Of a stretch of DNA of 64,000 nt, positions 1 through 64,000 are shown in pieces. This DNA is from an uncultured Acidimicrobiaceae bacterium (GTDB lineage Bacteria; Actinomycetota; Acidimicrobiia; Spongiisociales; UBA5794), in NCBI GenBank assembly GCA_964387145.1, contig CAYLVM010000002.1, forward strand, positions 31,763-95,762, given 5' to 3'. Below the pieces are notes generated by a model. It did not search any database and was not told the DNA's origin. It worked only from the letters and a program-made list of their open reading frames with translations. How positions within the stretch are numbered: the stretch's first letter is position 1; every line of letters begins with the position of its first letter. Both the position numbers and the translations under genes were made by a program.

Positions 1-838
1 CGATCTTGGAGGTGATTCGGTCGCGAGATACCTGGTATGGAATCTCCGACACGATGATCGCTATACGGCCCTTGCGGATCTCGATGACATCTGTCACAGA
101 ACGCATTCTGATGGAACCGCGCCCGGTCATCAGGGCATCGTGAACGCCCTTGTTCCCGAGGATGTAGGCGCCTGTCGGGAAGTCCGGGCCCTTGACGAAC
201 TCCATGAGATCGTCGACTGTTGCCTCTGAGTGATCGAGTGCATAGAGAACTGCGTCGATCACCTCACCGAGGTTGTGCGGAGCCATGTTCGTCGCCATGC
301 CCACGGCGATACCAGTTGAACCGTTGACCAGCAGGTTCGGGAAACGTGAAGGCAACGCCGTTGGTTCCTCACGCTCGCCGGAGTAGTTGTCACGGAAGTC
401 GACGGTGTCCTCGTCGATGCCGTCGAGCATGTGTGCGGAGAGTTTCGCAAGGCGAGCCTCTGTGTACCTCATCGCTGCCGGTGGGTCATCCACCGTCCCG
501 AAGTTGCCCTGAGGGTCGACGAGTGGATGCCGTGAAGCGAAGTCCTGACCGAGGCGAACCAACGAGTCGTAGACGGCTTCGGGTGCGTGGGGGTGGAACC
601 AGCCGACAACGTCACCGACGACGCGGGAGCACTTGCGGTACGGGGTCCCTGGACGGATACCGCTGTCCCACATCGAGTAGAGCACTCTGCGGTGGACGGG
701 TTTCAGGCCGTCTCGCACATCGGGGAGGGCACGCGACACGATGACGGACATTGCGTACTCGAGGAACGAGTCGCGCATCTCCTTCTCGATATCGATGTGT
801 TCGAATACTTCTTGTGGGTTCTGATCTTCGTTGGACAT
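1..838 (-). CDS. gyrA: DNA gyrase subunit A, N-terminal 279 codons (3' end beyond window start)
   Basis: Reverse-strand translation from ATG at 838 gives [54 protein letters not shown]..., a typical GyrA N-terminus; open to the window edge and lies directly downstream of gyrB. Confidence 0.9.
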
Positions 839-853
839 GGTCGCTCGCTCGCC

Positions 854-2860
<2,007 letters not shown>

Positions 2861-2902
2861 TCAGGGCTGAAAACCCCTTGTCTACCGGCACGAATAGGTG
2901 AT

Positions 2903-3229
2903 TCAGGGGGACCCGATCTGTAGTCGAATCGACTGCACCAGGTCGTCACCGTACTCGCGTGAAATCACCGCGAGAAGGGCCTCGGTCTGGTACCTCAGCA
3001 GGGACCCGATCGTCCCATCGGGAACTGCTACGAGGAGCACGCCATCGCGCACGCCGATCGGTTCCCCGGCCTTCCAGTCGCCCGGCGCAAACGAACTCCA
3101 GGTATCGATCATCTCGGCCTGGCGAACATCGACACCGGCGGCAGCACCCTCGATCACCGATCCGAGGACCTGGCTGATCTCGGTGAGTTGTTTCTGTGGT
3201 CCATTGGTGAGGTACTTGGCTCGCATCAC
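2903..3229 (-). CDS. DUF721 / DciA-like protein (Rv0004-like)
   Basis: 108 aa ORF between recF and gyrB, the conserved position of the DUF721 protein in actinobacterial oriC regions. Confidence 0.55.
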   Translation of the reverse strand: MMRAKYLTNGPQKQLTEISQVLGSVIEGAAAGVDVRQAEMIDTWSSFAPGDWKAGEPIGVRDGVLLVAVPDGTIGSLLRYQTEALLAVISREYGDDLVQSIRLQIGSP

Positions 3230-4314
3230 ACTACTTCTCCATCTCTGACCGACCAGCGGCGTCCTTCGATCGGTACTTCATCTTCGCGTGCGGTTGTGAC
3301 AAATACCTGACCCGCGGGCATGAGCGACAGGACCCGTCTCGCTCGATCGATGTCGAGTTCGGAGAAGACGTCATCGAGGAGAAGGATCGGAGTCTGATTG
3401 CGGATCGTCTCGATCAGTCGGTACGCCCCGACCCGAAGAGCGAGAGCGACCGTGCGTTGTTCACCCTGGGACGCTCTCGTTCGCGTTTGGCGTCCATCGA
3501 GGAGGAGGTCCGGTTCGTCCCGATGGGGGCCCACCGTCGTCGTTCTGATCTCGAGGTCCCTGTGTCGTCGCTCCTGAAGGCTCGATCGCAACGCTTCGAC
3601 GAGTTCCGTCAGGTCTGACTCGCCATCCGATACCCACCCAGAGCGGTACTCCCATCTCAATACGCCACTTCCACCCACGACGTGATAGGCCTCCATCATC
3701 TCGTCCTGGAGTTCGGCGGTCACGGACCGCCGGTGTATCAGAACCCTGGCGCCGGCATCGGCAAGGCGCTCATCCCATACGTCGAGAGAAACGGGATCTG
3801 TGTGTCTTCCTCCCTGCTTGATGAGCGAGTTGCGTTGTCGAAGCGCCCGCTCGTAGTCACTCAGATCCGCCCCTGCTTGCGGCCACAGTCGCGATGCCAG
3901 GTCGTCGAGATAGTCACGACGCATGCCGGGACCACGCTTGACCACGTCGAGGTCGTCGGGAAGGAACGCCACGACGGGGACACTCAGCAGCACGTCTCTG
4001 ACTCGCTTTGGACGCTTTCCATTCACCAGGATCGTGCGACGACCCTTGGCTGGGATCTCGACCTCGACCGTCAGCTCGGTCGCCCCGCCCCCGACTCCTC
4101 CGCGCAGGACCGCTGCATCAGTCCCGTCTCGTACGAGCGCCGTGTCGGGTACGGATCGAAACGATCGCATCGTTCCGAAGTATCCGATCGCCTCGAGGAC
4201 CGACGTCTTGCCGGCTCCGTTGTCACCCACGAGGACGTTGACTCCTGGCACCGGTTCGAAGCGAAGGGTCTCGTAGGAGCGGAGATCCTTGAGCTCCATC
4301 CAGACGAGGTGCAT
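3226..4314 (-). CDS. recF: DNA replication and repair protein RecF
   Basis: 362 aa; Walker A GDNGAGKTSVLEAI; position after dnaN. Confidence 0.9.
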   Translation of the reverse strand: MHLVWMELKDLRSYETLRFEPVPGVNVLVGDNGAGKTSVLEAIGYFGTMRSFRSVPDTALVRDGTDAAVLRGGVGGGATELTVEVEIPAKGRRTILVNGKRPKRVRDVLLSVPVVAFLPDDLDVVKRGPGMRRDYLDDLASRLWPQAGADLSDYERALRQRNSLIKQGGRHTDPVSLDVWDERLADAGARVLIHRRSVTAELQDEMMEAYHVVGGSGVLRWEYRSGWVSDGESDLTELVEALRSSLQERRHRDLEIRTTTVGPHRDEPDLLLDGRQTRTRASQGEQRTVALALRVGAYRLIETIRNQTPILLLDDVFSELDIDRARRVLSLMPAGQVFVTTAREDEVPIEGRRWSVRDGEVV

Positions 4315-4321
4315 ACCCCGC

Positions 4322-5401
4322 TCAGAGGCGCACGGGCATCAACAGATACCGGAAATCGACCTTGTCTGCTCCGTGAATGAGTCCTGGCTTGAGTGGATCA
4401 CTCGTCTCGATCACGATCCGTTCGTCGTCGACGGCAGTGATGCCATCGGTCAGGTACCTCGTGTTGAACGCGATCGTCATGTCCTCGCCGCTGTACTCAC
4501 CTTCGAGAAGTTCGGTTGCCTCTCCCACTTCCTGGCGAATGACACTCAACTCGACACCGCCGCTGTGCATTGCAAGACGAACGGGGATGTGATCCTCGGC
4601 GACGAGTGCCGCACGGCCGACTGCATCGAGCAGCGCTGCCTTCTCGAGAACGAGCCTGTTCGAGTGTCCCTCCGGGAGGAGTTGCCGGTAATTCGGGAAC
4701 GTCGCATCGATCACACGGACGGTCAAGCGACCGTGATCGGTCACGAAAGTCGCCTCGCGCTCCCCGAGCGCAACCTTCATCTTGCCAACGCCGACGGTCT
4801 TGCCGAGCTCCCGAAGGGCACGGTACGGCACCAGCCGAGACCTCTCCGTCGTCACACCGGGAACATCCTTGACGGCGAGGCGGTACGAGTCCGTCGCAAC
4901 GAGACGCAGTGCGTCGTCGTTCGCCTCGAACAGCACACCGGTGAGCGTCGGACGGGCATCGTCGGAGGACGCAGCAACACCGACCTGGCTCAGGGCACGG
5001 GTGAGATCTCCACCATCGACGGTCACCGCATCGGTGATATCGGCATCGGTGATCTTGGGGTAATCGTCGACTGCCATCTCACGAAGCTTGAACCGCGGAC
5101 CACTTCCCGTGATCTCGACCTCTCCCTCGTTCGATGCAAGCGTCACCGCTCCCGGCGGGAGCTTGCGCACAGCCTCAGCTGCCAACTTTGCTGGGATGAC
5201 CGTCTTGCCCTCGTCGGTCACCTCTACTTCGAGATACGTCCGAACCGTGATCTCGTTGTCCGTACCCGTCACGGTCAGTTTTCCGCCGACGACGTCGCAC
5301 AGAACACCCTGGAGAATCGGGAGTGGTGATCTCGTGCCGACCGCTCGTGCTGCTCTCACGAGCACGTCGGCCAGATCGTCTCGTTCCGCTCTGATTCGCA
5401 C
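4322..5401 (-). CDS. dnaN: DNA polymerase III beta sliding clamp
   Basis: 359 aa; beta-clamp-like sequence; canonical position downstream of dnaA. Confidence 0.93.
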   Translation of the reverse strand: MRIRAERDDLADVLVRAARAVGTRSPLPILQGVLCDVVGGKLTVTGTDNEITVRTYLEVEVTDEGKTVIPAKLAAEAVRKLPPGAVTLASNEGEVEITGSGPRFKLREMAVDDYPKITDADITDAVTVDGGDLTRALSQVGVAASSDDARPTLTGVLFEANDDALRLVATDSYRLAVKDVPGVTTERSRLVPYRALRELGKTVGVGKMKVALGEREATFVTDHGRLTVRVIDATFPNYRQLLPEGHSNRLVLEKAALLDAVGRAALVAEDHIPVRLAMHSGGVELSVIRQEVGEATELLEGEYSGEDMTIAFNTRYLTDGITAVDDERIVIETSDPLKPGLIHGADKVDFRYLLMPVRL

Positions 5402-5588
5402 TTTGTTCTTCCTCTGCTGTTGCTGCTGTTTGTATATCTAAAGAGTAGAAGTAGTAGTAGGGGCTGTGGATTGTGGAGATCTCCAGGAAACCGTTGGTAT
5501 TGCTACATCTCTCATCCACAGGGGGTGTGGATAGATGACACGATATCCACTGTTGTGAAACCATGCCCAGCCGACCTGTGGAAGAATC
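5402..5588. promoter_or_regulatory. oriC-like dnaA-dnaN intergenic region: AT-rich stretch plus several DnaA-box-like 9-mers
   Basis: Sequence shows TGTGGATTGTGGAG, TCATCCACAGGGGGTGTGGATAG, ATATCCACT, TGTGGAAG (TTATCCACA-like boxes in both orientations) next to an AT-rich tract at 5405-5460. Confidence 0.6.
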
Positions 5589-6968
5589 TCATCTTGTCCC
5601 CAGCTGTTGAGTGATGTCGGTGACCTGGTCGTAGACATCCTTGTCGGTCTGAAGGAGACCCTTGATCTTGTCGACGGCGTGCATCACGGTCGTGTGATCT
5701 CTGCCACCGAACGCCTGGCCGATCCGGGGAAGCGACAGCCCTGTGTGTTCCCGACAAACGTACATGGCGATCTGCCTCTGCCTGGCGAGAGGTTGGCGCC
5801 GCGAACTGCCGGTGAGCTCGGATCGAGGTATCTCGTAGTACTGCCCTACCGAGGAGATGATGATGTCGGCCGTCAGAGGTTCCTCGGACTGAAGACGGAC
5901 AACGTCTCTCAGAACCGACGAGGCGAGTTCGAGGGTGACGCGTTCGTGTGTCAACGTCGAGAATGCGGTGACACGGGTCAAGGCCCCCTCGAGCTCACGG
6001 ATGTTGTCCGCAACGTTCTGGGCGATGAACTCGAGGACGGTATCGGGAACCGGCGTCGTCGTTTCCGAAGCGTTCTTTCGCAGGATCGCCAGCCGCGTCT
6101 CTATGTCAGGACTCTGGATGTCGGTGGTGAGCCCCCACTCGAAGCGGCTCCGCAACCTGTTCTCGAGTGTGCGGAGGTCGCGAGGAGAGCGATCCGAAGA
6201 GATGACGAGCTGGTTCCCAGCCTCGTAGAGCGAGTTGAACGTGTGGAAGAACTCCTCGAGCACCTGCTCCTTGCCTTCGAAGAACTGCACGTCGTCGAGG
6301 AGCAGCAGGTTCACCTTGCGGTAGCGATCCTTGAAGTTCTCCATCCGCTTGCGCCGGATCGAGTTGATGAAATCGTTGAAGAACGCCTCCGAAGTCACAT
6401 ACCTCACCGTTGCCGTCGGATCGAGTTCGAGACGGTGTTGGCCGACGGCGTGGAGAAGGTGCGTTTTTCCGAGGCCAGCGCTCGCGTAGATGAAGAGGGG
6501 GTTGTAGTGGCGTCCGGGCTGCTCTGCGACGGCCTGGGCTGCAGCATGTGCGAAGCGGTTGGACTGCCCGACGACGAAGTTCTCGAACGAGTATCGGGCA
6601 ACGAGGTTGGTCGTGACGGGGAAGCCGCCGTCGCCGGGAGGTGTCGTGTTGAACGTCGCTTGGAATGGGGCCGGCTCATCGGTTGCTACCGGAACCGGTG
6701 GAGCCGGGGCGACCTCGATCGATATCTCGAGCGGTTCGGCCCACACGGAGGCCGCGATCTCGTTGAGTTGATGTGTGTAGTTGTCCTCGACCCATGTGGC
6801 GTTGAAGCGGTTCGGCGCCACGAGTATCAGGGTCCCGTCATCGACGGACGCGGTCAGCGGCCGGATCCAGGTTTCCCACTTCGCAATACCGATGACGTCT
6901 CTCAGGCGACTGTGAAAAAGCTCAATTTGAGCGTCCACGGCCCCACGAGGTGTCTGTGTGACTCCCAC
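5589..6968 (-). CDS. dnaA: Chromosomal replication initiator DnaA
   Basis: 459 aa; AAA+ motifs (LFIYASAGLGKTHLLHA, LLLDDVQF) and C-terminal DNA-binding domain. Confidence 0.95.
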   Translation of the reverse strand: MGVTQTPRGAVDAQIELFHSRLRDVIGIAKWETWIRPLTASVDDGTLILVAPNRFNATWVEDNYTHQLNEIAASVWAEPLEISIEVAPAPPVPVATDEPAPFQATFNTTPPGDGGFPVTTNLVARYSFENFVVGQSNRFAHAAAQAVAEQPGRHYNPLFIYASAGLGKTHLLHAVGQHRLELDPTATVRYVTSEAFFNDFINSIRRKRMENFKDRYRKVNLLLLDDVQFFEGKEQVLEEFFHTFNSLYEAGNQLVISSDRSPRDLRTLENRLRSRFEWGLTTDIQSPDIETRLAILRKNASETTTPVPDTVLEFIAQNVADNIRELEGALTRVTAFSTLTHERVTLELASSVLRDVVRLQSEEPLTADIIISSVGQYYEIPRSELTGSSRRQPLARQRQIAMYVCREHTGLSLPRIGQAFGGRDHTTVMHAVDKIKGLLQTDKDVYDQVTDITQQLGTR

Positions 6969-7060
6969 GACTCATACTCCTTGTCAGGCTCACGCCCAGC
7001 CCGTAAAACTGTCCACACATCTATCCACAGGGTGTGGAGAAGACGTACCACGGTCACTGA
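6969..7060. promoter_or_regulatory. DnaA-box cluster upstream of dnaA (rpmH-dnaA intergenic)
   Basis: CTGTCCACACATCTATCCACAGGGTGTGGAGAAG at ~7010-7045. Confidence 0.5.
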
Positions 7061-7418
7061 CCGACCGTACTCCGTGGGGGAAGAGCGGACATCCGCCAAT
7101 GGAGCGAAGGCGAGCATAGGAACGCTTTCCCCGACACATCAAGAGCGGCAAATCCGCGGGTACCTTCGACGAGAGGCGAACGAGCGACTCTCCAAAACCT
7201 CCGTTGTCACAAGGGTTTTCGGGGGTCGGTGCGGCCGCCGTCTTCGTGCCCATTTCGGGAGATTCCACTGAAAATGCCCTCTCCTGTGTTTCGCGACCCC
7301 TCCGTAGTTTTCGCGTCCTATCGCGGAGGTGTCGTTTCGGTGCGGACGTCCCTAGAATATCCCCGTTCCGTGGCTGTACGGATGTACCGCGACTCCCCCC
7401 AACCAGGGATTACCTCAA

Positions 7419-7553
7419 ATGAAGCGTACCTATCAACCAAACAACCGCCGCCGCAAGCGCAAGCACGGTTTCCGTTCGCGCATGCGCACACGTTCGGGAC
7501 GGGCGCTACTACGGCGCCGTCGTTCCAAGGGCCGTCACGAACTCTCCGCGTAG
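7419..7553 (+). CDS. rpmH: 50S ribosomal protein L34
   Basis: 44 aa [44 protein letters not shown]; absent from the ORF track because it is shorter than 60 aa. Confidence 0.88.
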
Positions 7554-7560
7554 GGTTCTC

Positions 7561-7896
7561 TTGTACGTCTCCCTGCGTCCGGGATCGAGATTCGGACCCG
7601 TCTACCGTACGGGGTCGAGGCGCCGCAGTGGCGGGGTCGTCGTATTCCAGGCTCCTGGTGAGCACGTTGAACCAGAGACGGGGTTTGTTGCAGGGAAGAA
7701 GGTAGGCAATGCAGTTGCACGAAATAGATCCAAGCGCAGGATGCGCGAGGCTGCTCGCAGAATCGACCTCGCACCCGCAACAGCGTACGTCTTCGTCGCG
7801 ACGCGAGCGGTCCTCGACGCCCCGTTTGGGACGCTCGTCGAGTGGATGCAACAGGCCGTACTCGACGGAGCGACCGCTTTGGACGTGAGGGCGTAG
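7561..7896 (+). CDS. rnpA: Ribonuclease P protein component
   Basis: 111 aa basic protein immediately after rpmH; [19 protein letters not shown] motif. Confidence 0.85.
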
Positions 7897-7897
7897 T

Positions 7898-8185
7898 GTG
7901 ACCGATCGATCAGATGAACCTGTCTCGCCCGTCTCCCGGGTCGTGCTTGGGACGATCCGGCTGTACCAGAAGCTGATATCGCCTCTGCTGACGAGCAACT
8001 GTCGCTACCACCCGAGCTGTTCTCACTACACATATGAAGCTATCGAGATCCACGGCGCCGGCAAGGGCTCCTGGCTCGGCATCAAACGCATCGGTCGTTG
8101 TCACCCTTTCCATAAGGGTGGGGTGGATCCGGTTCCCGGATCTCCTGGAAGCATGGCTGAGACGACGAAAGGGAGCCCTTCGTGA
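7898..8185 (+). CDS. yidD: Membrane protein insertion efficiency factor YidD
   Basis: 95 aa with the conserved YQKLISPLL...[10 protein letters not shown] motif. Confidence 0.85.
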
Positions 8186-9120
8186 ATCCGTGGCAACTGC
8201 TGCTCGACCTCCTCGGGAGCATTCTGTCGTTCTACTACGACCTCATTCCAGAATATGGAATATCCATCATTCTTCTCACCCTGACGGTGAGCCTCCTGCT
8301 GTTCCCCCTGACGCTCAAGCAGACGAAGTCCATGCGAGCGATGCAGGAGATCCAACCAGAGGTCAAGCGCTTGCAGAAGGAGTACAAGGGAGAGAAGGAG
8401 GAGCTGAACAAGCGACTCATGGCCCTGTATCAGGAACGCGGTGTCAACCCCGCTGCAGGGTGTCTCCCCCTCGTCATCCAGATGCCTATATGGTTCGCTC
8501 TCTACCGGGTCCTGTGGCGTGGCAACGGCATCCCCTCTGGCTCGGTGCTCAGCTCGGTGATCGAGACGGCGAACAACGCCCTCTACACCGTGGATGCCTC
8601 CGGGGATCTGACAACAACGCTGAAGGCGGGTGTCGACATCGCCTCGAAGCAGTTCGACCATGTCACGTTCCTCGGCATGAACCTGATGGTTCGGCCTTCC
8701 CAGGCCGTCGACTTCGGCAATCCACTGGGTGCTCTCCCCTACCTCATCCTGATCGCCATCATCGTTGTCGCCGGGTTCTATCAGCAGGTTCAGACGACCC
8801 GCAAACGGAAGAACGCACCCGATACCGACGCTCCACAGAACTCGCAGATGCAGGGGATGCAGAACGCCATGAAGATCATGCCCGTGGTCTTCGGCTTCAT
8901 CTCCTGGAACTTCGTTGCAGGCCTCGGTCTGTACTTCGCCACATCGAACGCTTTCCGAGTAGGTCAGCAGGCCATCATCCTGCGCCAACACGGTGACGAC
9001 AACGGCGATACGAAGGGGAAGGGTGCCGAAACCGGCACCGATGAACCGTCCGACGAGCCGGAGGGCAGCGGTCCATCACCCAATGCGAGTAAGAAGCGCA
9101 ACCGCAGAAGAAGGAAGTAG
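8182..9120 (+). CDS. yidC: Membrane protein insertase YidC
   Basis: 312 aa; YidC/Oxa1 family sequence ([16 protein letters not shown]); basic C-terminal tail. Confidence 0.9.
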
Positions 9121-9124
9121 CCCG

Positions 9125-10006
9125 ATGGAGTGGGTCGAAGTACAGGGGAAGACCGTCGAGCTCGCCGTAGAAGTGGCGCTCGGCGAACTCGGTATCGAAT
9201 CGAAGGACGATGCACAGATCGAGGTGATCCAGGATCCTAAACCCGGGTTTCTCGGTATGGGAGGCCGCGAAGCCATCGTGAAGGTGACGCGTGCACCCAA
9301 ACAACGTCGCAAACGTCGTCGGAGTCGCGGGTCAAAGGGCTCGGACAAATCCGATGGAGCAGGCCAGCAGGGGAACGGAGCCAAGAAGCCGTCCCAGGAA
9401 CGATCCGGAAAGGATCAGAAGGGTCCGCAGAAGTCGAAGCCCAAGCAACAGCAGAAGAACAATGAGAAGCGACGTCAGGAGAAGAAGGTGTCGGAACCAA
9501 ACACAGCGTCGCAGCAGCCGCGCGATGATCGCCCGGAACAAGCACCCATCGAGGAACAAGCAGAGGTAGCCGCTGCCTTTGTCCGAGGGCTCCTCGGCGC
9601 CTTCGGCCTCGAGGGAGAAGTGGTGACTCGTATCGAGGACGAGGTCCTCTACCTCGACGTCAGCGGGGAACAGACAGAAGCACTCATCGGGCCGAAAGGG
9701 TCGGTGATGCACTCCGTTCTCGAGTTGACGCGAACCGTCGTCCAGCGCAAGACGTACGGCGCACCTCGTATGAGAATCGATATCGGTGGCTACCTCGAAC
9801 GGCGCCGCGAAGCCCTCAAGATCTACGCAGGCAAACTTGCCGAGCAGGTGATCGAGGACAAGAACGAGATCATGCTTGAACCGATGAACGCAGCCGACCG
9901 TAAGGTGGTCCACGACGCCGTCGCGGAGATCGAGGGCGTTCGGTCCTACTCCGAAGGGGAGGATCCCCGTCGTGCGGTCGTACTGGCATACAACGGCGAC
10001 GAGTAA
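9125..10006 (+). CDS. jag: Jag/KhpB-like RNA-binding protein (Jag_N, KH, R3H)
   Basis: MEWVEVQGKTVELAVEVALGELG N-terminus typical of Jag; lysine-rich linker; R3H-like C-terminus; conserved position after yidC. Confidence 0.8.
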   Translation: MEWVEVQGKTVELAVEVALGELGIESKDDAQIEVIQDPKPGFLGMGGREAIVKVTRAPKQRRKRRRSRGSKGSDKSDGAGQQGNGAKKPSQERSGKDQKGPQKSKPKQQQKNNEKRRQEKKVSEPNTASQQPRDDRPEQAPIEEQAEVAAAFVRGLLGAFGLEGEVVTRIEDEVLYLDVSGEQTEALIGPKGSVMHSVLELTRTVVQRKTYGAPRMRIDIGGYLERRREALKIYAGKLAEQVIEDKNEIMLEPMNAADRKVVHDAVAEIEGVRSYSEGEDPRRAVVLAYNGDE

Positions 10007-10011
10007 CGACA

Positions 10012-10027
10012 GGTTTCACGTGAAACG
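10012..10027. promoter_or_regulatory. parS site 1 (GTTTCACGTGAAAC core)
   Basis: Perfect 14-bp palindrome matching the parS consensus tGTTTCACGTGAAACa. Confidence 0.8.
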
Positions 10028-10052
10028 GCATTTGGCCTGATTCCAGGTGCGA

Positions 10053-10068
10053 GGTTTCACGTGAAACG
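10053..10068. promoter_or_regulatory. parS site 2 (GTTTCACGTGAAAC core), overlaps the rsmG start codon
   Basis: Second identical palindrome 40 bp after the first. Confidence 0.8.
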
Positions 10069-10687
10069 GTCCGACGCCGCATTCGAGCGAGTGGCCCGCT
10101 GGTTGGAGATCCCACTGGATCTCAACCAGCGGGCCTTGCTTGTGCGGTATGAGGAGTGGTTGGGGACGGAGGCGGTCAGTGCTGGAGGTATCGGACCGCA
10201 CGAGGTCGATCGATTGTTCGACCGGCACATCCTCGACTCACTCGCCTATCTCAGAGGTTGTCCGATGGAGGCCTCCACGCTACTCGACGTTGGCGGCGGG
10301 GTGGGCCTGCCGTCGATCCCGATCGCTGTTGCACGACCCGATCTTGCAGTGACGATGGTCGACAGGTCGGAGAACAGATCGCGACTCGCGCGACGCGCTC
10401 TTCGCATCCTCGGAATCACGAACGTCGAGGTGGCCACGGTGGATGTGGATGCTCTGTCGGATCGGTTCGACACGGTGACGTTCCGGGCCTCGTTGAGGAT
10501 CGAGGACGCTGCCCGGGCCACGGTCAAGCTGACGGGGCCCCAGGGCGTTGGAGTATTCGGGGTGTCGCGGCGTCCCGAGGAGCCGACGATCCCTAGCGCG
10601 CCGGCGGGTGTTACCTTCACCCTGTCATCCGAGGGCAGCGGGGTCCTTGACTCGCCGTTCTGGCTCCTTAGGATGCAACGTACCTGA
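10061..10687 (+). CDS. rsmG: 16S rRNA (guanine527-N7)-methyltransferase RsmG/GidB
   Basis: 208 aa; SAM methyltransferase motif LLDVGGGVGLPSIPIA; conserved position before parAB. Confidence 0.85.
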   Translation: MKRSDAAFERVARWLEIPLDLNQRALLVRYEEWLGTEAVSAGGIGPHEVDRLFDRHILDSLAYLRGCPMEASTLLDVGGGVGLPSIPIAVARPDLAVTMVDRSENRSRLARRALRILGITNVEVATVDVDALSDRFDTVTFRASLRIEDAARATVKLTGPQGVGVFGVSRRPEEPTIPSAPAGVTFTLSSEGSGVLDSPFWLLRMQRT

Positions 10688-10714
10688 CCGATTTACCGAG
10701 GAGCACACCCGACG

Positions 10715-11491
10715 ATGTCTCAGGGAAAGATCGTGGCGATCGCCAACCAGAAGGGTGGTGTGGGCAAGTCCACAACCGCCATCAACCTGGGGGCGGGCCT
10801 CGCCTTCCAGGATGAGCGGATCCTGATCGTCGACCTGGATCCCCAGGGGAATACGACTTCGGGACTCGGCATCGATCGAAACTCCATCGATCAGTCGATG
10901 TACGACGTCCTCGTGGAGGGTACGGGCATGGAGGATGTCCTTGAGCCGACATCGGTGAAGGACCTCCACGTCGTGCCGGCGACGATCGAGTTGGCGGGAG
11001 CCGAGATCGAACTCGTCTCGATGATGTCGAGAGAGCAGCGACTCAAACAGGCCATTGCCCGGGTGATCGACGAGTACGATTTCATCCTCATCGACTGTCC
11101 ACCGTCTCTTGGTCTGTTGACGATCAACGGCCTGGCAGCTGCGGATGAGGTCATGATCCCGATCCAGTGCGAGTACTACGCCCTCGAGGGAGTCAGTCAG
11201 TTGACACGGAATATCGGTTTGGTCCAGGCGAACCTCAACCCTCAGCTTGAGGTTGAAGGTATCGTTCTGACGATGTTCGATGGAAGGACCACTCTTGCCA
11301 GCGACGTTGTGGCGCAGGTGAGGGAGCATTTCGGGGAGACGACGTACAAGACGGTGATACCGCGAACGGTTCGCCTGAGTGAAGCCCCGTCGTATGGAGA
11401 GCCGATCGAGGCGTACGACTCGATGTCACGAGGAGCCATCGCCTACCGGGAGTTGGCACGAGAGTTCAGGAGGCGTCATGGCCGCACGTAA
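10715..11491 (+). CDS. parA: Chromosome partitioning ATPase ParA/Soj
   Basis: 258 aa; deviant Walker A KGGVGKSTTAINLGA. Confidence 0.92.
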   Translation: MSQGKIVAIANQKGGVGKSTTAINLGAGLAFQDERILIVDLDPQGNTTSGLGIDRNSIDQSMYDVLVEGTGMEDVLEPTSVKDLHVVPATIELAGAEIELVSMMSREQRLKQAIARVIDEYDFILIDCPPSLGLLTINGLAAADEVMIPIQCEYYALEGVSQLTRNIGLVQANLNPQLEVEGIVLTMFDGRTTLASDVVAQVREHFGETTYKTVIPRTVRLSEAPSYGEPIEAYDSMSRGAIAYRELAREFRRRHGRT

Positions 11492-12335
11492 GAGTGGTTT
11501 GGGCAGGGGCCTCGATGCCCTGATCCCCCAGGAGCATCCGGAGTCCGGGTATGCGGAGATCTCGATCGATGCGATCCGTCCGAACCCGGATCAACCCCGT
11601 AGAGACTTCGACCAGGAGGCTCTCGATGCACTCGCAGCTTCTATCGCTGCGGTCGGCCTGTTGCAACCGATCGTCGTGCGTCCAGATGGTGAAGGGTATC
11701 TGCTCGTTGCTGGGGAGCGACGTTTACGCGCTTCCAAGCAGACTGGCATGGCGAGAATTCCAGCAGTCATCCGAGGTGGGTCCGAGAGTCGCTCGAACGT
11801 TACAGAGGCGTTGATCGAGAACCTTCAACGCGAGGACCTCTCCGTGCTCGAGGAGGCTGCCGCCTACGAACAGTTACTGGAAGAATATGGTATGACGCAC
11901 GAAGAGGTTGGTCACATCGTCGGAAAGAGTCGCAGTGCGGTCTCCAACACGGTTCGGCTTCTGGTACTTCCCGGCGCGATCCAGTCGATGCTGGTCGCGG
12001 GGCAGCTCACGGCGGGCCATGCAAGGGCGCTCCTTGGCACAGATGACGAGGCGTACGCGATGCACATCGCCAAGCGGGCAGTTGCAGAGGGTTGGACCGT
12101 TCGGCGCGTCGAGGAGGCGATCCGCCTGCGTTCGACGCAGACTGCTAGGTCGGGGGGATCCACCGGTTCCGTTCGGCCTGCTGCGATCATCGAACTCGAG
12201 CACAGGCTCCAGGATCGCCTTGAAACGAAGGTCAAGATCGACCACCGAGCCAAGGGCGGCAAGATCACGATCAAGTACACCTCGTCGCAGGACCTCGAGC
12301 GGATCTACCGCTACCTCTTCGACCCGTCGGGCTGA
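11478..12335 (+). CDS. parB: Chromosome partitioning protein ParB/Spo0J
   Basis: Start MAARKSGLGRGLDALIP overlaps the parA end; ParB box GERRLRAS; HTH region. Confidence 0.9.
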   Translation: MAARKSGLGRGLDALIPQEHPESGYAEISIDAIRPNPDQPRRDFDQEALDALAASIAAVGLLQPIVVRPDGEGYLLVAGERRLRASKQTGMARIPAVIRGGSESRSNVTEALIENLQREDLSVLEEAAAYEQLLEEYGMTHEEVGHIVGKSRSAVSNTVRLLVLPGAIQSMLVAGQLTAGHARALLGTDDEAYAMHIAKRAVAEGWTVRRVEEAIRLRSTQTARSGGSTGSVRPAAIIELEHRLQDRLETKVKIDHRAKGGKITIKYTSSQDLERIYRYLFDPSG

Positions 12336-13297
12336 GAGAGGACACCGTCTTCATACAGTGAGGCGATCACGTTGGCAACGACGCGGCCGACGCGACGGTT
12401 CATGGCGCGAACCGACACGACGATCGCAGGTGATCGCGTGTTCTTGAGGATCGGCATCGTGCGGCCGGCAGAGGAGAGGCCGAGCCGCTCACCAACGAGG
12501 TCGGCGACGGCCATTCCTGCTTCGGACCGGCTGTGTTCCGAGCTGAAGTAGAACACCGCCTCCTCGCCGTCCTGGGGGAGGAAGAACCCGATCACCATAT
12601 CGACGTTGAGCCGGTTCGCTCGTTGAGCGCGTATCGACGGCGGCGGGGACGTGTCGATGCTGTGGCTTATGATCGGATGCCCTCCGAGCAGTTGGATCGC
12701 TGCACTGGCCTCCATCGCCGCGTTCCACGTGGCACCGGACTCATCGTCTGTTCTGCACTCCGGATCGATGTAGATGCGTTGCCCTGTGATCGAATCGGGA
12801 AGGGTTTGGAGCCACTGTCGCTCGCGAACGGCTTCTCTCCCAGGCTTCTGCGTGGCACGCCCTACGAGCCGCAACTCGCTTGCAACGAGATCTCCGGCTA
12901 TACCGTCTTCGGCGAGGCTTCGATTGCGTTGAAAATCGAGAAGACCATGCAACGTGGCAGGGCCGAAGATGCCGTCGACCTTGTCGGTGTCGAATCCAAG
13001 AGAGTTCAAGCGCGCTTGGAGTTCCGCGACATCATCACCGCGCATCATCGGGACCCGGTGGTAGAGCATGCGGTCACCGAGCCGATATCCAGCATCTACC
13101 AGTGAGCGCCACGTGTCGGGACCGACGATCCCGTCCGTTGGAAGTCCACGGTCGGCCTGAAATCCGGCTACTGCGCGCTGTGTTCCCTCGTCGAACACGC
13201 CAGACGCGTCGTCTCCGGTATCGAATCCGAGTGCTGTGAGCCGGTCCTGGATATCACGTACGGGCTCACCGCGATCGCCTTGGTGAAAGAGCCTCAC
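12311..13297 (-). CDS. cwlM: N-acetylmuramoyl-L-alanine amidase, CwlM-like (2x peptidoglycan-binding domains plus Amidase_3)
   Basis: 328 aa; two PG_binding_1 repeats (RGEPVRDIQDRLTALGF, DDVAELQARLNSLGF) then an amidase_3-like domain; mycobacterial cwlM synteny next to trxA/trxB and parB. Confidence 0.75.
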   Translation of the reverse strand: MRLFHQGDRGEPVRDIQDRLTALGFDTGDDASGVFDEGTQRAVAGFQADRGLPTDGIVGPDTWRSLVDAGYRLGDRMLYHRVPMMRGDDVAELQARLNSLGFDTDKVDGIFGPATLHGLLDFQRNRSLAEDGIAGDLVASELRLVGRATQKPGREAVRERQWLQTLPDSITGQRIYIDPECRTDDESGATWNAAMEASAAIQLLGGHPIISHSIDTSPPPSIRAQRANRLNVDMVIGFFLPQDGEEAVFYFSSEHSRSEAGMAVADLVGERLGLSSAGRTMPILKNTRSPAIVVSVRAMNRRVGRVVANVIASLYEDGVLSQPDGSKR

Positions 13298-13323
13298 GAA
13301 CTCAATCGTGCCAGATTCGTGTG

Positions 13324-13650
13324 CTAGTTGACGAAGTCGGCAAGTTCTACCTGCAGTTGGCCTTTGCTCCGCGCACCGACGAAGCGACGCTTCTCCTCGC
13401 CGTCCTGGAAGACGATGAGGGTCGGGATGCTCATGACGGAGTAGGTGCTCATCGTTGCCGGGTTCTCGTCGACGTTGAGTTTCGCAACGGTGAGCTTGCC
13501 CGAGAGCTCCCCTGCGAGCTCATCGAGGGGGGTGTCCATCATCTTGCACGGGCCGCACCACTCGGCCCAGAAGTCCACGAGTGTTGGGGTTTCGGATGCA
13601 ATGATCGATGCGAAGTCTGCATCCGTCGCTGTGATTGTATTCTGACCCAT
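13324..13650 (-). CDS. trxA: Thioredoxin
   Basis: 108 aa; WCGPC active site. Confidence 0.92.
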   Translation of the reverse strand: MGQNTITATDADFASIIASETPTLVDFWAEWCGPCKMMDTPLDELAGELSGKLTVAKLNVDENPATMSTYSVMSIPTLIVFQDGEEKRRFVGARSKGQLQVELADFVN

Positions 13651-13706
13651 GTCGTCTCCTCTCAGTCTGTTCCCGTGTCAGAGACCCGGGAACAGTTCGG
13701 ATCTGT

Positions 13707-14627
13707 TCAGTCTTGTGCGTCGAGCCAGCGTTCGGTGTCGAGCGCTGCCTGGCACCCGAGACCTGCTGCCGTCACTGCTTGTCGGTACACCTTGTCTGTG
13801 ACATCGCCCGCGGCGTAGACACCTTCTACAGAAGTGCGTGTTTGGCCTGGTGGCGTAACGATGTAGCCGGCGTCGTCGAGTTCGAGGTGCCCCTCGAACA
13901 CGGAGGTATTGGGAGAGTGCCCGATGGCTACGAAGACACCGTCTGTAGACAACTCCTTGGTTTCATCGGTGAGCGTGTCTCGGAGCACGACTCCTGTGAC
14001 GAACTCGTCACCGAGGATCTCGTCGACCGTGGTGTTCCAGGCGACCTCGATCTTGGGATGGTTGATCACACGCTCTGACATGATGGTCGACGCCCGGAAC
14101 TCGTCGCGGCGATGGACCACGGTGAGCTTCGAGGCGAACTTCGTCAGGAAGATGGCTTCCTCCATGGCGGTGTCGCCGCCACCGACGACGACGAGTTCCT
14201 TGTCCCTGAAGAAGAACCCGTCACATGTGGCGCAGGCTGAAACGCCGTAGCCGCGGAGCCGCTCTTCGCCGGGAACGCCGAGCCACCGAGCAGAGGCACC
14301 GGTGGTGATGATGATCGAATCTGCCCGGTACTCGTCCTTATCCACCGACACCGTGAAGGGTCTCTTGGAGAAGTCGACATCGGTGACATTGGAACTGATG
14401 ATGCGGGTTCCGAAACGTTCGGCCTGTTTGCGAATCTGGTCCATGAGGTCTGGACCCATGATGCCGTCTGGGAAGCCGGGGAAGTTCTCGACGTCCGTTG
14501 TGATCATGAGTTGACCACCCCGCTCCATCCCCTCGATCATGAGGGGTTCGAGTCCGGCACGAGCGGCGTAGATGGCTGCGGTCAGGCCTGCGGGGCCTGA
14601 GCCGATGATGAGGACCTGCTCGGTCAT
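13707..14627 (-). CDS. trxB: Thioredoxin-disulfide reductase
   Basis: Start MTEQVLIIGSGPAGLTAAIYAARAG; redox CATCDG motif; the longer upstream extension in the ORF track is unlikely. Confidence 0.9.
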   Translation of the reverse strand: MTEQVLIIGSGPAGLTAAIYAARAGLEPLMIEGMERGGQLMITTDVENFPGFPDGIMGPDLMDQIRKQAERFGTRIISSNVTDVDFSKRPFTVSVDKDEYRADSIIITTGASARWLGVPGEERLRGYGVSACATCDGFFFRDKELVVVGGGDTAMEEAIFLTKFASKLTVVHRRDEFRASTIMSERVINHPKIEVAWNTTVDEILGDEFVTGVVLRDTLTDETKELSTDGVFVAIGHSPNTSVFEGHLELDDAGYIVTPPGQTRTSVEGVYAAGDVTDKVYRQAVTAAGLGCQAALDTERWLDAQD

Positions 14628-14629
14628 GC

Positions 14630-14935
14630 TCACTCCTGTTGTGGATCTCGGTCTTGGGGAAACCGCCGCGACCAGATGAAGGCTCCTACGAGGATCAGGA
14701 TCAGGCCCACAGCGGCATACGCTGTTTCCGTACCGATCAGCGTTCCGAGAGCCCGAAATATTCCAACGAGTAGCCAGAAGATGCCCATCACCGAGGTGAC
14801 GACGAGGATGAGGCCGATCGCTGCCCACGTGATGCCGGTTGCAGCCTTATCTACGGACAGCTCACGGATTCGGCTCGCCACCATCTCGAGGAAGTCGGCG
14901 ATACGGGCGGAAAGGGGAGGACTGGGTTCGACCAT
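14630..14935 (-). CDS. Small hypothetical membrane protein (2 TM)
   Basis: 101 aa hydrophobic ORF whose stop overlaps the trxB start. Confidence 0.4.
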   Translation of the reverse strand: MVEPSPPLSARIADFLEMVASRIRELSVDKAATGITWAAIGLILVVTSVMGIFWLLVGIFRALGTLIGTETAYAAVGLILILVGAFIWSRRFPQDRDPQQE

Positions 14936-14975
14936 AGACCCACAGAGTAGCCGGTCAACGGCTGTCGATGTCAGG

Positions 14976-15791
14976 TCAAGGGAGTGTGGCGGTCACCCGA
15001 CACGTCTCGAGGTCGAGACTGATGACGCTCGTCACCGTTCCCTCTATTCCGACACCGAGGTGAACAACCTGTGCCCCCTCTGTCGTAGTCGCCGCCAACG
15101 GTGTGAGCTCATCGTCGGGAAGGGAGTCCCCGAGCCGGTCGATACAGTCCTCGAGGACAGCGACTTCGACAGTGGTCATCGCTGCCTCGTCCTCGACGAA
15201 CTTCTGCATATCAGCACTCGTCGTATCGAGCTCTCGGAGTGAAGTGAGGAGGAGACCGACGTCCGACGTTGGTATCTCGGTGAGGGCCAGGAACTCGATG
15301 CCGACATCACCAGCGGGAGCGGAGGTCACGGTTGGTGCCGACTCGGCTGTGCCGCCGTCGCCGCCGTCGGCAAGACCGGTGATCTCCTGAGTGCTGAGGG
15401 AGTCGGTTGCCACGAGGGCGACATCTTCAGCGGCATCGTTGCCGGACAACAGACCCGGGACCGCAACGAAGGCAACGGCGACCGCGGCGACCGCGGCGAG
15501 CCCCGCCACCGGCTTCCACCACCGAGACCGGGGCTGGGGAGCAGGCGTAGCTGTGGCTGTGGGTTCGAGATGGAGTTGTGTCACGAGATTCGATCGCAAC
15601 GTCGACCGCTCCAAGGCATTCAGCGTGACGGCGGGGAGATCATCGAGTGCCTCGATGACGGTGATCTGTGCTGCGAGTTCGCTGGCGAGCTCCTGGTCGG
15701 AAGCGACCAGCGCTCGGGCGCGCTCTTCATCTTCTCCGCTGAGAGCTCCCTGTGCCAGGGCGAGGACGATCTCGATGTCGCTGTCTTTCAT
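14976..15791 (-). CDS. Putative anti-sigma factor (RsmA-like), membrane-anchored
   Basis: 271 aa; start overlaps the stop of the upstream ECF sigma gene (translational coupling); central TM segment; acidic N-terminus. Confidence 0.55.
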   Translation of the reverse strand: MKDSDIEIVLALAQGALSGEDEERARALVASDQELASELAAQITVIEALDDLPAVTLNALERSTLRSNLVTQLHLEPTATATPAPQPRSRWWKPVAGLAAVAAVAVAFVAVPGLLSGNDAAEDVALVATDSLSTQEITGLADGGDGGTAESAPTVTSAPAGDVGIEFLALTEIPTSDVGLLLTSLRELDTTSADMQKFVEDEAAMTTVEVAVLEDCIDRLGDSLPDDELTPLAATTTEGAQVVHLGVGIEGTVTSVISLDLETCRVTATLP

Positions 15792-16372
15792 GATTCTCCG
15801 CTGTCCCCGTTTGGATGCTTATCGGGGGGCCTCAGGTTCCCGAGACTTTGAGATAGTTGTTTGCGGGCCCGGAACAATCGACTCTTGATGGTTCCGACCG
15901 GTACTTCGAGGGTATCGCTTGCCTGCTCAAGCGACATGCCCTGAAGGTCGACGAGCACGATCGCAGCCCTGAAGTCGGCACTGAGGTCGGCGAGGGCCTC
16001 CTCGATGTCGGGGCGCACCTCGACGGCTTCGAGCAGGCTCTCCGTCGAGGGGTCCGGGCTGTCGTGTCCCTCTGGGATACTGGTCGTGCGCTTTCGCTTC
16101 GCCCGACGGAGATGGTCGTAGCAGGTGTTGACGGCCACCCGGTAGAGCCAGGTGGAGAAGGCAGCCTTCGCCTGGTACCGGTCCGCCTTGCGGAAGACCG
16201 TCAGGAAGGTGTCTTGCGTTGCGTCGAGCGCTGCCTCCCTGTCACGCAACATGCGCAGACATACAGCGAACACACGGTCTTCGTGGGCATCCATGAGTTC
16301 GTTGAATGCATCGATGTCACCTTTGAGATAGCGATCGATCAACTCGATGTCGAGGTGGGCCCTGTCGGTCAT
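15788..16372 (-). CDS. ECF-family RNA polymerase sigma factor (SigM-like)
   Basis: 194 aa; sigma-70 region 2 (FTVFRKADRY..WLYRVAVN) and region 4 (EQASDTLEVPVGTIKSRLFRARKQL). Confidence 0.85.
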   Translation of the reverse strand: MTDRAHLDIELIDRYLKGDIDAFNELMDAHEDRVFAVCLRMLRDREAALDATQDTFLTVFRKADRYQAKAAFSTWLYRVAVNTCYDHLRRAKRKRTTSIPEGHDSPDPSTESLLEAVEVRPDIEEALADLSADFRAAIVLVDLQGMSLEQASDTLEVPVGTIKSRLFRARKQLSQSLGNLRPPDKHPNGDSGES

Positions 16373-16411
16373 GTTCCCGAGAGCGTAGGGAGATACATGT
16401 CTGGAGGTGTA

Positions 16412-17698
16412 TCAGGGGGTGAAGGAGACGTCGCGGATCTCAGCGCGGTACGACCCGTCCTGCTGCTCGGGAAGGTCGGTGAGCCACAGGCGCCAAAGAC
16501 CTCCCCCACGGAGAGGAAGTTGCATGCGCACCTCGGCCGCCTGGAGTGTTCCTCTCGCAATGTGGCTCCAATCCCGGGGATCGTCGGGTACTGCTTCGGA
16601 CCAGCCGATCAGATACGTCGTGCCGGCCGTGCCTGTGATGTAGATGGCACCCGGAGTACCGGCGACGTCGAGGACGATCCCCACACCTTCCTTGATGTCG
16701 CGTATCGGCCGTGAGTACGCCTCGGTCGACCACGACGTGGACCGGTCCCCATCGATGGTGTTGTCGACCGTGTCGTCGCTCTCGGTGCCATCTCCGAGGG
16801 GGTCGTAGACGAGTGCAGTCGCCGGTAGTGCGTCCGTCCCCTCGGGTTCCTCGACGACGATCGGAGCGGTGACAGAAGGAGATGGTTGCTCGCCGGCGAC
16901 CGGGTAGAGGAAGGGAGAGTTCGGGTCGAAGTCGGTTGCAAGACCGATGGCAGCGAGGAGGGAGATCGCCACAGCGATTGCAGCGAACATCGCGAGCATC
17001 TTCCACGGTTTGGCCGGTTCGGGCTCTTCGGGAGGATGATACTCCGTCGATGCGAGGGCGTTCGCGAGGCCCGCAGCGTCGAGGGTGCCTGCGATCCCAG
17101 CCGAAAGGGCATCGTCGACCGCTTCAGGGAGGCCATCGATGACCGTCGAAGGCATCGTTCCAGCGTCGTGGGACCCGGTGATGGCCGCCCGAAGGACCTC
17201 GGCGAGGGCTCTCGTGTCCTCGGACTGCTCACTCCACCGGGGCCTGCGTCCGAACGCACCGAGCTTGACGGGGTGTGCAGCGGAGTAGTGAATGGCGGAC
17301 GCGTCGATGGCCCCATGGAGTCCGCCGGCTTCGTGGTACTTCCCAAGTGCCAAGCACAGGCCGGCGGCATTGGGAAGGAGTTCGTCCATAGGAAGTGCCT
17401 CTCCGGCGGCGATCCTGTCTTCGATCGTGACGCCGCCGTCCCACTCCGAGACCGAGTAAGCGGATGCTGCTGTATCTCCAGCGGCGAAGACGCGCTGGAG
17501 ATGAATCTCGGTGAGGGCGGCTGCAGACCGGACCTTGTCGAGGAACGACTCCCGACGCTCGGGAGAGGATTCAGGGGCAAGGTATCGGATCAGTACAGGG
17601 CGGTCGAGACGCTCGTCTTTGGCAAGCCACTCCTCGATGTCCCCGTCGCTCCCAAGCCGGATGTTCAGCCGGTATCGGTCGGGGAGTCTCGGGGGCAC
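16412..17698 (-). CDS. Membrane protein with a Ser/Thr kinase-like (probably catalytically dead) domain and C-terminal extracytoplasmic domain
   Basis: 428 aa; kinase N-lobe-like N-terminus, but HRD is replaced by HGA and DFG by AFG; single TM (LAMFAAIAVAISLLAAIGLA); resembles the mycobacterial MviN/MurJ C-terminal pseudokinase module without the flippase domain. Confidence 0.55.
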   Translation of the reverse strand: MPPRLPDRYRLNIRLGSDGDIEEWLAKDERLDRPVLIRYLAPESSPERRESFLDKVRSAAALTEIHLQRVFAAGDTAASAYSVSEWDGGVTIEDRIAAGEALPMDELLPNAAGLCLALGKYHEAGGLHGAIDASAIHYSAAHPVKLGAFGRRPRWSEQSEDTRALAEVLRAAITGSHDAGTMPSTVIDGLPEAVDDALSAGIAGTLDAAGLANALASTEYHPPEEPEPAKPWKMLAMFAAIAVAISLLAAIGLATDFDPNSPFLYPVAGEQPSPSVTAPIVVEEPEGTDALPATALVYDPLGDGTESDDTVDNTIDGDRSTSWSTEAYSRPIRDIKEGVGIVLDVAGTPGAIYITGTAGTTYLIGWSEAVPDDPRDWSHIARGTLQAAEVRMQLPLRGGGLWRLWLTDLPEQQDGSYRAEIRDVSFTP

Positions 17699-17700
17699 GT

Positions 17701-18435
17701 CTACCCCGCTTTGAGGACGGCGAGGGACTCAGGGAGCTGGACGTATCCCTCGGACTCGTAGAGAGCGAGGGCAGGGTCGTTGTCGCGTTGCGTGTTGAGG
17801 AGCAGCGCCTTGGATCCATGCCTTCGTGCACTGCGGGATGCGGCCCGCACGAGGCTTCGACCCATCCCTTGTCCTTGCCACACAGGATCGACGGCGACCC
17901 TCTGGAGATAGGAGATGGCGTGGCCGTATCCAACGACGGCGTACCCCGTGATACCGAGGTCACCGTCACGGATCACGAAGACGGATGATCGCGAGGTTGC
18001 CTGGGTGGACTCGACGAGAGATGTGCGGTCGAATCGCCAGAATGGGTCGAACGCTGCCTGATCGATCGAGAGCATCTGATCGATGTCGTAGTCATCGTTT
18101 CGCACGACAAGGTGGCGAGGGGCAGGAACGGGCGCTTCGAGTCCGAGACGCATGAGGGCGAGTTCGAGGAACTCGACGAACCCAGCAGCCTCCCACGGCT
18201 TCCGTGCGGAAGGTGCAAGAGGAGAGGAGAACACCGAGGGTGCCCCAAGGTGTGTGAGGCGTTGGACACAGGCATCGATGAAACCGGTTCCGCCCCTCAC
18301 GAGGCGCAGTGTGGCGTCCTCGACGGCGTCGTTCCATGGGCGAGCTTCGGCTCGTGCCCAACCGCGCCGAAGCGAGATGGGGCCCGGCCATACTCCTCTT
18401 TGAAATACACGATGTGGGGTGTCGGCTAACGCCAT
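17701..18435 (-). CDS. GNAT family N-acetyltransferase
   Basis: Acetyl-CoA binding motif RVAVDPVWQGQGMGRSLV; start chosen at MALADTP. Confidence 0.7.
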   Translation of the reverse strand: MALADTPHRVFQRGVWPGPISLRRGWARAEARPWNDAVEDATLRLVRGGTGFIDACVQRLTHLGAPSVFSSPLAPSARKPWEAAGFVEFLELALMRLGLEAPVPAPRHLVVRNDDYDIDQMLSIDQAAFDPFWRFDRTSLVESTQATSRSSVFVIRDGDLGITGYAVVGYGHAISYLQRVAVDPVWQGQGMGRSLVRAASRSARRHGSKALLLNTQRDNDPALALYESEGYVQLPESLAVLKAG

Positions 18436-18514
18436 GACCTCTCCCGGAGTCCTGCCACGCACTCCGTAATGTACCCCCGATCGCGACGTGCCCGGCGCAT
18501 GGCAGAATCGGACC

Positions 18515-19528
18515 ATGACGCTCCTCCTTGTTTCCCACGAACTCGGCCTAGCTCATCGCGTCCCTCGCGGGCACCCTGAGCGAAGGGAACGCCTCACCGC
18601 AACCTTGAATGGCCTGCACCGCTTGACGTGTGGTGTGGTGGATAGGGAGGCCCCCAGAGTCGATCGGCGGTTGCTCGAAGAGATTCACGACGCCTCGTAC
18701 ATCGAGGAGGTACGTCGGTTCTGTGAGGAGGGAGGGGGATCGTTCGACCCGGACACGTACGCCGTCCCTGCATCGTTTGCTGCTGCCCTCCACGCAGCGG
18801 GAGCAGGACCGTACGCCGTCGACGCCCTCATACGAGGCGAGGCGAAGACCGGGTTCGTCGCTGTCCGCCCCCCAGGCCATCACGCCGAGCGCCATCAGGC
18901 GATGGGTTTCTGCCTCTTCAACAACATCGCGGTGACCGCATCGTATCTGCGACGTGAGGGCCATCGGGTAGCGATCGTGGACTGGGATGTCCACCATGGC
19001 AACGGCACACAGAACTCGTTCTGGTTGGAACCCGACGTTCTCTACGTGTCCCTTCACGAGTTTCCCTTCTACCCGGGGACAGGGTGGTTGAGCGAGACCG
19101 GGGTAGGAGAGGGAGCGGGAGCCACCGTGAACATTCCACTCCCCGGCGGGACCTCGAGCAATGACTATCTGGCAGCATTCGCGCGGATCGTTGTTCCCGT
19201 TGTGCGACAGTTCGCGCCCGACTGGATACTGGTGAGCGCAGGCTACGACGCACACGTGTCAGATCCTCTTGGCGGTCTCTGCCTCGAATCGAGCGACTAT
19301 CGAGCGATGGCAGGGGCGCTCGCCGAGATCGTTCCCCCGCAACGGATCGTTGCCTTTCTCGAGGGCGGCTACGATCTCGATGCCCTTGCAACGTCCTCCC
19401 AAGCAACGGTCGAGGGGGTGCTCAACGGTGCGCAGCAGTTTCCGTGGCCGAGCGTCATCGATGGGTCGGCCGCCAGGATCATCGATCTTGTCGTGGAGGG
19501 TGTTGGACGCTACTGGGACCTCGACTAG
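18515..19528 (+). CDS. Histone deacetylase superfamily protein (AcuC/acetoin utilization / acetylpolyamine amidohydrolase-like)
   Basis: Arginase/deacetylase fold motifs VDWDVHHGNGTQ and SAGYDAH. Confidence 0.8.
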   Translation: MTLLLVSHELGLAHRVPRGHPERRERLTATLNGLHRLTCGVVDREAPRVDRRLLEEIHDASYIEEVRRFCEEGGGSFDPDTYAVPASFAAALHAAGAGPYAVDALIRGEAKTGFVAVRPPGHHAERHQAMGFCLFNNIAVTASYLRREGHRVAIVDWDVHHGNGTQNSFWLEPDVLYVSLHEFPFYPGTGWLSETGVGEGAGATVNIPLPGGTSSNDYLAAFARIVVPVVRQFAPDWILVSAGYDAHVSDPLGGLCLESSDYRAMAGALAEIVPPQRIVAFLEGGYDLDALATSSQATVEGVLNGAQQFPWPSVIDGSAARIIDLVVEGVGRYWDLD

Positions 19529-19598
19529 CGGGGACCCACACACGAGGAGAGAGCGATAGAGGTCAAGGGAGTTCGCGGACCGGCCGATACCTGTTCTG

Positions 19599-20711
19599 GT
19601 GAGTCGAACCGGAGGACACGTGCCAGACCAGATACCGACGCTTGGGGAACTCCTTGGAAAACTCGTGGAGATACACGGTTCCGACCTGCATCTCAAAGTG
19701 GGATCACCCCCTGCGTACCGGATCGACGGAGCGCTGCACCTCGCCGAACTTCCACCGCTCACCCCGGAACAAACCGAAGCCCTGCTCAGCGACCTCCTTC
19801 CGAGCCACCTTCAAGGGAGAGCATCTGAGACAGCGGACCTCGATTTCGCCTACGGCGAAGCGGGCCTCGGCCGGTTCCGTGTCAACAGCTACCGTCAGCG
19901 TGGTTCGATCAATCTCGTCGTTCGGTCTGTTGCCCCGGCCTCAACGGCCTTTCCCGACCTTGGACTCCCTGAAGGTGTCGTGAGAGCGTGTGACGAACGT
20001 GACGGGCTGATCCTCGTCACGGGTCCGACCGGTGCAGGAAAGACGACGACATGTGCAGCGATGATCGACCACATCAACGAGAGCCGTCGTGTGAACATCA
20101 TCACGATCGAGGACCCGATCGAAGTTCTCCACAGGGACAAGAGAGCGATCGTGTCACAGCGGGAGGTCGGCGTTGACACGCCCTCGTACGCCGAGGGGAT
20201 GGCATCGGTCATACGGCAGGATCCCGACGTCATCTACGTCGGCGAACTGCGTGACGCAGAGACGATGCAGGCTGCACTCATCGCGGCAGAGACGGGCCAC
20301 CTCGTGATCTCGACGATGTACACGATCGATGCAGTCGAGACTGTTCATCGAATCCTCGACAGCTTCCCCCCGTACCTCGAACGGAGGGTTCGTCAGATGC
20401 TCGGTACGACGCTTCGTGCCATCGTGTCCCAGCGGCTCATCCCCAAGATAGAGGGCCCCGGAAGGGTCCTTGCCGCCGAGTTGCTGTTCAACACCGAAGC
20501 CGTTCGTGAGCATCTCGTCGATGCAGACAAGATGCCAGAACTGTTCGAGACGATCGCCGAGGGGGCGTTCTACGGCATGAAGACGTTCGACCAGGCGATC
20601 ACCGAGAGGTATGAGGCGGGAGACATCTCGTTCTCCGATGCCCTCTCATTCGTCACCTCTCCGAGGGACTTCAAGCTGGCGACTGGAGTGGCGACCACAC
20701 CCGGCCTGTGA
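19599..20711 (+). CDS. pilT: Type IV pilus twitching-motility ATPase PilT family
   Basis: 370 aa; Walker A GPTGAGKTTT; PilT-specific sequence. Confidence 0.82.
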   Translation: MSRTGGHVPDQIPTLGELLGKLVEIHGSDLHLKVGSPPAYRIDGALHLAELPPLTPEQTEALLSDLLPSHLQGRASETADLDFAYGEAGLGRFRVNSYRQRGSINLVVRSVAPASTAFPDLGLPEGVVRACDERDGLILVTGPTGAGKTTTCAAMIDHINESRRVNIITIEDPIEVLHRDKRAIVSQREVGVDTPSYAEGMASVIRQDPDVIYVGELRDAETMQAALIAAETGHLVISTMYTIDAVETVHRILDSFPPYLERRVRQMLGTTLRAIVSQRLIPKIEGPGRVLAAELLFNTEAVREHLVDADKMPELFETIAEGAFYGMKTFDQAITERYEAGDISFSDALSFVTSPRDFKLATGVATTPGL

Positions 20712-20805
20712 GCTTCGCAACCCCGACACGACAACAGAGAGACCAGACAGACCCCTTCTGACACCTGACACCTGTTGTCTGTTGTCTGTTGTCTACTGTT
20801 CCCTC

Positions 20806-21399
20806 ATGCCAGACTTCACCTGCACACGCTGTGACGAGAGATTCTCGCTCGCGCCTGCTCTCCTCGATCGATTCCCTGGATGGGTCCCCAAGCTGTGCCT
20901 TGCGTGCAAGGATGAACGAGGTGCAGCCTCGCGGCCGTCGACCTCGAAACCGGTCTCTGCTGCCGACCCGTCGTCCGGCGTGTTCACCGACGGAAGCGCA
21001 GTTCCCAACCCGGGTCCTGGTGGGTGGGGAACTGTGTACGTCATCGACGACGAGATCGTTGCAGAGGCCTACGGCTACGGCGGAGAGACCACGAACAACC
21101 GTATGGAGTTGATGGCACTCATCAACGCCGTTGACCTCGTTCCTGTGGGAACACAAGTAACTGTGTACTCGGACTCGAACCTCGCTGTGCGCACCATCAA
21201 CGAGTGGGCAGCAGGATGGGAACGCCGCGGCTGGAAGCGCAAGACAGGCCCCGTCGAGAACCTCGATCTCGTCAAGGAGGCGTACGCCGCGTTCAGGGCG
21301 AGGCCTGAACTGTCACTCGAGTGGATACGGGCACACGTCGGGTACCGCTGGAACGAGTACGCAGACGAACTGGCCAACCGGGGAAGGATGGAGAGGTGA
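20806..21399 (+). CDS. rnhA: Ribonuclease HI with an N-terminal Cys-rich (zinc-ribbon-like) extension
   Basis: RNase H core TDGSAVPNPGPGGWG...TNNRMELMALINAV...YSDSNL..; N-terminal CTRCDE...CLACKDE. Confidence 0.8.
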   Translation: MPDFTCTRCDERFSLAPALLDRFPGWVPKLCLACKDERGAASRPSTSKPVSAADPSSGVFTDGSAVPNPGPGGWGTVYVIDDEIVAEAYGYGGETTNNRMELMALINAVDLVPVGTQVTVYSDSNLAVRTINEWAAGWERRGWKRKTGPVENLDLVKEAYAAFRARPELSLEWIRAHVGYRWNEYADELANRGRMER

Positions 21400-22802
21400 T
21401 GGTGATTCCCGATCGCCTTCGCGCCGTTCTCACCGACGACGTCGTTGCTCTGTCCCGGCTCTTCGAGGCCGAGGGTCACGACCTGTTCCTCGTCGGAGGA
21501 TCGGTTCGAGACGCCTTACTCGGACGGGAGATCGCAGACCTCGACTTCACGACGGACACCCACCCGGACGAGATCGAGCGGATCGCAGGGCCCTGGGCAG
21601 ACTCCATGTACCTGGCAGGCAAGGAGTTCGGCACGATCGGTTTGGTTCACTCAGGTGAGACGTATGAGGTCACCACGCTGCGTTCGGAGATCTACCGGGA
21701 CGACTCGCGCAAGCCCGTCGTCACGTTCAGTGACAGCATCGACGAGGACCTGTCTCGGCGTGATTTCACGGTCAACTCCATGGCGCTGAAAGTTCCGACC
21801 ACACGAGATGCCACTCCCGAGATGATCGATCCGTACGGGGGCCTCATCGACCTCGCGGGCCAACGCCTGCGCACACCACTCGATGCACACGTGTCGTTCG
21901 GTGACGACCCATTGCGGATGCTTCGGCTCTTCAGGTTCATGTCGACCATCGGGTTCATCCCCGACGAGGGCGCCATCGACGCCGTTGTCGAGATGAAGGA
22001 ACGTCTTGGGATCATCTCGGCGGAGCGGATCAGGGCGGAGCTCGACAAGCTCCTCACCGGTGAGCATGTGGTCGTTGCACTCACTGCGTTGGTCGAATCC
22101 GGTCTTGCCAATGAGTTCATCCCCGAACTTCCCGCGCTCGCCGTGGAACAAGACCCCCTGCACAAGCACAAGGACGTTCTTGCGCACACGATCGCGGTCG
22201 TGGGGAGCACGAATCCCCGGTTGCGCCTGCGTCTTGCTGCGCTCCTCCACGATATTGGAAAGCCTGAGACGAGGGAGTTCGGTGCGGGTGGTGTCTCGTT
22301 CCACCATCACGAGGTCGTCGGTGCCAGGATGGCCAGGAAGCGGATGAAGCAGTTGCGCTACCCGAAGGACCTCACCGAGGAGGTGTCCCAACTCGTGTTC
22401 CTCCACATGCGGCCCCACACATACAAGATGGGATGGACCGACTCGGCAGTGCGACGCTACGTTCGCGATGCAGGACCGCTGCTCGAAGATCTCAATGAAC
22501 TCGTTCGCTGTGACGTGACGACTCGCAACAAGCGTCGGGCCCGCACCATCTCGAACCGCATCGATGATCTCGAGGAGAGGATCGCCGACCTGTCAGAACG
22601 CGAGGAACTCGACAGGCTCCGGCCGCCGATCGACGGTAACGACGTCATGGAGTACCTCGGTCTTTCACCCTCGCGTGAGGTGGGGACCATCATGAGGATG
22701 CTGCTCGAGAAGCGCATCGAGGACGGCCCATACTCACAGGAGGATGCATACGCCTTCCTCGACGAGTGGCGAGAGGCCAGACGTTCGTCGGTCGCCGACT
22801 GA
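21399..22802 (+). CDS. cca: CCA tRNA nucleotidyltransferase (class II, HD domain)
   Basis: LVGGSVRDALLGR...DLDFTT head motif; HD domain LLHDIGKP. Confidence 0.85.
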   Translation: MVIPDRLRAVLTDDVVALSRLFEAEGHDLFLVGGSVRDALLGREIADLDFTTDTHPDEIERIAGPWADSMYLAGKEFGTIGLVHSGETYEVTTLRSEIYRDDSRKPVVTFSDSIDEDLSRRDFTVNSMALKVPTTRDATPEMIDPYGGLIDLAGQRLRTPLDAHVSFGDDPLRMLRLFRFMSTIGFIPDEGAIDAVVEMKERLGIISAERIRAELDKLLTGEHVVVALTALVESGLANEFIPELPALAVEQDPLHKHKDVLAHTIAVVGSTNPRLRLRLAALLHDIGKPETREFGAGGVSFHHHEVVGARMARKRMKQLRYPKDLTEEVSQLVFLHMRPHTYKMGWTDSAVRRYVRDAGPLLEDLNELVRCDVTTRNKRRARTISNRIDDLEERIADLSEREELDRLRPPIDGNDVMEYLGLSPSREVGTIMRMLLEKRIEDGPYSQEDAYAFLDEWREARRSSVAD

Positions 22803-22827
22803 CACCCTACTTCGATCACAAGAAGTC

Positions 22828-22856
22828 AACGCATATATAAACGTATATGCGTATAC
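22828..22856. promoter_or_regulatory. Candidate ARG box / ArgR operator upstream of argC
   Basis: AT-rich inverted repeat CGCATATA-N6-TATATGCG within AACGCATATATAAACGTATATGCGTATAC, 25 bp upstream of the argC start, in an otherwise 65% GC genome. Confidence 0.45.
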
Positions 22857-22878
22857 TCTTGCCTTCTGGAGGCGAGAG

Positions 22879-23907
22879 ATGTACACAACAGCAGTGCTCG
22901 GGGCGTCGGGGTACGCAGGCGGTGAGCTCATTCGGTTCATCGACGGTCACCCGGGCTTCGAGATATCGTTCCTCGGGGCTCACTCGAGAGCAGGCGAACG
23001 CCTCGGATCGGTGCATCCACACCTGACGGGCGGGGACCGAATGCTCGAGACGTTCGACGCCGATCGTGTCGCGTCGCTCGACGCCGTGTTCATGGCGCTG
23101 CCCCACGGGGCCTCGGGTGCCCCAGCAATGGAACTCGCAGGTGCCAACGCCAGGATCATCGACCTCGGGAGTGATTTCCGTCTCGACACACCCCAGCGAT
23201 ACCTCGATGCGTACGGCGTGGACCACCCGTACCCGGATCAACTCGGTGCATGGCCCTACGGCATCCCCGAACTGTTTGGCGACGAGATCGCTTCGGCCGA
23301 CCGGGTCGCAGCTCCCGGCTGTTATCCGACGTCGGTCGTGATACCCCTTGCACCACTCCTCGAAGCAGGGCTCATCGAGCCGACGGGGATCATTGCAGAC
23401 TCGATGAGTGGCGCATCGGGCGCAGGACGCGGGGGCGGCGATACATTGCAGTTCGGTGCGATCGACGAGTCCGTCGCTGCATACAAGGTGTTCACCCATC
23501 GACATCGGCCCGAGATGGAACGGGCTCTCGAACCGATCGCAGGATCTGGCGTCTCTATCGTGTTCACGCCTCATCTCGTCCCGATGCAGCGCGGGATCCT
23601 GTCGACCATCTACGCAACACCGACCCGGGGGACGACGGTCGACGACGTGCACGGTGCGTTCGACGACATGTACCACGATGCCGGCTTCGTGCAGAGAGTC
23701 GACGCGCCTCCCCACACCCGTTGGGTCGTCGGATCCAACAACCTCCTTGCGTCGTTCCATCTCGACGAAGAGAGCAACACGCTCGTTGCACTGTCGGCGA
23801 TCGACAACCTCGTGAAGGGGGCGGCGGGCCAGGCCGTGCAGTGCGCCAACATCATGTTCGGACTCGACGAGATGCTCGGGCTCCCGAGAGAGGGGTGGAT
23901 GCCGTGA
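22879..23907 (+). CDS. argC: N-acetyl-gamma-glutamyl-phosphate reductase
   Basis: Start MYTTAVLGASGYAGGELIR; catalytic Cys in PGCYPTS. Confidence 0.9.
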   Translation: MYTTAVLGASGYAGGELIRFIDGHPGFEISFLGAHSRAGERLGSVHPHLTGGDRMLETFDADRVASLDAVFMALPHGASGAPAMELAGANARIIDLGSDFRLDTPQRYLDAYGVDHPYPDQLGAWPYGIPELFGDEIASADRVAAPGCYPTSVVIPLAPLLEAGLIEPTGIIADSMSGASGAGRGGGDTLQFGAIDESVAAYKVFTHRHRPEMERALEPIAGSGVSIVFTPHLVPMQRGILSTIYATPTRGTTVDDVHGAFDDMYHDAGFVQRVDAPPHTRWVVGSNNLLASFHLDEESNTLVALSAIDNLVKGAAGQAVQCANIMFGLDEMLGLPREGWMP

Positions 23908-24809
23908 ACACGGGACACACGACGCCGACTCCTGCCAAGCCGCGGATCGCATCGACGATGGGCAAGGCAGCGATCTTCTCTGAGGCGCTTCCCTTCATTC
24001 GACGGTTCCGGGGCACGACGATCGTCATCAAATACGGCGGTTCGGCAATGGTCGACGACGACATCCGCGAGACCTTTGCGGACGACGTCGCGATGCTCCA
24101 CTACGTGGGGATCAACCCGATCATCGTCCATGGCGGTGGCCCACAGATCTCAAGGGCCATGGGCCAGCGCGGTATCGAACCTCAGTTCTTCGAGGGACTT
24201 CGAGTCACCGATGAGGAGACGATCCGTGTCGTGCAGTCGACGCTCGTCGGGGAGATCAACCCCGACATCGTGCGGCTCGTCAACAATCATGGGTCGGTGG
24301 CGGCGGGGGTTTCGGGTCTCGATGCGAACCTGTTCGAAGCGGAACCGTACGACGAGCGACTCGGCTTCGTCGGGAGGGTGACCGCAGTCAACACCAGGAT
24401 CGTCGAGAGCATGCAAGCGAACGGGTACGTGCCGATCATCGCCCCGATCGCCAGAGGGAACGACGGCAAGACGTACAACTTGAACGCCGACACCGCAGCC
24501 GGGGAGCTCGCCTCTGCCCTCGGGGCATCCAAACTCGTTTTCCTGACGGACGTCGAGGGGCTCTACCGGGACCTCGGTGACCAGAACAGCCTGATCTCGA
24601 AGATCTCGTCGAAGGAACTCGTCGAACTCCTCGACTCCGGCTCGGTCTCGGCAGGGATGCTGCCCAAGCTCCGTGCCTGTGTGACGGCCGTCGACGGAGG
24701 TGTCGGACAGGCGCATATCCTCGATGGCCGAATCCAGCACTCGCTTCTCCTCGAGGTCTTCACGCCGGAGGGCATCGGGACGATGATCACCCGCGGGACG
24801 ACATCGTGA
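23904..24809 (+). CDS. argB: Acetylglutamate kinase
   Basis: VIKYGGSAM; amino-acid kinase fold; GTG at 23904 overlaps the argC stop (alternative ATG at 23958). Confidence 0.9.
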   Translation: MNTGHTTPTPAKPRIASTMGKAAIFSEALPFIRRFRGTTIVIKYGGSAMVDDDIRETFADDVAMLHYVGINPIIVHGGGPQISRAMGQRGIEPQFFEGLRVTDEETIRVVQSTLVGEINPDIVRLVNNHGSVAAGVSGLDANLFEAEPYDERLGFVGRVTAVNTRIVESMQANGYVPIIAPIARGNDGKTYNLNADTAAGELASALGASKLVFLTDVEGLYRDLGDQNSLISKISSKELVELLDSGSVSAGMLPKLRACVTAVDGGVGQAHILDGRIQHSLLLEVFTPEGIGTMITRGTTS

Positions 24810-25264
24810 GAGCCACAACCGAAGCACGGAGACGACTGATGAGATCCTTACTCGAAGGATCCGACGTCTCGAGTCAGGCCGAGCTCCGAGATGCGCTTGC
24901 GACTCAGGGTTTCGAGGTGACCCAGGCGACCGTGTCGCGTGACCTCGATGCGATCGGCGCGGTGCGGATCAAGGCCAAAGGAACCGTCACCTACCGGATC
25001 GGAGCCGGGGACGTTGCCCCCGAACGGATAGCCCTGTTCCAGGCAGTGGACGAGTTCGTCGAGTCGGTGGCGACGTCCGGCAACATCGTGATCCTCAAGG
25101 TGCCGCCGGGAGCAGCCCAGTTCGTTGCGAGCAGGATCGATGCTGCCGGCGTCGAAGGCGTCCTGGGAACGATTGCAGGGGACGACACCATCATGGTGAT
25201 CGCCGATGAAGCCGCGGGTGCAGAAGAAGTTTCGAAACGTGTACAGGGAACGGAGCGTTCATGA
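24806..25264 (+). CDS. argR: Arginine repressor
   Basis: 152 aa; winged HTH, then ArgR C-terminal domain ([12 protein letters not shown]). Confidence 0.85.
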
Positions 25265-26478
25265 GTAAGGACATCAAGAAGGTCGTGCTGGCATACAGCG
25301 GCGGGCTCGACACGTCGGTCATCCTCCGCTGGATCATCGAGGAGTACGGGGCGGAGGTCGTTGCGTACACCGCCGACGTCGGCCAGGGAGAGGAGACAGA
25401 AGAGGCGCGGGTCAAAGCGCTCGAGACGGGTGCCGTCGAGGCGATCTGTGAGGATCTTCGCGAGGAGTTCGTCGAGGAGTATGTGTTCCCGGCCTTCCGG
25501 GCGTCGTCTCTGTACGAGGGGTACTACCTGATGGGGACCTCGCTCGCGCGTCCGGTGATCTCAAAGGGTCTCGTTCGGGCGGCCATCGAAACGGGCGCCG
25601 ATGCGATCGCCCATGGTGCGACGGGCAAGGGGAACGATCAGGTCCGGTTCGAGCTTTCGGCGTACGCCCTCAAGCCAGACATCAAGGTCATCGCTCCGTG
25701 GAGGGAGTGGGATCTCAAGGGAAGGGCAGACTGCGTTGCCTACGCAGAGAAGTACGACATCCCGATATCGGTGACCCCGGACAGGCCGTACTCGATGGAT
25801 GCCAATCTCCTGCACATCTCCTACGAGGGTGGCGTCCTCGAGGACCCGTGGATCGGCCCATCGGCGGACATGTTCAAGATGACGACGGATCCCATAGATG
25901 CACCCGATGAGCCCGAGATCATCACCATCGGGTACGAGGCGGGCGATCCTGTCTCGATCAACGGAGAGCGACTTGCTCCCGTCGATCTGCTGACGAAGCT
26001 GAACCAGATTGGTGGTAAACACGGCGTGGGTCGGGTCGACATCGTCGAGAACCGGTTCGTGGGGATGAAGAGCCGCGGTGTGTACGAGACACCCGGTGGG
26101 ACGATCCTCTATCACGCCCACCGGGCAGTCGAGTCACTCACCCTCGACCGCGAGGTGGCACACCTGCGCGACGAGCTGTCGAACAAATACGCAGAGATGG
26201 TCTACAACGGGTTCTGGTTCGCACCCGAGCGTGAGGCCCTGCAACACTTCATGGATGATGTCCAGAAGCCGGTCACGGGTGAGGCACGCCTCAAGCTGTA
26301 CAAGGGTCAGGCCATCGTCGAGGGTCGTCGCTCAGACAGCCATGCACTCTACGATGAGGCGACGGTCACCTTCGAGGCTGACGATGTGTACGACCAGTCC
26401 GATGCTGAGGGCTTCATCCGCCTCCAGTCGCTCCGTCTCCGTACCTTTGCAGAGAAGCGTCTCGGTGGAGGGGAGTGA
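25261..26478 (+). CDS. argG: Argininosuccinate synthase
   Basis: 405 aa; [11 protein letters not shown]-loop. Confidence 0.95.
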
Positions 26479-26484
26479 GGAAGA

Positions 26485-26623
26485 GGTATCTGGTACTTGG
26501 TACTTGGTATCTGGTACTTGGCATTTCGTATCGAAGAGGGAACGGATGAGTTCATGACAGAACGTCGAGATCACCCGCTATATGTGTGCGCGCTCCAAGT
26601 ACCAAGTACCGAGTACCGAGTAC
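26485..26623. repeat. Inverted pair of tandem heptamer arrays (GGTACTT/GGTATCT x5 ... CCAAGTA/CCGAGTA x4) in the argG-argH intergenic region
   Basis: 26485-26522 GGTATCTGGTACTTGGTACTTGGTATCTGGTACTTGG and 26595-26623 CCAAGTACCAAGTACCGAGTACCGAGTAC are reverse complements of each other; predicted long hairpin with a ~72-nt loop. Confidence 0.6.
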
Positions 26624-26645
26624 AGCGAGCAACGCGAGCACTGCA

Positions 26646-28022
26646 ATGACCCTGTGGTCGGGAGGTCGCTTCGATGAAGGGCCGGCAGAAGCGCTCTGGC
26701 GGTTCACCGTCGATACGTCCGACCGCCGCATGCTCGGTGTTGACGTTCGCGGATCCCTGGCTCACGTCGCGATGCTCGGAGACGTCGGGTTGCTCGCTGG
26801 TGGAGAAGTCGAGGCGATCACCGAGGGTCTCGAGACCGTCGCGGGCGAGGCTGCAGGCGGATCGTTCGCCTTCCTCGATTCGGACGAGGACGTGCACAGC
26901 GCAGTCGAGCGCAGGCTCGGAGAGCTGATCGGCGATCTAGCAGGCAAGCTTCATACGGGACGGTCACGAAACGATCAGGTCGCGCTCGACCTGCGGCTCT
27001 ACCTGCTCGATGCGGTGGATGCGAGGTTGATCCAGATCGACAACCTGATCCGTGTCCTCATCGGGCAGGCCAAGGACGTCGGCGATGTCGTCGTTCCGAG
27101 CTACACCCACGTTCAACAGGCCCAGGCGGTCCCCCTCGCGCACCATCTCCTCGCGTATGCATGGATGCTGGTGCGCGATGCAGGCCGCTTCAGGGACGCC
27201 AGGGGGCGTATCGATGTGAGTCCGCTCGGCGCTGGAGCATCGGGAGGGTCGTCTCTCCCCCTCGACCCTGAGGCATCGGCCCGCCATCTCGAGATGAGCG
27301 CTGTCTTTGCGAACTCGATGGACGCGGTTGGTTCACGGGACTTCGCCGCGGAGTACGTCTGGTGCACGACCCAGACGATGGTCCATCTGTCTCGCTTCGC
27401 AGAGGAGCTGATCTTGTGGTGTACGAGCGAGTTCGGATGGGTCACCTTCTCGGACGCGTACACGACGGGATCGTCGGCGATGCCACACAAGAAGAACCCA
27501 GACATCGCCGAGCTCGTTCGGGGTAAGGCGTCGACGGTCATAGGTGACCTGACCGCGATCATGTCGATGCAGAAGGGTCTTCCCATGACGTACAACCGTG
27601 ATCTTCAGGAGGACAAGCGGTCGGTGTTCCACGCCGACGACACGCTCTCGGGAGCACTCGCAGCTCTTGCTGGGATGGTCGCTACGGCGAAGTTCCATCC
27701 GCCGGCTCCGTCTGCGTGGGTCACGGCGCTCGATCTCGCAGAGGTCCTCGTGGAGCGGGGGGTTCCCTTCCGGGAGGCTCACCACATCGTCGGCCGTCTC
27801 GTGTCGACGCTGGTCGCCACAGAGAGAAGTATCACCGATCTCACCGGCGTTGAACTCGTAGAGTTCGATGAGCGTTTCCTGTCCGCCGATGTTGAACGCC
27901 TCGACCCTGTTGGCTCGGTTGCCTATCGCAGGACTGCCGGCGGAGGGTCGATGGAGTCGGTTGTCGCACAGATATCCGACCTCGAGCGACTCCTTGTGCA
28001 GACGTCTGGATCGACTTCCTAG
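26646..28022 (+). CDS. argH: Argininosuccinate lyase
   Basis: Start MTLWSGGRF; fumarate lyase signature GSSAMPHKKNPD. Confidence 0.92.
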   Translation: MTLWSGGRFDEGPAEALWRFTVDTSDRRMLGVDVRGSLAHVAMLGDVGLLAGGEVEAITEGLETVAGEAAGGSFAFLDSDEDVHSAVERRLGELIGDLAGKLHTGRSRNDQVALDLRLYLLDAVDARLIQIDNLIRVLIGQAKDVGDVVVPSYTHVQQAQAVPLAHHLLAYAWMLVRDAGRFRDARGRIDVSPLGAGASGGSSLPLDPEASARHLEMSAVFANSMDAVGSRDFAAEYVWCTTQTMVHLSRFAEELILWCTSEFGWVTFSDAYTTGSSAMPHKKNPDIAELVRGKASTVIGDLTAIMSMQKGLPMTYNRDLQEDKRSVFHADDTLSGALAALAGMVATAKFHPPAPSAWVTALDLAEVLVERGVPFREAHHIVGRLVSTLVATERSITDLTGVELVEFDERFLSADVERLDPVGSVAYRRTAGGGSMESVVAQISDLERLLVQTSGSTS

Positions 28023-28287
28023 TTTCCTCGGCGTCGGTCAGGCAGCCCTTGCCGGTTCCCGACCGAAACATGCAGCACATGCAGCGCCGTCACAGTGGGG
28101 GACCACGCTCACCTTGAGGCCTGCTGCGGAGAAGAACGTCTCTATAGCGACGTTGCTGAGTGTGGTCAGATCGGTTGGAGTTGGGTTGGGTACCAGTTGC
28201 ATCGTGTTCATACCTGTACCGTATCGAGGGGGTATGACAGGAACGGATGGTGGCGGACAGTGCGTGACCGAAAGCTACTCTTGAGGT

Positions 28288-28635
28288 ATGGAACTCAAGA
28301 GATACGCAGACGCTGTCCCCTTCGAGTTCGGCGACTTCGAGTTGAGAGAGTTGACGCCGTCGGTGTTCAAGCTCGCTTCGTTCGCTGAAGTCATCGTGCC
28401 GATCGGAGTGGAGCGTCCCGCACGAGAGTCCGGCAAGGACCACCGCATGTACGTCTGTCTGCAGGGCGACCTCGAGTTCACCGTCGAGGAGGAGACGTTC
28501 CGGGTCACCAAGGGCGATGTGCTTCACATCGACAAGGGCGAGACGTACGGATTCCACAACGGTGGGTACGAGGAGGGCAGGCTCCTGTTGTTGCGTGTTC
28601 CTGGACCGGTGTTGCCTGGGGCGGGACAGCCCTGA
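28288..28635 (+). CDS. Cupin domain protein
   Basis: 115 aa; cupin motifs (YVCLQGDLEF, GDVLHIDKGETYGF). Confidence 0.55.
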   Translation: MELKRYADAVPFEFGDFELRELTPSVFKLASFAEVIVPIGVERPARESGKDHRMYVCLQGDLEFTVEEETFRVTKGDVLHIDKGETYGFHNGGYEEGRLLLLRVPGPVLPGAGQP

Positions 28636-28646
28636 GAACCTGTCCG

Positions 28647-29375
28647 TTACGCTGAGAGTGGCAGAACGTAGCGCCAGACGACGATGAAGTGCAACGCGGT
28701 GGCGGTCACGACCATGATGTGGAACACCTCATGGTAGGAAAAGACCCTGGGCCACAGGCGTGGGCGGTTCGTGATCAACAGCACCATGCCGATCGAGTAG
28801 ATAGCACCACCGGCAAGTGCAAGGCCCGACGCGACCCATCCGAGTTCGGCAACGAACTTCCACGCGACAAAGATGCCGAGCCACCCCATCGAGATGGCCA
28901 GGATCATGGAAAATGTCTGCTCTTCGCGAGGGAAGAACGTGTGTTGGATGATGCCGACCCCGACGGTGCCCCATGCGATAGCGAGGACGATCCAGCGCAG
29001 GGAGCCGTCGAGCGTCGCGATGACTACCGGCGTGTAGGTCCCTGCGATGAGCACGAGGATCATCGAGTGGTCGAGTCGCTGCATGCGCTTCTTCCAGGCT
29101 TCACGCCACGGGATCGCGTGGTACAGGGAACTGGTCGTGTAGAGGGCGACCATCGCGAGTCCGAAGACGATGGCCCCGACCCGGATGCCCCAGTTCGGTG
29201 CCTGCCATGCAAGGAAGACGGTTCCGAAGACGGCGAGGATCGCTGCGGCACCGTGCAGGAAACCCCGGATGGGGTTCTGCATCTTGCCGAGGGACCATCG
29301 TTGCGCTTCCATGACACCTGAGCGTACCCGATACTTCGCCAACCACACATGTCGGTCGAACGCGGTGAGGATCAC
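28647..29375 (-). CDS. Hemolysin III / PAQR family channel protein
   Basis: 7-TM protein with HlyIII-like motifs (HGAAAIL, LYHA, DHSMILVLIAGTYTP, SYHEVFH). Confidence 0.8.
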   Translation of the reverse strand: MILTAFDRHVWLAKYRVRSGVMEAQRWSLGKMQNPIRGFLHGAAAILAVFGTVFLAWQAPNWGIRVGAIVFGLAMVALYTTSSLYHAIPWREAWKKRMQRLDHSMILVLIAGTYTPVVIATLDGSLRWIVLAIAWGTVGVGIIQHTFFPREEQTFSMILAISMGWLGIFVAWKFVAELGWVASGLALAGGAIYSIGMVLLITNRPRLWPRVFSYHEVFHIMVVTATALHFIVVWRYVLPLSA

Positions 29376-29455
29376 CGGTGGTGTTCGTTGCGTTGTCCTA
29401 GGCTACAAAGGCAAAGGGGGCGCTGGGCCCCTGTGTTGAAAGAACGGAGACAGGT

Positions 29456-30238
29456 GTGACGCTGAAACAGCGTGCACTCCGACCGCTATACCGCCTGTAC
29501 GAAGAGAGGCTGTCGTCACGACTCGACAGTGATCGACTGCCGAGCCACATCGGTGTCATCCACGATGGGCACCGCAGGTATGCCAGGCAAGAGGGCCTCC
29601 CCGACTACGAGGCGTCCTACAGGGTCGGTATGGACAAGTTCGTCGAGTTCCTCGAGTGGACCGCCGACCTCGAGATCGACACGGTGACGTGCTGGTTGTT
29701 GTCGACGGAGAACCTCGCGCGTCCTGCCGATGAGTTGCGGCCGTACTACACGGTGTTGATCGATCTCTTCAACCGCATCCCCGAGACACCTGCCGGGCAT
29801 GATGTCCGGGTGAAGTTCATCGGTTCGCTCGACCTCCTTCCCTCCGACCTCGTCGAAGCTGCGAAACGTCTGGAGGAGAGGTGTTCCGCTGGTTCGCGCC
29901 GCGTCACGATCGCCCTCGCCTACGGTGGCCGCCAGGAGATCGTCGACGCCGTCAAGGATCTTGTGAGCGACCTTGCGGGTCGCGGGATGAGCGCCGTCGA
30001 GATAGCCGACCACATCGACCGCGACGCCATGTCGGCACGCATGTACGCATCGGATCTCCCCGATCCCGACCTCGTTCTGCGTACCTCAGGTGAAGCCAGG
30101 CTCAGCGGCTTCATGCTCTGGCAGGCAGCGTATGCGGAGTACTCGTTCGTCGATGTCTACTGGCCTGCATTCCGCAGGGTCGACTTCCTGCGCGCCATGC
30201 GTGAGTACACCCACCGCGAACGCCGCTACGGCAAATAA
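29456..30238 (+). CDS. uppS: Isoprenyl (undecaprenyl/decaprenyl) diphosphate synthase, cis-IPPS family
   Basis: HIGVIHDGHRRYA...ENL... and LVLRTSGEARLSGFMLWQAAYAEYSF motifs. Confidence 0.85.
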   Translation: MTLKQRALRPLYRLYEERLSSRLDSDRLPSHIGVIHDGHRRYARQEGLPDYEASYRVGMDKFVEFLEWTADLEIDTVTCWLLSTENLARPADELRPYYTVLIDLFNRIPETPAGHDVRVKFIGSLDLLPSDLVEAAKRLEERCSAGSRRVTIALAYGGRQEIVDAVKDLVSDLAGRGMSAVEIADHIDRDAMSARMYASDLPDPDLVLRTSGEARLSGFMLWQAAYAEYSFVDVYWPAFRRVDFLRAMREYTHRERRYGK

Positions 30239-30245
30239 CCCAGGC

Positions 30246-30291
30246 GTCTGGCGCCGATACAGCCCGTATGTGAGCCGTTTCAGCGCCAGAG
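30246..30291. repeat. REP-like 46-bp palindromic element, copy 0 (variant)
   Basis: GTCTGGCGCCGATACAGCCCGTATGTGAGCCGTTTCAGCGCCAGAG between convergent uppS and a phosphatase gene. Confidence 0.7.
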
Positions 30292-30296
30292 TCCTG

Positions 30297-31025
30297 TCAG
30301 CGGCTGCGTTTGTCCATCGGGATGTGGTCCTGGTCGTTGAAGGTGCGCAGACTTGGGACGTGGGCACCGGCGAGCGGAATCATCTTCACCCTCGAGAACG
30401 ATGCATGGAACAGGACGAACTTCTCCCACTCCCATGGCGCTGGTGGGATGCCGAGAAGGTGGGTGAGGCACACCGAGTTGGTCCCTCCATGGGCGACGAT
30501 CACAAGACGCCCGGGGTCGCGCTCGACGTGCCAGAGACTCGAATCGTCGGGATCACGCACCATCCCCCGCTCGGCGAGGAGTGCATCGAGCGCCGTGGTC
30601 ACGCGGTCGTGGAAGTCGCGAAACGACTCTCCGCCGGCAAGACCGTCCCACCACTCATCGGGTGTCCGGTTCTTCGCGCTCTTGAAGATCTCGATGACAA
30701 CCTCTTCGGTCACCCCTTCCCAGTTGGGCATCTTGACCTCGACGAGGTTCTCGATCGTCGCGATCTCGAGCCCCGTCTTCTCGGCGATCGGGGCAGCGGT
30801 CTCCTGAGAGCGCAGCGCTGGCGAGACGATGAGTTCGGTGACGGGCTTGCGGTCCGTTGCGATCCGTTGGGCAGCGAACACAGCCTGTTCGTGTCCGAGC
30901 TCCGTGAGATGTGGGTTCGGCTGGGTGATGCCGTCGATGGCCCATTGGGGTTGGCCGTGCCTGACGAAAACGATGTCCATCGTCACGAGGTTACCCGTCC
31001 CGAGAGCCTCGATCGCTTCGGCCAT
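30297..31025 (-). CDS. Histidine phosphatase family (phosphoglycerate mutase-like) protein
   Basis: VFVRHGQ motif; alternative start at 30980 (MDIVFVRHGQ). Confidence 0.7.
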   Translation of the reverse strand: MAEAIEALGTGNLVTMDIVFVRHGQPQWAIDGITQPNPHLTELGHEQAVFAAQRIATDRKPVTELIVSPALRSQETAAPIAEKTGLEIATIENLVEVKMPNWEGVTEEVVIEIFKSAKNRTPDEWWDGLAGGESFRDFHDRVTTALDALLAERGMVRDPDDSSLWHVERDPGRLVIVAHGGTNSVCLTHLLGIPPAPWEWEKFVLFHASFSRVKMIPLAGAHVPSLRTFNDQDHIPMDKRSR

Positions 31026-31154
31026 CACGCACAGTCTCGTGCGATTGGGGTTCCGCAGTCTGGCACTAATGTTCTGTGTGCCCGGGCCAGTGTGTCCGGC
31101 CGGGCAGCTACAGGCTTGCCCGGTGAGTTGGATCCGACAACGAAGGAGCAACCG

Positions 31155-32420
31155 ATGAGACAAGGCAAGCGCTCGGTTCGTCTGCTCATGTTGCTCGTGG
31201 TGTTCGCCCTTGTGGCCGCCGCGTGTAGCAGTTCGAGCGAAGAGACGACGACCACAGCCGCCAGTGGCGATGAGGGAACGACGACCACAGCGGCGGCCAT
31301 GCCCGGCGAGGGGTTCAAGTTCGGGATGATCCTCGTGGGCCCTGAGAACGACCGTGGCTGGTCACAGGCTCACTACGAGGCAGGCAAGTACATCGAGGAG
31401 ATGACCGGTGCCGAGATGATCTCTCTCGACACCGTGAACCCCGCCGACCGTCCCGAGACGTCGGTGGAGCAGGTTGTCAGCGACATGATCGATCAGGGCG
31501 CGCAACTCATCTTCGCGACATCCGACGACATGAAGGACGGCATCGAAGCTGCTGCCGCTGAGCACCCCGACGTACCGATGATCTGGTCCTCCGGTGACAG
31601 TGCCTGGGAGCAAGGTGAGGCGTACCGCGCTGATCTCTCGAATCTTGGAAACATCATGGGCAGAATGACCATCGGCAAGGCGATCGCAGGCTGCGCCGCA
31701 GCGCTGACGTCCAGCACGGGCAACATCGCCTACCTCGGACCGCTGATCAACGATGAGACCCGTAGATTGGCCAGTTCTGTGTACCTCGGTGCCCAGGCCT
31801 GTTGGGAGCTTGCAGGGAACAACCCCGACAACCTCAACATGGAAGTCAACTGGATCGGCTTCTGGTTCAACATCCCAGGTGTGACGCTCGATCCGACCGA
31901 AGTCACGAACGCCTTCTTCGATGGCGGCGTCGACGTCGTCATCTCCGGTATCGACACGACCGAAGCACTCGTCGTGACAGGCCAGCGTGCAGCAGCAGGT
32001 GAGGACGTATGGGCGATCCCGTACGACTACGTCGGCGCGTGCTCGGAAGCACCGGAAGTCTGTCTCGGCGTCCCCTACTTCAACTGGGGACCCTCGTACC
32101 TCGACGTTGCAACGTCGGTCATGAACGGTACGTACGAACGCCAGTTCCAGTGGATCGGCCCGGACTGGACAGACATCAACAACCCGGACACATCGATGAT
32201 CGGCTGGGTGACCGGCGATGCACTGTCACCAGATGATGCTGCCACTCTCGATACGTTCATCGAGGGTCTCGGCGATGGCTCGATCGACCTGTTCGTCGGT
32301 CCCTTGAACTACCAGGACGGCACACCCTTCCTCGCCGACGGCGAGAAGGGATCGGACGTCCAGATCTGGTACATGAAGCAACTGCTCGAAGGCATGGAGG
32401 GCGCAAGCTCCTCCGGCTGA
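31155..32420 (+). CDS. BMP-family (PnrA/Med-like) ABC transporter substrate-binding lipoprotein
   Basis: Lipoprotein signal LLMLLVVFALVAAACSS; BMP-family sequence; followed by ABC ATPase and two permeases. Confidence 0.85.
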   Translation: MRQGKRSVRLLMLLVVFALVAAACSSSSEETTTTAASGDEGTTTTAAAMPGEGFKFGMILVGPENDRGWSQAHYEAGKYIEEMTGAEMISLDTVNPADRPETSVEQVVSDMIDQGAQLIFATSDDMKDGIEAAAAEHPDVPMIWSSGDSAWEQGEAYRADLSNLGNIMGRMTIGKAIAGCAAALTSSTGNIAYLGPLINDETRRLASSVYLGAQACWELAGNNPDNLNMEVNWIGFWFNIPGVTLDPTEVTNAFFDGGVDVVISGIDTTEALVVTGQRAAAGEDVWAIPYDYVGACSEAPEVCLGVPYFNWGPSYLDVATSVMNGTYERQFQWIGPDWTDINNPDTSMIGWVTGDALSPDDAATLDTFIEGLGDGSIDLFVGPLNYQDGTPFLADGEKGSDVQIWYMKQLLEGMEGASSSG

Positions 32421-32446
32421 GCGAGACCACACACGATGGAAGGGGG

Positions 32447-32480
32447 AGGTTCGTGAGAACCTCCCCCTTCCGCCATCTGA
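32447..32480 (+). terminator. Stem-loop after the BMP lipoprotein gene
   Basis: GGAAGGGGGAGGTTC-gtgag-AACCTCCCCCTTCC, perfect 15-bp stem, 27 bp after the stop. Confidence 0.6.
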
Positions 32481-32495
32481 GCCCCACCTGGTTCT

Positions 32496-32524
32496 AGATA
32501 CCAGATACCAAGTACCGAGTACCC
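32496..32524. repeat. CCRRGTA heptamer array (copy B)
   Basis: AGATACCAGATACCAAGTACCGAGTACCC. Confidence 0.5.
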
Positions 32525-32532
32525 TTCTCCCC

Positions 32533-33999
32533 ATGGCGCTCGAGATTCGGGACATCCACAAGTACTTCGGTCCTGTGCGTGCCAGTGATGGAGTCTCGTT
32601 CACCATCGAGTCGGGAACGCTTCACGGTGTTCTCGGTGAGAACGGTGCGGGCAAGTCCACGTTGATGAAGATCCTCTCGGGGTTCTACGAAGCGGACTCC
32701 GGTGAAGTCGTTCTCGATGGGGAGGTCCTGGATCTCCGTTCACCGGCAGACGCGATCAAGGTCGGCATCGGCATGCTGCATCAGGATCCACTTGTCTTCC
32801 TCCCGTTCTCCGTACTCGACAACTTCGTGTTGGGCGCACCCGGTGGACTCCGCCTCGACCGCTCCGAAGCACAGAGCGAACTCGCACGAGTGAGCACCGA
32901 CCTCGGTTTCCACTTCGACCCCACGGTCGCCGCCGGTGACCTGACGGTCGGAGAGCGCCAGCAGCTGGCTATCACGCGCCTCATGTGGCTCGGAGCCAAG
33001 GTGCTCATCTTCGATGAGCCGACCACCGGCATCTCAGCGACACAGCGTGCGCAGCTGTTCGCGACGCTCAAGCGTCTTGCACAGGACGGGCTGATCGTGC
33101 TGTTCGTTTCACACAAGCTCGAAGAGGTCGAAGAGTTGTGCGACTCGGTGACGGTCATCCGACAGGGAAAGGTCGTATACGAGGCAGATATGCCGGTGTC
33201 GTCCGAGACGCTTGTCGCCGAGATGTTCGGCAAGATCTTCGTTCAAGAGGACCACCCATCCATCGAGACGGGCGCCCCACTCCTGGTGTGCCGTGACCTC
33301 GTGCTCGATGAAGGAATGACCCACATCGAGACCCTCGACTTCGAGATCGCTTCGGGGGAGGTCGTCGGCCTCGCAGGCCTCGAGGGCAGTGGCCAGAGGA
33401 CCCTGTTGCGAGCCTGTGCAGGACTCATCGATCCGACCGAGGGGACGCTCACCGTCGACGGGGCCAACCTCACCGGGGCCTCATACCGGGACCACCTGCA
33501 AGCAGGCGTGCACTATCTCCCAGCGGGCCGTCTCGAGGAAGGCCTGGTCGAAGGTATCTCGATCGCCGAGCACCTCGTCCTCGTCTCGGATGACACGAGC
33601 TTCTTCATCGACTGGAAGAAAGCGGACGACGTGGCAGCAAGGGAGATCGGCGAGTACTCGATCAAGGGACGCCCTGATTCCAACGCCGAGACCCTCTCGG
33701 GTGGGAACCAGCAGCGGCTGCTCCTTGCAATGATCCCGGATGCAGTGCGATTGCTTCTTCTCGAGCATCCCACGCGTGGGCTCGATGTCGAGTCTGCCGC
33801 CTACGTGTGGACGCGGCTGCTCGAGCGCCGGGGCAGCGGCACGTCGATCATGTTCGCCTCAGCAGACCTCGACGAGTTGCTGCGTTACAGCGACCGGATC
33901 GTCGTGTTCTTCGGGGGTGACGTCTTTGCCACGCGAGACGCTGCCGAGACGGATGGTGAGGAACTCGGCTACCTCATCGGCGGAAAGGAGCGGGTGTGA
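32533..33999 (+). CDS. ABC transporter ATP-binding protein, duplicated ABC domains (nucleoside/sugar type)
   Basis: Two Walker A boxes (GENGAGKST; GLEGSGQRT) and two signature motifs (LTVGERQQLAI; LSGGNQQRLLLA). Confidence 0.9.
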   Translation: MALEIRDIHKYFGPVRASDGVSFTIESGTLHGVLGENGAGKSTLMKILSGFYEADSGEVVLDGEVLDLRSPADAIKVGIGMLHQDPLVFLPFSVLDNFVLGAPGGLRLDRSEAQSELARVSTDLGFHFDPTVAAGDLTVGERQQLAITRLMWLGAKVLIFDEPTTGISATQRAQLFATLKRLAQDGLIVLFVSHKLEEVEELCDSVTVIRQGKVVYEADMPVSSETLVAEMFGKIFVQEDHPSIETGAPLLVCRDLVLDEGMTHIETLDFEIASGEVVGLAGLEGSGQRTLLRACAGLIDPTEGTLTVDGANLTGASYRDHLQAGVHYLPAGRLEEGLVEGISIAEHLVLVSDDTSFFIDWKKADDVAAREIGEYSIKGRPDSNAETLSGGNQQRLLLAMIPDAVRLLLLEHPTRGLDVESAAYVWTRLLERRGSGTSIMFASADLDELLRYSDRIVVFFGGDVFATRDAAETDGEELGYLIGGKERV

Positions 34000-35045
34000 C
34001 CAGGCTCCGTCTCGCCGTCCCGACACTGGTTTCGCTTGCTGCAGCACTTACGTTTGGGATCCTGCTGCTCGTGGCTGTCGGTGCTCCGCCGTTCAAGGCA
34101 CTCAGCCTTCTCGTGGAGGGTTCGTTCGGATCCGCCTCGAAGATCTCCGCGACGCTCCTGGCGTGGTCACCACTACTCCTTGCATCCGCCGGACTCGTGA
34201 TCACGTTCGCAGCAGGACTCTGGAACATCGGCGTGGAGGGCCAGGTCATCATGGGGGCGATCGCTGCGAGCTGGGTTGCACGCGTTGTTCCCGGACCGGG
34301 GTGGGTCGTGGTGCCGGGAACGATCCTCGCCGGTGCGATCGGCGGTGCCGTGTGGGCACTCCTTGCAGGTTTCCTGAAGACGCACGGCGGTGTACACGAG
34401 ATCTTCGGAGGCCTCGGTCTGGACTTCGTCGCCGCGGGGATCGCAACCTATCTCGTCATTGGGCCGTGGAAGCGTGCGGGTGTCGCATCGACGAGCGGAA
34501 CCGACATCTTCCGGCAGGAAGCATGGATGCCCGAGTTCCAGGCGTTCGGTGTCGGTTGGCCCGTCATACCGGTGCTGTTGGGCCTTGCAAGCGTCGCGCT
34601 CGTCTGGGTGCTGCTGCGCGGCACACTGTTCGGACTCCGGCTCAAGTCGGTCGGGAGTAACTCGTACAGTTCGTTCCTCCTGGGGATCCCCACGAACCGG
34701 TACCTCCTCGGAGCGTTCGCCCTCGGTGGAGCGCTGGCAGGGATCGCAGGAACCGTGCAGGTCACGGCGTTCCACCACAAGCTGGTTCCGGCGATATCGG
34801 GTGGCTACGGGTTCCTTGCCATCCTCGTTGTCCTCCTCGCCGGGTTCTCTGCTGCACTCGTTGCACCGATCGCCCTGTTCTTCGTCGCAATCTCCGTCGG
34901 GAGCACACAACTCGATCTTCGCCTTGGCCTCGACTCGGCCTTCGGAGGAGTTCTCCAGGGAGTCATCGTGCTGTTCGTCATGTTCGGCGGTGCCTTTGCA
35001 GCACGGCGGGTGTCGTGGTCCCGATCGACCCAAGAGGAGCCCTGA
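33996..35045 (+). CDS. ABC transporter permease
   Basis: 349 aa polytopic membrane protein, overlaps the ATPase stop. Confidence 0.85.
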   Translation: MTRLRLAVPTLVSLAAALTFGILLLVAVGAPPFKALSLLVEGSFGSASKISATLLAWSPLLLASAGLVITFAAGLWNIGVEGQVIMGAIAASWVARVVPGPGWVVVPGTILAGAIGGAVWALLAGFLKTHGGVHEIFGGLGLDFVAAGIATYLVIGPWKRAGVASTSGTDIFRQEAWMPEFQAFGVGWPVIPVLLGLASVALVWVLLRGTLFGLRLKSVGSNSYSSFLLGIPTNRYLLGAFALGGALAGIAGTVQVTAFHHKLVPAISGGYGFLAILVVLLAGFSAALVAPIALFFVAISVGSTQLDLRLGLDSAFGGVLQGVIVLFVMFGGAFAARRVSWSRSTQEEP

Positions 35046-35047
35046 TC

Positions 35048-35989
35048 GTGGAAGCTACCTTCAACTCGATCATCGCGGCAGCTGCACCGCTCATCATCGC
35101 ATCGATGGGCGAGACCATCACTGAGAAGTCCGGTGTCATCAACCTCTCTCTCGAGGGCAGCATTCGCCTGTCCGCTATGACCGCGTTCGCCGTGGCGTTC
35201 TGGGTCGGGAACGCCCTTGCTGGGTTCGCCGTTGCGGCGATCGTCGGCGCGGTCATCGCCGCGATCATCGCGTACTCGAGCATCGGCCTGAAGCTCAACC
35301 AGATCGCGATCGGGTTCGTCCTCACGCTCCTCGCGATCGACCTTGCATCGTTCCTCGGCGACTCATTCGTCGGTGAACGCGGCCCACGGGTGCCACCACT
35401 GCCGATCCCGTTCCTCTCCGACATCCCGTTCTTCGGCAAGGTGCTCTTCGATCACAACCTGGTGGTGTACGCCAGCTACGTCGCGATCGGGGCAACGTGG
35501 TGGTTCTTCTACCGCACGAAGCCCGGCCTGACACTCCAGGGAATCGGCGAGCGGCCCGAGGCGGCGTTCGCCAGGGGGATCGCCGTCAACAAGCTGCGTT
35601 TCTGGTACACCGTGCTCGGCGGGGCGATGGTCGGCATCGCCGGAGCCGCATACTCACTCGACGTCAAGTTGGGTTGGAGGGAGACCTTGACGTTGAACCT
35701 CGGGTGGATCGCCCTTGCCATGGTGATCTTCGGAGGTTGGCATCCATTGCGTGTCGCGTTCGGGGCGTACCTGTTCGGAGCGTTACAGGTGCTGGCCTTC
35801 CAACTCCAGGACGTGTTCCCCGGGGTGTCCCAGGTGCTGCCGATCGCACCGTTCCCGTTGATGATCCTCGCACTCGTGTTCGTCTACTCGCCGTGGTTCC
35901 GACAACTCGGGAGCAAGTTCCCTCGAATGCGTAACCTCCTCGGAAGCGAAGCACCGGCAGCGATCGGCACCGTGTTCGAACGCGAGTGA
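35048..35989 (+). CDS. ABC transporter permease (second)
   Basis: Polytopic membrane protein; GTG 3 bp after the previous stop. Confidence 0.8.
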   Translation: MEATFNSIIAAAAPLIIASMGETITEKSGVINLSLEGSIRLSAMTAFAVAFWVGNALAGFAVAAIVGAVIAAIIAYSSIGLKLNQIAIGFVLTLLAIDLASFLGDSFVGERGPRVPPLPIPFLSDIPFFGKVLFDHNLVVYASYVAIGATWWFFYRTKPGLTLQGIGERPEAAFARGIAVNKLRFWYTVLGGAMVGIAGAAYSLDVKLGWRETLTLNLGWIALAMVIFGGWHPLRVAFGAYLFGALQVLAFQLQDVFPGVSQVLPIAPFPLMILALVFVYSPWFRQLGSKFPRMRNLLGSEAPAAIGTVFERE

Positions 35990-35992
35990 CGT

Positions 35993-37000
35993 TCAGGATG
36001 CGGCGGCGACATCGAGTTCTTCGAGGAAGCGATCCTTGTCCTCATCGGGGAGGAAGCTCGCTGTGATCGAGTTTCGTGCGAGTTGTACGAGATCGTCTCG
36101 GGTGAGGTCGAGTGCCCTGGCGATTGCGACGTAGTTGTCGAGTATGTATCCGCCGAAGTACGCGGGATCGTCCGAGTTGACCGTCACCATCACGCCACGT
36201 TCGAGCAGTCGCCCGAGGTTGTGGTCCTCCAGACGTGGGAATACCCGAAGCTTGATGTTGGACAGAGGACACATCGTGAGCGGCACGCCTTCGGTGGCAA
36301 GACGCTCGACGAGCGAGGGATCGTCCTCACAGTGGACGCCGTGGTCGATCCGTTGCACGCCGAGAACGTCGAGGGCTTTGGTGATGTACTCGGGGGGCCC
36401 CTCCTCCCCGGCGTGGGCAACGGTGTGGAGGCCTGCATCTTTGGCCATCGTGAACACTTCGGCGAACCGCTCAGGAGGGATCCCGACCTCGGAGGAGTCG
36501 AGGCCGACACCGAGGAGTTGGTCGGCGTACGGCTTTGCCTCATACCAGGTTGCTACGGCAGCCTCGGGCGGGAGGTGGCGCAGGAAGCACATGATCAACC
36601 CGGCCGAGATGCCCATGGACTGTCGTGCATCTGAGATCGCCCGGGTGAACCCGTCGAGGAACACCGGGAACTCGATCCCACGTTCGGTGTGTGTCTGGGG
36701 GTCGAAGAAGATCTCTGCTCGGACCACGCCGTCTTCGTGCGCTCGTAGAAGGTACGCCATCATCAGGTCGTAGAAGTCCTGCTCGGTGACGAGGACGGCG
36801 GCCCCCTGGTAGTAGATGTCGAGGAACGACTGGAGATCGGAGAACTCGTAGGCGGCGCGAACATCTTCTGCGGATGCGAAAGGAAGTTCGATGCCGTTGC
36901 GTGCGGCGAGGTCGAACATCATCTCGGGTTCGAGAGTGCCCTCGATGTGGACGTGGAGCTCGGCCTTGGGAAGTCGACGGATGAAGGTTTCGTTTTCCAT
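35993..37000 (-). CDS. add: Adenosine deaminase
   Basis: Start MENETFIRRLPKAELHVHIEG; metal-dependent hydrolase motifs (HAGE, SDDP). Confidence 0.85.
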   Translation of the reverse strand: MENETFIRRLPKAELHVHIEGTLEPEMMFDLAARNGIELPFASAEDVRAAYEFSDLQSFLDIYYQGAAVLVTEQDFYDLMMAYLLRAHEDGVVRAEIFFDPQTHTERGIEFPVFLDGFTRAISDARQSMGISAGLIMCFLRHLPPEAAVATWYEAKPYADQLLGVGLDSSEVGIPPERFAEVFTMAKDAGLHTVAHAGEEGPPEYITKALDVLGVQRIDHGVHCEDDPSLVERLATEGVPLTMCPLSNIKLRVFPRLEDHNLGRLLERGVMVTVNSDDPAYFGGYILDNYVAIARALDLTRDDLVQLARNSITASFLPDEDKDRFLEELDVAAAS

Positions 37001-37185
37001 TCGACCATTCAACCCCAATCCGGGGAGACCTGCGAGTCGATTCCCGTCCGAATCGGAGACGAACCGGAGCCTCGAGACACCGACTCAGAGCGCATATAGC
37101 CCAAAGTGGACCGGTCATGGCCCACATTGGGTCACAGGGAGGGGGTGTGTGGGGTCGATGCGGCGATCGACTCCGGGCGAACCAA

Positions 37186-37206
37186 AGGCCGCCGATTCGG
37201 CGGCCT
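37186..37206. other. Perfect 21-nt hairpin AGGCCGCCGATTCGGCGGCCT in the add-pyrE divergent intergenic region
   Basis: Seen in sequence; no U-tract follows; lies upstream of both flanking genes. Confidence 0.5.
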
Positions 37207-37292
37207 CAGGTTCGGGCTTAGACGGGAGGTTAGGAAGGCATCCTGTCTGATTACGGTATCGTCACCAGTCAGAGAGAACTTGAGAGGTTTCC

Positions 37293-37853
37293 TTGGATTT
37301 TCCCCAGGACCCAAAAAGGGCACTCGTCGAGCACCTGACCACGCACGCGGTCCGGACCGACGGGCCGTTCGTCCTCCGATCCGGAGAGACGTCGAGTTGG
37401 TACATCGATGCCCGTCAGACGACGTTCTCCGGTGAGGGCGCTCTCAGGGTGGGTGCTGCGGTGCTCCCCCTCATCCCCGAAGACGTCGATGCTGTTGGTG
37501 GGATGACGATGGGGGCAGACCCCATCGCCGTTGCCACAGCGATGGTCGCTGCCGAGGCAGGGAGACAGCTCTCCGCGTTCTCCATCCGCAAGCAAGCCAA
37601 GGACCACGGAACGGGTGGTCGGATCGTCGGTCCGATAGGTGCAGGTTCACGTGTTGTCGTCCTCGAGGACACGACCACGACCGGTGGGGCGTTGAGTGAC
37701 GCGATCGACGCTCTGCGCGAAGAGGACGTCGAGATCGTGCTCGCTGTGTCGCTCATAGATAGATCGGCTGGAGCGACTGCTCGACGTATGAGCGAGCTCG
37801 GCATCGAGTACCTGGCACTCATCACTCCGACCGATCTCGGGGTGATGGCCTGA
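37293..37853 (+). CDS. pyrE: Orotate phosphoribosyltransferase
   Basis: 186 aa; PRPP-binding VVVLEDTTTTGGA. Confidence 0.75.
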   Translation: MDFPQDPKRALVEHLTTHAVRTDGPFVLRSGETSSWYIDARQTTFSGEGALRVGAAVLPLIPEDVDAVGGMTMGADPIAVATAMVAAEAGRQLSAFSIRKQAKDHGTGGRIVGPIGAGSRVVVLEDTTTTGGALSDAIDALREEDVEIVLAVSLIDRSAGATARRMSELGIEYLALITPTDLGVMA

Positions 37854-38497
37854 TGCGGGTGTACCGATCCCCACTTCGCCTGTTCATGTTCGGTGTGCTC
37901 GGCCTGTTACTGATGATCGCCGCAGTCGACGTGATGTTCGCACACAGTGTTTCGACGGAGCCGGACAACAACGATGGCGTTCTCACGACGAGAGGCCAGG
38001 CGCAACAGCGTGGCGACTTCGTCTGGGGAGCGGCCATGATCGCGGCGGGGACACTGATGTTCGGCATCGGTGTCACCGAGTTGGTTCGGCGTACACCGCT
38101 CCTGGAAGTGGGTGAGGATGGCATCTCGGCAGCGATCGGCACCACGACACGCGACGTGATGATCCCATGGAGCCAGATCGAGTCCATTTCGAGCGCCGTA
38201 GTGAGGGACCCCTTCGACGGTGGTAGGAGGGAGCGGCTCTTCCTGGAGCTCAACGAACCGGGCGAAGTGCCAAGGGAAGTCGTTGGAGCGATCTGGGAGG
38301 GGAGGACGTTGAGCATCGATGCACACGACTGGACGAAGCCCGTGACCGAGGTGATGCTCGCATCTCAGGGTGCTCTCGACTACAACCGGCGCGTCGAGGC
38401 GATCAGCCAGATGGAGCCACCGTCGCTCACGTGGGAGGTCAAGGTCCCTCTTGGGGACGCAGGCCTGGAGTCGACGACCGAAGAGGAGCCGGAGTGA
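37853..38497 (+). CDS. Hypothetical membrane protein
   Basis: 214 aa; two N-terminal TM segments, acidic C-terminus. Confidence 0.4.
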   Translation: MRVYRSPLRLFMFGVLGLLLMIAAVDVMFAHSVSTEPDNNDGVLTTRGQAQQRGDFVWGAAMIAAGTLMFGIGVTELVRRTPLLEVGEDGISAAIGTTTRDVMIPWSQIESISSAVVRDPFDGGRRERLFLELNEPGEVPREVVGAIWEGRTLSIDAHDWTKPVTEVMLASQGALDYNRRVEAISQMEPPSLTWEVKVPLGDAGLESTTEEEPE

Positions 38498-39252
38498 TCC
38501 TCGGTGCCCATGTGAGCTCGAAGGCTCCACTTGCCGAAGCGGCCGTGCGTGGAGCCGCCGCCGTCCAGATCTTCATGTCGAGTCCCCAGCAGTGGAAGGC
38601 ACCGATACCGAGAGACGACGCCAACGACCTCATGGCGTCGCCCATCGAGTTCTATGTCCACGCGCCGTACCTGGTGAATCTTGCATCGCCGAACAACAAG
38701 GTGCGGATCCCGTCACGCAAGATCCTCGCCCAGACGGTTGCTGCAGCCGAGTCGATCGGTGCCAAAGGAGTGATCGTCCACGGCGGCAGCGTGGGGGGCG
38801 ACGAGGATGTGTCCGTTGGCTTCGAGCGCTGGCGCAAGGCCCTCGACTCGTTCGACGTCACCGTGCCGGTACTTGTGGAGAACACAGCCGGCAAGGGCAA
38901 CACCGTCATGCAGAATCTGGGCAACTACGGCCCACTGTGGGAGGCGATCGGTGGTTACAACGTCGGGGTGTGCCTTGATACGTGCCACACCTGGGCAGCC
39001 GGTGCCGACATGGAGACCGCCGTCGATCTCGTCGCCGGCTTCACCGGGGGGATCGCACTTATCCATGCCAACGACTCGAGGGATGAGGCTGGCTCACATC
39101 GCGATCGTCACGCAAACTTCGGTGAGGGCCTGATCCCTGCCGACCTCCTCCTCGGCATGATCCGTGCCGCCGACGCTCCCATCATCGTGGAAACCCCCGG
39201 CGACGCCGCGGGTCAAACCCCCGACATCACCTACCTCCGCACCCACCTCTAG
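38494..39252 (+). CDS. nfo: Endonuclease IV (AP endonuclease family 2)
   Basis: TIM-barrel xylose isomerase-like sequence (AHAPYLVNLASPN, VIVHGGS, ENTAGKG, LDTCH). Confidence 0.8.
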   Translation: MILGAHVSSKAPLAEAAVRGAAAVQIFMSSPQQWKAPIPRDDANDLMASPIEFYVHAPYLVNLASPNNKVRIPSRKILAQTVAAAESIGAKGVIVHGGSVGGDEDVSVGFERWRKALDSFDVTVPVLVENTAGKGNTVMQNLGNYGPLWEAIGGYNVGVCLDTCHTWAAGADMETAVDLVAGFTGGIALIHANDSRDEAGSHRDRHANFGEGLIPADLLLGMIRAADAPIIVETPGDAAGQTPDITYLRTHL

Positions 39253-39254
39253 GT

Positions 39255-39300
39255 GTCTGGCGCTAGAACAGCTCGTATACGAGCCATATCAGCGCCAGAG
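39255..39300. repeat. REP-like palindromic element, copy 1
   Basis: GTCTGGCGCTAGAACAGCTCGTATACGAGCCATATCAGCGCCAGAG. Confidence 0.8.
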
Positions 39301-39302
39301 TC

Positions 39303-39842
39303 CTAGTACCACCAGTTGTGGAAGGGGACGGGTGGGCCGACGGGGGTCGCCCGCGACGATGGGCGTGCGGGGAACCATGCGAGTTCGCGTCCCGTGCCGT
39401 CCGCCGTTGCCGCCGACAGGGCATGAACGCCTCGCAGACCGAGGCCGTGCACGAAGGCACCGATGGGCTGGCAGGTCTCATGGGGGACACGATCGCCTGC
39501 ATCGTCGAGCGGGTAGGACACGGGTAGGCCGAGCGCTTCGAGTCCATCCCCCGTCAACGCGTCGGCGACCCTCTGGCGCGACGGCAGTGTCACGGAGATC
39601 AACACGAGAGGTGCGTCGAGGTCTTCGGGGCGTACCGGCGAGCCCTCGAGCATGCGGTAGATCTGAGAACGGGCCGTGTCGAGATCCTCGTTGAGGTAGA
39701 GCGTGGGAAACGACGCCGGCGGGTTCCACCGCCCACCGTGGTGCTGGGCGTACGAGGGGTCGAGGGGATCGTCCCAGTTGGTGTCCGCGACACGAAGCCA
39801 TGTCTGGCCGTCACGGAGGCCTTCCGCTATCGGATCGATCAT
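39303..39842 (-). CDS. RES domain toxin (MbcT/Res-like NAD+-targeting toxin)
   Basis: 179 aa; RES-domain-like motifs GGRWNPPASFPTLYLNEDLDTA...E. Confidence 0.75.
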   Translation of the reverse strand: MIDPIAEGLRDGQTWLRVADTNWDDPLDPSYAQHHGGRWNPPASFPTLYLNEDLDTARSQIYRMLEGSPVRPEDLDAPLVLISVTLPSRQRVADALTGDGLEALGLPVSYPLDDAGDRVPHETCQPIGAFVHGLGLRGVHALSAATADGTGRELAWFPARPSSRATPVGPPVPFHNWWY

Positions 39843-40276
39843 GGCTGAATTCGGCGCAGATCGAACATCGAAGCTACGGCGTCTGCGACGGCCGCGGTGT
39901 TGCCTTGTGCCGCCACATCGAGGAGTGACCTATCCCCGAGCATCGGAGCATCCCTGCGGACGACGGCGGGGATACGGTCTCTCTTGACGTACCGATCGAG
40001 GAGGTCTGTCGCTGCGGAGAGGTCTGCGATCGCCGATGCCCGTGCCGAAGGCGGTCCCGACCGAAGCCACTTCGAGAACGCCTGGCGTGAAACTCCGAAG
40101 ATCTTGGCTGCGGCTGCGTTCGACAGACCCCACAGTTCAATGAACCGCTCGAGCGGATCGGTACGCACTGCCCGGTCGAGTTCGTCGACGAACCTGCGCG
40201 TCCACTCTGCATCGGCCCGGTCTGCCACGACGGCTGCTGCCGCCTCGGGTTCCATATCCATCCATACGAGTGCCAT
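39839..40276 (-). CDS. Xre/MbcA-like antitoxin (DUF2384) of the RES-Xre TA system
   Basis: 145 aa; 4-bp overlap with the downstream RES gene; HTH-like AAKIFGVSRQAFSKW. Confidence 0.7.
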   Translation of the reverse strand: MALVWMDMEPEAAAAVVADRADAEWTRRFVDELDRAVRTDPLERFIELWGLSNAAAAKIFGVSRQAFSKWLRSGPPSARASAIADLSAATDLLDRYVKRDRIPAVVRRDAPMLGDRSLLDVAAQGNTAAVADAVASMFDLRRIQP

Positions 40277-40330
40277 ACGTCAACCATATGACAACCGCAA
40301 CTATTCGTCAACCCTCAGCACCTCCGACGA

Positions 40331-41824
40331 TCATCTCGCTAGGCCCTCGCTGGTCACGTTCCAGGTGGTCGTGGTCGTCGCCGCGGCGAGCGCATCGTCG
40401 TGGGTGATGAGGAGGATCGCTCCTTCGAATGCGCTCAGCGCCGTCTCGAGGCGTTCGATCGACGGAAGGTCGAGATGGTTCGTTGGCTCGTCGAGGACCA
40501 GCAACCACTTGGGAGTCCCGAGGCCGAGTGCAAGGGCGATCTTGCGAGTCTCCCCGGGTGATGGCTGATCCGACGAAAGGAGAGCACCGGGGTCCGAACC
40601 GAGCGAGGCCACGATCGACATCATCCGTCCCCGATCCGCAGGCGGGAGTCCGGCAACCACCTTGAGCCAGACACGTCCTTGATCGGCAGTCGTTTCCTGC
40701 GGGAGGGAGAGGAGTCGATCGAAAGGTATAGCGGCAGCTGTGACCAGATGTTCGAGAAGCGTCGTCTTGCCGATTCCGTTCGGGCCGGCGATGCGGATTC
40801 GTTCGGACCTCCGGACGGCGACGTCGACATCGAACAGATGGCGGTCACCCGCATGGATCGGTCCCGAGCACCGGATGAGGAACTCCTTGTTCGCCCGAGC
40901 GAAGCCGAATCTGATGACTCCGCCAAGGTCCTTTTCGGCGCGAGCGGCGTCGATGACCGTTGCGAGCTTGCTCATCGAGTTCGAGATCGTCTCAACCGTC
41001 TGTGCCCCAGTCTTCTGACCCCGCTCGTGCTTGTAGGAGGCAGCGCTCCCTCTGGTGTCGAGATCGTGTTTACCTGCAGCTCGTCGCTCGCGGATGCGCT
41101 TGGCATCTTGCTGTTCACTCTTGCGGTGCTGCTCGTCGAGACGACGGGCGAGCTTCTTGCGCTCCGCCTTCGCCTTGTCGAGTCGCTCGGTCTCGAGCGC
41201 GGCCCTCGCCATCCACTCGCGGTGAGCCACGTCGTAGGACCCGTTCCACAACTCGATGAGGGAACCCGATATGCGCATCGTTCTCGATGTCAGACCGTTC
41301 AGTAGTGAGCGGTCGTGTGACACGACCACACCACAACCTCGGTAGGTGGTGAGCTCGGCGACAAGGAGATCCCGCGCTTGTGAGTCGAGGTGGTTGGTAG
41401 GTTCGTCCAGAAGGAGCACTTCTGGATCGCCAGCGAGGGATGCGCCGATCTGCCACCGTTTTCTCTCACCCGGAGACAGTGTCGTCCACCGTTCGAGATC
41501 GGCCGGCTCGAGGCGCAGGGAGGCTCTCAGGCGAACCGCGTCGCGGACCCACGCTGATGCGAATCGGGTGATCGCCTCGGTGAGGTCGTCGATACGCTGC
41601 GCACAGAGCACGGGGTCCAACCCCGAGGGCTCGATGGTCACCAACCCCGTATCGGGTGCGCGGACACGCGTGATGAGTGATAGGAGGGTGGACTTTCCTG
41701 CGCCGTTGGCGCCGACGAGTCCGGTCCAGCCGGGGCCGAGGTCGAAGGCCGCATCTTCGATGATCGGAACGGCGGATGAGTACGAGAAAGAAACGTGTGA
41801 GAAGTGAACGGCGGGCATGGGCAA
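40331..41824 (-). CDS. ABC-F family ATPase (tandem ABC domains, no TM)
   Basis: Two Walker A boxes (GANGAGKSTLL; GPNGIGKTTLL) and two signatures (LSPGERKRWQI; PSPGETRKIAL) with a charged linker. Confidence 0.8.
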   Translation of the reverse strand: MPMPAVHFSHVSFSYSSAVPIIEDAAFDLGPGWTGLVGANGAGKSTLLSLITRVRAPDTGLVTIEPSGLDPVLCAQRIDDLTEAITRFASAWVRDAVRLRASLRLEPADLERWTTLSPGERKRWQIGASLAGDPEVLLLDEPTNHLDSQARDLLVAELTTYRGCGVVVSHDRSLLNGLTSRTMRISGSLIELWNGSYDVAHREWMARAALETERLDKAKAERKKLARRLDEQHRKSEQQDAKRIRERRAAGKHDLDTRGSAASYKHERGQKTGAQTVETISNSMSKLATVIDAARAEKDLGGVIRFGFARANKEFLIRCSGPIHAGDRHLFDVDVAVRRSERIRIAGPNGIGKTTLLEHLVTAAAIPFDRLLSLPQETTADQGRVWLKVVAGLPPADRGRMMSIVASLGSDPGALLSSDQPSPGETRKIALALGLGTPKWLLVLDEPTNHLDLPSIERLETALSAFEGAILLITHDDALAAATTTTTWNVTSEGLAR

Positions 41825-41933
41825 CTCCCTGAGTAGGGCGGGCTCGGGGCCCGGAGGTGTTGGTTCCTCAGTTGATCCTTGTCATCACGTTCCGTTCGGC
41901 GATGTCCCAAGTGTACAACACGGTGTTGAGCGC

Positions 41934-41979
41934 GTCTGGCGCTGATACAACTCGTATACGAGCTGTATCAGCGCCAGAC
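41934..41979. repeat. REP-like palindromic element, copy 2 (perfect palindrome)
   Basis: GTCTGGCGCTGATACAACTCGTATACGAGCTGTATCAGCGCCAGAC. Confidence 0.85.
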
Positions 41980-41988
41980 ACCTGTAGA

Positions 41989-43071
41989 TCAGGTGGTGAG
42001 GTCTTCGCCGGCGATGAACGCCTCGACGTTGTCGTGGGCGACGCTGTCGTGGTACTGCACCGACGGGGACTTCATGAAGTACGACGACGGGGCGAGCAGC
42101 GGACCGGCCATGCCGCGGTCCAGTGCAAGCTTGGCGCAACGCACGGCATCGATGATGACACCTGCCGAGTTCGGTGAGTCCCAGACCTCGAGCTTCATCT
42201 CGACGTTGAGGGGAACATCACCGAACGACGTGCCCTCGAGGCGGATGTACGCCCACTTGCGGTCTGTGAGCCACGGAACGTGATCCGACGGGCCGATGTG
42301 GACGTTCTCCGAGTTGATCTTGTCCTCGATCTGGCTGGTAACCGACTGGGTCTTGGAGATCTTCTTGGATATGAGACGCTCACGCTCGAGCATGTTCATG
42401 AAATCCATGTTCCCACCGAAGTTCAGCTGGTAGGTGTTGTCGATATGGACACCGCGGTCCTCGAAGAGGCGAGCGAGTTGACGGTGGACGATCGTTGCGC
42501 CGACCTGGGACTTGATGTCGTCACCGATGATCGGTAGCCCGGCATCGACGAACTTCTGCGCCCACTCGGGGTCAGAAGCGATAAAGACGGGGATGGCGTT
42601 GACGAACGCGACCCCGGCGTCGAGTGCTGCCTGCGCGTAGAACTTCGTCGCTTGTTCGGATCCCACGGGGAGGTAGGAGACGAGGACGTCGGTCTCTGCA
42701 TCCTTGAGAACCTGAACGACGTCGACCGGCTCGGCCGGTGACTCCTCGACCTGGTCGACGTAGTACTTGCCGAGACCGTCGAGCGTTGGACCGCGGAGTA
42801 CCTCGACGCCGAGATCAGAGACCTCTGCAAACTGGATGGTGTTGTTCTGGCCACCCCACATCCCCTTTGCGATGTCCTGGCCGACCTTCGTTGCATCGAC
42901 GTCGAACGCCGCGACGAACTCGATGTCCCCGATGTGATATCCACCGAGGTCGACGTGCATCAGGCCTGGGATGTTGAGATCCTTGTCGGCGTCCTTGTAG
43001 TACTCGACTCCTTGGATGAGTGAGTTGGCGCAGTTACCGAGTCCTGCGATGGCGAGACGTACCTTGGACAT
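41989..43071 (-). CDS. ino1: Inositol-3-phosphate synthase
   Basis: 360 aa; actinobacterial Ino1-like sequence (Rossmann GLGNCANSL); adjacent PadR as in the mycobacterial Rv0046c/Rv0047c pair. Confidence 0.9.
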
Positions 43072-43088
43072 ATGTCCTCCTGTGGTTC

Positions 43089-43607
43089 CTAGTTCTGTGA
43101 GGCAACGCCACGTTCGGCTGCGACGAGACCGTCGAGCCAGGCGATGTCCGATTCTGCGGTCGCCATGGCGTGCTCCATCAGCGCGAGCCGGTAGCGGTCC
43201 TGGTTCTCTGTGTTCGAGCGGGCGTCGATGAGGATCTCGCGGGACGCCTTGAGATGGTGTGAGAGTGTTGCCCTGCGGTTCTCGAGGACCTGCACTCGCC
43301 GGTTCGTGGGAAGGTGGCCGAGGAAGGCGAGCCGGATCTGGAACGCCCGGTCGGTCTCGCTTGCGTCGGGATCGGCTTTGAGGAGCGTGTCGAATATCTC
43401 GCGGCCTTCATCGGTGACCTGGTACGCCTTGCGACGGCCGGTACCGCTCACAGCAGAGATCGCCCCGCGCTTTTCGAGGCGGCGCAACGCCGGGTACAGC
43501 GACCCGAACGACACCTTCCAGAACCCGAGTTCACCCAGGGCGCGCTTGAGCTCGTACCCGTGGCGGGCACGCTCCATCAAGAGACCGAGAACGGCGAAGT
43601 CCAACAT
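43089..43607 (-). CDS. PadR family transcriptional regulator
   Basis: 172 aa; winged HTH ([33 protein letters not shown]). Confidence 0.8.
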
Positions 43608-43617
43608 CGTGGAGCCA

Positions 43618-43658
43618 GTCTATATCGATTCGATACATACGTCTATATCGAACCGATA
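43618..43658. promoter_or_regulatory. Candidate PadR operator: two 18-bp direct repeats, each an internal palindrome
   Basis: GTCTATATCGATTCGATA cataC GTCTATATCGAACCGATA, AT-rich, immediately upstream of the padR start. Confidence 0.45.
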
Positions 43659-43806
43659 TACGACTTTCGCGTTCTCGTCGAGTCTTGCCGAGCGTCATCG
43701 AGGGTCCAGTCGGTCCACCGAGGCCATGAGTAGCGCACAGACCTGGCGTGATGACGCACAGAAGAGGTGAAGTGACATGCTGTGTTCGAGCAGGACGTAC
43801 CTGCTG

Positions 43807-43837
43807 CCAAGTACCAGGTACCGAGTACCAGGTACCG
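43807..43837. repeat. CCRRGTA heptamer array (copy C)
   Basis: CCAAGTACCAGGTACCGAGTACCAGGTACCG. Confidence 0.5.
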
Positions 43838-43859
43838 CTCAGCCCCCAGGGCGGAGCGG

Positions 43860-45548
43860 CTAACTCAGCCCAACAACGTTGCCATCTGCGTCGATGTCGA
43901 TCGAGTGGGCTGCAGGATGGAGGCCGAGCCCGGGCATGCGGTTGATCGAGCCCGTCAACGGAAGGACGAACCCGGCGCCGGCAACGAGCTGCACCTCACG
44001 CACCGGAAGCGTCCACCCCGTCGGGGCACCGAGCAACGCAGGGTTGTGACTGAAGGAGTACTGCGTCTTGGCCATACAGATCGGGAGATTGCCGTATCCG
44101 TGCGCCTCGTAGTCGGCGAGCTGACGTTTCGCCTTGATGTCGTACTCGACGCCATCTGCACCGTAGACCTTCGTGGCGATCGTCTCGATCTTTTCGGTGA
44201 GCGTCATGTCGGGCGTATAGAGGGGCGCAAAGTTCGATCCGTGCTCGGCAGCCTCTCGTACGGCCTCTGCAAGGGCAACCATGCCCTCTGCACCCCTGCT
44301 GAAGGGCTCGGCGATAGCCCACGCAGCGCCCTCCTCCTCGGCGATGGCACCGATCGCTGCATGCTCGGATGCGTGATCGGTCGGGAAGCTGTTGACGGCG
44401 ATGACCGGGATCACCCCGTGCTGGCGAATGTTGGCGATGTGCCTTCGCAGGTTCGCTGCTCCCGCCATGACGTCTTCGGGACTTTCGGCGACCATCTCTT
44501 CGGGAAGCGGCTTGCCTGCTTTGACCTGGAACTTCCCCGAGTTCAGCTTCAATGCGCGAACGGTTGCAACGATGACCGCGACATCGGGTGACATGCCCGA
44601 CGCTGCACACTTGAGATTGAAGAACTTCTCAGCACCGACATCGGACCCGAAGCCGGCCTCGGTGATGAGGTAGCTGCCGCTGCGGATTCCGACCTGGTCC
44701 GCAACGATGGACGAGTTTCCGTGCGCGATGTTGGCGAACGGTCCGGTGTGGACGAGCGCTGGTGTTCCCTCGAGGGTCTGCATGAGGTTCGGGTTGAGCG
44801 CATCCTTGAGAAGCACCGTCATCGCCCCTGCGCCCTTGATCTGCTCAGCGGTGACCGGGTTCTTGTGCCGGTCGTAGCCGATGACGATCCGACCCAGACG
44901 CTCGCGGAGATCCTGCAGGCTCGTTGCGAGACCGAGGACGGCCATCAGCTCAGAAGCTGCCGTGATATCGAAACCGCCCTCACGGGGGATGCCGTCGAGT
45001 GTCGTTCCGAGGCCGACCACGATGTTGCGCAGTGCCCGGTCGTTGACATCCATGACACGACGCCACGAAACGCGCTTGATGTTGATCGACAGCTGGTTGC
45101 CCTGGTAGATGTGGTTGTCGATCAGAGCGGCGAGGAGGTTGTTGGCTGCAGTCACAGCGTGGAAGTCACCGGTGAGGTGGAGGTTGAGTTCCTCCATCGG
45201 GACGAGCTGGGAGTATCCGCCGCCGGCGGCGCCACCCTTGATCCCGAACGTCGGGCCGAGGGAAGGCTGACGCAAGGTCAGGATCGCCTGCTCGTCGAGC
45301 AGCTTGAAGCCCTGGGCGAGGCCGACCGACACCGTGGTCTTACCTTCACCGAACGGCGTTGGATTCACCGCGGTCACCAGCACGTACTTGGCGCGAGGCT
45401 CCCCCATGTGCTCAAGAGCTTCGAGCTTGATCTTCGCGAGTCCGTGGCCACGTTGTTCGACGAACTCATCCGGAATGCCCATGTCCTCGGCAATGTCATG
45501 GATCGGGCGAAGTTCTACTGATCTGGCGATTTCTAGGTCGGTACGCAT
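43860..45548 (-). CDS. fhs: Formate--tetrahydrofolate ligase
   Basis: 562 aa; FTHFS family sequence (TPFGEGKTT). Confidence 0.95.
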   Translation of the reverse strand: MRTDLEIARSVELRPIHDIAEDMGIPDEFVEQRGHGLAKIKLEALEHMGEPRAKYVLVTAVNPTPFGEGKTTVSVGLAQGFKLLDEQAILTLRQPSLGPTFGIKGGAAGGGYSQLVPMEELNLHLTGDFHAVTAANNLLAALIDNHIYQGNQLSINIKRVSWRRVMDVNDRALRNIVVGLGTTLDGIPREGGFDITAASELMAVLGLATSLQDLRERLGRIVIGYDRHKNPVTAEQIKGAGAMTVLLKDALNPNLMQTLEGTPALVHTGPFANIAHGNSSIVADQVGIRSGSYLITEAGFGSDVGAEKFFNLKCAASGMSPDVAVIVATVRALKLNSGKFQVKAGKPLPEEMVAESPEDVMAGAANLRRHIANIRQHGVIPVIAVNSFPTDHASEHAAIGAIAEEEGAAWAIAEPFSRGAEGMVALAEAVREAAEHGSNFAPLYTPDMTLTEKIETIATKVYGADGVEYDIKAKRQLADYEAHGYGNLPICMAKTQYSFSHNPALLGAPTGWTLPVREVQLVAGAGFVLPLTGSINRMPGLGLHPAAHSIDIDADGNVVGLS

Positions 45549-45631
45549 GACGTCAACGGTAACGCTTCCCGATACCGTAGAACCCGTCGAGCGACGCCGC
45601 GTTTGCGTCGGGATGAAGCGACAATGGGGTC

Positions 45632-46213
45632 ATGATCTCTCACACACTCGGTGTCGTACTAGCCGGTGGCAAGAGCCGTCGCATGGGAATCGACAAGGCT
45701 TCGATCGAGGTAGGTGGAACGTCGATGCTCGCGCTGGCCGTTGCAACCCTGTCGGGCCTGTTCGACGATGTCGTCGTCGCCGGGGGATCGGAGACTCCCC
45801 CGGGTTGTGTGCTGTTGGCCGACACACTCCCTGGAGCCGGTCCTCTTGCGGGCCTCGACGCTGCGTACGGCATTGCCCGAGACAGGGCCGTGTTCCTCAT
45901 GGCCCTCGACATGCCGTTCGTCGACGATGCGACCGTGCGCTCCATCGTCGAACCCACCGTTGATGCAATGGCCGCAAGAGTGCCTATCAGCGGGAACCGG
46001 CGCCATCCGCTGTGTGCCGTCTACGGAGCGAATCTCGGCCCACTCGTGACCGAGCGCCTTGTGAGGGAGGACCGCTCGATGGCGGCATTCATCGCCGGTA
46101 TCGACGGGGTCGAGTACATCAGGGTCGAGGAGCGACCCATGGTGAACGTGAACACCATCGAGGATCTCGAGGTAGCGCTCAGAGAATCCGGTCCGCCCCG
46201 CAGTACACGTTGA
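45632..46213 (+). CDS. mobA: Molybdenum cofactor guanylyltransferase
   Basis: 193 aa; GVVLAGGKSRRMG motif. Confidence 0.8.
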   Translation: MISHTLGVVLAGGKSRRMGIDKASIEVGGTSMLALAVATLSGLFDDVVVAGGSETPPGCVLLADTLPGAGPLAGLDAAYGIARDRAVFLMALDMPFVDDATVRSIVEPTVDAMAARVPISGNRRHPLCAVYGANLGPLVTERLVREDRSMAAFIAGIDGVEYIRVEERPMVNVNTIEDLEVALRESGPPRSTR

Positions 46214-47000
46214 AGCCACCATCGCGAACGAAACCGAGGACCGTCATGTTCAGTTCCTCGCCGAGGTCGACTGCCAGGTCGGATGCTCCCGACACCCCGC
46301 CGATCACCGGGATCCCTGCAACCGCTGCCTTCTGAACGATCTCGAAGCTGATCCGTCCCGACACGAAGAGGATGACGTGGTTGAGTGGCCACCGTGTCGT
46401 TGCCAGATGGCCGATGAGTTTGTCGACGGCGTTGTGTCTCCCGATGTCCTCGAATACGGCGATGAGCTCACCCGATGGTGAGAAAGCGGCGGCGGCGTGG
46501 ATGCTCCCCGTCGTATCGAAGGTCCGTTGCCGTTCTCGCATGGCACCGGACAGCGTCGAGATGGTCCCTGCGGGGATCATGGGCCCCGGTGCCATCGAAC
46601 GCGCCGCTACCCGCACTGCATCGATCGATGCCTTGCCACACACGCCGCACGACGACGACGTGAAGAAGTTCCTCCGGAACTGCTCGGGGTCGACCGTAAC
46701 TCCCTCGGCGAGCACCATGCGGTAGCGATCACCCTCAGCGGTTCCCTCGACTCGCTTGATCGAATCGACTTCGTGTGGGCCGAGAACGATCCCCTCGGTC
46801 AATGCGAATCCGAGACCGAGAACCTCGTCGTCACCCGGGGTGCGCATCAGCACTGCGATCGGGACGTCATGCAAACGGAACTCGACAGGCGATTCAGAGA
46901 CGAGGTGGTCCGCGGCACTTGTCGCTACACCATCGTGGTATCGAACGATCGGTCTACTCATGGGGTGATGTTCCGCTTGCTGCGACGCGGGAGCACGCAC
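46179..47000 (-). CDS. fdhD: Formate dehydrogenase accessory sulfurtransferase FdhD
   Basis: 273 aa; FdhD family sequence with the conserved SSCGVCG motif. Confidence 0.85.
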   Translation of the reverse strand: MRAPASQQAEHHPMSRPIVRYHDGVATSAADHLVSESPVEFRLHDVPIAVLMRTPGDDEVLGLGFALTEGIVLGPHEVDSIKRVEGTAEGDRYRMVLAEGVTVDPEQFRRNFFTSSSCGVCGKASIDAVRVAARSMAPGPMIPAGTISTLSGAMRERQRTFDTTGSIHAAAAFSPSGELIAVFEDIGRHNAVDKLIGHLATTRWPLNHVILFVSGRISFEIVQKAAVAGIPVIGGVSGASDLAVDLGEELNMTVLGFVRDGGFNVYCGADRIL

Positions 47001-47020
47001 TACGTCGTACGTACTTCGTT

Positions 47021-47884
47021 CTACGCATCTTCACTCTGGACATAGGCGTAGCCGAAGCGGCCTTTGATGCAGAGGTGGCCACTGGTGACGTCGTGGTCGA
47101 GTGGCGACGTGACCTTGACGATGCGGTTGTCCTGGACATGCAGGTCGAGGTTGCAGCCGACACCGCAGTAGCTACACACCGTCCTTGCGACGTGTTGTGC
47201 AGACTCATCCCACGTCCCTGCCTCGCGCATGCGGTACTCGGAGGTGAACATGAGCGCACCCGTGGGACAGACGCCGACGCAGTTTCCGCAGTACACGCAC
47301 GCCGATTCGGGCAGCGTGATGTCGAACTCGGTGGTGATGGTCGCAGCGAGTCCTCGGCCCCCAACATCGATGGCGAAGGTGTTCTGTGCATCGGGACCAC
47401 ACGCCGCGACGCAGCGGAAGCACATGATGCACTTGTCGTAGTCCCGTATGTAGAGGTCGTCCTCGATCTTGACCTCGCGTCTCGGGCGGGCCCACGAACC
47501 CCACCGATCGGGGTCGACGCCATACCGTTCCATGAACCCTTTCGTCGTGTCCTCGACGAGGGACATGTCGACGGTCGATGCGAGCAGTTCGTAGACCGTC
47601 TTGCGGACGGCCTTCACTCTCGAGGATTCGGTCACAACTGCCATGCCGGGGGTGATCTCCCGGGAGCACGCAGGCACGAGGTTGCGCGAGCCTTCGACCT
47701 CAACGACACAGACACGGCACGAGTTGAACGGTGCAAGTGTCTCGATATAGCACAGGGTCGGCACGGTGACATCGATCGAAGCGCACGCCTCGAGGATCGT
47801 CGTCCCGGTAGATGCCGTGATCTGGCGACCGTCGATCGTGATCTCGATGAGCGATTCGGTGGCCTGGGTGGTCACGACGACCCC
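47021..47884 (-). CDS. Formate dehydrogenase Fe-S subunit: 2Fe-2S ferredoxin plus 2x[4Fe-4S] plus Mo-domain 4Fe-4S motif (NuoG N-terminal-like), without a molybdopterin domain
   Basis: C-terminus ends in CSYCGVGCNLDLHV...GHLCIKGRFGYAY, the N-terminal cluster motif of molybdopterin oxidoreductases; start placed at the VVVTTQATESLIEITIDGRQI GTG overlapping the upstream gene. Confidence 0.7.
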   Translation of the reverse strand, partial: GVVVTTQATESLIEITIDGRQITASTGTTILEACASIDVTVPTLCYIETLAPFNSCRVCVVEVEGSRNLVPACSREITPGMAVVTESSRVKAVRKTVYELLASTVDMSLVEDTTKGFMERYGVDPDRWGSWARPRREVKIEDDLYIRDYDKCIMCFRCVAACGPDAQNTFAIDVGGRGLAATITTEFDITLPESACVYCGNCVGVCPTGALMFTSEYRMREAGTWDESAQHVARTVCSYCGVGCNLDLHVQDNRIVKVTSPLDHDVTSGHLCIKGRFGYAYVQSEDA

Positions 47885-49680
47885 CCGATGATGCCGATCG
47901 CAAGCGCAGACTGCACAGCGGCGGACGCTGCCTGTCCGAGGCCACAGATCGAAGCGTCCCGCAGGACATGGTCGAGATCGCTGAGCAGTGTCAGCTCCGT
48001 ATCTACGTCCGTCGATCCCGTCCTGATCCGCAGAAGCGTCTCTTCCTGGCGGACCGTCCCTGCTCGGCACGGCACACAGACGCCACAGGACTCCTCGGCG
48101 AAGAAATGGGCGATCCGCGACACGATGTCGGGAAGGTCGGTATCGGTGTTGAAGACCAGTACGACACCCGAGCCGAGTCCGATGCCGTGTTCCCGGGTGT
48201 CCTCGAACGTCAGTGGCAGATCGAAGTCGGCCTCGGTGATGAACGCACCGGCTGCGCCCCCGATGAGGACGGCAGCCACCTCCCCGTCGACTCCCCCTGC
48301 GAGTTCGATCAACTCACCGGTGGTCGCCCCGAACGGCACCTCGTAGACCCCGGGGTCCTTGACGTTGCCTGATACACAGAACAGCTTTGGACCCTTGGAG
48401 TCCTCGGTTCCGATGGCGGAGAACGCTTCGCCACCGTCGAGAACGATGGTGGGGACGTTCATGAGCGACTCGACGTTGTTGACGAGTGTCGGGCACCCGA
48501 AGACACCTGCCTGGGTGGGGAAGGGTGGCTTCTGGCGTGGCTCGCCTCTGAAGCCTTCGATCGAGTTGAACAGGGCGGTCTCCTCGCCACAGATGTAGGC
48601 ACCCGCTCCCTTGCGGAGTTCGATGTCGAACGTGAACCCGCTTCCGGCGACGTCCTCGCCGAGGTACCCGGCTGCGCGAGCCTCATCGATCGCCTCGGCC
48701 AGGCGCGCATGTGCGATCGGATACTCGCCGCGGATGTAGATGTAGCCGCGACGTGCGCCGACGGCATACCCGGCGATCGTCAACGCCTCGATGAGACCGA
48801 ACGGATCCGTCTCCATCAGGACCCGGTCCTTGAAGGTGCCTGGCTCGCTCTCGTCGGCGTTGCAGATGACGAACTTGTCGCCTTCCTCTCCTGCGACCGC
48901 ATTCCACTTGATTCCTGCGGGGAACGCTGCACCGCCACGTCCGCGCAGACCACTCGTGGTGATCTCAGAGAGGATCTGCTCGGGGCCGATGGCGATCGAA
49001 TGAGAAAGGGCCGCGTATCCACCGTTCTTCTCGAAGGCTTCGAGAGACGTGGCCTGTCGGGACAGGAGTGTGGTGCCGGGGGTCGGGTCCGTCGGCTCAA
49101 CTATGGATGTGGGCTCGTCGATGGAGAGGATCTCGATGACCTGATCCACCGTGACGGGTGCGATGACGACATCGTCGCCGCCGGCAACCTGAACGAACGC
49201 TGCCGAGCCCTTCTCGCACTGCCCGAGACACGGTGAGTGTCTCCACATGCCTTCGTCGATCGTCTGTCCCGCGTCGCCGAAGCGTTGGGTGAGGTCAGCG
49301 AGGAGACCGTCGACACCTGTTGCCTTGCATGCAATGTCGTCGCACAGGTGGGCGACCCGCCTGGGTCGTTCATCGGTCGCGATGAGGTCGTAGAACGTCG
49401 CAACGCCGTACGCCTCTGCCGGGGATACGGGGATACGCTCGGAGATGTAGTTGAGGGCGCCGTGGCTGACCCACCCGACGTCACCCTGAACACCGTGGAG
49501 AGCAGGCAGGAGGAGGTGCCGGCGATCCTGGGATGCGCGGAACCCGCCATAGGCGACGTGATCGTCGACAGCGGATCGTTCCTCGGCTCCAGCCCACACC
49601 GAGTCTGGCTCACCGAGTACACGATCGACTGCCGCTCGTTCTTCGGCGGTTGGTGCATCGGGGGTGGTTCTGTAGTCCAT
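47872..49680 (-). CDS. NAD-dependent formate dehydrogenase diaphorase subunit, fused NuoE-like (2Fe-2S) plus NuoF-like (FMN/NADH/4Fe-4S)
   Basis: 602 aa; NuoE thioredoxin-like Cys pattern, then NuoF motifs (GRGGAAFPAG, ESCGVCVPCR). Confidence 0.85.
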   Translation of the reverse strand: MDYRTTPDAPTAEERAAVDRVLGEPDSVWAGAEERSAVDDHVAYGGFRASQDRRHLLLPALHGVQGDVGWVSHGALNYISERIPVSPAEAYGVATFYDLIATDERPRRVAHLCDDIACKATGVDGLLADLTQRFGDAGQTIDEGMWRHSPCLGQCEKGSAAFVQVAGGDDVVIAPVTVDQVIEILSIDEPTSIVEPTDPTPGTTLLSRQATSLEAFEKNGGYAALSHSIAIGPEQILSEITTSGLRGRGGAAFPAGIKWNAVAGEEGDKFVICNADESEPGTFKDRVLMETDPFGLIEALTIAGYAVGARRGYIYIRGEYPIAHARLAEAIDEARAAGYLGEDVAGSGFTFDIELRKGAGAYICGEETALFNSIEGFRGEPRQKPPFPTQAGVFGCPTLVNNVESLMNVPTIVLDGGEAFSAIGTEDSKGPKLFCVSGNVKDPGVYEVPFGATTGELIELAGGVDGEVAAVLIGGAAGAFITEADFDLPLTFEDTREHGIGLGSGVVLVFNTDTDLPDIVSRIAHFFAEESCGVCVPCRAGTVRQEETLLRIRTGSTDVDTELTLLSDLDHVLRDASICGLGQAASAAVQSALAIGIIGGSS

Positions 49681-49687
49681 GGTCGCC

Positions 49688-51574
49688 TCAGTTTGCCGTG
49701 AGCGGTTCGATCCGCACTGCGGTCGCCTTGAACTCTGCGGTCCCGGATTTGGGATCCCACGCGTCGAGCGTGAGGATGTTGACGTCTACGTCGTCGGGCG
49801 AGTGGATCGCCATGAAGACGAGGCCCTTGCGTAGTCCCGAACTGATCCGTACCGGGACGTCGATCGATCCCCGACGTGACGTGACCCTGACGACCTCACC
49901 TTCCTCGACTCGAAGCGCGGTTGCTTCTTGCGGTGATACGTCGATGACGGCACCGTGGCGGATCGGTGATCGGAAGCCGCCAGACTGGACGCCGGTGTTG
50001 TAGCCGTCGAGCCGCCTGCCCGTCGTGAGGCGGATCGGGAAGTCGTCATCGAGGGGATCGACGGGGGGTACCCAGTCGACCTTCGAGAACGCTGCAGGCT
50101 CGCGTGGCATGGGGTCTTCCCACAGCCAGGCGTGGAGGAACAGCGTCCCTGGATGGTCCTCGGATGGGCATGGCCATTGGAGGCCACCGAGGGTTTCGAG
50201 CCGCTCATACGTCATGCCGGTGTGCATCGGGCTCAGAGCCCGTAGCTCGTCCCAGATCTCTTCGGCGGAGCGATGTGGCCAGTCGTTGCCCAACTGTCGT
50301 GCCAACAGCGTGAGGATCTCGATGTCGTCCTTGGCGTCGGCCGGCGGTTCGAGTGCTTTGTGTACGCGCTGCACGCGCCGTTCGCTCGAGGTCACGGTTC
50401 CGTCGGTTTCTGCCCATCCGACCGCGGCCGGGAGCACGACGTCGGCCATCTCCGCTGTTTTCGTGAGGAAGATGTCCTGGACGACGAGATGGTCGAGTCC
50501 GGCGAGAAGGTCGATGGTGCGACCCGTATCGGCCTCAGATTGTGCCGGATTCTCTCCGAGGATGTACATGGCGGTGAGATCGCCGCTCTCCATGGCATCG
50601 AACATCTGGGTGACGTGCCAGCCGTTCTCTGACGGGATCGAAGTGCCCCACATCGACTCGAACTTCGAGCGGAGTTCGGGGTCGGTCACGTTCTGGAACC
50701 CGGGGAGCTTGTTGGGGAGGGCTCCCATGTCGCCACCGCCCTGGACGTTGTTCTGCCCGCGGATCGGCACGAGCCCCGAGCCGTAACGGCCGAGATGTCC
50801 GGTGAGAAGTGACAGGTTGATGAGGGCGAGCACGTTGTCGGTCGCGTTGTGATGCTCGGTGATACCCAGTGTCCAGCACAGTTGTGCAGTGCGTGCCTTT
50901 GCGTAGTCGTGGGCAAGGGAGCGGATCGCATCGGCGGGCACACCGGTGGTCGCCTCTGCATACTCGAGGGTGTAGGGCTCGACGTGGTCGGTGAACTCTT
51001 CGAAGCCGGAGGTGGAGTGCGCGACGAACTCGGTGTTGACGAGGCCTGCATGGATGATCTCACGTGCAACGGCGTTGGCGAGGGCGATGTCGGAGCCGGT
51101 GTCGATCCCGAGCCAGATATCTGCCCACTCTGCGGACTCTGAGCGACGTGGATCAACGGCGTACATCTTGGCTCCGTTGCGCATACCTTTGGCGAGATGG
51201 TGGAAGAAGATAGGGTGGGCATTACGCGCGTTGGACCCCCACAGGATGATGAGGTCCGTGGTCTCGATCTCTTCATAGGACGACGTTCCGCCGCCTGCTC
51301 CCAGGACTGCCGCCAGACCGGCGACGCTAGGAGCGTGTCAAGTTCGGTTGCAGCTGTCGACGTTGTTCGTGTGAAGCACCGTGCGTGCGAACTTCTGTGC
51401 CACGAAGTTCATCTCGTTCGTCGCCTTCGAACACGAGAACATGCCCGTAGCGTCGGGAGTGTTGCGTTGGAACCCGGCCGCTGCCCTCTCGAGGGCGACA
51501 TCCCAGCTTGCCTCGGTGAGCCGTCCGTCCTCGCGGACCATCGGCGTCGTCAGGCGTTCGTATCGTTTACCCAT
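49688..51574 (-). CDS. fdhA: Formate dehydrogenase molybdopterin catalytic subunit, predicted selenoprotein with in-frame UGA at 51338-51340 (complement)
   Basis: Continuous frame ...VDSCNRT-UGA-HAPSVAGLAAVLGAGG...; Sec aligns with the conserved Sec/Cys of formate dehydrogenases (E. coli FdhF ...RV-U-HGPSVAGL); RBS GGGAGGTG before ATG 51574. Confidence 0.7.
51311..51323 (-). promoter_or_regulatory. Candidate SECIS apical hairpin CGCC-GGUCU-GGCG, 18 nt 3' of the fdhA UGA
   Basis: Same loop (GGUCU, the Gly-Leu codons) and same UGA-to-loop distance as the E. coli fdhF SECIS. Confidence 0.5.
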
Positions 51575-51667
51575 CTCACCTCCCTTCACAGGACGCCAGC
51601 GTAACAAAGCGGCACCGTCGAGAAATCGGGACACAGCGTCCGATGCCGGCGAGTCGCCAGATGGTGC

Positions 51668-52363
51668 TCAGAACAGGATCGCGATGGCGTCCCCGAGGAG
51701 CGACACACCGAAGACGAGCAACAGCACCGCCATAACGACGGAGTTGTTCTGGATGAGCCAATCCTTCGCATTCGAGAACGCGTCGTCGGCGCGCTCACCG
51801 ACGATGAGGTACCCGATCACCGGGATGGCCACCGTGCTGGCTGCGATCGCAATGAATATCAAGAGAGCGATCATCTCTTCGCTGAACGCCATACCGGCCC
51901 CGGCAATCGATACTGCAGCGCCTGCGGTCAGCAGGAGATTCTTCGGATTCACTGCGGACAGGAGGAAACCCATTCCGAGCGACTTACCGAGACCGAACTG
52001 ATCGATGGCCGCCATCCACTTCGGTGCCTCGGCCGTCTCGCCGGTGCCGGGCCGCTTCTGCCACGCCCCCCAGGCCACGGCGAACATTCCGAGACCGAGC
52101 AGACCTTTGATGATGCCCGTCGTGGTCGAGGGTTCGCCCTCGCTCGGCCCAAAGCCCGGGATCAAGAGGACGATCGTCCCGACGACCAGCAGACCGGCGA
52201 TCCAGCCGAACATGAACATCGGCCCGTTGGTCCTCGCTTTTGGAGTGAACAGCATCACGATCGCCGCAGCGATCGGTACGGGGCTCACCGCAACACCTAC
52301 CGCGAATGGAAGGATCTCACCGAACACGTCGCCCATGGCTACTCCCCTGATCGCGTTGGCCAC
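51668..52363 (-). CDS. GAP-family polytopic membrane protein (DUF2910-like)
   Basis: 231 aa; six hydrophobic segments. Confidence 0.45.
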   Translation of the reverse strand: MANAIRGVAMGDVFGEILPFAVGVAVSPVPIAAAIVMLFTPKARTNGPMFMFGWIAGLLVVGTIVLLIPGFGPSEGEPSTTTGIIKGLLGLGMFAVAWGAWQKRPGTGETAEAPKWMAAIDQFGLGKSLGMGFLLSAVNPKNLLLTAGAAVSIAGAGMAFSEEMIALLIFIAIAASTVAIPVIGYLIVGERADDAFSNAKDWLIQNNSVVMAVLLLVFGVSLLGDAIAILF

Positions 52364-52424
52364 TGCAGCTCAACGCATCGCAGAATGGTACCGCACCGCC
52401 CACACCCCCTCCCCGCTCCCAGGA

Positions 52425-52470
52425 CTCTGGCGCTGATACAGCTCATATACGGTTCGATTCAACGCCAGAC
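52425..52470. repeat. REP-like palindromic element, copy 3 (degenerate right arm)
   Basis: CTCTGGCGCTGATACAGCTCATATACGGTTCGATTCAACGCCAGAC. Confidence 0.7.
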
Positions 52471-52472
52471 GC

Positions 52473-53291
52473 CTAGAAGAAGAGCCTTTTGGCAGCGTCG
52501 GTGAAGATGGCGAGGACGAGGAACCAGGCTCCGACGAGGATCAGGATGCGGCCACCCCACCTTTTCACCGCCGGACCGGCCGTCTTGAACCGGCTGAGGG
52601 TCGATGCCTGTGCAAATGTGGCACCGAGAGCGGCCAGGAACATCAGGATCACGATCATCGCGGCAGCGACCGTGAACGTGAACACCGACGTCGCGACGCT
52701 TCCGGCGATGAGGGACTGTGCGGCCAGACCGGCCAGCAGCGGTCCCGTTCAGGAGAACCCCGCCGCCAGGTAGCCGAAACCGTACAGGACGTGGCTCGAG
52801 AAGCGGGTCTCGTCGCCGATCGCTGCGCGTCTGCGGTCGATGGGCTCGGCGATTCTCGTCATGGCCGAGAAGTGCAGATCGACGACGCGTAGCTGAACAA
52901 GACCCATGACGATCAGAACGATGCCGACCACGACTCGCAGGATCCTTCCCTGGGCCGAGTCGAAGGAGAACAGGCGGGCGATGGCACCACCACCGAGGGA
53001 GAGCAGGAGACCGAAACCCACGATGAAGGCAACGGCCCCGACAGATGCTCCGGTCGCGAATCGAAGGGTATCGCGCGCCCGATGCTCCGGCGATGTCGTT
53101 GCCCGGCGGGCGAGTGTGGTCAGGAGGAGAGGGAACGAACAGGGCGAGAAGAACGCGGCGATACCGACCGTCGCGGCGACCACAACGAGTCCAACGCCGG
53201 TCGCTCCGCCGACGTCGAAGGAGCGGAACAGCCGGAACCCGACGTAGCCGGCGAAGCCGACGACGAGCGTGATGATGACGAGGAGCGCCAT
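52473..53291 (-). CDS. CcdA/DsbD-family thiol-disulfide transporter homolog with in-frame UGA (complement 52749-52751) replacing the second conserved Cys; predicted selenoprotein
   Basis: Reads MALLVII...AAFFSPCSFPLL...YGFGYLAAGFS-UGA-TGPLLAGLAAQSLIAG...RWGGRILILVGAWFLVLA; both segments are in one frame; the UGA aligns with Cys of the CcdA TM4 motif (AAGWTPCIGPILG); GGCC-GGUCU-GGCC hairpin 18 nt downstream. Confidence 0.6.
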
Positions 53292-53372
53292 ACGCGTCCG
53301 CAGCCTGGACTGCTTCAACTCGTCTCTGTCGGTCGTCACGGTTCTCCTGTGGTGTGGTGTGACTACCCTAAA

Positions 53373-53392
53373 CCTTGAAGTCGACTTCAAGG
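53373..53392. promoter_or_regulatory. Perfect 20-bp palindrome CCTTGAAGTCGACTTCAAGG between divergent merR and ccdA-like genes (MerR-type operator candidate)
   Basis: Seen in sequence; resembles the SoxR box (CCTCAAGTTAACTTGAGG) in architecture. Confidence 0.5.
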
Positions 53393-53404
53393 TCAAGAGG
53401 GATC

Positions 53405-53800
53405 GTGCAGATAGGAGAACTCGCCGGGGCGAACACCGTATCGACCGCAACGGTGCGGTATTACGAGCAGATCGGGCTTCTCGATCCCCCGAAGCGGACG
53501 GCGTCGGGGTACCGGGACTACGACCAAGATGCTTCAGCGAGACTCGGCTTCATTCGGGCTGCCCAGGGAGCAGGCCTCAGCCTGGAGGAGATCCGCACGA
53601 TCCTCGAGATATCGAACGCCGGAGATGCCCCGTGCGGTCACGTTGCAGGGTTGATAGATGAAAAGGTGAAGACGATCGCTACGAAGATCGCAGCACTTCA
53701 GGTGGCGAAGGCCGATCTCGAGGCGCTCTCCGCTCGAGCCCGAACCCTCACCGGAACCCCCTGCCCCGAAGGCTCCATCTGCCACATCCTCGCCCCATAG
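53405..53800 (+). CDS. MerR family transcriptional regulator with C-terminal Cys/His cluster (metal-responsive type)
   Basis: MerR HTH (IGELAGANTVSTATVRYYEQIGLL), coiled-coil linker, C-terminal PCGH...PCPEGSICH. Confidence 0.8.
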   Translation: MQIGELAGANTVSTATVRYYEQIGLLDPPKRTASGYRDYDQDASARLGFIRAAQGAGLSLEEIRTILEISNAGDAPCGHVAGLIDEKVKTIATKIAALQVAKADLEALSARARTLTGTPCPEGSICHILAP

Positions 53801-53802
53801 GA

Positions 53803-53848
53803 CTCTGGCGCTGAAACAGCTCATATACGAGCGGTAGCAGCGCCAGAC
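53803..53848. repeat. REP-like palindromic element, copy 4
   Basis: CTCTGGCGCTGAAACAGCTCATATACGAGCGGTAGCAGCGCCAGAC between convergent merR and PPOX genes. Confidence 0.8.
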
Positions 53849-53856
53849 GCCTGGGT

Positions 53857-54336
53857 TCAGTAGGCGCCGGCGAGTTTGCGGTGGTCCCAGCTCGTCACCT
53901 TGATGGGTTCGACGATGACCGCGGTGTTCTTGGAGGCGAACCGGCCGAAGGCAGCATCGAGTTCCTCTGGTGAAAGCGCCTGGGGTTCGGTGCCCGAGAA
54001 CGGGTAGCGGGCGGCGAGCTTGCCGTAGATCTCGAGTACGTAGTCGGGATCCGTGACCAGTTTTGCCGTTCCCTTGATCATGACGCCCTGGAGCTCGGCG
54101 TAGAAATCGCCGGTCTCTACGAGCACCGTGAGGCGCGGATCGCGCATCAGGTTGACGATCTTCTGGGACTTGGTGAAGGACCGGAACACGATCCGCCCAT
54201 CGTCCAACGTGAACCACATCGGAGCGAGGTGCGGGGTGCCGTCCTTGTTGATCGATGCGACCTCGAGGATCCTGGCGCCGGATCCGAGGAACTCCTGGAT
54301 CTCGGCATCGTTCATGGTGATGTCTTTTCGTGCCAT
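53857..54336 (-). CDS. PPOX-class (pyridoxamine 5'-phosphate oxidase-like) F420/FMN-binding protein
   Basis: Start MARKDITMNDAEIQEFLGSGARILEVASINKDGTPHLAPMWFTLDDGRIVF typical of PPOX split-barrel proteins. Confidence 0.7.
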   Translation of the reverse strand: MARKDITMNDAEIQEFLGSGARILEVASINKDGTPHLAPMWFTLDDGRIVFRSFTKSQKIVNLMRDPRLTVLVETGDFYAELQGVMIKGTAKLVTDPDYVLEIYGKLAARYPFSGTEPQALSPEELDAAFGRFASKNTAVIVEPIKVTSWDHRKLAGAY

Positions 54337-54360
54337 GGAGCCAATGTAGCGACACCAGGA

Positions 54361-54406
54361 CTCTGGCGCCGAATCGGCTCGGATGCGAGCTGTTCCAGCG
54401 CCAGAC
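54361..54406. repeat. REP-like palindromic element, copy 5 (in a divergent promoter region)
   Basis: CTCTGGCGCCGAATCGGCTCGGATGCGAGCTGTTCCAGCGCCAGAC. Confidence 0.75.
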
Positions 54407-54565
54407 GCCAAAAGCCGACTGGTCGGAATGTTCCGGGGTCGTCTAGCCTTGTTCATAGAGAACGGGGCACGGGCGACCTTCGGGCGGCTGAGGTCCACGA
54501 CGTTCACAGAACGGAACGACCCGCTATGTCCTCCAACCCCTTGGGTGGAGAGAAGGGACCTCACG

Positions 54566-55462
54566 ATGGCCGACGAATCTCGCCGACCCATGACCGCACC
54601 GGCGGTGCGCGCCCGCAAGGGTGGCGCGAAGCTGAAGATGGTCACCGCCTACGACGCACCCACGGCTCGCATCGCCGACCGTGCAGGTACCGACATCATC
54701 CTCGTGGGTGACTCGCTCGCCAACGTGGTGCTCGGGTACGACAACACGCTCAAGGTCTCGATGGACGTCATGATCCACCACACCGCTGCTGTCACGCGAG
54801 CCAAGCCGAAGGCTCTCGTCGTCGGCGACATGCCGTGGCTCTCCTATCACACATCGACCGACGAAACGGTCAAGAACGCAGGCCGCTTCATCCGTGAGGG
54901 TGGTGCAAGCGCCGTGAAACTCGAAGGTGGACGCAAGCGTCTTCCGATGATCGAAGCCGTTCTCGATGCAGAGATCCCCGTCCTTGGCCATCTCGGACTC
55001 ACCCCCCAGTCGGTGAATACGATGGGTGGATACAAGGTGCAGGGAAAGCACGCTCAGGATGCGTACGAGATGATCTCAGATGCCCACGCCATCGCCGACG
55101 CCGGCGTGTTTGCCATCGTCCTCGAAGGTGTCCCCGACGTCGTTGCAGAGATCGTGACCAGCGAGGTTGCGGTCCCGACCATCGGTATCGGTGCAGGGAT
55201 CCACTGCGACGGCCAGGTCCTGGTGTTCCACGATGTCACAGGCCTCGGGGCAGGCGAGTACATCCCGAAGTTCGTCCGCACCTATGCCAACCTCGCCGAC
55301 GATGCGGTAGCCGCCCTCGAACAGTTCTACGCCGACATCGATTCGGGTGCGTTCCCGTCTGAGGCCGAGACCTATCACATGCCTGCTGAGTCTGAGGAGA
55401 TCCTTCGCCATCTCGCCGATCCGTCAGACCACCTGATGGCCGACGAGGCGATGGAGGGCTGA
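54566..55462 (+). CDS. panB: 3-methyl-2-oxobutanoate hydroxymethyltransferase
   Basis: KMVTAYDAPTARIADRAGTDIILVGDSLANVVLGYDNT motif. Confidence 0.9.
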   Translation: MADESRRPMTAPAVRARKGGAKLKMVTAYDAPTARIADRAGTDIILVGDSLANVVLGYDNTLKVSMDVMIHHTAAVTRAKPKALVVGDMPWLSYHTSTDETVKNAGRFIREGGASAVKLEGGRKRLPMIEAVLDAEIPVLGHLGLTPQSVNTMGGYKVQGKHAQDAYEMISDAHAIADAGVFAIVLEGVPDVVAEIVTSEVAVPTIGIGAGIHCDGQVLVFHDVTGLGAGEYIPKFVRTYANLADDAVAALEQFYADIDSGAFPSEAETYHMPAESEEILRHLADPSDHLMADEAMEG

Positions 55463-55549
55463 GTACCGATCCTCCACGGGCCCGGCGCGCCCACCGAGGT
55501 AAGACCGGCACCAGATCAGGCGCTCCGTCGGGGTGGCTAGCCTCGCGAC

Positions 55550-56455
55550 ATGCGCTTGGCGAGCATCTTCCTCGACATCCTTCTCCCGGTGTTCCTCATC
55601 GTGGGCGCGGGAGCCGTTGCCGGTCGCACGCTCGAACTCGATACGAAGTCGCTGTCGCGTCTCGTCTACTGGGTTGTTGGTCCGGTGTTCGTGTACTCCA
55701 TCCTTGCCACGGCAGACCTCTCGGCCGGACTGGTCGGGCGGATCCTTGCTGCCACGATGCTCGCCGTGCTTGGGTCCGGGATCGTCGCATGGCTCTCTGG
55801 CCGGGTGCTTGGCCGTCCGGTGAGGACTCGGTCTGCCGGTGTGCTGTCGTCCGTGTACGGCAACGTGGGCAACTTCGGGCTTGCGATCATCGCCTTCACC
55901 TTCGGTGCCTCGGCACTCGGATTCGCCGGGGTGGTCCTCGTAGCGGTCAACGTCACCGGTGTGTTCGTCGGGGTCGCTGCGGCACAGTGGCACGAGCGCG
56001 GGGCGTTGCGGGCTCTGGGGGCGGCGTTCATCGCTCCGATGACCCTTGCGGTGATTCCCGCCGCGATAGTCAACGGAGGAAACATTACCTTGCCGCTCTG
56101 GCTCGATCGTCCGCTGACGCTGGTCGCCGGAGCGCTGATCCCCGTGATGCTGCTGACCCTGGGAGCTCAGCTCGGCCAGATGACGAAACCCCACGTGAGC
56201 GTCGACGTTGTCCGTGTCCTCGTGGTGAAACTGGTCGTTGCGCCCCTCGTTGCAGCCGGTACGGTGATGCTTGTCGGTCTCGCTGGTGTGCCTGCAGGGG
56301 TTGTCATCCTCCAGTTCGCCATGCCACCGGCGGTGTTCACGTCGATCATCGCGCTCGAGCACGACCTGGAACCCGACCTCGTCACGACGACGGTGCTCGT
56401 CGGCACGCTCGTGTCGATCGTCACGATCCCCGTCGTGATCGCGCTCGTGAGCTGA
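55550..56455 (+). CDS. AEC (auxin efflux carrier) family transporter
   Basis: 301 aa, ~10 TM, AEC-family profile. Confidence 0.75.
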   Translation: MRLASIFLDILLPVFLIVGAGAVAGRTLELDTKSLSRLVYWVVGPVFVYSILATADLSAGLVGRILAATMLAVLGSGIVAWLSGRVLGRPVRTRSAGVLSSVYGNVGNFGLAIIAFTFGASALGFAGVVLVAVNVTGVFVGVAAAQWHERGALRALGAAFIAPMTLAVIPAAIVNGGNITLPLWLDRPLTLVAGALIPVMLLTLGAQLGQMTKPHVSVDVVRVLVVKLVVAPLVAAGTVMLVGLAGVPAGVVILQFAMPPAVFTSIIALEHDLEPDLVTTTVLVGTLVSIVTIPVVIALVS

Positions 56456-56489
56456 GAGCGAGATCGCAGGTATCGGTGTCGCAGCCCCC

Positions 56490-57008
56490 CTACGACGTCG
56501 AGTACAGGAGTTTGACGACACCGTTGGAGAACGCACGTGACTGCACGAGGCTCAACCTGGTCGCGAGGGGTCTCGTGAAGAGGGGTACGCCGGTACCGAG
56601 TACCTTGGGTATCACGTAGATCTCAAGGGTGTCGATGGCTCCCTGGTCGAGCCCATCGGTGATGACTTGCCCGCCCCCCATGACCCAGAGCCGCGTGTCG
56701 ATCGTCACGGCGTACTCCCTCACCGCAGCAGCGGTCGCGGTCGATGCGAACGTGATGTCGGCACCTTCGAGGATCGGGAGATCCCGTGAGGTCAGCACCA
56801 GTGCAGGGGTATCCCCGTAGGGCCAACCCCAATCGAGGATCTGCTCGTACGTCTTGGATCCCATGACGAGGCCACCGACGCCGGCGAGGAACCCGTCGAA
56901 GTCGTACTCCTCAGATCCGAAGTCGTCGAGGAATCCGACCGAGCCGCCCTCTTCCGCGATGTAGCCGTCGAGGGAGACGGCGACGTACGCGACAACATCT
57001 GATGCCAT
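56490..57008 (-). CDS. Dihydrofolate reductase-like (RibD C-terminal domain) family protein
   Basis: 172 aa; YVAVSLDGYIA...LVMGSKTY...GGG motif pattern. Confidence 0.7.
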   Translation of the reverse strand: MASDVVAYVAVSLDGYIAEEGGSVGFLDDFGSEEYDFDGFLAGVGGLVMGSKTYEQILDWGWPYGDTPALVLTSRDLPILEGADITFASTATAAAVREYAVTIDTRLWVMGGGQVITDGLDQGAIDTLEIYVIPKVLGTGVPLFTRPLATRLSLVQSRAFSNGVVKLLYSTS

Positions 57009-57090
57009 TGGAAGAGGGTATCAGGAGACTTGATGGCCGGCCACTGCGACCGATGTTGCCCACCCGGCGTGTGGCCCGTAGCCTTGCCGT

Positions 57091-57813
57091 ATGCGTTGGG
57101 CCGGGTTCGTGATAGCGATCGTCGTCGGGGGTTTGGTTTCCCTGTGGGCTGTGCGTGACCATCTGAACTCTGGATCCATTGTTTTACTCGTTTCTGTTAT
57201 TGCGCTCGGTCTGGCATGGCTCGCGTGGGTGACGGTGTCGGACACTCTGTCCTCGCGATGGTTTGCATGGCATCGGGAGTGGGCAGTGGTGGCCTCCCAT
57301 CCTGTCGCCGTGTCGTTCGCATTGTTCTCCATCGGTATCACCGGATGGATGGCGAGCGGGATGGTCCCATCGTTTCCGATTGGCGCCGCTGTGGTCCTTG
57401 TCGGTTCGCTCGGGTTCCTCGCGTCGCTGGTGGATCATCGACTCCCTGCGCTCCTCGTAGCGACCGTCGCTTTGTTCGGCGTTGCAAGCGTCGCGGGTGT
57501 CGGTCTCTCGGCGCATGAGTCTGTGTCGGTCGAAACGGCGATCGTCGTGGGTGTCGTCCTCTTCACGACCGCCGTCGTTGCCCTCCTGATCTCAGGGTCG
57601 GTCTTTCGATGGTTCATGGTTGCGGTGGGGAGCCTCGCTGCCGGTTACGTTTGGAGCGGGATCGCCGTGCTGCAGTTCGTTCCCCTGTCGGTGCCGTTCA
57701 AGAGAGTCGCCATTGCTGGGGTTCTCGGTGCATCGATCGTCGCGCTCATCCTGTCCCTGGTTGCCCATCGGCTGGATCGCGGCACTCGCGAGGTATCCAG
57801 AATCGGGGGGTAG
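57091..57813 (+). CDS. Hypothetical polytopic membrane protein
   Basis: 240 aa, ~7 hydrophobic segments. Confidence 0.4.
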   Translation: MRWAGFVIAIVVGGLVSLWAVRDHLNSGSIVLLVSVIALGLAWLAWVTVSDTLSSRWFAWHREWAVVASHPVAVSFALFSIGITGWMASGMVPSFPIGAAVVLVGSLGFLASLVDHRLPALLVATVALFGVASVAGVGLSAHESVSVETAIVVGVVLFTTAVVALLISGSVFRWFMVAVGSLAAGYVWSGIAVLQFVPLSVPFKRVAIAGVLGASIVALILSLVAHRLDRGTREVSRIGG

Positions 57814-57822
57814 GTTCCTGGC

Positions 57823-58332
57823 ATGCAAACGATCCCCGTCATCCTCATCGCCCTCGTGCTGTCGGCGTGTACCGCCGCGGTCGATTCTGGCGACGCGGTG
57901 TCTCCCGACGCACCGGATACCACGACCTCATCGGCCACTCTGGCCATGCCTCCCCAGATCGCCGACTTCCGGGTCAAGGAGGTCCAGGTGGGCGGCAGAC
58001 TGCTGACGCTTGCGATCGCCGACAACCCGTCACTGCGGTCCCAGGGTCTCATGGAGGTCACCGACCTCGAGGATCTCGACGGGATGCTCTTCTTCTGGCG
58101 TCACGACGGGGACCCGTTCTGGATGAAGGACACGCTGATCCCGCTCGACATCGTGTGGTTCAACGAGGACGGGACGTACAAGGACCGAGCTTCGATGGTG
58201 CCCTGCACCGAGGACCCCTGCGAGCGGTACTTCCCTGCCGACGGTCTCGAGTTCCGCTACGCCATCGAGGCCGCCCCCGGCACCCTCGACTACATCACCG
58301 AATCCTCCACCATCCAGTACACCGACGACTGA
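57823..58332 (+). CDS. DUF192-domain lipoprotein
   Basis: Signal peptide with lipobox LVLSAC; DUF192-like core (LAIADNPSLRSQGLM...LDIVWF). Confidence 0.6.
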   Translation: MQTIPVILIALVLSACTAAVDSGDAVSPDAPDTTTSSATLAMPPQIADFRVKEVQVGGRLLTLAIADNPSLRSQGLMEVTDLEDLDGMLFFWRHDGDPFWMKDTLIPLDIVWFNEDGTYKDRASMVPCTEDPCERYFPADGLEFRYAIEAAPGTLDYITESSTIQYTDD

Positions 58333-58349
58333 CCCACCCCCCCTCAGGA

Positions 58350-58394
58350 GTCTGGCGCTGAAACAGCTCGGATACGAGCCGTACCGGCGCCAGA
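58350..58394. repeat. REP-like palindromic element, copy 6
   Basis: GTCTGGCGCTGAAACAGCTCGGATACGAGCCGTACCGGCGCCAGAG. Confidence 0.8.
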
Positions 58395-58425
58395 GTGAGT
58401 GCAGACGGCTGGTACCTTCCTCGCC

Positions 58426-58974
58426 ATGACGCAGATCTACTTCACCGAAGCGACCGACGCCAACACCCTGCTCGCAGAGAACCACTTCGCGCTCCTCGTA
58501 GGGATGACGCTCTACCAGCAGATCCCCGTCGAGAAGGCTTTCGCCGGACCGTACGAGCTCGAGCAGCGTCTCGGTAAGCCGATCGATGCGCAGCTGATCG
58601 CATCGATGGATCCCGATGAGCTCGAGGTCGTTTTCCGTGAAAAGCCCGCTCTCCACCGGTTCCCGGCCAACATGGCGAAACGGACCCAGGCTGTGGCGAA
58701 CTTCATCGTCGATGAGTACGGCGGTGATCCAACCGGGTTGTGGGAGGGTGTCGAGACCCATGCCGAGCTGATCAAGCGGATCAAGGCGATGCCCGGCTTC
58801 GGCGACTACAAGGCCAGGGTCTACTCGGCGGTCCTCGCCAGACAGTTCGACGTCAAGCCTGCGGGGTGGGATGCAAAGCTCCCCGAGTGGCCCAACATCT
58901 CTGAGGTCGACTCTGCCGAGGGCCGCACCGAGATGAAGGCCCGCAAGAAAGCCTGGAAAGCCGCCCAGTCCTAG
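58426..58974 (+). CDS. HhH-GPD-type base-excision repair family protein (putative)
   Basis: 182 aa; resembles the small actinobacterial HhH-GPD family; uncertain. Confidence 0.45.
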   Translation: MTQIYFTEATDANTLLAENHFALLVGMTLYQQIPVEKAFAGPYELEQRLGKPIDAQLIASMDPDELEVVFREKPALHRFPANMAKRTQAVANFIVDEYGGDPTGLWEGVETHAELIKRIKAMPGFGDYKARVYSAVLARQFDVKPAGWDAKLPEWPNISEVDSAEGRTEMKARKKAWKAAQS

Positions 58975-58976
58975 GC

Positions 58977-59022
58977 GTCTGGCGCTGATACGGCTCGCAT
59001 ACGAGCGCTGCCGGCGCCAGGG
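58977..59022. repeat. REP-like palindromic element, copy 7
   Basis: GTCTGGCGCTGATACGGCTCGCATACGAGCGCTGCCGGCGCCAGGG. Confidence 0.75.
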
Positions 59023-59108
59023 TCCGAGCGTCATGGCAAAGTGGATTTCGGCGTAGGCTGAGGGGGCGGCACCTGCACCATGCGTGTCGCTTTCACAAGG
59101 GGTGGATC

Positions 59109-60449
59109 ATGACGTACGACGACACACTGAGTCACGATGAGGTAGCGGCGATAGCAGAAGAGGCGTATGTCTTGTTCTTCCCGATGCTCATGGGGTACCG
59201 GTACGCGTTCGGGTCGTTCCTCGTCCCCTCGTTGCCGTCCTACCGCGTGCCGTTGAACGTCCTCGGCGGAGAACCGGTGACGCTCGACCACACCTTCAAG
59301 GACGTCATCACCCCGAACGCCGACACCCCCTACTCGATGGCCGGACTCGATCTGCGGGCCGAACCGATGGTGCTGTCGGTCCCGGCGGTGAAGGACCGCT
59401 ACTACGTCATGCAGTTCGAGGACCTCTTCGGGATGAACGAACACTTCGTCGGTACCCGTGCCACGGGCACCGATCCAGGCACCTATCTCATCGCCGGGCC
59501 GAACTGGGACGGGGAGACGCCCGAAGGGATCGACGCGGTCCTTCGCAACGAGACCGACCTCGTCTTCCTCATCGGGCGCACGCAGATCTTCGGGCCGCAC
59601 GACGTCGAGGCCACCGGCCGGGTGATGTCCGCCTACGATCTGCGTCCCCTCTCGGTCTATCTCGGTGGCGAGCCTGTGGCGGCACTGCCGTATGACTGGC
59701 CCGTGTGGAACGATGATGCATCGAGAGACGAGCGCTTCATCACATACGCCAACGGTCTGCTCCCACTGTGCCAGCCGACACATCCCGATGAGGTGGAGAT
59801 CATGGCTCGCTTCGCCCGGATCGGCCTGGCCCCGGGTGAGCCGTTCGACGTCGATGCCCTCGACCAGGGTGCGCGAGCAGCGCTGAAGGCCGGAGTGGAT
59901 GCGGCTCGCACCCGCCTGGCAGAGATGTCCGAGAATATCGGGGAGAAGGTCAACGGTTGGACGAACACCGATCCGTTCGGTGACCGAGAGTTCTACGCGG
60001 GTGACTACATGCTGCGTGCCGTCGGAGCGATGGTCGGATGGGGAGGCAACGACAAAGTCGAGGCGTTCTATCCGATGGCGCGCACGGATGCAGACGGCGC
60101 CCCCTTCGACGGTACGAAGCGGTACCGGTTGACCTTCGACACGCTTCCACCTGCAAAGGCGTTCTGGTCGGTGACGATGTACAACACGGAGTACGACGGT
60201 ACGGCCGGGTTCTTCGTCGAGAACCCGATCGGGCGGTACCTCATCAACTCGACGACCGAGGGCCTCGTGTACGGGGAAGACGGTGCGCTTGCGATCACGA
60301 TCCAGCACGACGAGCCCACCGACCCGGCCGAGCGCGCCAACTGGCTCCCCGCTCCCGACGACGCGTTCTACCTGGCTCTGCGCCTCTACTCCCCCGCCCA
60401 GTCTGCCCTGGATAGCACCTGGACCCCACCCCCCGTCATCCGTCTCTAG
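59109..60449 (+). CDS. DUF1254/DUF1214 domain protein
   Basis: 446 aa; conserved hypothetical family common in actinobacteria; the overlapping 425-aa minus-strand ORF is judged spurious. Confidence 0.7.
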   Translation: MTYDDTLSHDEVAAIAEEAYVLFFPMLMGYRYAFGSFLVPSLPSYRVPLNVLGGEPVTLDHTFKDVITPNADTPYSMAGLDLRAEPMVLSVPAVKDRYYVMQFEDLFGMNEHFVGTRATGTDPGTYLIAGPNWDGETPEGIDAVLRNETDLVFLIGRTQIFGPHDVEATGRVMSAYDLRPLSVYLGGEPVAALPYDWPVWNDDASRDERFITYANGLLPLCQPTHPDEVEIMARFARIGLAPGEPFDVDALDQGARAALKAGVDAARTRLAEMSENIGEKVNGWTNTDPFGDREFYAGDYMLRAVGAMVGWGGNDKVEAFYPMARTDADGAPFDGTKRYRLTFDTLPPAKAFWSVTMYNTEYDGTAGFFVENPIGRYLINSTTEGLVYGEDGALAITIQHDEPTDPAERANWLPAPDDAFYLALRLYSPAQSALDSTWTPPPVIRL

Positions 60450-60452
60450 GCG

Positions 60453-60498
60453 TCTGGCGCTGAATCAGCTCATATCCGAGCCGTGGCAGCGCCAGAGT
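60453..60498. repeat. REP-like palindromic element, copy 8
   Basis: GTCTGGCGCTGAATCAGCTCATATCCGAGCCGTGGCAGCGCCAGAG between convergent genes. Confidence 0.8.
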
Positions 60499-60499
60499 C

Positions 60500-62095
60500 C
60501 TAAGGGAGTGTGCAGACTTCGGCGGCAAGGGCTCGGGTGTACGACAGGGGTGTGTCGGGACCAACGGAGAAACCCGTGTCGAGGCAGAAGAACCACGACG
60601 CGTCGGGGGTAACGAACACGGCTCGGGAACCGGCGAGGTCGATCGTCGTGTCGGGGCCGAGCATTGCGGTCGCCTCCGGGGCGGGGTAGAAGGTGACCCA
60701 CGGCCAGGTGCCGTCGTCGGCGACGACGGGGATCTGGTTGGGGGCAGGCTCGGTCTCACCTACCCAGTCGGTCGCCACGAAGGGGCCGTTGAGTCGCCCG
60801 TCGGCGTTACGGAGGATGGAGCGCATGAACGAGAGATGCCTCGCTTCGTACGACAGGAGACCGTCGGGGTAGCCACGGTGCGTCTCCCACGTCGCGATGA
60901 TGGTGTCGAGCGTCCGGCGGAGGTCGTCGATATCGGCCTCGAGCGGCGGTGGCTCGGTCGGGTTCTCGATATCTCCCTGGGAGACGCGCGAAGAGACACC
61001 GAGTTGCACCGAGTACCTGCCGTTCGAACCGGCGAGGCCTTCCATGTACCCGTAGTGAAGCGGTTCGTACCCCCACTCGTCCCGAGTCTCCCCCGACCCC
61101 TCCTGGATGATGAGGTGATAGGTGTGTTCGTTCGACGGGTCGTAGAGCGAGAGCTCCGTGCGTCGCCAGTCGTCGTCGCCGCTTTCGAGGAGCCGGAGAT
61201 ACGGTATGAGCTGCCGGCCCATGGCGTCCCACGCGAGCTTCTGTGCGGTCGACATGGCAGGTCTTCGCTGTGGTGATGCGAGCGCCGCGTCGACGAACCC
61301 CTGGTCGCCGAGTTCGAAGTCGGCGCTGCGGTACAGCCAGTTGCCGGTCACGTCGCTGAAGATCTCGTAGATCGGCTCCGGCGGTGGACCGTCCGGGTCG
61401 GACCACAGGTGCACGGTCGCGCCATCGACGGTGTACGCATCGGATGGGAGCGCCGCGTCGACGGTCCCCGTCGGGTCGCCGTGCACGACGACGTCGGCTG
61501 CCCCCGCTACGTGTGCGTTGGACACCGCTACGGGAACCATCTGGCCGATGAGGGCAGGGTCGGCCCGCCACGGCAAGGTGGCGATCTCCTCCTCGAACGG
61601 CTCCACGATCGTCAGGGAACCGACGGCGACGACCCGGTCACCCAGGGTCGCCGTGACGCGATGATCCCCGGTTTCCACAGCGGTGCGGGTCGTTCTCGAT
61701 CCGATTCGCTCGACGAACGTCGTGGGAAGGGTGAACGCCCAACAGGTTGCGATCTCCCCGGCCTGGGTGATGGACACCTGGCCGATCGTCATGGAGTGGG
61801 CGGAGTCCTCAGTCTCGAAGGCGATTACCGGATCGGTGTCGCCGGTGATCGCAGCGCAGATCTCGACGCGTTTGCCGACAGCCTGGGCGGGCGGGTACGC
61901 GACCAGGTCGACCGGCTCACCGAACAGTGCGGTCGTGGTCCTCGGCTGTGTGGTTGCCGTTGTGGAGGTCGGCGGGGCCGTTGTCGTCGACGTCGTTGTG
62001 AGCGTGGACGGTGGCGGCTCGGTGGACGGCGCCGGGCTGCAGGCAGCCGCGATCACCCCGATCGCCACGCCGACGATCGCGACCCGGTACATCAT
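60500..62095 (-). CDS. Hypothetical secreted lipoprotein with Thr/Pro-rich linker
   Basis: Start MMYRVAIVGVAIGVIAAACS (lipobox), then a TTTSTTTAPPTSTTATT linker and a ~450-aa domain of unknown function. Confidence 0.5.
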   Translation of the reverse strand: MMYRVAIVGVAIGVIAAACSPAPSTEPPPSTLTTTSTTTAPPTSTTATTQPRTTTALFGEPVDLVAYPPAQAVGKRVEICAAITGDTDPVIAFETEDSAHSMTIGQVSITQAGEIATCWAFTLPTTFVERIGSRTTRTAVETGDHRVTATLGDRVVAVGSLTIVEPFEEEIATLPWRADPALIGQMVPVAVSNAHVAGAADVVVHGDPTGTVDAALPSDAYTVDGATVHLWSDPDGPPPEPIYEIFSDVTGNWLYRSADFELGDQGFVDAALASPQRRPAMSTAQKLAWDAMGRQLIPYLRLLESGDDDWRRTELSLYDPSNEHTYHLIIQEGSGETRDEWGYEPLHYGYMEGLAGSNGRYSVQLGVSSRVSQGDIENPTEPPPLEADIDDLRRTLDTIIATWETHRGYPDGLLSYEARHLSFMRSILRNADGRLNGPFVATDWVGETEPAPNQIPVVADDGTWPWVTFYPAPEATAMLGPDTTIDLAGSRAVFVTPDASWFFCLDTGFSVGPDTPLSYTRALAAEVCTLP

Positions 62096-62140
62096 ATCCA
62101 ACCCCTCTCGACCGTACCCCACAGGCTAGATGCAATAGGT

Positions 62141-62186
62141 GTCTGGCGCTGAATCAACTCGTATTCGAGCTGTATCGGCGCCAGAC
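62141..62186. repeat. REP-like palindromic element, copy 9
   Basis: GTCTGGCGCTGAATCAACTCGTATTCGAGCTGTATCGGCGCCAGAC. Confidence 0.8.
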
Positions 62187-62262
62187 ACCTGGGCACCGCG
62201 ACAGACCTCTTCCATTCACCGGCTCGGCGTGGCACGGTGGCGGTGTGGAGGATCGTGAACGC

Positions 62263-63219
62263 ATGCTCAACACCATCGCCCGCGAGCAGCGGGGTGTGTT
62301 CACCATGCCCCAGGCCCTTGCATGTGGATTCCCAAGAGCAACGATCACGGGAAGGGTCGCCCGCGGTCTCTACGAGGGCATTCACCCCGGCGTATACGGC
62401 TTGGCCGGTTCGGAGGAGTCGTGGCATCGGGAGGTCCTGGCGGCCGTGCTTTCTGCAGCGGCTCCGTCGGCAGCCTCGCACCGCACGGCAGCGTACCTGT
62501 GGGGGATGATGTCGAAGCGTCCCGACATCACGGAGATCACGACACACCGACATCACAGATGTGACCGCTTCTCGTTCACGGTTCACGAGTCGAAGGATCT
62601 TCGGGCCTCCGACATCGTCGATGTCGACGGGGTACCGACCACGACGGCAGTGCGCACGGTGGTCGATCTCGGTGCATCGGCTCCCTCATGGCTCGTCGAA
62701 CGCTGCCTCGATTCGGGTCTTCGCAAGGAACTCTTCACCGCGTGGGAGGTCCGGTGCTTCATCGCCCGCGTCGCCCGTCCGGGACGCACCGGTATCGGTA
62801 CGATCCGGCCTCTCGTGACCGAGCGAATCGTCTGGAACAGCATCACAGAGTCGGATCTCGAGGACCTCTTTCGGGCGGTCGTCTCCCACCTCTCATATCC
62901 GATGCCGGATCCCCAGTTCAAGCTGTTCGAACCCAACGGCGAGTTCGTCGGGCGGTTCGACTTCGTCTACCGAGCGAGGCGAGCACTGATCGAAACCGAC
63001 AGCGAGCGGTGGCACATGGACCCGATCTCGTTCCGCAGAGATCGGGACAAGCAGAACCGTGCCCACGCCCTCGGATGGACGGTCTACCGGTTCACCTGGC
63101 GCCAACTCGTCGACGACCCAGCTTCCGTCCGCTCCACCATCACCGCCATCTGGACCGACCGACAGGACTCTGGCGCTGAAACAGCTCGGATACGAGCCGT
63201 ATCGGCGCCAGACGCCTAG
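62263..63219 (+). CDS. DUF559 (endonuclease-fold) protein with N-terminal AbiEi-like domain
   Basis: C-terminal DUF559-like motifs (GRFDFVYRARRALIETDSERWH..DRDKQNRAHALGWTVYRF); last 16 codons are encoded by REP copy 10. Confidence 0.6.
   Translation: MLNTIAREQRGVFTMPQALACGFPRATITGRVARGLYEGIHPGVYGLAGSEESWHREVLAAVLSAAAPSAASHRTAAYLWGMMSKRPDITEITTHRHHRCDRFSFTVHESKDLRASDIVDVDGVPTTTAVRTVVDLGASAPSWLVERCLDSGLRKELFTAWEVRCFIARVARPGRTGIGTIRPLVTERIVWNSITESDLEDLFRAVVSHLSYPMPDPQFKLFEPNGEFVGRFDFVYRARRALIETDSERWHMDPISFRRDRDKQNRAHALGWTVYRFTWRQLVDDPASVRSTITAIWTDRQDSGAETARIRAVSAPDA
63168..63213. repeat. REP-like palindromic element, copy 10
   Basis: CTCTGGCGCTGAAACAGCTCGGATACGAGCCGTATCGGCGCCAGAC. Confidence 0.8.
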
Positions 63220-64000
63220 GTGAAGAGGGGGAGGGGTTCGAACTCCGCGGCGAGGATGGTGGCGGAGTCGGCGGAGAGCCAGTCGTCGAGGACCGTGGCG
63301 TACAGCGAGCGGTAGTCCACGGTGTGGATCAGGTTGCCCCGGGTGTCCAGGTTGGTGAGCGACGGCGGCTCGCCGTAGCGGCCCCCCGCCACACCCGATC
63401 CGATGACGAAGTGCGCGCCTGCGGTCCCGTGGTCGGTGCCCGACCCGTTGTAGGCGGGCCGTCTCCCGAACTCCGAGGTGGTCATCACGATCACGTCATC
63501 GGATACCCCGGCGGCGTCGATCGCAGCAAAGAAGCCGGACACGCCGTCGTTGAGGGCCGTCATCATGTCTCCGTGTCGCGACTCCTGGCCCTCGTGAGTG
63601 TCGAAGTCGCCCCAACCGTGCACGTAGATGACCCGTGGCGGGTTCGGACTCGTGACGAGTGCGGCGGCGACGGACAGGAACGAACCGAGGTCGCCACGAC
63701 GACCGCCCCGCCCACCTTCTTCGGATGCCTGGTCCTCCACGTCGGACCCGTCGAGGATGTCGGAGAGGTCGTCGGCTGCCGTGACGGTGGCATCGATCGC
63801 GGCGCGGACCTGGTCGAGGAGGACGGCACCGTCGAAGGCAGCGGGGGCGAACCCCTGCCACATCGACATCAGCTCGTCGGTGGAGTCGACCCACGGGGGC
63901 ACGATCGGGGCGAGGCCCGTGATGTCCTGTACCGAGACGACGAAGGCCTTGTCGGCGAGCAGCGCCGGGGTCGGCCCGGGGCCGATCGACACACCGGCAA
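63216..64000 (-). CDS. DUF1501 (sulfatase-like) domain protein, C-terminal part; gene continues past the window end
   Basis: DUF1501-like C-terminal motifs (VIVMTTSEFGRRPAYNGSGTDHGTAGAHFVIGSGVAGGRYGEPPSL); full-length family members are >400 aa. Confidence 0.65.
   Translation of the reverse strand, partial: AGVSIGPGPTPALLADKAFVVSVQDITGLAPIVPPWVDSTDELMSMWQGFAPAAFDGAVLLDQVRAAIDATVTAADDLSDILDGSDVEDQASEEGGRGGRRGDLGSFLSVAAALVTSPNPPRVIYVHGWGDFDTHEGQESRHGDMMTALNDGVSGFFAAIDAAGVSDDVIVMTTSEFGRRPAYNGSGTDHGTAGAHFVIGSGVAGGRYGEPPSLTNLDTRGNLIHTVDYRSLYATVLDDWLSADSATILAAEFEPLPLFT

Follow-up and report, generated by a model that had tools for sequence, protein, structure and literature searches.

An in-frame TGA codon in a gene from an uncultured member of the class Acidimicrobiia is, judged from sequence comparison, almost certainly a genuine selenocysteine (Sec) codon at the active site of a formate dehydrogenase (FDH), whose decoding would be aided by a conserved hairpin downstream. 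The gene lies on the minus strand at positions 51574 to 49688 of the analyzed stretch of 64,000 nucleotides (the window) and comprises 628 codons, including that for Sec79. We place at about 0.9 the probability that its product is the catalytic subunit of an NAD(P)-linked FDH, cytoplasmic and with a Mo/W-bis-MGD cofactor, in which a Sec residue encoded by UGA codon 79 ligates the metal. Sec-containing FDHs are a well-known kind of gene, and the present understanding of Sec decoding is unchanged by this result. Here, such a gene is found in uncultured Acidimicrobiia, where annotation pipelines split it in two; it should be annotated as one selenoprotein gene.

The reading frame and its place in the formate dehydrogenase family

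The original prediction held that two minus-strand open reading frames, of 98 amino acids (51338-51634) and 498 amino acids (49688-51184), form a single frame whose sole break is the TGA at 51340-51338. This is indeed the case, and the peptide and RNA segments quoted with it (...VDSCNRT-U-HAPSVAGLAAVLGAGGGTSSYEEIETTDLIILWGSNARNAHP... and UGA-CACGCUCCUAGCGUCGCC-GGUCU-GGCG) are exact. Translation probably starts at the ATG at 51574, which has GGGAGG ahead of it, yielding 78 amino acids, Sec79 and a further 549 amino acids. Reassignment of the codon can be rejected, given that UGA still serves as the normal stop of the FDH gene itself and of six of the ten other neighboring genes checked.

Alignment to solved FDHs, a check proposed at the outset, puts the TGA where FdhH/FdhF-type enzymes have their active-site Sec or Cys. 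Specifically, the aligned column holds Sec140 of Escherichia coli FdhH, an X (Sec) in PDB entry 9t1s_L and Cys in 7qv7_S. The closest full-length homologues carry Cys here and read CNRT-C-HAPSVAGL. His80, directly after the UGA, and the arginine of PIRGQNNVQG are conserved and aligned with the PDB FDHs, and thus the Sec/Cys-His dyad (U79-H80), the active-site Arg and the Molybdopterin and Molydop_binding domains (PF00384 and PF01568) are all present. Matches to PDB chains 7qv7_S, 1aa6_A, 6tg9_A and 9wxb_B equate the protein to residues ~307-935 of an FdsA-type alpha subunit and to ~60-689 of E. coli FdhH. The TIGR01591 (Fdh-alpha) model scores 657.4 bits, under its curated cut-off of 666.25, and is matched over positions 51-672. 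By Pfam and TIGR01591 coverage, the N-terminal 4Fe-4S domain is absent from the catalytic chain. The description of the product as an FDH catalytic subunit holds, but it is not a complete FdhF-like alpha subunit: a separate gene, at 47875-47021, encodes the Molybdop_Fe4S4 domain and the NuoG-like Fe-S domains.

Each of the 81 related loci that extend across the site keeps the TGA. These loci, with 62-100% amino acid identity, come from metagenome-assembled genomes (MAGs) of Acidimicrobiia, Acidobacteriota, Gaiellales, Nocardioidaceae and Spirochaetia, and the nearest MAGs to the window locus are 84% identical. Pairwise identity averages 0.69 over residues 1-78, 0.84 over residues 80-130 and 0.69 over residues 131-628, and none of the related Sec-form genes contains a further internal stop. 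In public databases, every close homologue of the catalytic subunit is a truncated fragment of 489-570 amino acids, and therefore the clade is systematically mis-annotated.

The hairpin downstream of the UGA and its conservation

The RNA that follows the UGA can fold into a SECIS hairpin spanning +7 to +44 from the U of the UGA (window 51334-51297, minus strand), an assignment that draws on its fold, its conservation and its frozen synonymous sites. An upper stem of 6 bp pairs nucleotides 16-21 with 27-32 (G16-C32 to C21-G27; window 51325-51309), a lower stem of 8 bp pairs 7-14 with 37-44 (G7-C44 to G14-C37), and a 1x4 internal loop separates the two. The apical loop, GGUCU, occupies +22 to +26 (51319-51315), 19-23 nucleotides past the UGA codon. 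Thus, the loop was correctly foreseen, whereas the 4-bp stem proposed with it understates an interrupted hairpin of 14 bp (6 + 8). The claim that the loop register matches that of E. coli fdhF is also borne out, since GGTCTG there lies at +22 to +27 past the TGA and likewise forms the Gly-Leu codons. A stem of 6-8 bp and a conserved loop G some 20 nucleotides past the UGA are described for bacterial SECIS elements (PMC4605307), and the element here conforms with its 6-bp upper stem and with loop nucleotides G22 and G23 at 19-20 nucleotides past the UGA.

The isolated 38-nucleotide element has a predicted minimum free energy (MFE) of -21.5 kcal/mol (z = -2.8), and none of 200 shuffled sequences folds equally well; the 17-nucleotide upper hairpin gives -8.9 kcal/mol (z = -3.2). 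This signal emerges only for the isolated element, the whole 61-nucleotide stretch reaching z = -1.4 against shuffles in its GC-rich context. Two instances of the pattern TGA-N16-CCGGTCTGG are present in the window, where 0.04 would be expected by chance, and none of 100 shuffles attains this count. At the Rfam gathering threshold, neither a SECIS nor a tRNA-Sec was found in the window and six related loci. A permissive scan yields a SECIS_3 (RF01989) match at 51282-51343 that falls exactly on the element, with UGA on UGA and a similar consensus (UGACaCGgcCC...GCcAGUCUgGC), but its 15.6 bits are far below the gathering threshold of 63, and hence the element is not a member by the Rfam criterion.

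Comparison among the related genes reveals RNA-level selection on the hairpin. Pairing of the upper helix is 99.8% across 77 distinct sequences, and the loop is conserved with a single exception (T24 to G in one sequence). The pair 9/42, which joins two synonymous third positions, covaries as UA, CG, GC and AU. Across 79 Sec-form genes, the 272 conserved four-fold-degenerate sites have a mean entropy of 1.55 bits; the only ones at or below 0.1 bit are those of codons 84, 86, 87 and 88, which lie in the upper stem and loop. The glycine of this peptide is encoded by GGT in 78 of the 79 genes, although GC-rich genomes do not favor that codon. As a control, we examined six homologues of the Cys form, all from cultured actinomycetes and with the identical SVAGL peptide. 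Their codons vary (Val is GTG in four of the six; Gly is GGC, GGG or GGA, and never GGT), and GGT-CTG occurs in none of them. These data support the conclusion that the hairpin is under RNA-level selection only in genes that carry the TGA. They also define a well-supported SECIS consensus with which these genomes can be searched.

Proposed selenocysteine decoding and its alternatives

If decoding proceeds as in E. coli and Moorella, a ribosome arriving at the UGA would encounter the mRNA just downstream folded as a hairpin. SelB·GTP·Sec-tRNA(Sec) would bind the GGUCU loop, allowing Sec to be incorporated and translation to continue. None of the genes for this machinery was found in the window: selA, selB, selD and tRNA-Sec are all missing from its 64 kb, where ARAGORN reports no tRNA and tblastn with E. 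coli SelA, SelB and SelD queries finds no match. Over the related loci, the same queries matched one alone, a Gaiellales locus (L075) in which selA (TIGR00474, 511 bits) and selB (TIGR00475, 352 bits) are 8 kb from the homologous FDH operon. No tRNA-Sec was found upstream of selA in the examined part of this locus, and a 95-nucleotide 'tRNA-???' that ARAGORN called in another (L082) had no support from Rfam. When the SelA of L075 was searched against a protein database, the best 120 matches were all of Gaiellales type, with no Acidimicrobiia SelA on the same MAGs. Sec machinery has been reported in all genomes of Actinomarina, a member of the class Acidimicrobiia (bioRxiv 10.64898/2026.04.03.716425).

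A second TGA-containing gene in the window (53339-52473, minus strand) encodes a candidate selenoprotein, a DsbD/CcdA-like membrane protein with the TGA at 52751-52749 (...GFS-U-TGPLLAGLAA...). We take this gene into account because it offers independent support for Sec decoding in this organism. Its hairpin, CUGGCC-GGUCU-GGCCGC, places the loop at +22 to +26 (52730-52726), just as far from the TGA as in the FDH gene. The original prediction took the Sec-FDH as an anchor for its prediction on the CcdA-like gene, and the shared GCC-GGUCU-GGC hairpin at the same distance agrees with this use. The second TGA and its hairpin are conserved in three related loci (L003, L005 and L006). Family matches are weak (DsbD_TM, E = 0.025; ArsG family, 5.6e-6), and our literature search found no description of a Sec-containing CcdA-like protein. 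Over 1.4 Mb of loci, the SECIS pattern identifies 81 FDH genes, four CcdA-like genes and three matches in implausible frames. We tentatively propose, as a possibility that falls well short of even odds, that the FDH and CcdA-like genes share one SECIS module (GCC-GGUCU-GGC at +19 to +29, with the peptide A-G-L-A) that is frozen throughout a clade of uncultured aerobes from several phyla, and that a search for TGA-N16-CCGGUCUGG in an open frame may recover an unrecognized selenoproteome. If true, this selenoproteome would include a membrane thiol/selenol family and would extend over Acidimicrobiia, Acidobacteriota and their relatives, in genes that are now truncated in public annotations.

Could the TGA instead be a true stop, leaving either a pseudogene or two separately translated pieces of 78 and ~500-540 amino acids? 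Gene callers split the gene in just this manner (78 and 498 amino acids in the annotation of L001, an independent assembly, GCA_006243085.1), the database homologues are likewise fragments, and the Sec machinery is not visible within the window. However, the retention of the TGA in 81 of 81 loci, purifying selection on both flanks and the constraint on the hairpin lead us to reject a pseudogene. Two-piece translation would leave untranslated residues 80-130, the most conserved part of the protein (0.84), and would lack a conserved restart codon: V90 is GTG in some relatives but GTC in the window, where an ATG is reached at codon 131 at the earliest. The split would also remove the metal ligand, parting it from His80, and leave the hairpin-specific synonymous constraint without explanation. 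We therefore consider a true stop extremely unlikely in either form. That the TGA arose from TGC or TGT through a sequencing or assembly error is next to impossible, and is rejected, because L001 is identical across the site and a TGA is present at 80 further loci.

Downstream hairpins can stimulate read-through of stop codons, and the UGA might accordingly be read by a near-cognate or suppressor tRNA that inserts Cys, Trp or Arg, with the hairpin acting as a generic stimulator. The lack of Sec machinery in the window would fit such read-through. Nevertheless, the loop sequence and its spacing are those of the SelB-binding element of E. coli fdhF, the site is the Sec/Cys ligand position, selA and selB accompany the homologous operon in L075, and a lineage that uses Cys would be expected to have TGC or TGT, as do the cultured actinomycetes. 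Read-through without Sec is thus very unlikely. It is scarcely credible that conservation of the hairpin is a by-product of the conserved peptide HAPSVAGLA together with GC-rich codon bias. In favor of this reading, conservation of the peptide reaches as far as E. coli and Cys-type enzymes, and structure can be overestimated when shuffle controls are run on related sequences. Yet the third positions in question vary without constraint in Cys-type genes that encode this same peptide, while the TGA-type genes hold to non-preferred GGT and have their only frozen sites, among 272, in this element; the by-product reading is rejected by this Cys-form control. Sec insertion at the UGA accounts best for these observations. 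Thus, the original description of the host as a high-GC actinobacterium that uses Sec is supported as to Sec decoding, and the host can now be specified as a member of the class Acidimicrobiia within Actinomycetota, with 62% GC. The support extends from this lineage to many other uncultured aerobes.

The operon and its relation to known formate dehydrogenases

The catalytic gene is followed on the minus strand by a gene for a 602-amino-acid NuoE-NuoF fusion (49680-47872; PF01257, PF01512, PF10531 and PF10589), predicted to be an FMN- and NAD(H)-binding diaphorase. It matches PDB 7e5z_B over query residues 53-592, as well as 6vw7_B and 6tg9_B, and is the counterpart of FdsG plus FdsB or of Methylobacterium extorquens Fdh1B. 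The next gene (47875-47021), whose GTG start overlaps the stop of the gene upstream, encodes a 284-amino-acid Fe-S subunit with a 2Fe-2S, two 4Fe-4S and a Molybdop_Fe4S4 domain (PF13510, PF12838 and PF04879). This protein matches residues 25-307 of 9wxb_B and 6tg9_A, and its C-terminus corresponds to positions 1-52 of the TIGR01591 model (55 bits). By these alignments it corresponds to the N-terminal third of an FdsA-type alpha subunit, detached and encoded two genes downstream of the catalytic gene. Beyond it are genes for FdhD, a sulfurtransferase and chaperone for FDH maturation (46961-46179, minus strand; PF02634, E = 2e-64), and for a MobA-like molybdenum cofactor guanylyltransferase of MGD synthesis (45632-46213, plus strand; PF12804), which is syntenic in many related loci. 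A formate-tetrahydrofolate ligase gene, fhs (45548-43860, minus strand; PF01268 in the gene calls of L001), is syntenic in Acidimicrobiia loci, with products 78-90% identical.

Homology suggests how the encoded enzyme would work. The catalytic protein would assemble with the Fe-S subunit, which would supply the 4Fe-4S cluster adjacent to the pterin, and with the NuoE-NuoF flavoprotein, while FdhD and MobA would mature the cofactor. Electrons from formate would pass from Mo/W through the Fe-S chain to FMN and then to NAD+, the probable acceptor, if oxidation is, as we infer, the physiological direction of the reaction. Because Fhs is encoded adjacently, the formate may come from tetrahydrofolate-linked C1 oxidation.

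Like the window enzyme, E. coli FdhH (fdhF; PDB 1aa6) is a Mo-bis-MGD FDH, and the Sec-His active sites of the two fall in one column of the alignment. In both genes, CAC follows the UGA, and GGUCUG (Gly-Leu) lies at +22 to +27 in the apical part of a hairpin. In fdhF, the loop consists of the four nucleotides GGUC, an A-U pair closes it and U17 is bulged, whereas the window hairpin has a five-nucleotide GGUCU closed by C-G, and its U17 pairs with G/A31. FdhH also differs in possessing its own N-terminal 4Fe-4S domain and in feeding a hydrogenase rather than an NAD-linked flavoprotein. A blastn search of the region against E. coli genomes gave no match, DNA similarity being too low.

The architecture resembles that of FdsABG (Rhodobacter capsulatus, 6tg9; Cupriavidus necator, 6vw7) and Fdh1AB (M. 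extorquens, 7e5z/7vw6), which share its NuoG-like Fe-S, Mo/W-pterin, NuoE and NuoF modules and have FdhD encoded alongside. Fdh1B has the same NuoE-NuoF fusion, 7e5z_B being matched over nearly its full length. In those enzymes, however, alpha is one chain of ~960-990 amino acids with an active-site Cys (7e5z and 6tg9) in place of Sec, whereas in the window alpha is cut near residue 307 and the genes for its two halves stand in reversed order on either side of the flavoprotein gene. Our literature search found no description of such a split, permuted FDH operon. The arrangement is widespread.

The mycobacterial FdoG/FdhA-type Sec-FDH has a stem-loop SECIS directly after its UGA and is mis-split in annotation because UGA is the common stop codon (PMC13449736). 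It is thus likewise actinobacterial, annotation-split and equipped with a SECIS right after the UGA, but it is an FDH-O/N-type subunit of ~1060 amino acids from another FDH clade; the NF041513 (formate_DH_Act) model gives the window protein 163 bits against a cut-off of 1400. By comparison, Cys-type operons of Thermopolyspora flexuosa, Streptomyces samsunensis, Saccharopolyspora, Marinactinospora, Kutzneria and Actinomadura have the identical order, catalytic subunit, NuoEF, Fe-S subunit and in some cases FdhD, with 63-66% identity and the same active-site peptide, CNRT-x-HAPSVAGL. They differ in having TGC or TGT for TGA, in lacking both the GGU-CUG hairpin and the codon freezing, and in often lying beside genes for oxalate catabolism rather than fhs. 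Since the same split NAD-type FDH exists in Sec and Cys forms, these operons constitute a natural matched set for examining the benefit of selenium in an oxygen-exposed enzyme.

The in-frame UGA of the formate dehydrogenase gene

The 98-aa and 498-aa open reading frames (51634-51338 and 51184-49688, minus strand) lie in a common frame, as the original prediction held. On this strand nothing but the TGA at 51340-51338 interrupts the frame between 51640 and 49688. The formate dehydrogenase (FDH) gene likely starts at ATG 51574, with GGGAGG six bases before, and its product comprises 78 residues, the UGA codon, and a further 549 residues. Both the active-site peptide and the post-UGA RNA that had been quoted match the window sequence exactly. 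The protein carries the Pfam domains Molybdopterin and Molydop_binding. In a PDB sequence search it aligns over its entire length with FdhF from hydrogen-dependent CO2 reductase (7qv7_S, E = 1e-150), and it also aligns with E. coli FdhH (1aa6_A, E = 2e-138), an F420-dependent FDH (9t1s_L), a Methanospirillum FDH (7bkb_D), and FdsA-type enzymes (6tg9_A, 9wxb_B, 7e5z_A). This alignment bears out the predicted conserved selenocysteine (Sec)/Cys context: the TGA column is the Sec/Cys column of these enzymes, occupied by X (Sec) in 9t1s_L, Cys in 7qv7_S, and Sec140 in FdhH. The residue after UGA is the conserved His, and the arginine of RGQNNVQG is present.

A scan in which each species was represented by a single genome yielded 455 relatives. 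The best 80 of these are MAGs without exception, mostly Acidimicrobiia with identity up to 84%; the remaining labels include Acidobacteriota, Gaiellales/Thermoleophilia, Nocardioidaceae, Spirochaetia, and other groups. The host had been described as a high-GC actinobacterium, which is right at the phylum level (class Acidimicrobiia, window GC 62%). All 81 loci in which this site is covered have TGA as the active-site codon. Seventy-nine genes (62-100% amino acid identity) were aligned by codon; none has a further internal stop, and mean pairwise identity is 0.69 before the TGA, 0.84 across residues 80-130, and 0.69 over the rest. Residues 80-130 are the portion that the gene in the window would lack were translation to resume at its first ATG, and their high conservation, together with the invariant TGA and the lack of other stops, is not what a pseudogene or a real gene split would show. 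Reassignment of UGA as a sense codon is excluded because UGA is the normal stop of the FDH gene itself and of six of the ten other neighbouring genes checked.

That the FDH gene has a functional Sec codon and SECIS is strongly supported, with sel genes seen at the level of the lineage, and we give this prediction a probability of roughly nine in ten. Within the 64-kb window, no tRNA genes, Rfam tRNA-Sec, or SelA/SelB/SelD similarity were found, and proteins of the window were matched only on 12-kb and 5.7-kb metagenome-assembly contigs. A related locus from a Gaiellales MAG (L075) carries selA (TIGR00474, 511 bits vs a cut-off of 268) and selB (TIGR00475, 352 bits vs 242) at 18247-21041 on its minus strand, 8 kb downstream of a homologous Sec-FDH operon; the ~840 bases examined upstream of this selA gave no tRNA-Sec. 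At 5830-5924 (minus strand) of another related locus, L082, ARAGORN reports a 95-nt 'tRNA-???' with a two-base anticodon; no Rfam tRNA or tRNA-Sec match occurs there, so this call is probably spurious. In the class Acidimicrobiia, selA, selB, selC, and selD are reported from all 84 complete Actinomarina genomes in a 2026 preprint (bioRxiv 10.64898/2026.04.03.716425).

Constraint on the RNA beyond the peptide

Because the peptide HAPSVAGLA is conserved in its own right, synonymous sites provide the key control. Third-position entropy averages 1.55 bits over the 272 four-fold-degenerate sites at which the amino acid is conserved, and only four of these sites fall below 0.5 bit. These frozen codons, 84 (Val GTC, 78/79), 86 (Gly GGT, 78/79), 87 (Leu CTG, 79/79), and 88 (Ala GCG, 74/75), coincide exactly with the upper stem and loop of the hairpin described below. 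GGT is a disfavoured codon in these GC-rich genomes. A protein-database search also recovered full-length homologues (633-661 aa, 63-66% identity) from cultured actinomycetes that have Cys at this site (CNRT-C-HAPSVAGL). Six such genes served as controls, from Thermopolyspora flexuosa, Streptomyces samsunensis, Saccharopolyspora antimicrobica, Marinactinospora thermotolerans, Kutzneria buriramensis, and Actinomadura sp. Their SVAGL codons vary (GTG or GTC; GCC/GCG/GCT; GGC/GGG/GGA; CTC/CTG/TTG), and GGT-CTG occurs in none of the six. Codons are therefore frozen in the TGA-carrying genes alone, a pattern expected from a SECIS but not from protein constraint.

The FDH RNA from +7 to +44 (U of UGA = 1) forms an interrupted hairpin: a lower stem of 8 bp and an upper stem of 6 bp (G16-C32, U17·G31, C18-G30, G19-C29, C20-G28, C21-G27) are separated by a 1x4 internal loop, and the upper stem is capped by the loop GGUCU at +22 to +26. 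Of the 4-bp stem and GGUCU loop originally proposed, the loop and innermost pairs stand, and the stem proves larger. This 38-nt element has a folding energy of -21.5 kcal/mol (z = -2.8; 0/200 shuffles as stable), and the 17-nt top by itself gives z = -3.2. Pairing in the upper helix holds in 99.8% of cells across 77 distinct homologous sequences: a C20→U change facing G28 is allowed, G31→A strengthens pairing with U17, and rare double changes are seen at 18/30, 19/29, and 20/28. Only the five outer pairs of the lower helix hold generally. Pair 9/42 links the synonymous third positions of an Ala (GCN) and a Gly (GGN) codon; it appears as UA, CG, GC, AU, and UG and is unpaired in 17 of the 77.

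A second TGA-carrying gene shares the signal. The gene at 53339-52473 (minus strand) encodes a DsbD/CcdA-like polytopic membrane protein with weak family matches (DsbD_TM, E = 0.025; ArsG family, 5.6e-6). Its first motif is FFSPCSFPLL, and its in-frame TGA (52751-52749) falls in the second, GFS-U-TGPLLAGLAA. The hairpin that follows, CUGGCC-GGUCU-GGCCGC, places its loop at +22 to +26, matching the spacing of the FDH hairpin, and both TGA and hairpin are kept in three related loci (L003, L005, L006). In the window the motif CCGGTCTGG has just two occurrences, each of them 16 nt past one of these two TGA codons; the full TGA-plus-motif pattern is expected 0.04 times vs 2 observed, and 0/100 shuffles reach 2. 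Two unrelated genes with one decoding signal argue strongly that the organism decodes Sec. By its sequence, the CcdA-like protein appears to be a selenoprotein that uses the same SECIS module as FDH; literature searches found no description of a Sec-containing CcdA-like protein.

Divergently transcribed from this gene is a MerR-family metal-sensing-type regulator (53375-53800, plus strand), which scores 82-93 bits against the CadR/ZntR/MerR/CueR models, each time below the cut-off. This arrangement hints at a metal- or redox-responsive unit. An SfLAP/LysE-type membrane protein gene (51668-52336, minus strand; PF11139, E = 2e-44) lies between the CcdA-like and FDH genes and is found in L001, an independent assembly, and L005 too.

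A split alpha subunit and its operon

The start of the FDH catalytic protein corresponds to residue ~60 of FdhH and 307 of FdsA. Lacking model positions 1-50 of TIGR01591, the protein scores 657 bits against that model, slightly below the cut-off of 666. The missing positions are the Molybdop_Fe4S4 domain, which is located at the C-terminus of a 284-aa protein (47875-47021, minus strand). This second protein also has a 2Fe-2S site and two 4Fe-4S sites, and it aligns with residues 25-307 of FdsA-type alpha subunits. Between the two genes is encoded a 602-aa NuoE-NuoF fusion that matches M. extorquens Fdh1B nearly whole-length, and beyond the Fe-S gene lie FdhD, MobA, and formate-THF ligase. From this domain inventory, the enzyme is predicted to be an FdsABG/Fdh1AB-type NAD-linked FDH. 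Unlike in FdsA-type enzymes, its alpha chain is split at about residue 307 of FdsA, with the halves encoded in reverse order and the NuoE-NuoF gene in between, such that the 4Fe-4S cluster nearest the pterin lies on the other polypeptide.

The order catalytic - NuoEF - Fe-S recurs in 6/6 cultured actinomycetes and in every related locus (L003-L088) long enough to show it; in two of these loci the genes for NuoEF and the Fe-S protein are on the opposite strand. This architecture occurs widely and is annotated as a matter of routine, under names such as 'NAD-dependent formate dehydrogenase catalytic subunit'; our literature searches found no paper discussing it. Homology and synteny suggest that formate would be oxidised to CO2 with NAD+ reduction, and that it may be supplied by THF-linked C1 oxidation via Fhs. 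The formate-THF ligase gene (43860-45548, minus strand) is a conserved Acidimicrobiia neighbour of the Sec-type operon (78-90% identity; L007, L013, L014, L016, L019, L020, L022, and others), with Ino1 further along. In several cultured actinomycetes (L085, L087, L088), the Cys-type operon adjoins oxalate-catabolism-type genes (a TPP enzyme, a CoA-transferase family III enzyme, and an acyl-CoA synthetase), which suggests a different formate source.

Annotation and resemblance to other SECIS elements

Among bacterial selenoproteins, Sec-containing FDH is the commonest, and both this kind of gene and the classical fdhF-type SECIS are already known. Less usual are the split and permuted alpha subunit, the neighbouring apparent membrane selenoprotein, and the universal mis-annotation of this clade. 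Among the protein-database matches listed (P0001-P0120), homologues above ~72% identity are all 489-570-aa fragments starting past the TGA. These are Sec forms cut by gene callers, and the entire Sec-type clade is wrongly annotated in public collections.

At the gathering threshold, Rfam reports no SECIS in the window. A permissive scan places SECIS_3 on the FDH element, UGA against UGA, at 15.6 bits vs a threshold of 63, and by the Rfam criterion the element falls outside that family. It agrees with the general rule for bacterial SECIS elements, a stem of 6-8 bp and a loop whose conserved G lies ~20 nt past the UGA (PMC4605307). The claimed match to E. coli fdhF (TGA CAC GGC CCA TCG GTT GCA GGT CTG CAC) holds as well, with GGTCTG in the same register, +22 to +27, and encoding Gly-Leu in both genes. 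The E. coli loop, 4 nt closed by A-U with U17 bulged in the published structure, differs from the 5-nt loop closed by C-G and the paired U17 of the FDH element. The FDH SECIS is of the classical fdhF kind.

Follow-up and report, generated by a model that had tools for sequence, protein, structure and literature searches.

On the minus strand of the window, the 64-kb stretch of DNA analyzed here as a whole, two open reading frames (53291..52749 and 52685..52473) are in frame with each other, and a single TGA (52751..52749) is the only stop codon between them. The locus raises the questions of whether this codon is read as selenocysteine (Sec) and what a membrane protein carrying Sec at such a position would do.

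A reading frame with an internal UGA codon

An earlier, sequence-only reading had joined both frames into a full-length homolog of CcdA with UGA in place of its second conserved Cys. The single frame and its one interruption were confirmed, and the motifs quoted from the joined translation, FSPCSFPLL, YGFGYLAAGFS-TGA-TGPLLAGLAAQSLIAG and RWGGRILILVGAWFLVLA, were all found. The gene is probably longer than the two frames together. Since the N-termini of homologs (MTTDREELK...) lie 16 codons upstream of the 53291 ORF start and an AGGAGA (53348-53343) stands ahead of GTG 53339, this GTG is the likely translation start. In the resulting gene of 288 codons the UGA is codon 197 (Table 1). Gene callers annotate the gene as two ORFs or as a shortened protein.

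Table 1. Features around the CcdA-like gene, in positions of the window
Feature	Position	Strand	Details and basis
Formate dehydrogenase catalytic subunit gene (fdhA), predicted Sec-UGA at 51340..51338	49688..51574	-	Motif DSCNRT-U-HAPSVAGL
SfLAP/LysE-type membrane protein gene, between the CcdA-like gene and fdhA	51668..52363	-	PF11139, 152 bits
CcdA-like gene, complete, predicted selenoprotein gene	52473..53339	-	288 codons and TAG stop; sequence and translation
Putative SECIS hairpin	52712..52746	-	Covariation; geometry match to FDH and fdhF
UGA codon 197, predicted Sec codon	52749..52751	-	Motif GFS-U-TGP; TGA/Cys alignment across loci
Cys67 codon (TGT), predicted partner of Sec197	53139..53141	-	Motif FFSPCSFP; family alignments
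Putative MerR-type promoter/operator	53365..53396	-	Sequence; 11-nt palindrome arms 100% complementary
Divergent MerR-family metal-sensor gene	53405..53800	+	Three Cys (APC...CPEGSIC); MerR_1, MerR-DNA-bind and MerR domains

By sequence, the encoded protein is best described as a remote member of the CcdA/DsbD superfamily. From the claim of a full-length CcdA homolog, the position of the second Cys could be retained and a CcdA-type fold is predicted, but the match to Pfam DsbD_TM (PF02683) reached only 14.2 bits (E 0.025) with a cut-off of 27.1. Three of 14 aligned members matched this model at E <= 0.1 (best E 1.4e-8), and P0042, a relative translated through the codon by the gene caller, exceeded the cut-off with 33.8 bits. 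Among the NCBIfam models, the window protein gave a weak match to ArsG (NF040495) over residues 36-260 (25.9 bits, cut-off 200), no match to TsoB (NF045694, E <= 0.01) and none to any selenoprotein model. A search of the PDB sequences with the family profile returned a chance match alone (E 1.5).

The family alignments contain two conserved Cys positions, each followed by xxP, with Sec at the second one (C-S-F-P and U-T-G-P). The columns F-F-S-P-C-S-F are invariant, and so, with few exceptions if any, is the P that comes next. In G-F-G-(U/C)-T-G-P, the C and T columns are invariant, and F, G and P are present in at least 90% of the sequences. Based on hydrophobic segments, the positive-inside rule and the helices of an AF2 model made for the Cys homolog P0013 (pLDDT 80.7), we infer a layout of seven transmembrane helices (TMs), in which one N-terminal TM precedes a CcdA-like core of six and the N-terminus is cytoplasmic. 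The best long structural alignment of this model was obtained with Thermus thermophilus CcdA (5vkv; 172 residues, 3.6 Å, 19% identity). As in CcdA, Cys67 would be located in core TM1 and Sec197 in core TM4, which would place this thiol/selenol pair mid-membrane.

Evidence for selenocysteine at codon 197

To follow the codon through the family, we used 65 loci that were fetched independently by a genome scan with peptide patterns, none of which spans the TGA codon. The tblastn match covered the whole protein in all 65 loci. At the aligned position, 52 loci carry TGA and 13 carry TGC or TGT, surrounded by the strongly conserved motif G-F-G-(U/C)-T-G-P-L-L-A-G-L-A. The alignment with the Cys-form relatives supports that the UGA occupies the position of the second conserved membrane Cys. 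Protein identity within the 52 TGA loci falls as low as 36%, and the recurrence of TGA at one aligned codon is far beyond chance.

The same codon marks the end of most database entries. More than 100 homolog clusters were returned by a protein search, nearly all of them about 180-200 aa long with a query coverage of about 65%, and every called homolog in the alignment ends exactly at ...AGFG/S. When 1.84 billion cluster representatives were searched with a profile, 683 relatives were obtained at E <= 1e-3; among the best 150 of these 683, 75 end exactly at the TGA and eight read on with Cys, the others being fragments.

In most complete loci, the part behind the TGA comprises 87-92 aa, and motifs within it, VKRWGG for example, are conserved. 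The stretch of 21 codons that separates the TGA from the internal GTG also aligns with the Cys-form proteins, and comparison of the window with its close relatives L001 and L004 revealed eight and nine synonymous changes in this segment, respectively, and not a single nonsynonymous one. This pattern supports purifying selection downstream of the UGA, and the restriction to synonymous changes argues that translation runs through the codon.

A putative SECIS hairpin lies directly downstream. Counting the U of UGA as nt 1, its upper stem is formed by nt 14-16 and 18-21 pairing with nt 27-33 (52738-52719), interrupted by a bulged U17 (52735) and closed by the apical loop GGUCU at nt 22-26 (52730-52726). 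The 4-bp helix 18-21/27-30 within this stem corresponds to the GGCC-GGUCU-GGCC hairpin (nt 18-30) that had already been likened to the SECIS of Escherichia coli fdhF, and loop and spacing indeed agree with it. The loop of the window's own FDH SECIS is found at the same positions. A bacterial SECIS is described as a stem-loop just 3' of the UGA with G(G/U) in an apical loop 16-37 nt away (PMC13188914), and the hairpin conforms to this description.

Covariation was analyzed in an alignment of 50 distinct sequences (A1). The upper helix is 89% paired, with changes on both sides in five of its seven pairs, and a weaker lower stem (nt 6-10 with nt 36-40) is 55% paired. At the A1 pair 27-39, for example, GC occurs 23 times, CG 12 times and UA 10 times, and at the pair 24-41 G-C occurs 30 times and C-G 12 times. 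The covariation score of 0.222, compared with 0.104 for shuffled alignments, was reached by none of 500 shuffles and was far above slid controls. Furthermore, 48 of the 50 sequences use GGU for the Gly encoded in the loop, compared with about 23% GGU among the Gly codons of the window genes. Two Cys forms (L007 and L029) retain much of the GGUCU sequence; in distant Cys-form relatives the hairpin is not retained. An Rfam scan of the window at gathering thresholds gave no match, and bacterial SECIS elements are apparently outside Rfam. With its fdhF-like apical loop, bulged U and spacing, the element makes heterologous tests realistic.

As for the decoding capacity of the host, the sequence-only reading had pointed to a nearby Sec-type formate dehydrogenase. 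Such a gene is present, with an in-frame TGA in the canonical motif, 1.13 kb from the end of the CcdA-like gene, and by its sequence indicates that the host decodes UGA as Sec. The tRNA scan of the window detected no tRNA genes and hence no tRNA-Sec, and a scan of 20 large ORFs revealed no selA, selB or selD; a tRNA-SeC was found on the contig of a relative (L011). In the closest relatives (L001-L004), the CcdA-like gene is likewise located just upstream of a Sec-type fdhA and not beside mer genes. The intervening SfLAP/LysE-type gene is present at the locus only in the window and in L004. The fdhA homologs of L001 and L003 are located closely downstream (about 1.2-1.3 kb by tblastn offset), with no SfLAP match in between. 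No terminator-like site was detected on the minus strand between the CcdA-like gene and fdhA, and both genes may be co-transcribed.

Could the gene do without selenocysteine? It would then be a pseudogene with a TGC-to-TGA change, a split gene with products of 196 aa and, from GTG 52685 on, 70 aa, or a gene whose UGA stands for Trp or Gly. The gene callers' two ORFs or shortened protein fit these possibilities, as does P0042, in which one source translates the codon as W; we regard this Trp as a gene-caller artefact. All three have to face the recurrence of TGA at one codon in the 52 diverged loci, the conserved codons up to the GTG with their synonymous changes, the covarying SECIS and the adjacent Sec-FDH with the same SECIS. 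In addition, TGA is the commonest stop among the window genes (31 of 48), which excludes an alternative genetic code. A non-selenoprotein therefore has next to no probability in our view. Because of the Sec/Cys alignment, the purifying selection downstream and the covarying SECIS with the geometry of FDH and fdhF, we conclude with high confidence that UGA-197 is a selenocysteine codon and that the gene encodes a selenoprotein.

Genomic context and proposed function

Upstream of the CcdA-like gene, a perfect 22-bp palindrome (ACCTTGAAGTC|GACTTCAAGGT, 53393-53372) lies between a putative -35 element TTGACC (53396-53391) and a -10 element TAGGGT (53370-53365), which are separated by a 20-bp spacer. 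A hallmark of MerR-family promoters such as PzntA and PmerT is this combination of an extended spacer with a dyad that lies between the hexamers. A standard sigma-70 scan with spacers of 16-18 bp found no promoter there, as expected for a 20-bp spacer. An 8-nt inverted repeat (53341-53348/53413-53420) was rejected, as it merely pairs the ribosome-binding site with the IGEL codons of merR. The divergently oriented regulator gene encodes three Cys in a pattern typical of divalent soft-metal sensors. Its best NCBIfam matches, CadR-PbrR, ZntR, MerR and CueR, are equally good and all below the cut-off. Neither merA nor merB is present in the window; the only MerA-like match, 38 kb away, resembles a thioredoxin reductase.

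For the relatives, we counted genes within 6 kb of the 53 Sec-form genes, including that of the window; many contigs are short, and the counts are lower bounds. A MerR-family gene was found in at least 28 loci, a small thioredoxin-fold gene in at least 14, a rhodanese gene in at least 11, a MerB-like gene in at least six and a MerA gene in at least three. MerA also adjoins the Cys-form gene in four loci, archaeal ones included. On Pfam-annotated contigs from three subclades, the MerR gene is the sole constant partner in otherwise unrelated surroundings, and the neighboring regulators in relatives always contain three Cys (APC together with C-x5-C or CVCH). Most loci consist of the regulator alone, with or without small partner genes.

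Seven relatives (L045, L038, L039, L029, L052, L054 and L062) carry the gene in a merA operon, in part together with merB, under a MerR regulator. In L045, the order is merR<->merB-merA-(CcdA-like gene), and the start of the CcdA-like gene overlaps the merA stop by 8 nt. The MerA of this operon scored 532 bits with TIGR02053 (cut-off 454), and the CcdA-like gene is its only membrane-protein gene. A second connection to metals comes from gene fusions: an HMA domain with CxxC, above the Pfam threshold, is present in eight of ten N-terminally extended representatives ending at the TGA, and P0120 likewise carries an N-terminal HMA domain. For two of the fusions, the underlying DNA confirmed that the frame continues past the TGA into the conserved C-terminal part. 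The three-Cys MerR-family regulator, merA and merB in some relatives and the N-terminal HMA fusions are the reasons why we favor a role in metal handling.

The sequence-only reading had instead proposed a Sec-dependent thiol-disulfide electron transfer, which is not what the context suggests: the partners are MerR, mer and HMA, and no cytochrome c biogenesis genes were seen in the annotated neighborhoods. In such a relay, which would carry reductant across the membrane as CcdA does, Cys67 and Sec197 would alternate between a selenylsulfide and a thiol/selenol state and thereby transfer electrons to an extracytoplasmic acceptor from a thioredoxin-like donor in the cytoplasm. The predicted CcdA-like fold with its CxxP and UxxP motifs in core TM1 and TM4 would suit such a relay. 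A small thioredoxin-fold neighbor occurs in 14 Sec loci and matches the DF family (seleno)protein model NF049942 with 67.7 bits. An acceptor could be the DUF7482 domain, which is predicted to be extracytoplasmic; two loci have it as a C-terminal fusion and two more encode it adjacently. Against this stands that ResB/C, CcsA/B and other cytochrome c maturation genes as well as exported TlpA/ResA-like thioredoxins are absent from the Pfam-annotated neighborhoods, and that the small thioredoxin-like partner, inspected by eye, lacks a signal peptide, its first beta strand standing at the very N-terminus. A relay would also leave the HMA fusions, the MerR-family control and the merA/merB operons unexplained, and we consider it unlikely.

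A further possibility is sulfur or selenium trafficking, in which the Cys/Sec pair would hand persulfide, perselenide or selenide to or from a double-Sec rhodanese-CBS protein. In 11 loci, a rhodanese-CBS gene with two in-frame TGA codons (VVVY-U-HDGL-U-DMS) follows the CcdA-like gene or lies near it. These neighbors match the rhodanese part of TsoB (NF045694) at 38 bits (cut-off 805), so that rhodanese and DsbD-like modules recur together. The linkage to a Sec-dependent FDH in the clade of the window points in the same direction, and a specific prokaryotic selenium transporter is not known according to a 2026 review (PMC13188914). This role is nevertheless even less probable than the relay, and in our judgement improbable altogether: the rhodanese is missing from the window and from most loci, the window protein itself does not match TsoB, and the HMA fusions and merA/merB indicate metals. 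A three-Cys MerR-family regulator is not known as a sensor of sulfur or selenium.

On balance, we lean towards the view that the CcdA-like selenoprotein is a transporter for soft metals of the Hg type. A MerR-family three-Cys sensor would control and induce the gene from the long-spacer promoter, with UGA-197 read as Sec through the canonical bacterial SECIS a few nt downstream. The Cys67/Sec197 pair could then bind a thiophilic metal mid-membrane. The presence of true merA and merB genes in the same operons makes Hg(II) the most plausible candidate. The metal would cross the membrane by a CcdA-like alternating access and might be exchanged with cytoplasmic partners, namely the HMA domains where fused and MerA where present, and possibly also with the DF-family thioredoxin-like protein and the double-Sec rhodanese. 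Substrate, transport direction and alternating access are all deduced indirectly. At loci without merA, the window included, Hg import without a reductase would be harmful, and export or sequestration is as plausible as import.

Novelty and comparison with known systems

The suggestion of an undescribed selenoprotein family held up in the sources searched. A review of May 2026 tabulates 119 prokaryotic selenoprotein families (PMC13188914), with no stand-alone CcdA/DsbD-type membrane protein among them; TsoB, a MerT-type putative mercuric transport protein, the SO_0444 transporter and YeeE/YedE come closest. NCBIfam release 20 (June 2026) contains no matching selenoprotein-family model, a full-text literature search for selenoprotein or selenocysteine together with CcdA, DsbD or cytochrome c biogenesis found no description, and the deep-Sep paper does not mention the family. 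In NCBI/JGI records, the Sec forms are named 'hypothetical protein' or truncated 'CcdA'. 'CcdA' proteins have been mentioned for mer regions of actinomycete plasmids (PMC12195606); a tblastn search of the PLSDB plasmids gave no match and thus no tie to these proteins, and the literature on mer together with CcdA turned up mainly toxin-antitoxin systems. The Sec-containing CcdA-like family, which the review table and the NCBIfam models set apart from TsoB, has probably not been described before.

The prokaryotic selenoproteome would gain with it a family with good support, from largely uncultured lineages (Acidimicrobiia and others) whose selenium biology is little studied. Thousands of database entries carry a wrong annotation, since gene callers either end the protein after about 190 aa or divide it in two. 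The exchange of Cys for Sec follows the classic pattern; the placement in a membrane site and the metal context are unusual, and Sec within a transmembrane site is rare. The link between Sec and MerR, merA, merB and HMA offers a concrete, testable case of selenium-mercury interplay in microbes and makes the protein a candidate for the transporter still missing from mer operons without MerT.

More tentatively, and as a possibility somewhat short of probable, all these elements may belong together. The selenoprotein family, widespread and present chiefly in Acidimicrobiia and further Actinomycetota but also in Chloroflexota, would then provide MerT-less mer operons with the Hg(II) (soft-metal) transporter that they lack, one that captures and moves the metal with a Cys-Sec pair. 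The double-Sec rhodanese-CBS and the DF-family thioredoxin-like protein would join it in a MerR-controlled, Sec-dependent metal-defence module. The family would represent the first Sec inside the membrane-embedded active site of a protein with CcdA/DsbD fold.

With CcdA and DsbD_TM (PF02683; 5vkv), the family appears to share the six-helix core and a Cys-type residue three positions ahead of a Pro in both core TM1 and core TM4. It differs from them in the predicted extra N-terminal TM, which would put the N-terminus, together with any fused HMA domain, on the cytoplasmic side, in the probable use of Sec for the second Cys, and in a context of MerR, mer and HMA instead of cytochrome c maturation. 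TsoB, as summarized in the review, is a rhodanese/DsbD fusion-like selenoprotein with two Sec in a UxxxxU motif (Haft & Tolstoy, 2025, via PMC13188914). Like the loci described here, it combines a DsbD-like module with a double-Sec rhodanese; in the family of the window, the UxxxxU loop is part of the separate rhodanese-CBS gene in 11 loci. As the same loop occurs in these neighbors, we take the UxxxxU of TsoB, by analogy, to be a rhodanese active-site loop. As far as that summary describes TsoB, the window protein differs in having its predicted Sec in the membrane domain.

Among transporters, the ArsG efflux permease (NF040495), to which the weak full-length match was obtained, is likewise small, spans the membrane several times and handles a thiophilic metal or metalloid, but the score of the window protein is far below the ArsG cut-off. 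The SO_0444 Cu/Zn efflux and YeeE/YedE transporter families include Sec members (PMC13188914), and the window protein matched neither the SO_0444 nor the YedE model. MerT is a functional parallel, and a MerT-type putative mercuric transport protein is itself listed among the Sec-containing families (PMC13188914). No Pfam or NCBIfam match to MerT, MerC, MerF or MerE was obtained for the window protein, and most loci of its family, the window included, differ from mer transporters in the lack of merA. What the family has in common with MerT-type mercury transporters is a membrane protein with a paired Cys-type site, MerR control, merA and merB in some relatives, and HMA partners comparable to MerP and NmerA. 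What distinguishes it is a predicted CcdA-like fold without sequence relationship to MerT and a putative metal-binding pair that would be split between two helices rather than be a vicinal CC or CxxC.

Sec codon and domain fusions in relatives of the CcdA-like gene

Among the loci carrying relatives of the CcdA-like selenoprotein gene, L011 has a tRNA-SeC gene about 5.5 kb upstream of its Sec-form (TGA) gene on one contig, with no sel protein genes between the two. At the Sec position the JGI homolog P0042 shows Trp (GFGWTGPIL), presumably an annotation artefact in which TGA was translated under a TGA = Trp code. In the merA-adjacent locus L038 (6499-6860), the frame diverges about 15 residues after the TGA and the tblastn match ends at residue 201, pointing to a frameshifted copy, a pseudogene or a fault in the assembly.

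An N-terminal heavy-metal-binding (HMA) domain with a CxxC motif is fused to the membrane protein in nine Sec-form protein clusters (P0120, P0128, P0130, P0135, P0137, P0143, P0145, P0157 and P0160), all of which were cut off at the TGA by gene callers. In two loci the selenoprotein carries at its C-terminus, predicted to be extracytoplasmic, a fused DUF7482 (PF24298), a domain of unknown function; in two others this domain lies just downstream as a separate gene.

Coordinates of genes at and around the Sec-form loci
Feature	Location	Strand	Remark
gyrB	window 857-2860	-	
dnaN	window 4325-5437	-	
dnaA	window 5592-6971	-	
yidC	window 8161-9117	+	
Formate dehydrogenase, Sec-containing molybdopterin part	window 51574-49688	-	first in order
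NuoE/F-like fusion	window 49680-47872	-	second
Formate dehydrogenase, 2Fe-2S/4Fe-4S/Molybdop_Fe4S4 N-terminal part	window 48070-47021	-	third; separate ORF
fdhD	window 47000-46179	-	last
PPOX-class (F420-dependent type) oxidoreductase	window 53857-54645	-	adjoins MerR/selenoprotein pair
PPOX-class (F420-dependent type) oxidoreductase	L011:6853-7302		adjoins selenoprotein gene
tRNA-SeC	L011:444-536		
HMA-fused Sec form	L072:53-1144		
HMA-fused Sec form	L073:638-1786		
DUF7482, fused	L020:~6850-7300		
DUF7482, fused	L042:~6850-7245		
DUF7482, adjacent gene	L073:1791-2372		
DUF7482, adjacent gene	L061:4325-4735		
Thioredoxin-fold protein	L018:7247-7570		
Thioredoxin-fold protein	L068:7693-8001		
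Rhodanese-CBS	L018:7567-8316		~250 aa; adjoins CcdA-like gene

Chromosomal setting and taxonomic labels

The window includes the neighbourhood of the chromosomal origin (857-9117) with gyrB, dnaN, dnaA and yidC; the selenoprotein locus, about 45 kb from dnaA, is therefore chromosomal. A PPOX-class oxidoreductase gene lies beside the MerR/selenoprotein pair here and beside the selenoprotein gene in L011, which may be coincidence. Also in the window, the formate dehydrogenase alpha subunit (46179-51574, minus strand) is apparently split and permuted.

Taxonomic labels look doubtful for L005, L011, L016, L023, L025, L034, L046 and L053. Several of these, very similar in content to Acidimicrobiia loci, belong to MAGs from one study labelled Gammaproteobacteria, Kiloniellales, Chthoniobacterales or Boseongicola, and others in the set are labelled Acidobacteria. 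The discordant labels probably reflect mis-binning and not a wide taxonomic spread.

Thioredoxin-fold and rhodanese-CBS neighbours

L018, L068 and 12 other Sec loci also encode a small cytoplasmic protein with a thioredoxin fold (about 100 aa; DDCPNW...GSPTVL...GLACR), its gene frequently in translational coupling with the selenoprotein gene. The protein, present here as a Cys form, scores 67.7 bits against NF049942 ('DF family (seleno)protein'; cut-off 70).

A rhodanese-CBS gene adjoins the CcdA-like gene in L013, L015, L018, L021, L023, L024, L028, L044, L053 and L055, and likewise in the Cys-form locus L007. Its active-site loop contains two in-frame TGA codons (VVVY-U-HDGL-U-DMSPRAA). Because the model of TsoB, a rhodanese/DsbD fusion-like selenoprotein (NF045694), matched it only weakly (38 bits, cut-off 805), these neighbours may form a separate double-Sec rhodanese subfamily. 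The motif listed for TsoB, UxxxxU, is the same as that in their loop.

Follow-up and report, generated by a model that had tools for sequence, protein, structure and literature searches.

Metal sensors of the MerR family act at promoters with over-long spacers. The optimal spacer of sigma-70-type promoters is 17 nt, and hexamers 20 nt apart are too distant for efficient open-complex formation. In the classical mer operons (Tn21/Tn501 and firmicute MerR), the regulator gene is divergent from its target, the operator lies inside the over-long spacer and the divergent promoters overlap. Two types of MerR operator have been published, TCCGTAC-N4-GTACGGA with a 19-bp spacer and ACCGTGTAC-N4-GTACAGGGT with a 20-bp spacer, and a 9-4-9 palindrome in a 20-bp spacer is the geometry shared by ZntR and firmicute MerR sites (PMC1526738). 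MerR also controls small membrane proteins, MerT, MerC, MerF, MerE and MerH, which carry a thiol pair in the membrane and have two to four helices (PMC3466566); a selenocysteine (Sec)-containing MerT-like protein of marine metagenomes is already catalogued (PMC13188914). The CcdA/DsbD membrane proteins, of the six-helix DsbD_TM type, carry two marker motifs, PC...P in helix 1 and C-TGP-[IL]-L in helix 4.

Here we describe a locus that resembles the classical mer switch in its divergent regulator gene and in an operator predicted to lie inside an over-long spacer. In the window, by which we mean the whole 64-kb stretch of DNA analyzed, a MerR-family gene faces a gene for a CcdA-like membrane protein whose second reactive cysteine position is occupied by an in-frame TGA, and a perfect palindrome lies between the two (Table 1). 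This combination of palindrome, divergent regulator and Sec gene had been pointed out in an earlier note, and it is real; the pairing of a metal-type MerR regulator with a Sec-containing CcdA-like gene was borne out as well. The reading we favor, with a probability of about 0.7, is that the two genes form a metal-response unit, in which a sensor of thiophilic metals would activate the Cys/Sec membrane protein by DNA distortion. Unlike in a classical mer operon, the CcdA-like selenoprotein gene is the only target, and the 64-kb window holds no merA, merB, merT, merP or DF genes.

Table 1. Features of the divergent regulator and membrane protein genes, in window positions
Feature	Position	Strand	Remarks
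REP-like 54-nt palindromic repeat	52421..52474	.	3′ end of membrane gene; flank, outside the switch
CcdA-like (DsbD_TM superfamily) membrane protein gene, 288 codons	52473..53339	-	Open reading frames plus read-through
SECIS-like hairpin 3′ of the TGA	52712..52746	-	Apical GGCC-GGUCU-GGCC at +18 to +30
In-frame TGA read as selenocysteine	52749..52751	-	Read 52751 to 52749, within the membrane gene
Ribosome-binding site AGGAGA, membrane gene	53343..53348	-	Conserved as AGGAGAAC
Possible -10 (TACCCT), regulator's own promoter	53364..53369	+	From sequence only; opposite strand, across the target's -10
-10 hexamer TAGGGT (TAnnnT type), membrane gene promoter	53365..53370	-	Sequence and orthologues
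20-nt promoter spacer containing the dyad	53371..53390	-	Sequence; same spacing in mercury-operon relatives
22-bp perfect palindrome, predicted MerR operator	53372..53393	.	9-4-9: ACCTTGAAG-TCGA-CTTCAAGGT; full site ACCTTGAAGTCGACTTCAAGGT
-35 hexamer TTGACC, membrane gene promoter	53391..53396	-	GGTCAA on + strand; overlaps a dyad arm
merR-family regulator gene, 131 aa	53405..53800	+	GTG 53405 to TAG 53800; open reading frame and translation
REP-like repeat, second copy	53799..53852	.	3′ end of regulator gene; flank

The membrane gene had been assigned an ATG start at 53292. Its start is instead GTG 53339, which has the ribosome-binding site upstream and gives an N terminus, MTTDRDELK..., that is conserved in homologues; this shortens the intergenic region from 113 bp to 65 bp (53340-53404). 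The check suggested in the earlier note, a search for -35 and -10 hexamers with an extended spacer around the dyad, gave a positive answer: TTGACC and TAGGGT stand 20 nt apart and point toward the membrane gene, so that the minus strand reads, in order, TTGACC, the dyad-containing spacer, TAGGGT, AGGAGA and the GTG. The built-in promoter scan found no match between 53200 and 53500, and because it covers 16-18-nt spacers only, we used a purpose-made scan for 19/20-nt spacers across related loci. Upstream of the membrane gene, on the sense strand, 28 of 78 related loci carried the combination of TTGACN, 19/20 nt, TAnnnT and a dyad, with a spacer of 20 nt in 24 of the 28; the background rate of this combination was 0.035 per kb over all locus sequence. 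The layout is also conserved across orthologues. The hexamers, TTGACC among them, and the dyad are invariant amid variable flanks in five aligned close orthologues, including two loci without an adjacent regulator gene; orthologues carry the -10 at the same position as TATGAT, TAGGGT, TACGAT or TACGGT.

The perfect dyad and its 20-bp core (53373-53392) had been located correctly, and ACCTTGAAGTCGACTTCAAGGT occurs only once in the 64-kb window even when up to 3 mismatches are allowed. Its resemblance to a SoxR box does not hold: the 9-4-9 palindrome within a 20-bp spacer has ZntR/firmicute MerR geometry (PMC1526738). In sequence the dyad is unlike both published MerR consensus sites, with a half-site ACCTTGAAG in place of TCCGTAC or ACCGTGTAC, and its geometry is of the firmicute type. 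With the zntA promoter of E. coli it has in common a 22-bp palindrome, the central GTCGAC and a 20-bp spacer; by our own count, 16 of its 22 bases are identical to the ZntR consensus ACTCTGGAGTCGACTCCAGAGT. Could such a palindrome be incidental, a product of chance, a repeat remnant or an RNA hairpin, lying next to a truncated or dead gene for which the TGA is a real stop? When the window was simulated 200 times with a first-order Markov model, a perfect palindrome with an arm length of 11 nt or more did arise in 8 runs (4%), and REP-like repeats are found on both sides of the gene pair. Chance is nevertheless a poor explanation for a palindrome that falls in an intergenic gap of 65 nt next to a MerR gene and is kept, together with the hexamers, across loci and phyla while the flanking intergenic sequence diverges. 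The dyad is likely to be the operator of the regulator.

The state of the membrane gene bears on the same question. Of the 120 database homologues listed, about 100 are annotated by gene callers as stopping at the TGA, which yields fragments of 180-206 aa, as would be expected if the TGA were a genuine stop. Against this, the TGA aligns with a Cys of full-length homologues and the frame beyond it is open and conserved for 91 codons in 74 loci. In the 74 TGA loci, synonymous positions 21, 24 and 27 of the hairpin are fixed at 97-100%, a constraint that loosens in the two Cys loci, and the gene for the Sec-type formate dehydrogenase (fdhA) in the window carries GCC GGT CTG GC at the same offset. 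In predicted stability, the hairpin does not stand out from shuffled sequence (z = -0.42), and a search of the whole window against Rfam returned zero families, including no match to a SECIS model and none for the REP-like repeats. As judged from the sequence, the gene has what is asked of a bacterial selenoprotein gene, namely a Cys-aligned in-frame UGA followed by an open frame, and a SECIS with an apical G-U. We find no tRNA gene in the window; the formate dehydrogenase gene implies that Sec machinery is encoded elsewhere in the genome. That the palindrome is incidental and the membrane gene dead is hence scarcely credible.

The regulator consists of a winged helix-turn-helix, a dimerization helix and a metal-site-like set of residues, Cys77/His79 and Cys120-x5-Cys126-His127 (Pfam matches MerR_1 6e-18, MerR 4e-13 and MerR-DNA-bind 9e-17), and a database protein (P0121) is identical to it, with the same start. 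The Cys/His cluster noticed previously is present, with Cys77 and His79 in PCGH and Cys120, Cys126 and His127 in PCPEGSICH, and it is conserved among 120 homologues (C77 100%, H79 98%, C120 88%, C126 100%, H127 78%). As in classical mer MerR, the cysteines number three: the first stands where the dimerization helix begins, the other two near the C terminus. Metal-sensing MerR proteins are recognized by at least two of three metal-binding cysteines (PMC1526738), and the fold, the cysteines and the operator in a 19/20-bp spacer would all place this regulator in the metal-sensing group (COG0789). The proposed CueR/ZntR-type effector site was right as to metal-sensing cysteines and wrong as to CueR, since Cys77 replaces the CueR serine. 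CueR has a serine at position 77 and a C112-x7-C120 loop; here, a cysteine stands in place of that serine, matched in the alignment by CadR Cys77 and Bacillus MerR Cys79, suggesting an effector site of the three-cysteine, divalent soft-metal type. CueR itself was rejected as an identity on account of Cys77, the C-x5-C loop and a score of 83.5 bits versus a cut-off of 147.4. The cysteines are spaced 77/120/126, compared with 79/114/123 in Bacillus MerR, and the C-x5-C pair with flanking histidines sets the regulator apart from MerR proper.

A signal of another kind would be thiol or redox stress, sensed in the manner of SoxR or NmlR. Both belong to the MerR family and use the same promoter trick, and the dyad had at first looked like a SoxR box. 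The protein argues otherwise: it lacks the CxxCxCxxxxxC iron-sulfur cluster motif of SoxR and scores 40.8 bits versus a cut-off of 116.9 for SoxR and 62.8 versus 175 for NmlR, so that both identities were rejected; its three conserved cysteines fall at metal-site positions, and metal genes make up the neighborhoods. We consider a redox sensor very improbable. The signal had been left as either a metal or a thiol/redox cue; the metal part stands, narrowed toward Hg(II), and we found nothing in favor of a pure redox signal.

The narrowing toward Hg(II) follows from the regulator's relatives, which are mainly mercury-operon regulators. Neighbors were counted with tblastn and named queries, because crude longest-ORF calling in these GC-rich loci gave many antisense artefacts. 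Genes of the merB family and merA are the commonest recognizable neighbors of the clade. Among the 80 metagenomic relatives closest to the regulator, 36 have one or the other as a neighbor, whereas only 1 has a metal ATPase; the mercury link rests on relatives of 45-53% identity, because in the nearest sub-clade (>70% identity) the membrane gene is the sole partner. In the isolate Cellulomonas terrae, the orthologue is divergent from a bona fide MerA gene (479 bits versus a cut-off of 454), and in another locus (L097) merR faces merB (211 bits versus 193), followed by merA. The mercury-linked relatives all carry the layout TTGACC, 20 nt, TA(c/g)GGT. The neighborhood of a Demequina relative was uninformative. 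Taken together, this control of merA and merB by relatives, as in the classical mer switch, makes Hg(II) the leading candidate for the effector, at roughly even odds.

The same switch could instead answer to another soft metal, Cd, Zn, Pb, Cu or Ag. The best NCBIfam matches of the regulator are, in order, CadR-PbrR (94.9 bits versus a cut-off of 151), ZntR (90.5 versus 143, and 85.4 versus 168 for a second model), MerR proper (TIGR02051; 84.1 versus 150.85) and CueR, although this ranking says little because every score is under its equivalog cut-off. CadR is also the best solved relative; the likeness of the dyad to the ZntR consensus points the same way, Zn or Cd would be well served by His79 and His127, both conserved, P-type metal ATPases are found near members of the membrane protein family in 10 loci, and the window has no merA. 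The regulator differs from each of these candidates nonetheless. ZntR has a Cys-Cys/His pattern that is absent here, and the ZntR target is a P-type ATPase, which the window target is not; the His-rich tail is missing relative to CadR/PbrR, and the neighborhoods hold mercury genes rather than cadA. Given also the imbalance between mercury genes and metal ATPases beside the regulator's relatives, we regard another soft metal as a real but less probable effector than Hg(II).

The membrane protein shares with CcdA/DsbD the six-helix type and both motifs. Its reactive residues are Cys67, in FFSPCSFP, and Sec197, in GFS-U-TGP; the former motif is invariant among relatives and the latter, GF[GS]-U/C-TGP, has Sec in 74 of 76 and Cys in two, unlike the second cysteine of CcdA/DsbD. 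The family occurs in Actinomycetota, Chloroflexota, Acidobacteriota, Gemmatimonadota and some Bacillota. Profile searches placed it only loosely: the window protein had no Pfam match at E 0.01, DsbD_TM included, although 10 of 29 family members match DsbD_TM (PF02683); no NCBIfam model fitted it, no Pfam or NCBIfam model of MerT/C/F/E/H matched it at E up to 1, and the family profile matched no sequence of a solved structure. The rhodanese/DsbD-fusion selenoprotein TsoB was excluded as an identity, as the CcdA-like protein does not match that model. We modelled the structure of a Cys homologue (P0021), for which the top solved fold was CcdA (5vkv), a weak match with a probability of 0.98 and a TM-score of only 0.33-0.38. 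Of 80 genome loci, 42 have a MerR gene no more than about 1.7 kb away from the membrane gene, and in all but three of the 42 it is within 1 kb; the linkage recurs in several phyla and in three different arrangements.

What the protein does under this control can be read in two ways. It may be a true CcdA-type electron shuttle, whose Cys-Sec pair would pass reducing equivalents under metal stress to proteins outside the cytoplasm and so repair metal-blocked or mis-oxidized thiols, without carrying metal. The copper-induced Scs system offers a parallel. Both CcdA motifs, PC...P and C/U-TGP, are retained, with Sec at the second redox cysteine, which also fits electron transfer, and no solved fold other than CcdA was matched with confidence; frequent neighbors include a thioredoxin-sized DF family protein (17 loci), rhodanese genes and FAD disulfide reductases without the C-terminal cysteine pair of MerA. 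If MerT/MerP systems are a guide, cells with an importer and no reductase are expected to become sensitized, and a reductant exporter would be useful by itself, which fits the stand-alone regulator–membrane gene pair of the window and of Aquibacillus. Sec, moreover, usually takes the place of redox-active cysteines (PMC13188914).

Other features of the family do not sit easily with a protein that carries electrons only. A heavy-metal-binding (HMA) domain is fused in frame to the N terminus in four loci and in a database protein (P0081), and an HMA gene lies directly upstream in three further loci. One operon (L089) has merR, merA (565 bits versus 454) and the CcdA-like gene in order, with overlapping gene ends suggestive of translational coupling; in it, the CcdA-like gene holds the place of a mer transporter. 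No extracytoplasmic thioredoxin-like partner recurs adjacent to the membrane gene. CcdA/DsbD differ in all these respects of context, since the window family is under metal-sensor control and sometimes fused to HMA or coupled to merA, and the window gene is not beside cytochrome c maturation genes. The mer genes themselves are found in only about 15% of loci of the membrane protein family, and Hg transport by the window protein is hypothetical; it has zero sequence similarity to the Mer transporters and six helices rather than two to four. Weighing these points, we think a role in metal handling is about evenly balanced against all else, and electron transfer alone a distinctly weaker possibility.

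The favored reading, a metal-response unit, would then work as follows. The 131-aa regulator probably binds the 9-4-9 palindrome as a dimer, between hexamers whose 20-nt separation would by itself allow poor open-complex formation. A soft thiophilic metal, most probably Hg(II), would be held by Cys77 of one subunit and by Cys120 and Cys126 of the other, as suggested by alignment and conservation, perhaps with His79 and His127 as additional ligands. As in the standard MerR mechanism, the metal-bound regulator would under-twist and bend the spacer, realigning the hexamers and switching on the membrane gene. The product would be a CcdA-fold membrane protein with a reactive pair, Cys67 and Sec197, in mid-membrane, and fusions and neighborhoods suggest that it most likely binds the metal and moves it across the membrane, in the way of MerT-type proteins with their cysteine pairs, rather than electrons alone. 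The regulatory part of this scheme is the part that we regard as very probable.

The switch is a standard MerR-type spacer-distortion promoter and brings nothing new on regulation. The point of interest is that a sensor from a clade controlling merA and merB is wired to a Sec-containing CcdA-like membrane protein, suggesting a testable link between selenium use and the handling of mercury or other soft metals in marine and soil Actinomycetota. Coupling to the regulator gives a direct experimental handle on an uncharacterized selenoprotein: metal can be added and the promoter read. Term searches of the 2026 prokaryotic selenoprotein catalogue did not find the membrane family (PMC13188914). More tentatively, and at somewhat less than even odds, the membrane gene may found an uncatalogued, widespread selenoprotein family whose Cys-Sec pair was repurposed from electron transfer to the binding and translocation of mercury or another soft metal, the PCGH...C-x5-CH clade being a dedicated Hg(II) sensor. 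A metal-translocating Cys-Sec CcdA scaffold would add a sixth type to the mer transporters, unrelated to the others in structure and the first one dependent on selenium. The conserved operator could also serve as a search key for the remaining regulon in complete genomes.

As for the regulator's own promoter, no convincing -35 was found near TACCCT, which is a possible -10 by analogy with the overlapping divergent promoters of classical mer operons. The bound regulator may repress its own transcript, which would start at or before the dyad. A transcript from the putative TACCCT would run through the dyad.

The 131-aa regulator, identical to the database protein P0121, is encoded divergently from the CcdA-like membrane gene across a gap of 65 bp. 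The earlier note had put this gap at 113 bp by taking an internal ATG at 53292 as the membrane-gene start; because MTTDRDELKQSRLR, which lies ahead of that ATG, is conserved in homologues, the start at GTG 53339 is the right one. The gap holds a 22-bp dyad, the only perfect palindrome in the window with arms longer than 8 nt, and it has no second copy there even at up to 3 mismatches. Of 200 simulated windows, 8 contained a perfect palindrome with arms of at least 11 nt, and it is the position and conservation of the dyad, rather than its existence alone, that exclude chance. The minus strand itself reads cTTGACC-TTGAAGTCGACTTCAAGGTT-TAGGGT-agtcacaccacaccacAGGAGAacc-GTG, such that the dyad takes in the final three bases of the -35 hexamer and stops one base short of the -10 hexamer. 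The promoter elements that the earlier note had left to be located therefore do flank the dyad, with a 20-nt spacer, and read toward the membrane gene. A standard promoter scan missed them because it accepts only spacers of 16-18 nt.

Coordinates of the features in the window
Feature	Position	Strand	Basis or remark
Divergent intergenic gap, 65 bp	53340-53404	.	ORF analysis
Regulator ORF, 131 aa	GTG 53405 to TAG 53800	+	Pfam MerR_1, MerR, MerR-DNA-bind
Membrane gene start	GTG 53339, AGGAGA ahead	-	homologue N-terminus kept
Membrane-gene frame, 288 codons, through TGA 52751-52749	53339 to 52473	-	read-through
Perfect palindrome ACCTTGAAGTCGACTTCAAGGT	53372-53393	.	predicted MerR operator
-35 hexamer TTGACC	53396-53391	-	sequence
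Promoter spacer, 20 nt	53390-53371	-	sequence
-10 hexamer TAGGGT	53370-53365	-	sequence
TAnnnT (TACCCT) opposite target -10	53364-53369	+	sequence
Formate dehydrogenase alpha-type gene, in-frame TGA 51340-51338	49688-51634	-	…VDSCNRT-U-HAPSVAGL…
~54-nt repeat copies	52421-52474, 53799-53852, 54357-54410	.	sequence
Further repeat copies	30265-30294(-), 39274-39303(-), 41953-41982(-), 58347-58376, 63165-63194		sequence

In published comparisons, metal-type MerR sites are strong palindromes lying in spacers of 19 or 20 bp: proteobacterial MerR has a 7-4-7 layout in 19 bp and firmicute MerR a 9-4-9 layout in 20 bp, while ZntR has ACTCTGGAGTCGACTCCAGAGT, a palindrome of 22 bp, also in 20 bp (PMC1526738). 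The site in the window is likewise 9-4-9 in 20 bp, as in firmicutes, and its centre, GTCGAC, is also that of the ZntR site. By analogy with the MerR family, a regulator dimer would bind the dyad, and metal would trigger under-twisting of the spacer and activation of the target gene. The regulator may also repress itself, since the TACCCT opposite the target -10 implies that its transcript would cross the dyad.

Comparison of related loci shows that both the promoter layout and the linkage of regulator to target are conserved across phyla. Hexamers and dyad are invariant or nearly so in five close orthologues while the flanking bases vary, and two of the five (L005, L008), which have no adjoining regulator gene, nevertheless retain TTGACC-dyad-TACGAT. 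A scan for TTGACN, 19 or 20 nt and TAnnnT, with 8 or more of the 11 dyad pairs formed, placed a site upstream and on the sense strand in 28 of 78 related loci; the spacer measures 20 nt in 24 of these. In total the scan gave 46 sites in 1.3 Mb of locus sequence, both strands included, and most of them were the ones just described. In 42 of 80 genome loci, a lower bound because many contigs are short, the membrane gene has a MerR-family gene no more than about 1.7 kb away (less than 1 kb in all but three); this gene is divergent upstream in about 23, same-strand upstream in 11 and same-strand downstream in 7.

By NCBIfam the regulator falls among the metal sensors, though under every equivalog cut-off (bits scored/required: CadR-PbrR 94.9/151, ZntR 90.5/143, MerR 84.1/151, CueR 83.5/147, SoxR 40.8/117), and its best solved relatives are CadR, Bacillus MerR, a PbrR-like protein, Tn501 MerR and CueR. 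Cys77 (...DAPCGHV...) aligns with CadR Cys77 and Bacillus MerR Cys79, and conservation among 120 homologues (C77 100%, H79 98%, C120 88%, C126 100%, H127 78%) therefore defines a signature P-C-G-H ... C-x5-C-H, which makes this a divalent soft-metal site with three cysteines. A CueR-type site was rejected, as CueR has Ser77 in place of the cysteine, and so was SoxR, whose iron-sulfur motif is missing from the regulator. The regulatory reading of the earlier note is essentially right overall, its SoxR and CueR flavour giving way to a mercury-type three-cysteine sensor whose 9-4-9 operator lies within a spacer of 20 bp.

Elsewhere, members of this regulator clade appear in mercury-gene neighbourhoods. 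In the cultured Cellulomonas terrae an orthologue (47% identity) is divergent from MerA (479 bits, cut-off 454), and in metagenome locus L097 another (52%) faces merB (211 vs 193 bits), followed by merA; divergent merR genes were already noted in Actinobacteria (PMC3466566). Among the 80 closest metagenomic relatives, 36 loci carry merA or merB-family genes (27 of the 52 that reach 3 kb); a DF family (seleno)protein occurs in 42, an unnamed membrane protein in 32 and the CcdA-like gene in only 4. All mercury-linked members examined share a promoter of TTGACC, 20 nt and TA(c/g)GGT with the dyad TTCCAG...CTGGAAGG, whereas the half-site in the sub-clade of the window is TTGAAG/TTCAAG. Regulators more than 70% identical to ours (L084, L092 and the database pairs) have the membrane gene as their sole partner; it is thus the relatives at 45-53% identity that suggest Hg(II) as the effector. 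Within the 64-kb window no merA, merB or DF gene was found, the pair standing alone.

The DF gene (100 aa, NF049942; YFDGCPNW, GLSCRVY; e.g., L085 4693-5001, L087 4035-4328) is the commonest gene divergent from this clade, often between regulator and CcdA-like gene. The unnamed protein (~160 aa, …GYAGCEVLAVSNWLLRRDDQ[IV]GCAVF…; L127, L099 and about 30 other metagenome loci), without an NCBIfam match, recurs beside merB-like genes in the divergent operon and could be another uncharacterised mercury-related membrane protein.

The target itself appears to be a divergent DsbD_TM/CcdA relative. PF02683 matches 10 of 29 family members, the window protein not among them, and no NCBIfam model fits. 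For the Cys homologue P0021, the AlphaFold model (pLDDT 83) has CcdA 5vkv as its sole confident solved match (probability 0.98, TM-score 0.33-0.38). The in-frame TGA, read as a selenocysteine codon, falls on the cysteine of AGFG-C-TGP when aligned with full-length homologues. Of 76 distinct relatives spread over several phyla, 74 have TGA at this position and the other two TGT or TGC; about 100 of the 120 database homologues listed are annotated as fragments that stop at ...AGFG/S. Synonymous positions 21, 24 and 27 after the TGA (GCC GGT CTG) are 97-100% fixed, compared with 34-58% at positions 6, 9, 12, 15, 33 and 36, and the two Cys loci depart from these bases, which form the predicted hairpin GGCC-GGUCU-GGCC. 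GCC GGT CTG GC follows the TGA of the nearby formate dehydrogenase gene at the identical offset, a putative core that acts as a positive control from within the window. When a 2026 review of prokaryotic selenoprotein families was searched by term, the only CcdA/DsbD_TM-type entry to come up was TsoB, a rhodanese/DsbD fusion listed as a selenoprotein (PMC13188914). Rhodanese-CBS genes, which gene callers split into a 63-aa fragment and a second ORF, stand beside the CcdA-like gene in L087 (5842-6600), L048 (5195-5950) and about 10 other related loci; their two in-frame TGA, five codons apart (VVVY-U-HDGL-U), give the same UxxxxU pattern as that listed for the rhodanese part of TsoB.

Two lines of evidence suggest that the target handles metal directly (probability about 0.5). 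One is locus L089, ordered merR, merA, CcdA-like gene, the latter two overlapping by four bases; its MerA (565 vs 454 bits) has an N-terminal GMHCDHC motif and a C-terminal Cys-Cys, and no merT or merP transporter gene was found among the called genes of this 10.8-kb locus. The other is HMA (CxxC) domains, fused in frame to the N terminus of the CcdA-like protein (L044, L072, L055, L074, P0081) or encoded directly upstream (L070, L068, L076). In addition, merB-family genes adjoin the CcdA-like gene in 6 loci, and in L015 and L082 a MerR box of firmicute/proteobacterial type (ACTCCGTAC...) lies ahead of the unit. An electron shuttle, which we consider possible yet less probable, would explain why both CcdA redox motifs are intact and why frequent neighbours (DF family protein, FAD disulfide reductases lacking the MerA C-terminal cysteines, rhodanese genes) resemble a cytoplasmic reductant chain. 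Both points speak against a metal carrier, as does the fact that the pair stands alone in the window and in Aquibacillus, where a lone importer would be expected to harm the cell. In the cultured firmicute isolate Aquibacillus salsiterrae (L015 1090-2658), merR and, after it, the Sec-CcdA-like gene form a two-gene unit with the promoter TTGACT, 20 nt, TAGTAT and a GTAC-N4-GTAC type dyad; its regulator has no cysteine at the equivalent of position 77/79.

The finding holds up and, as a switch, is ordinary. It is the target that gives it interest: a Cys/Sec CcdA-like family that is widespread, mis-annotated and repeatedly tied to heavy-metal genes, and that the regulator makes directly accessible to experiment, with A. 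salsiterrae as a possible strain.

In L088 (2562-4413) and L023, a second MerR-type divergon beside the Sec-CcdA-like one encodes a CopZ-N-terminal-like Cys-rich metallochaperone (NF047645, below cut-off), then a glutathione-reductase/MerA-like flavoprotein without the MerA C-terminal cysteine pair. Adjoining the window pair is an SfLAP family membrane protein gene (PF11139; 51668-52363, minus strand; LysE translocator Pfam match sub-threshold), for which no link to the switch was found. An internally palindromic ~54-nt repeat (AGGACTCTGGCGCTGA...CAGCGCCAGACGCCT), matching no Rfam family, is dispersed over intergenic gaps, with 8 or more copies in the 64-kb window; two of these flank the pair, one on each side. 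In L004, a relative of it stands where the MerR-type promoter of the orthologous gene would be.
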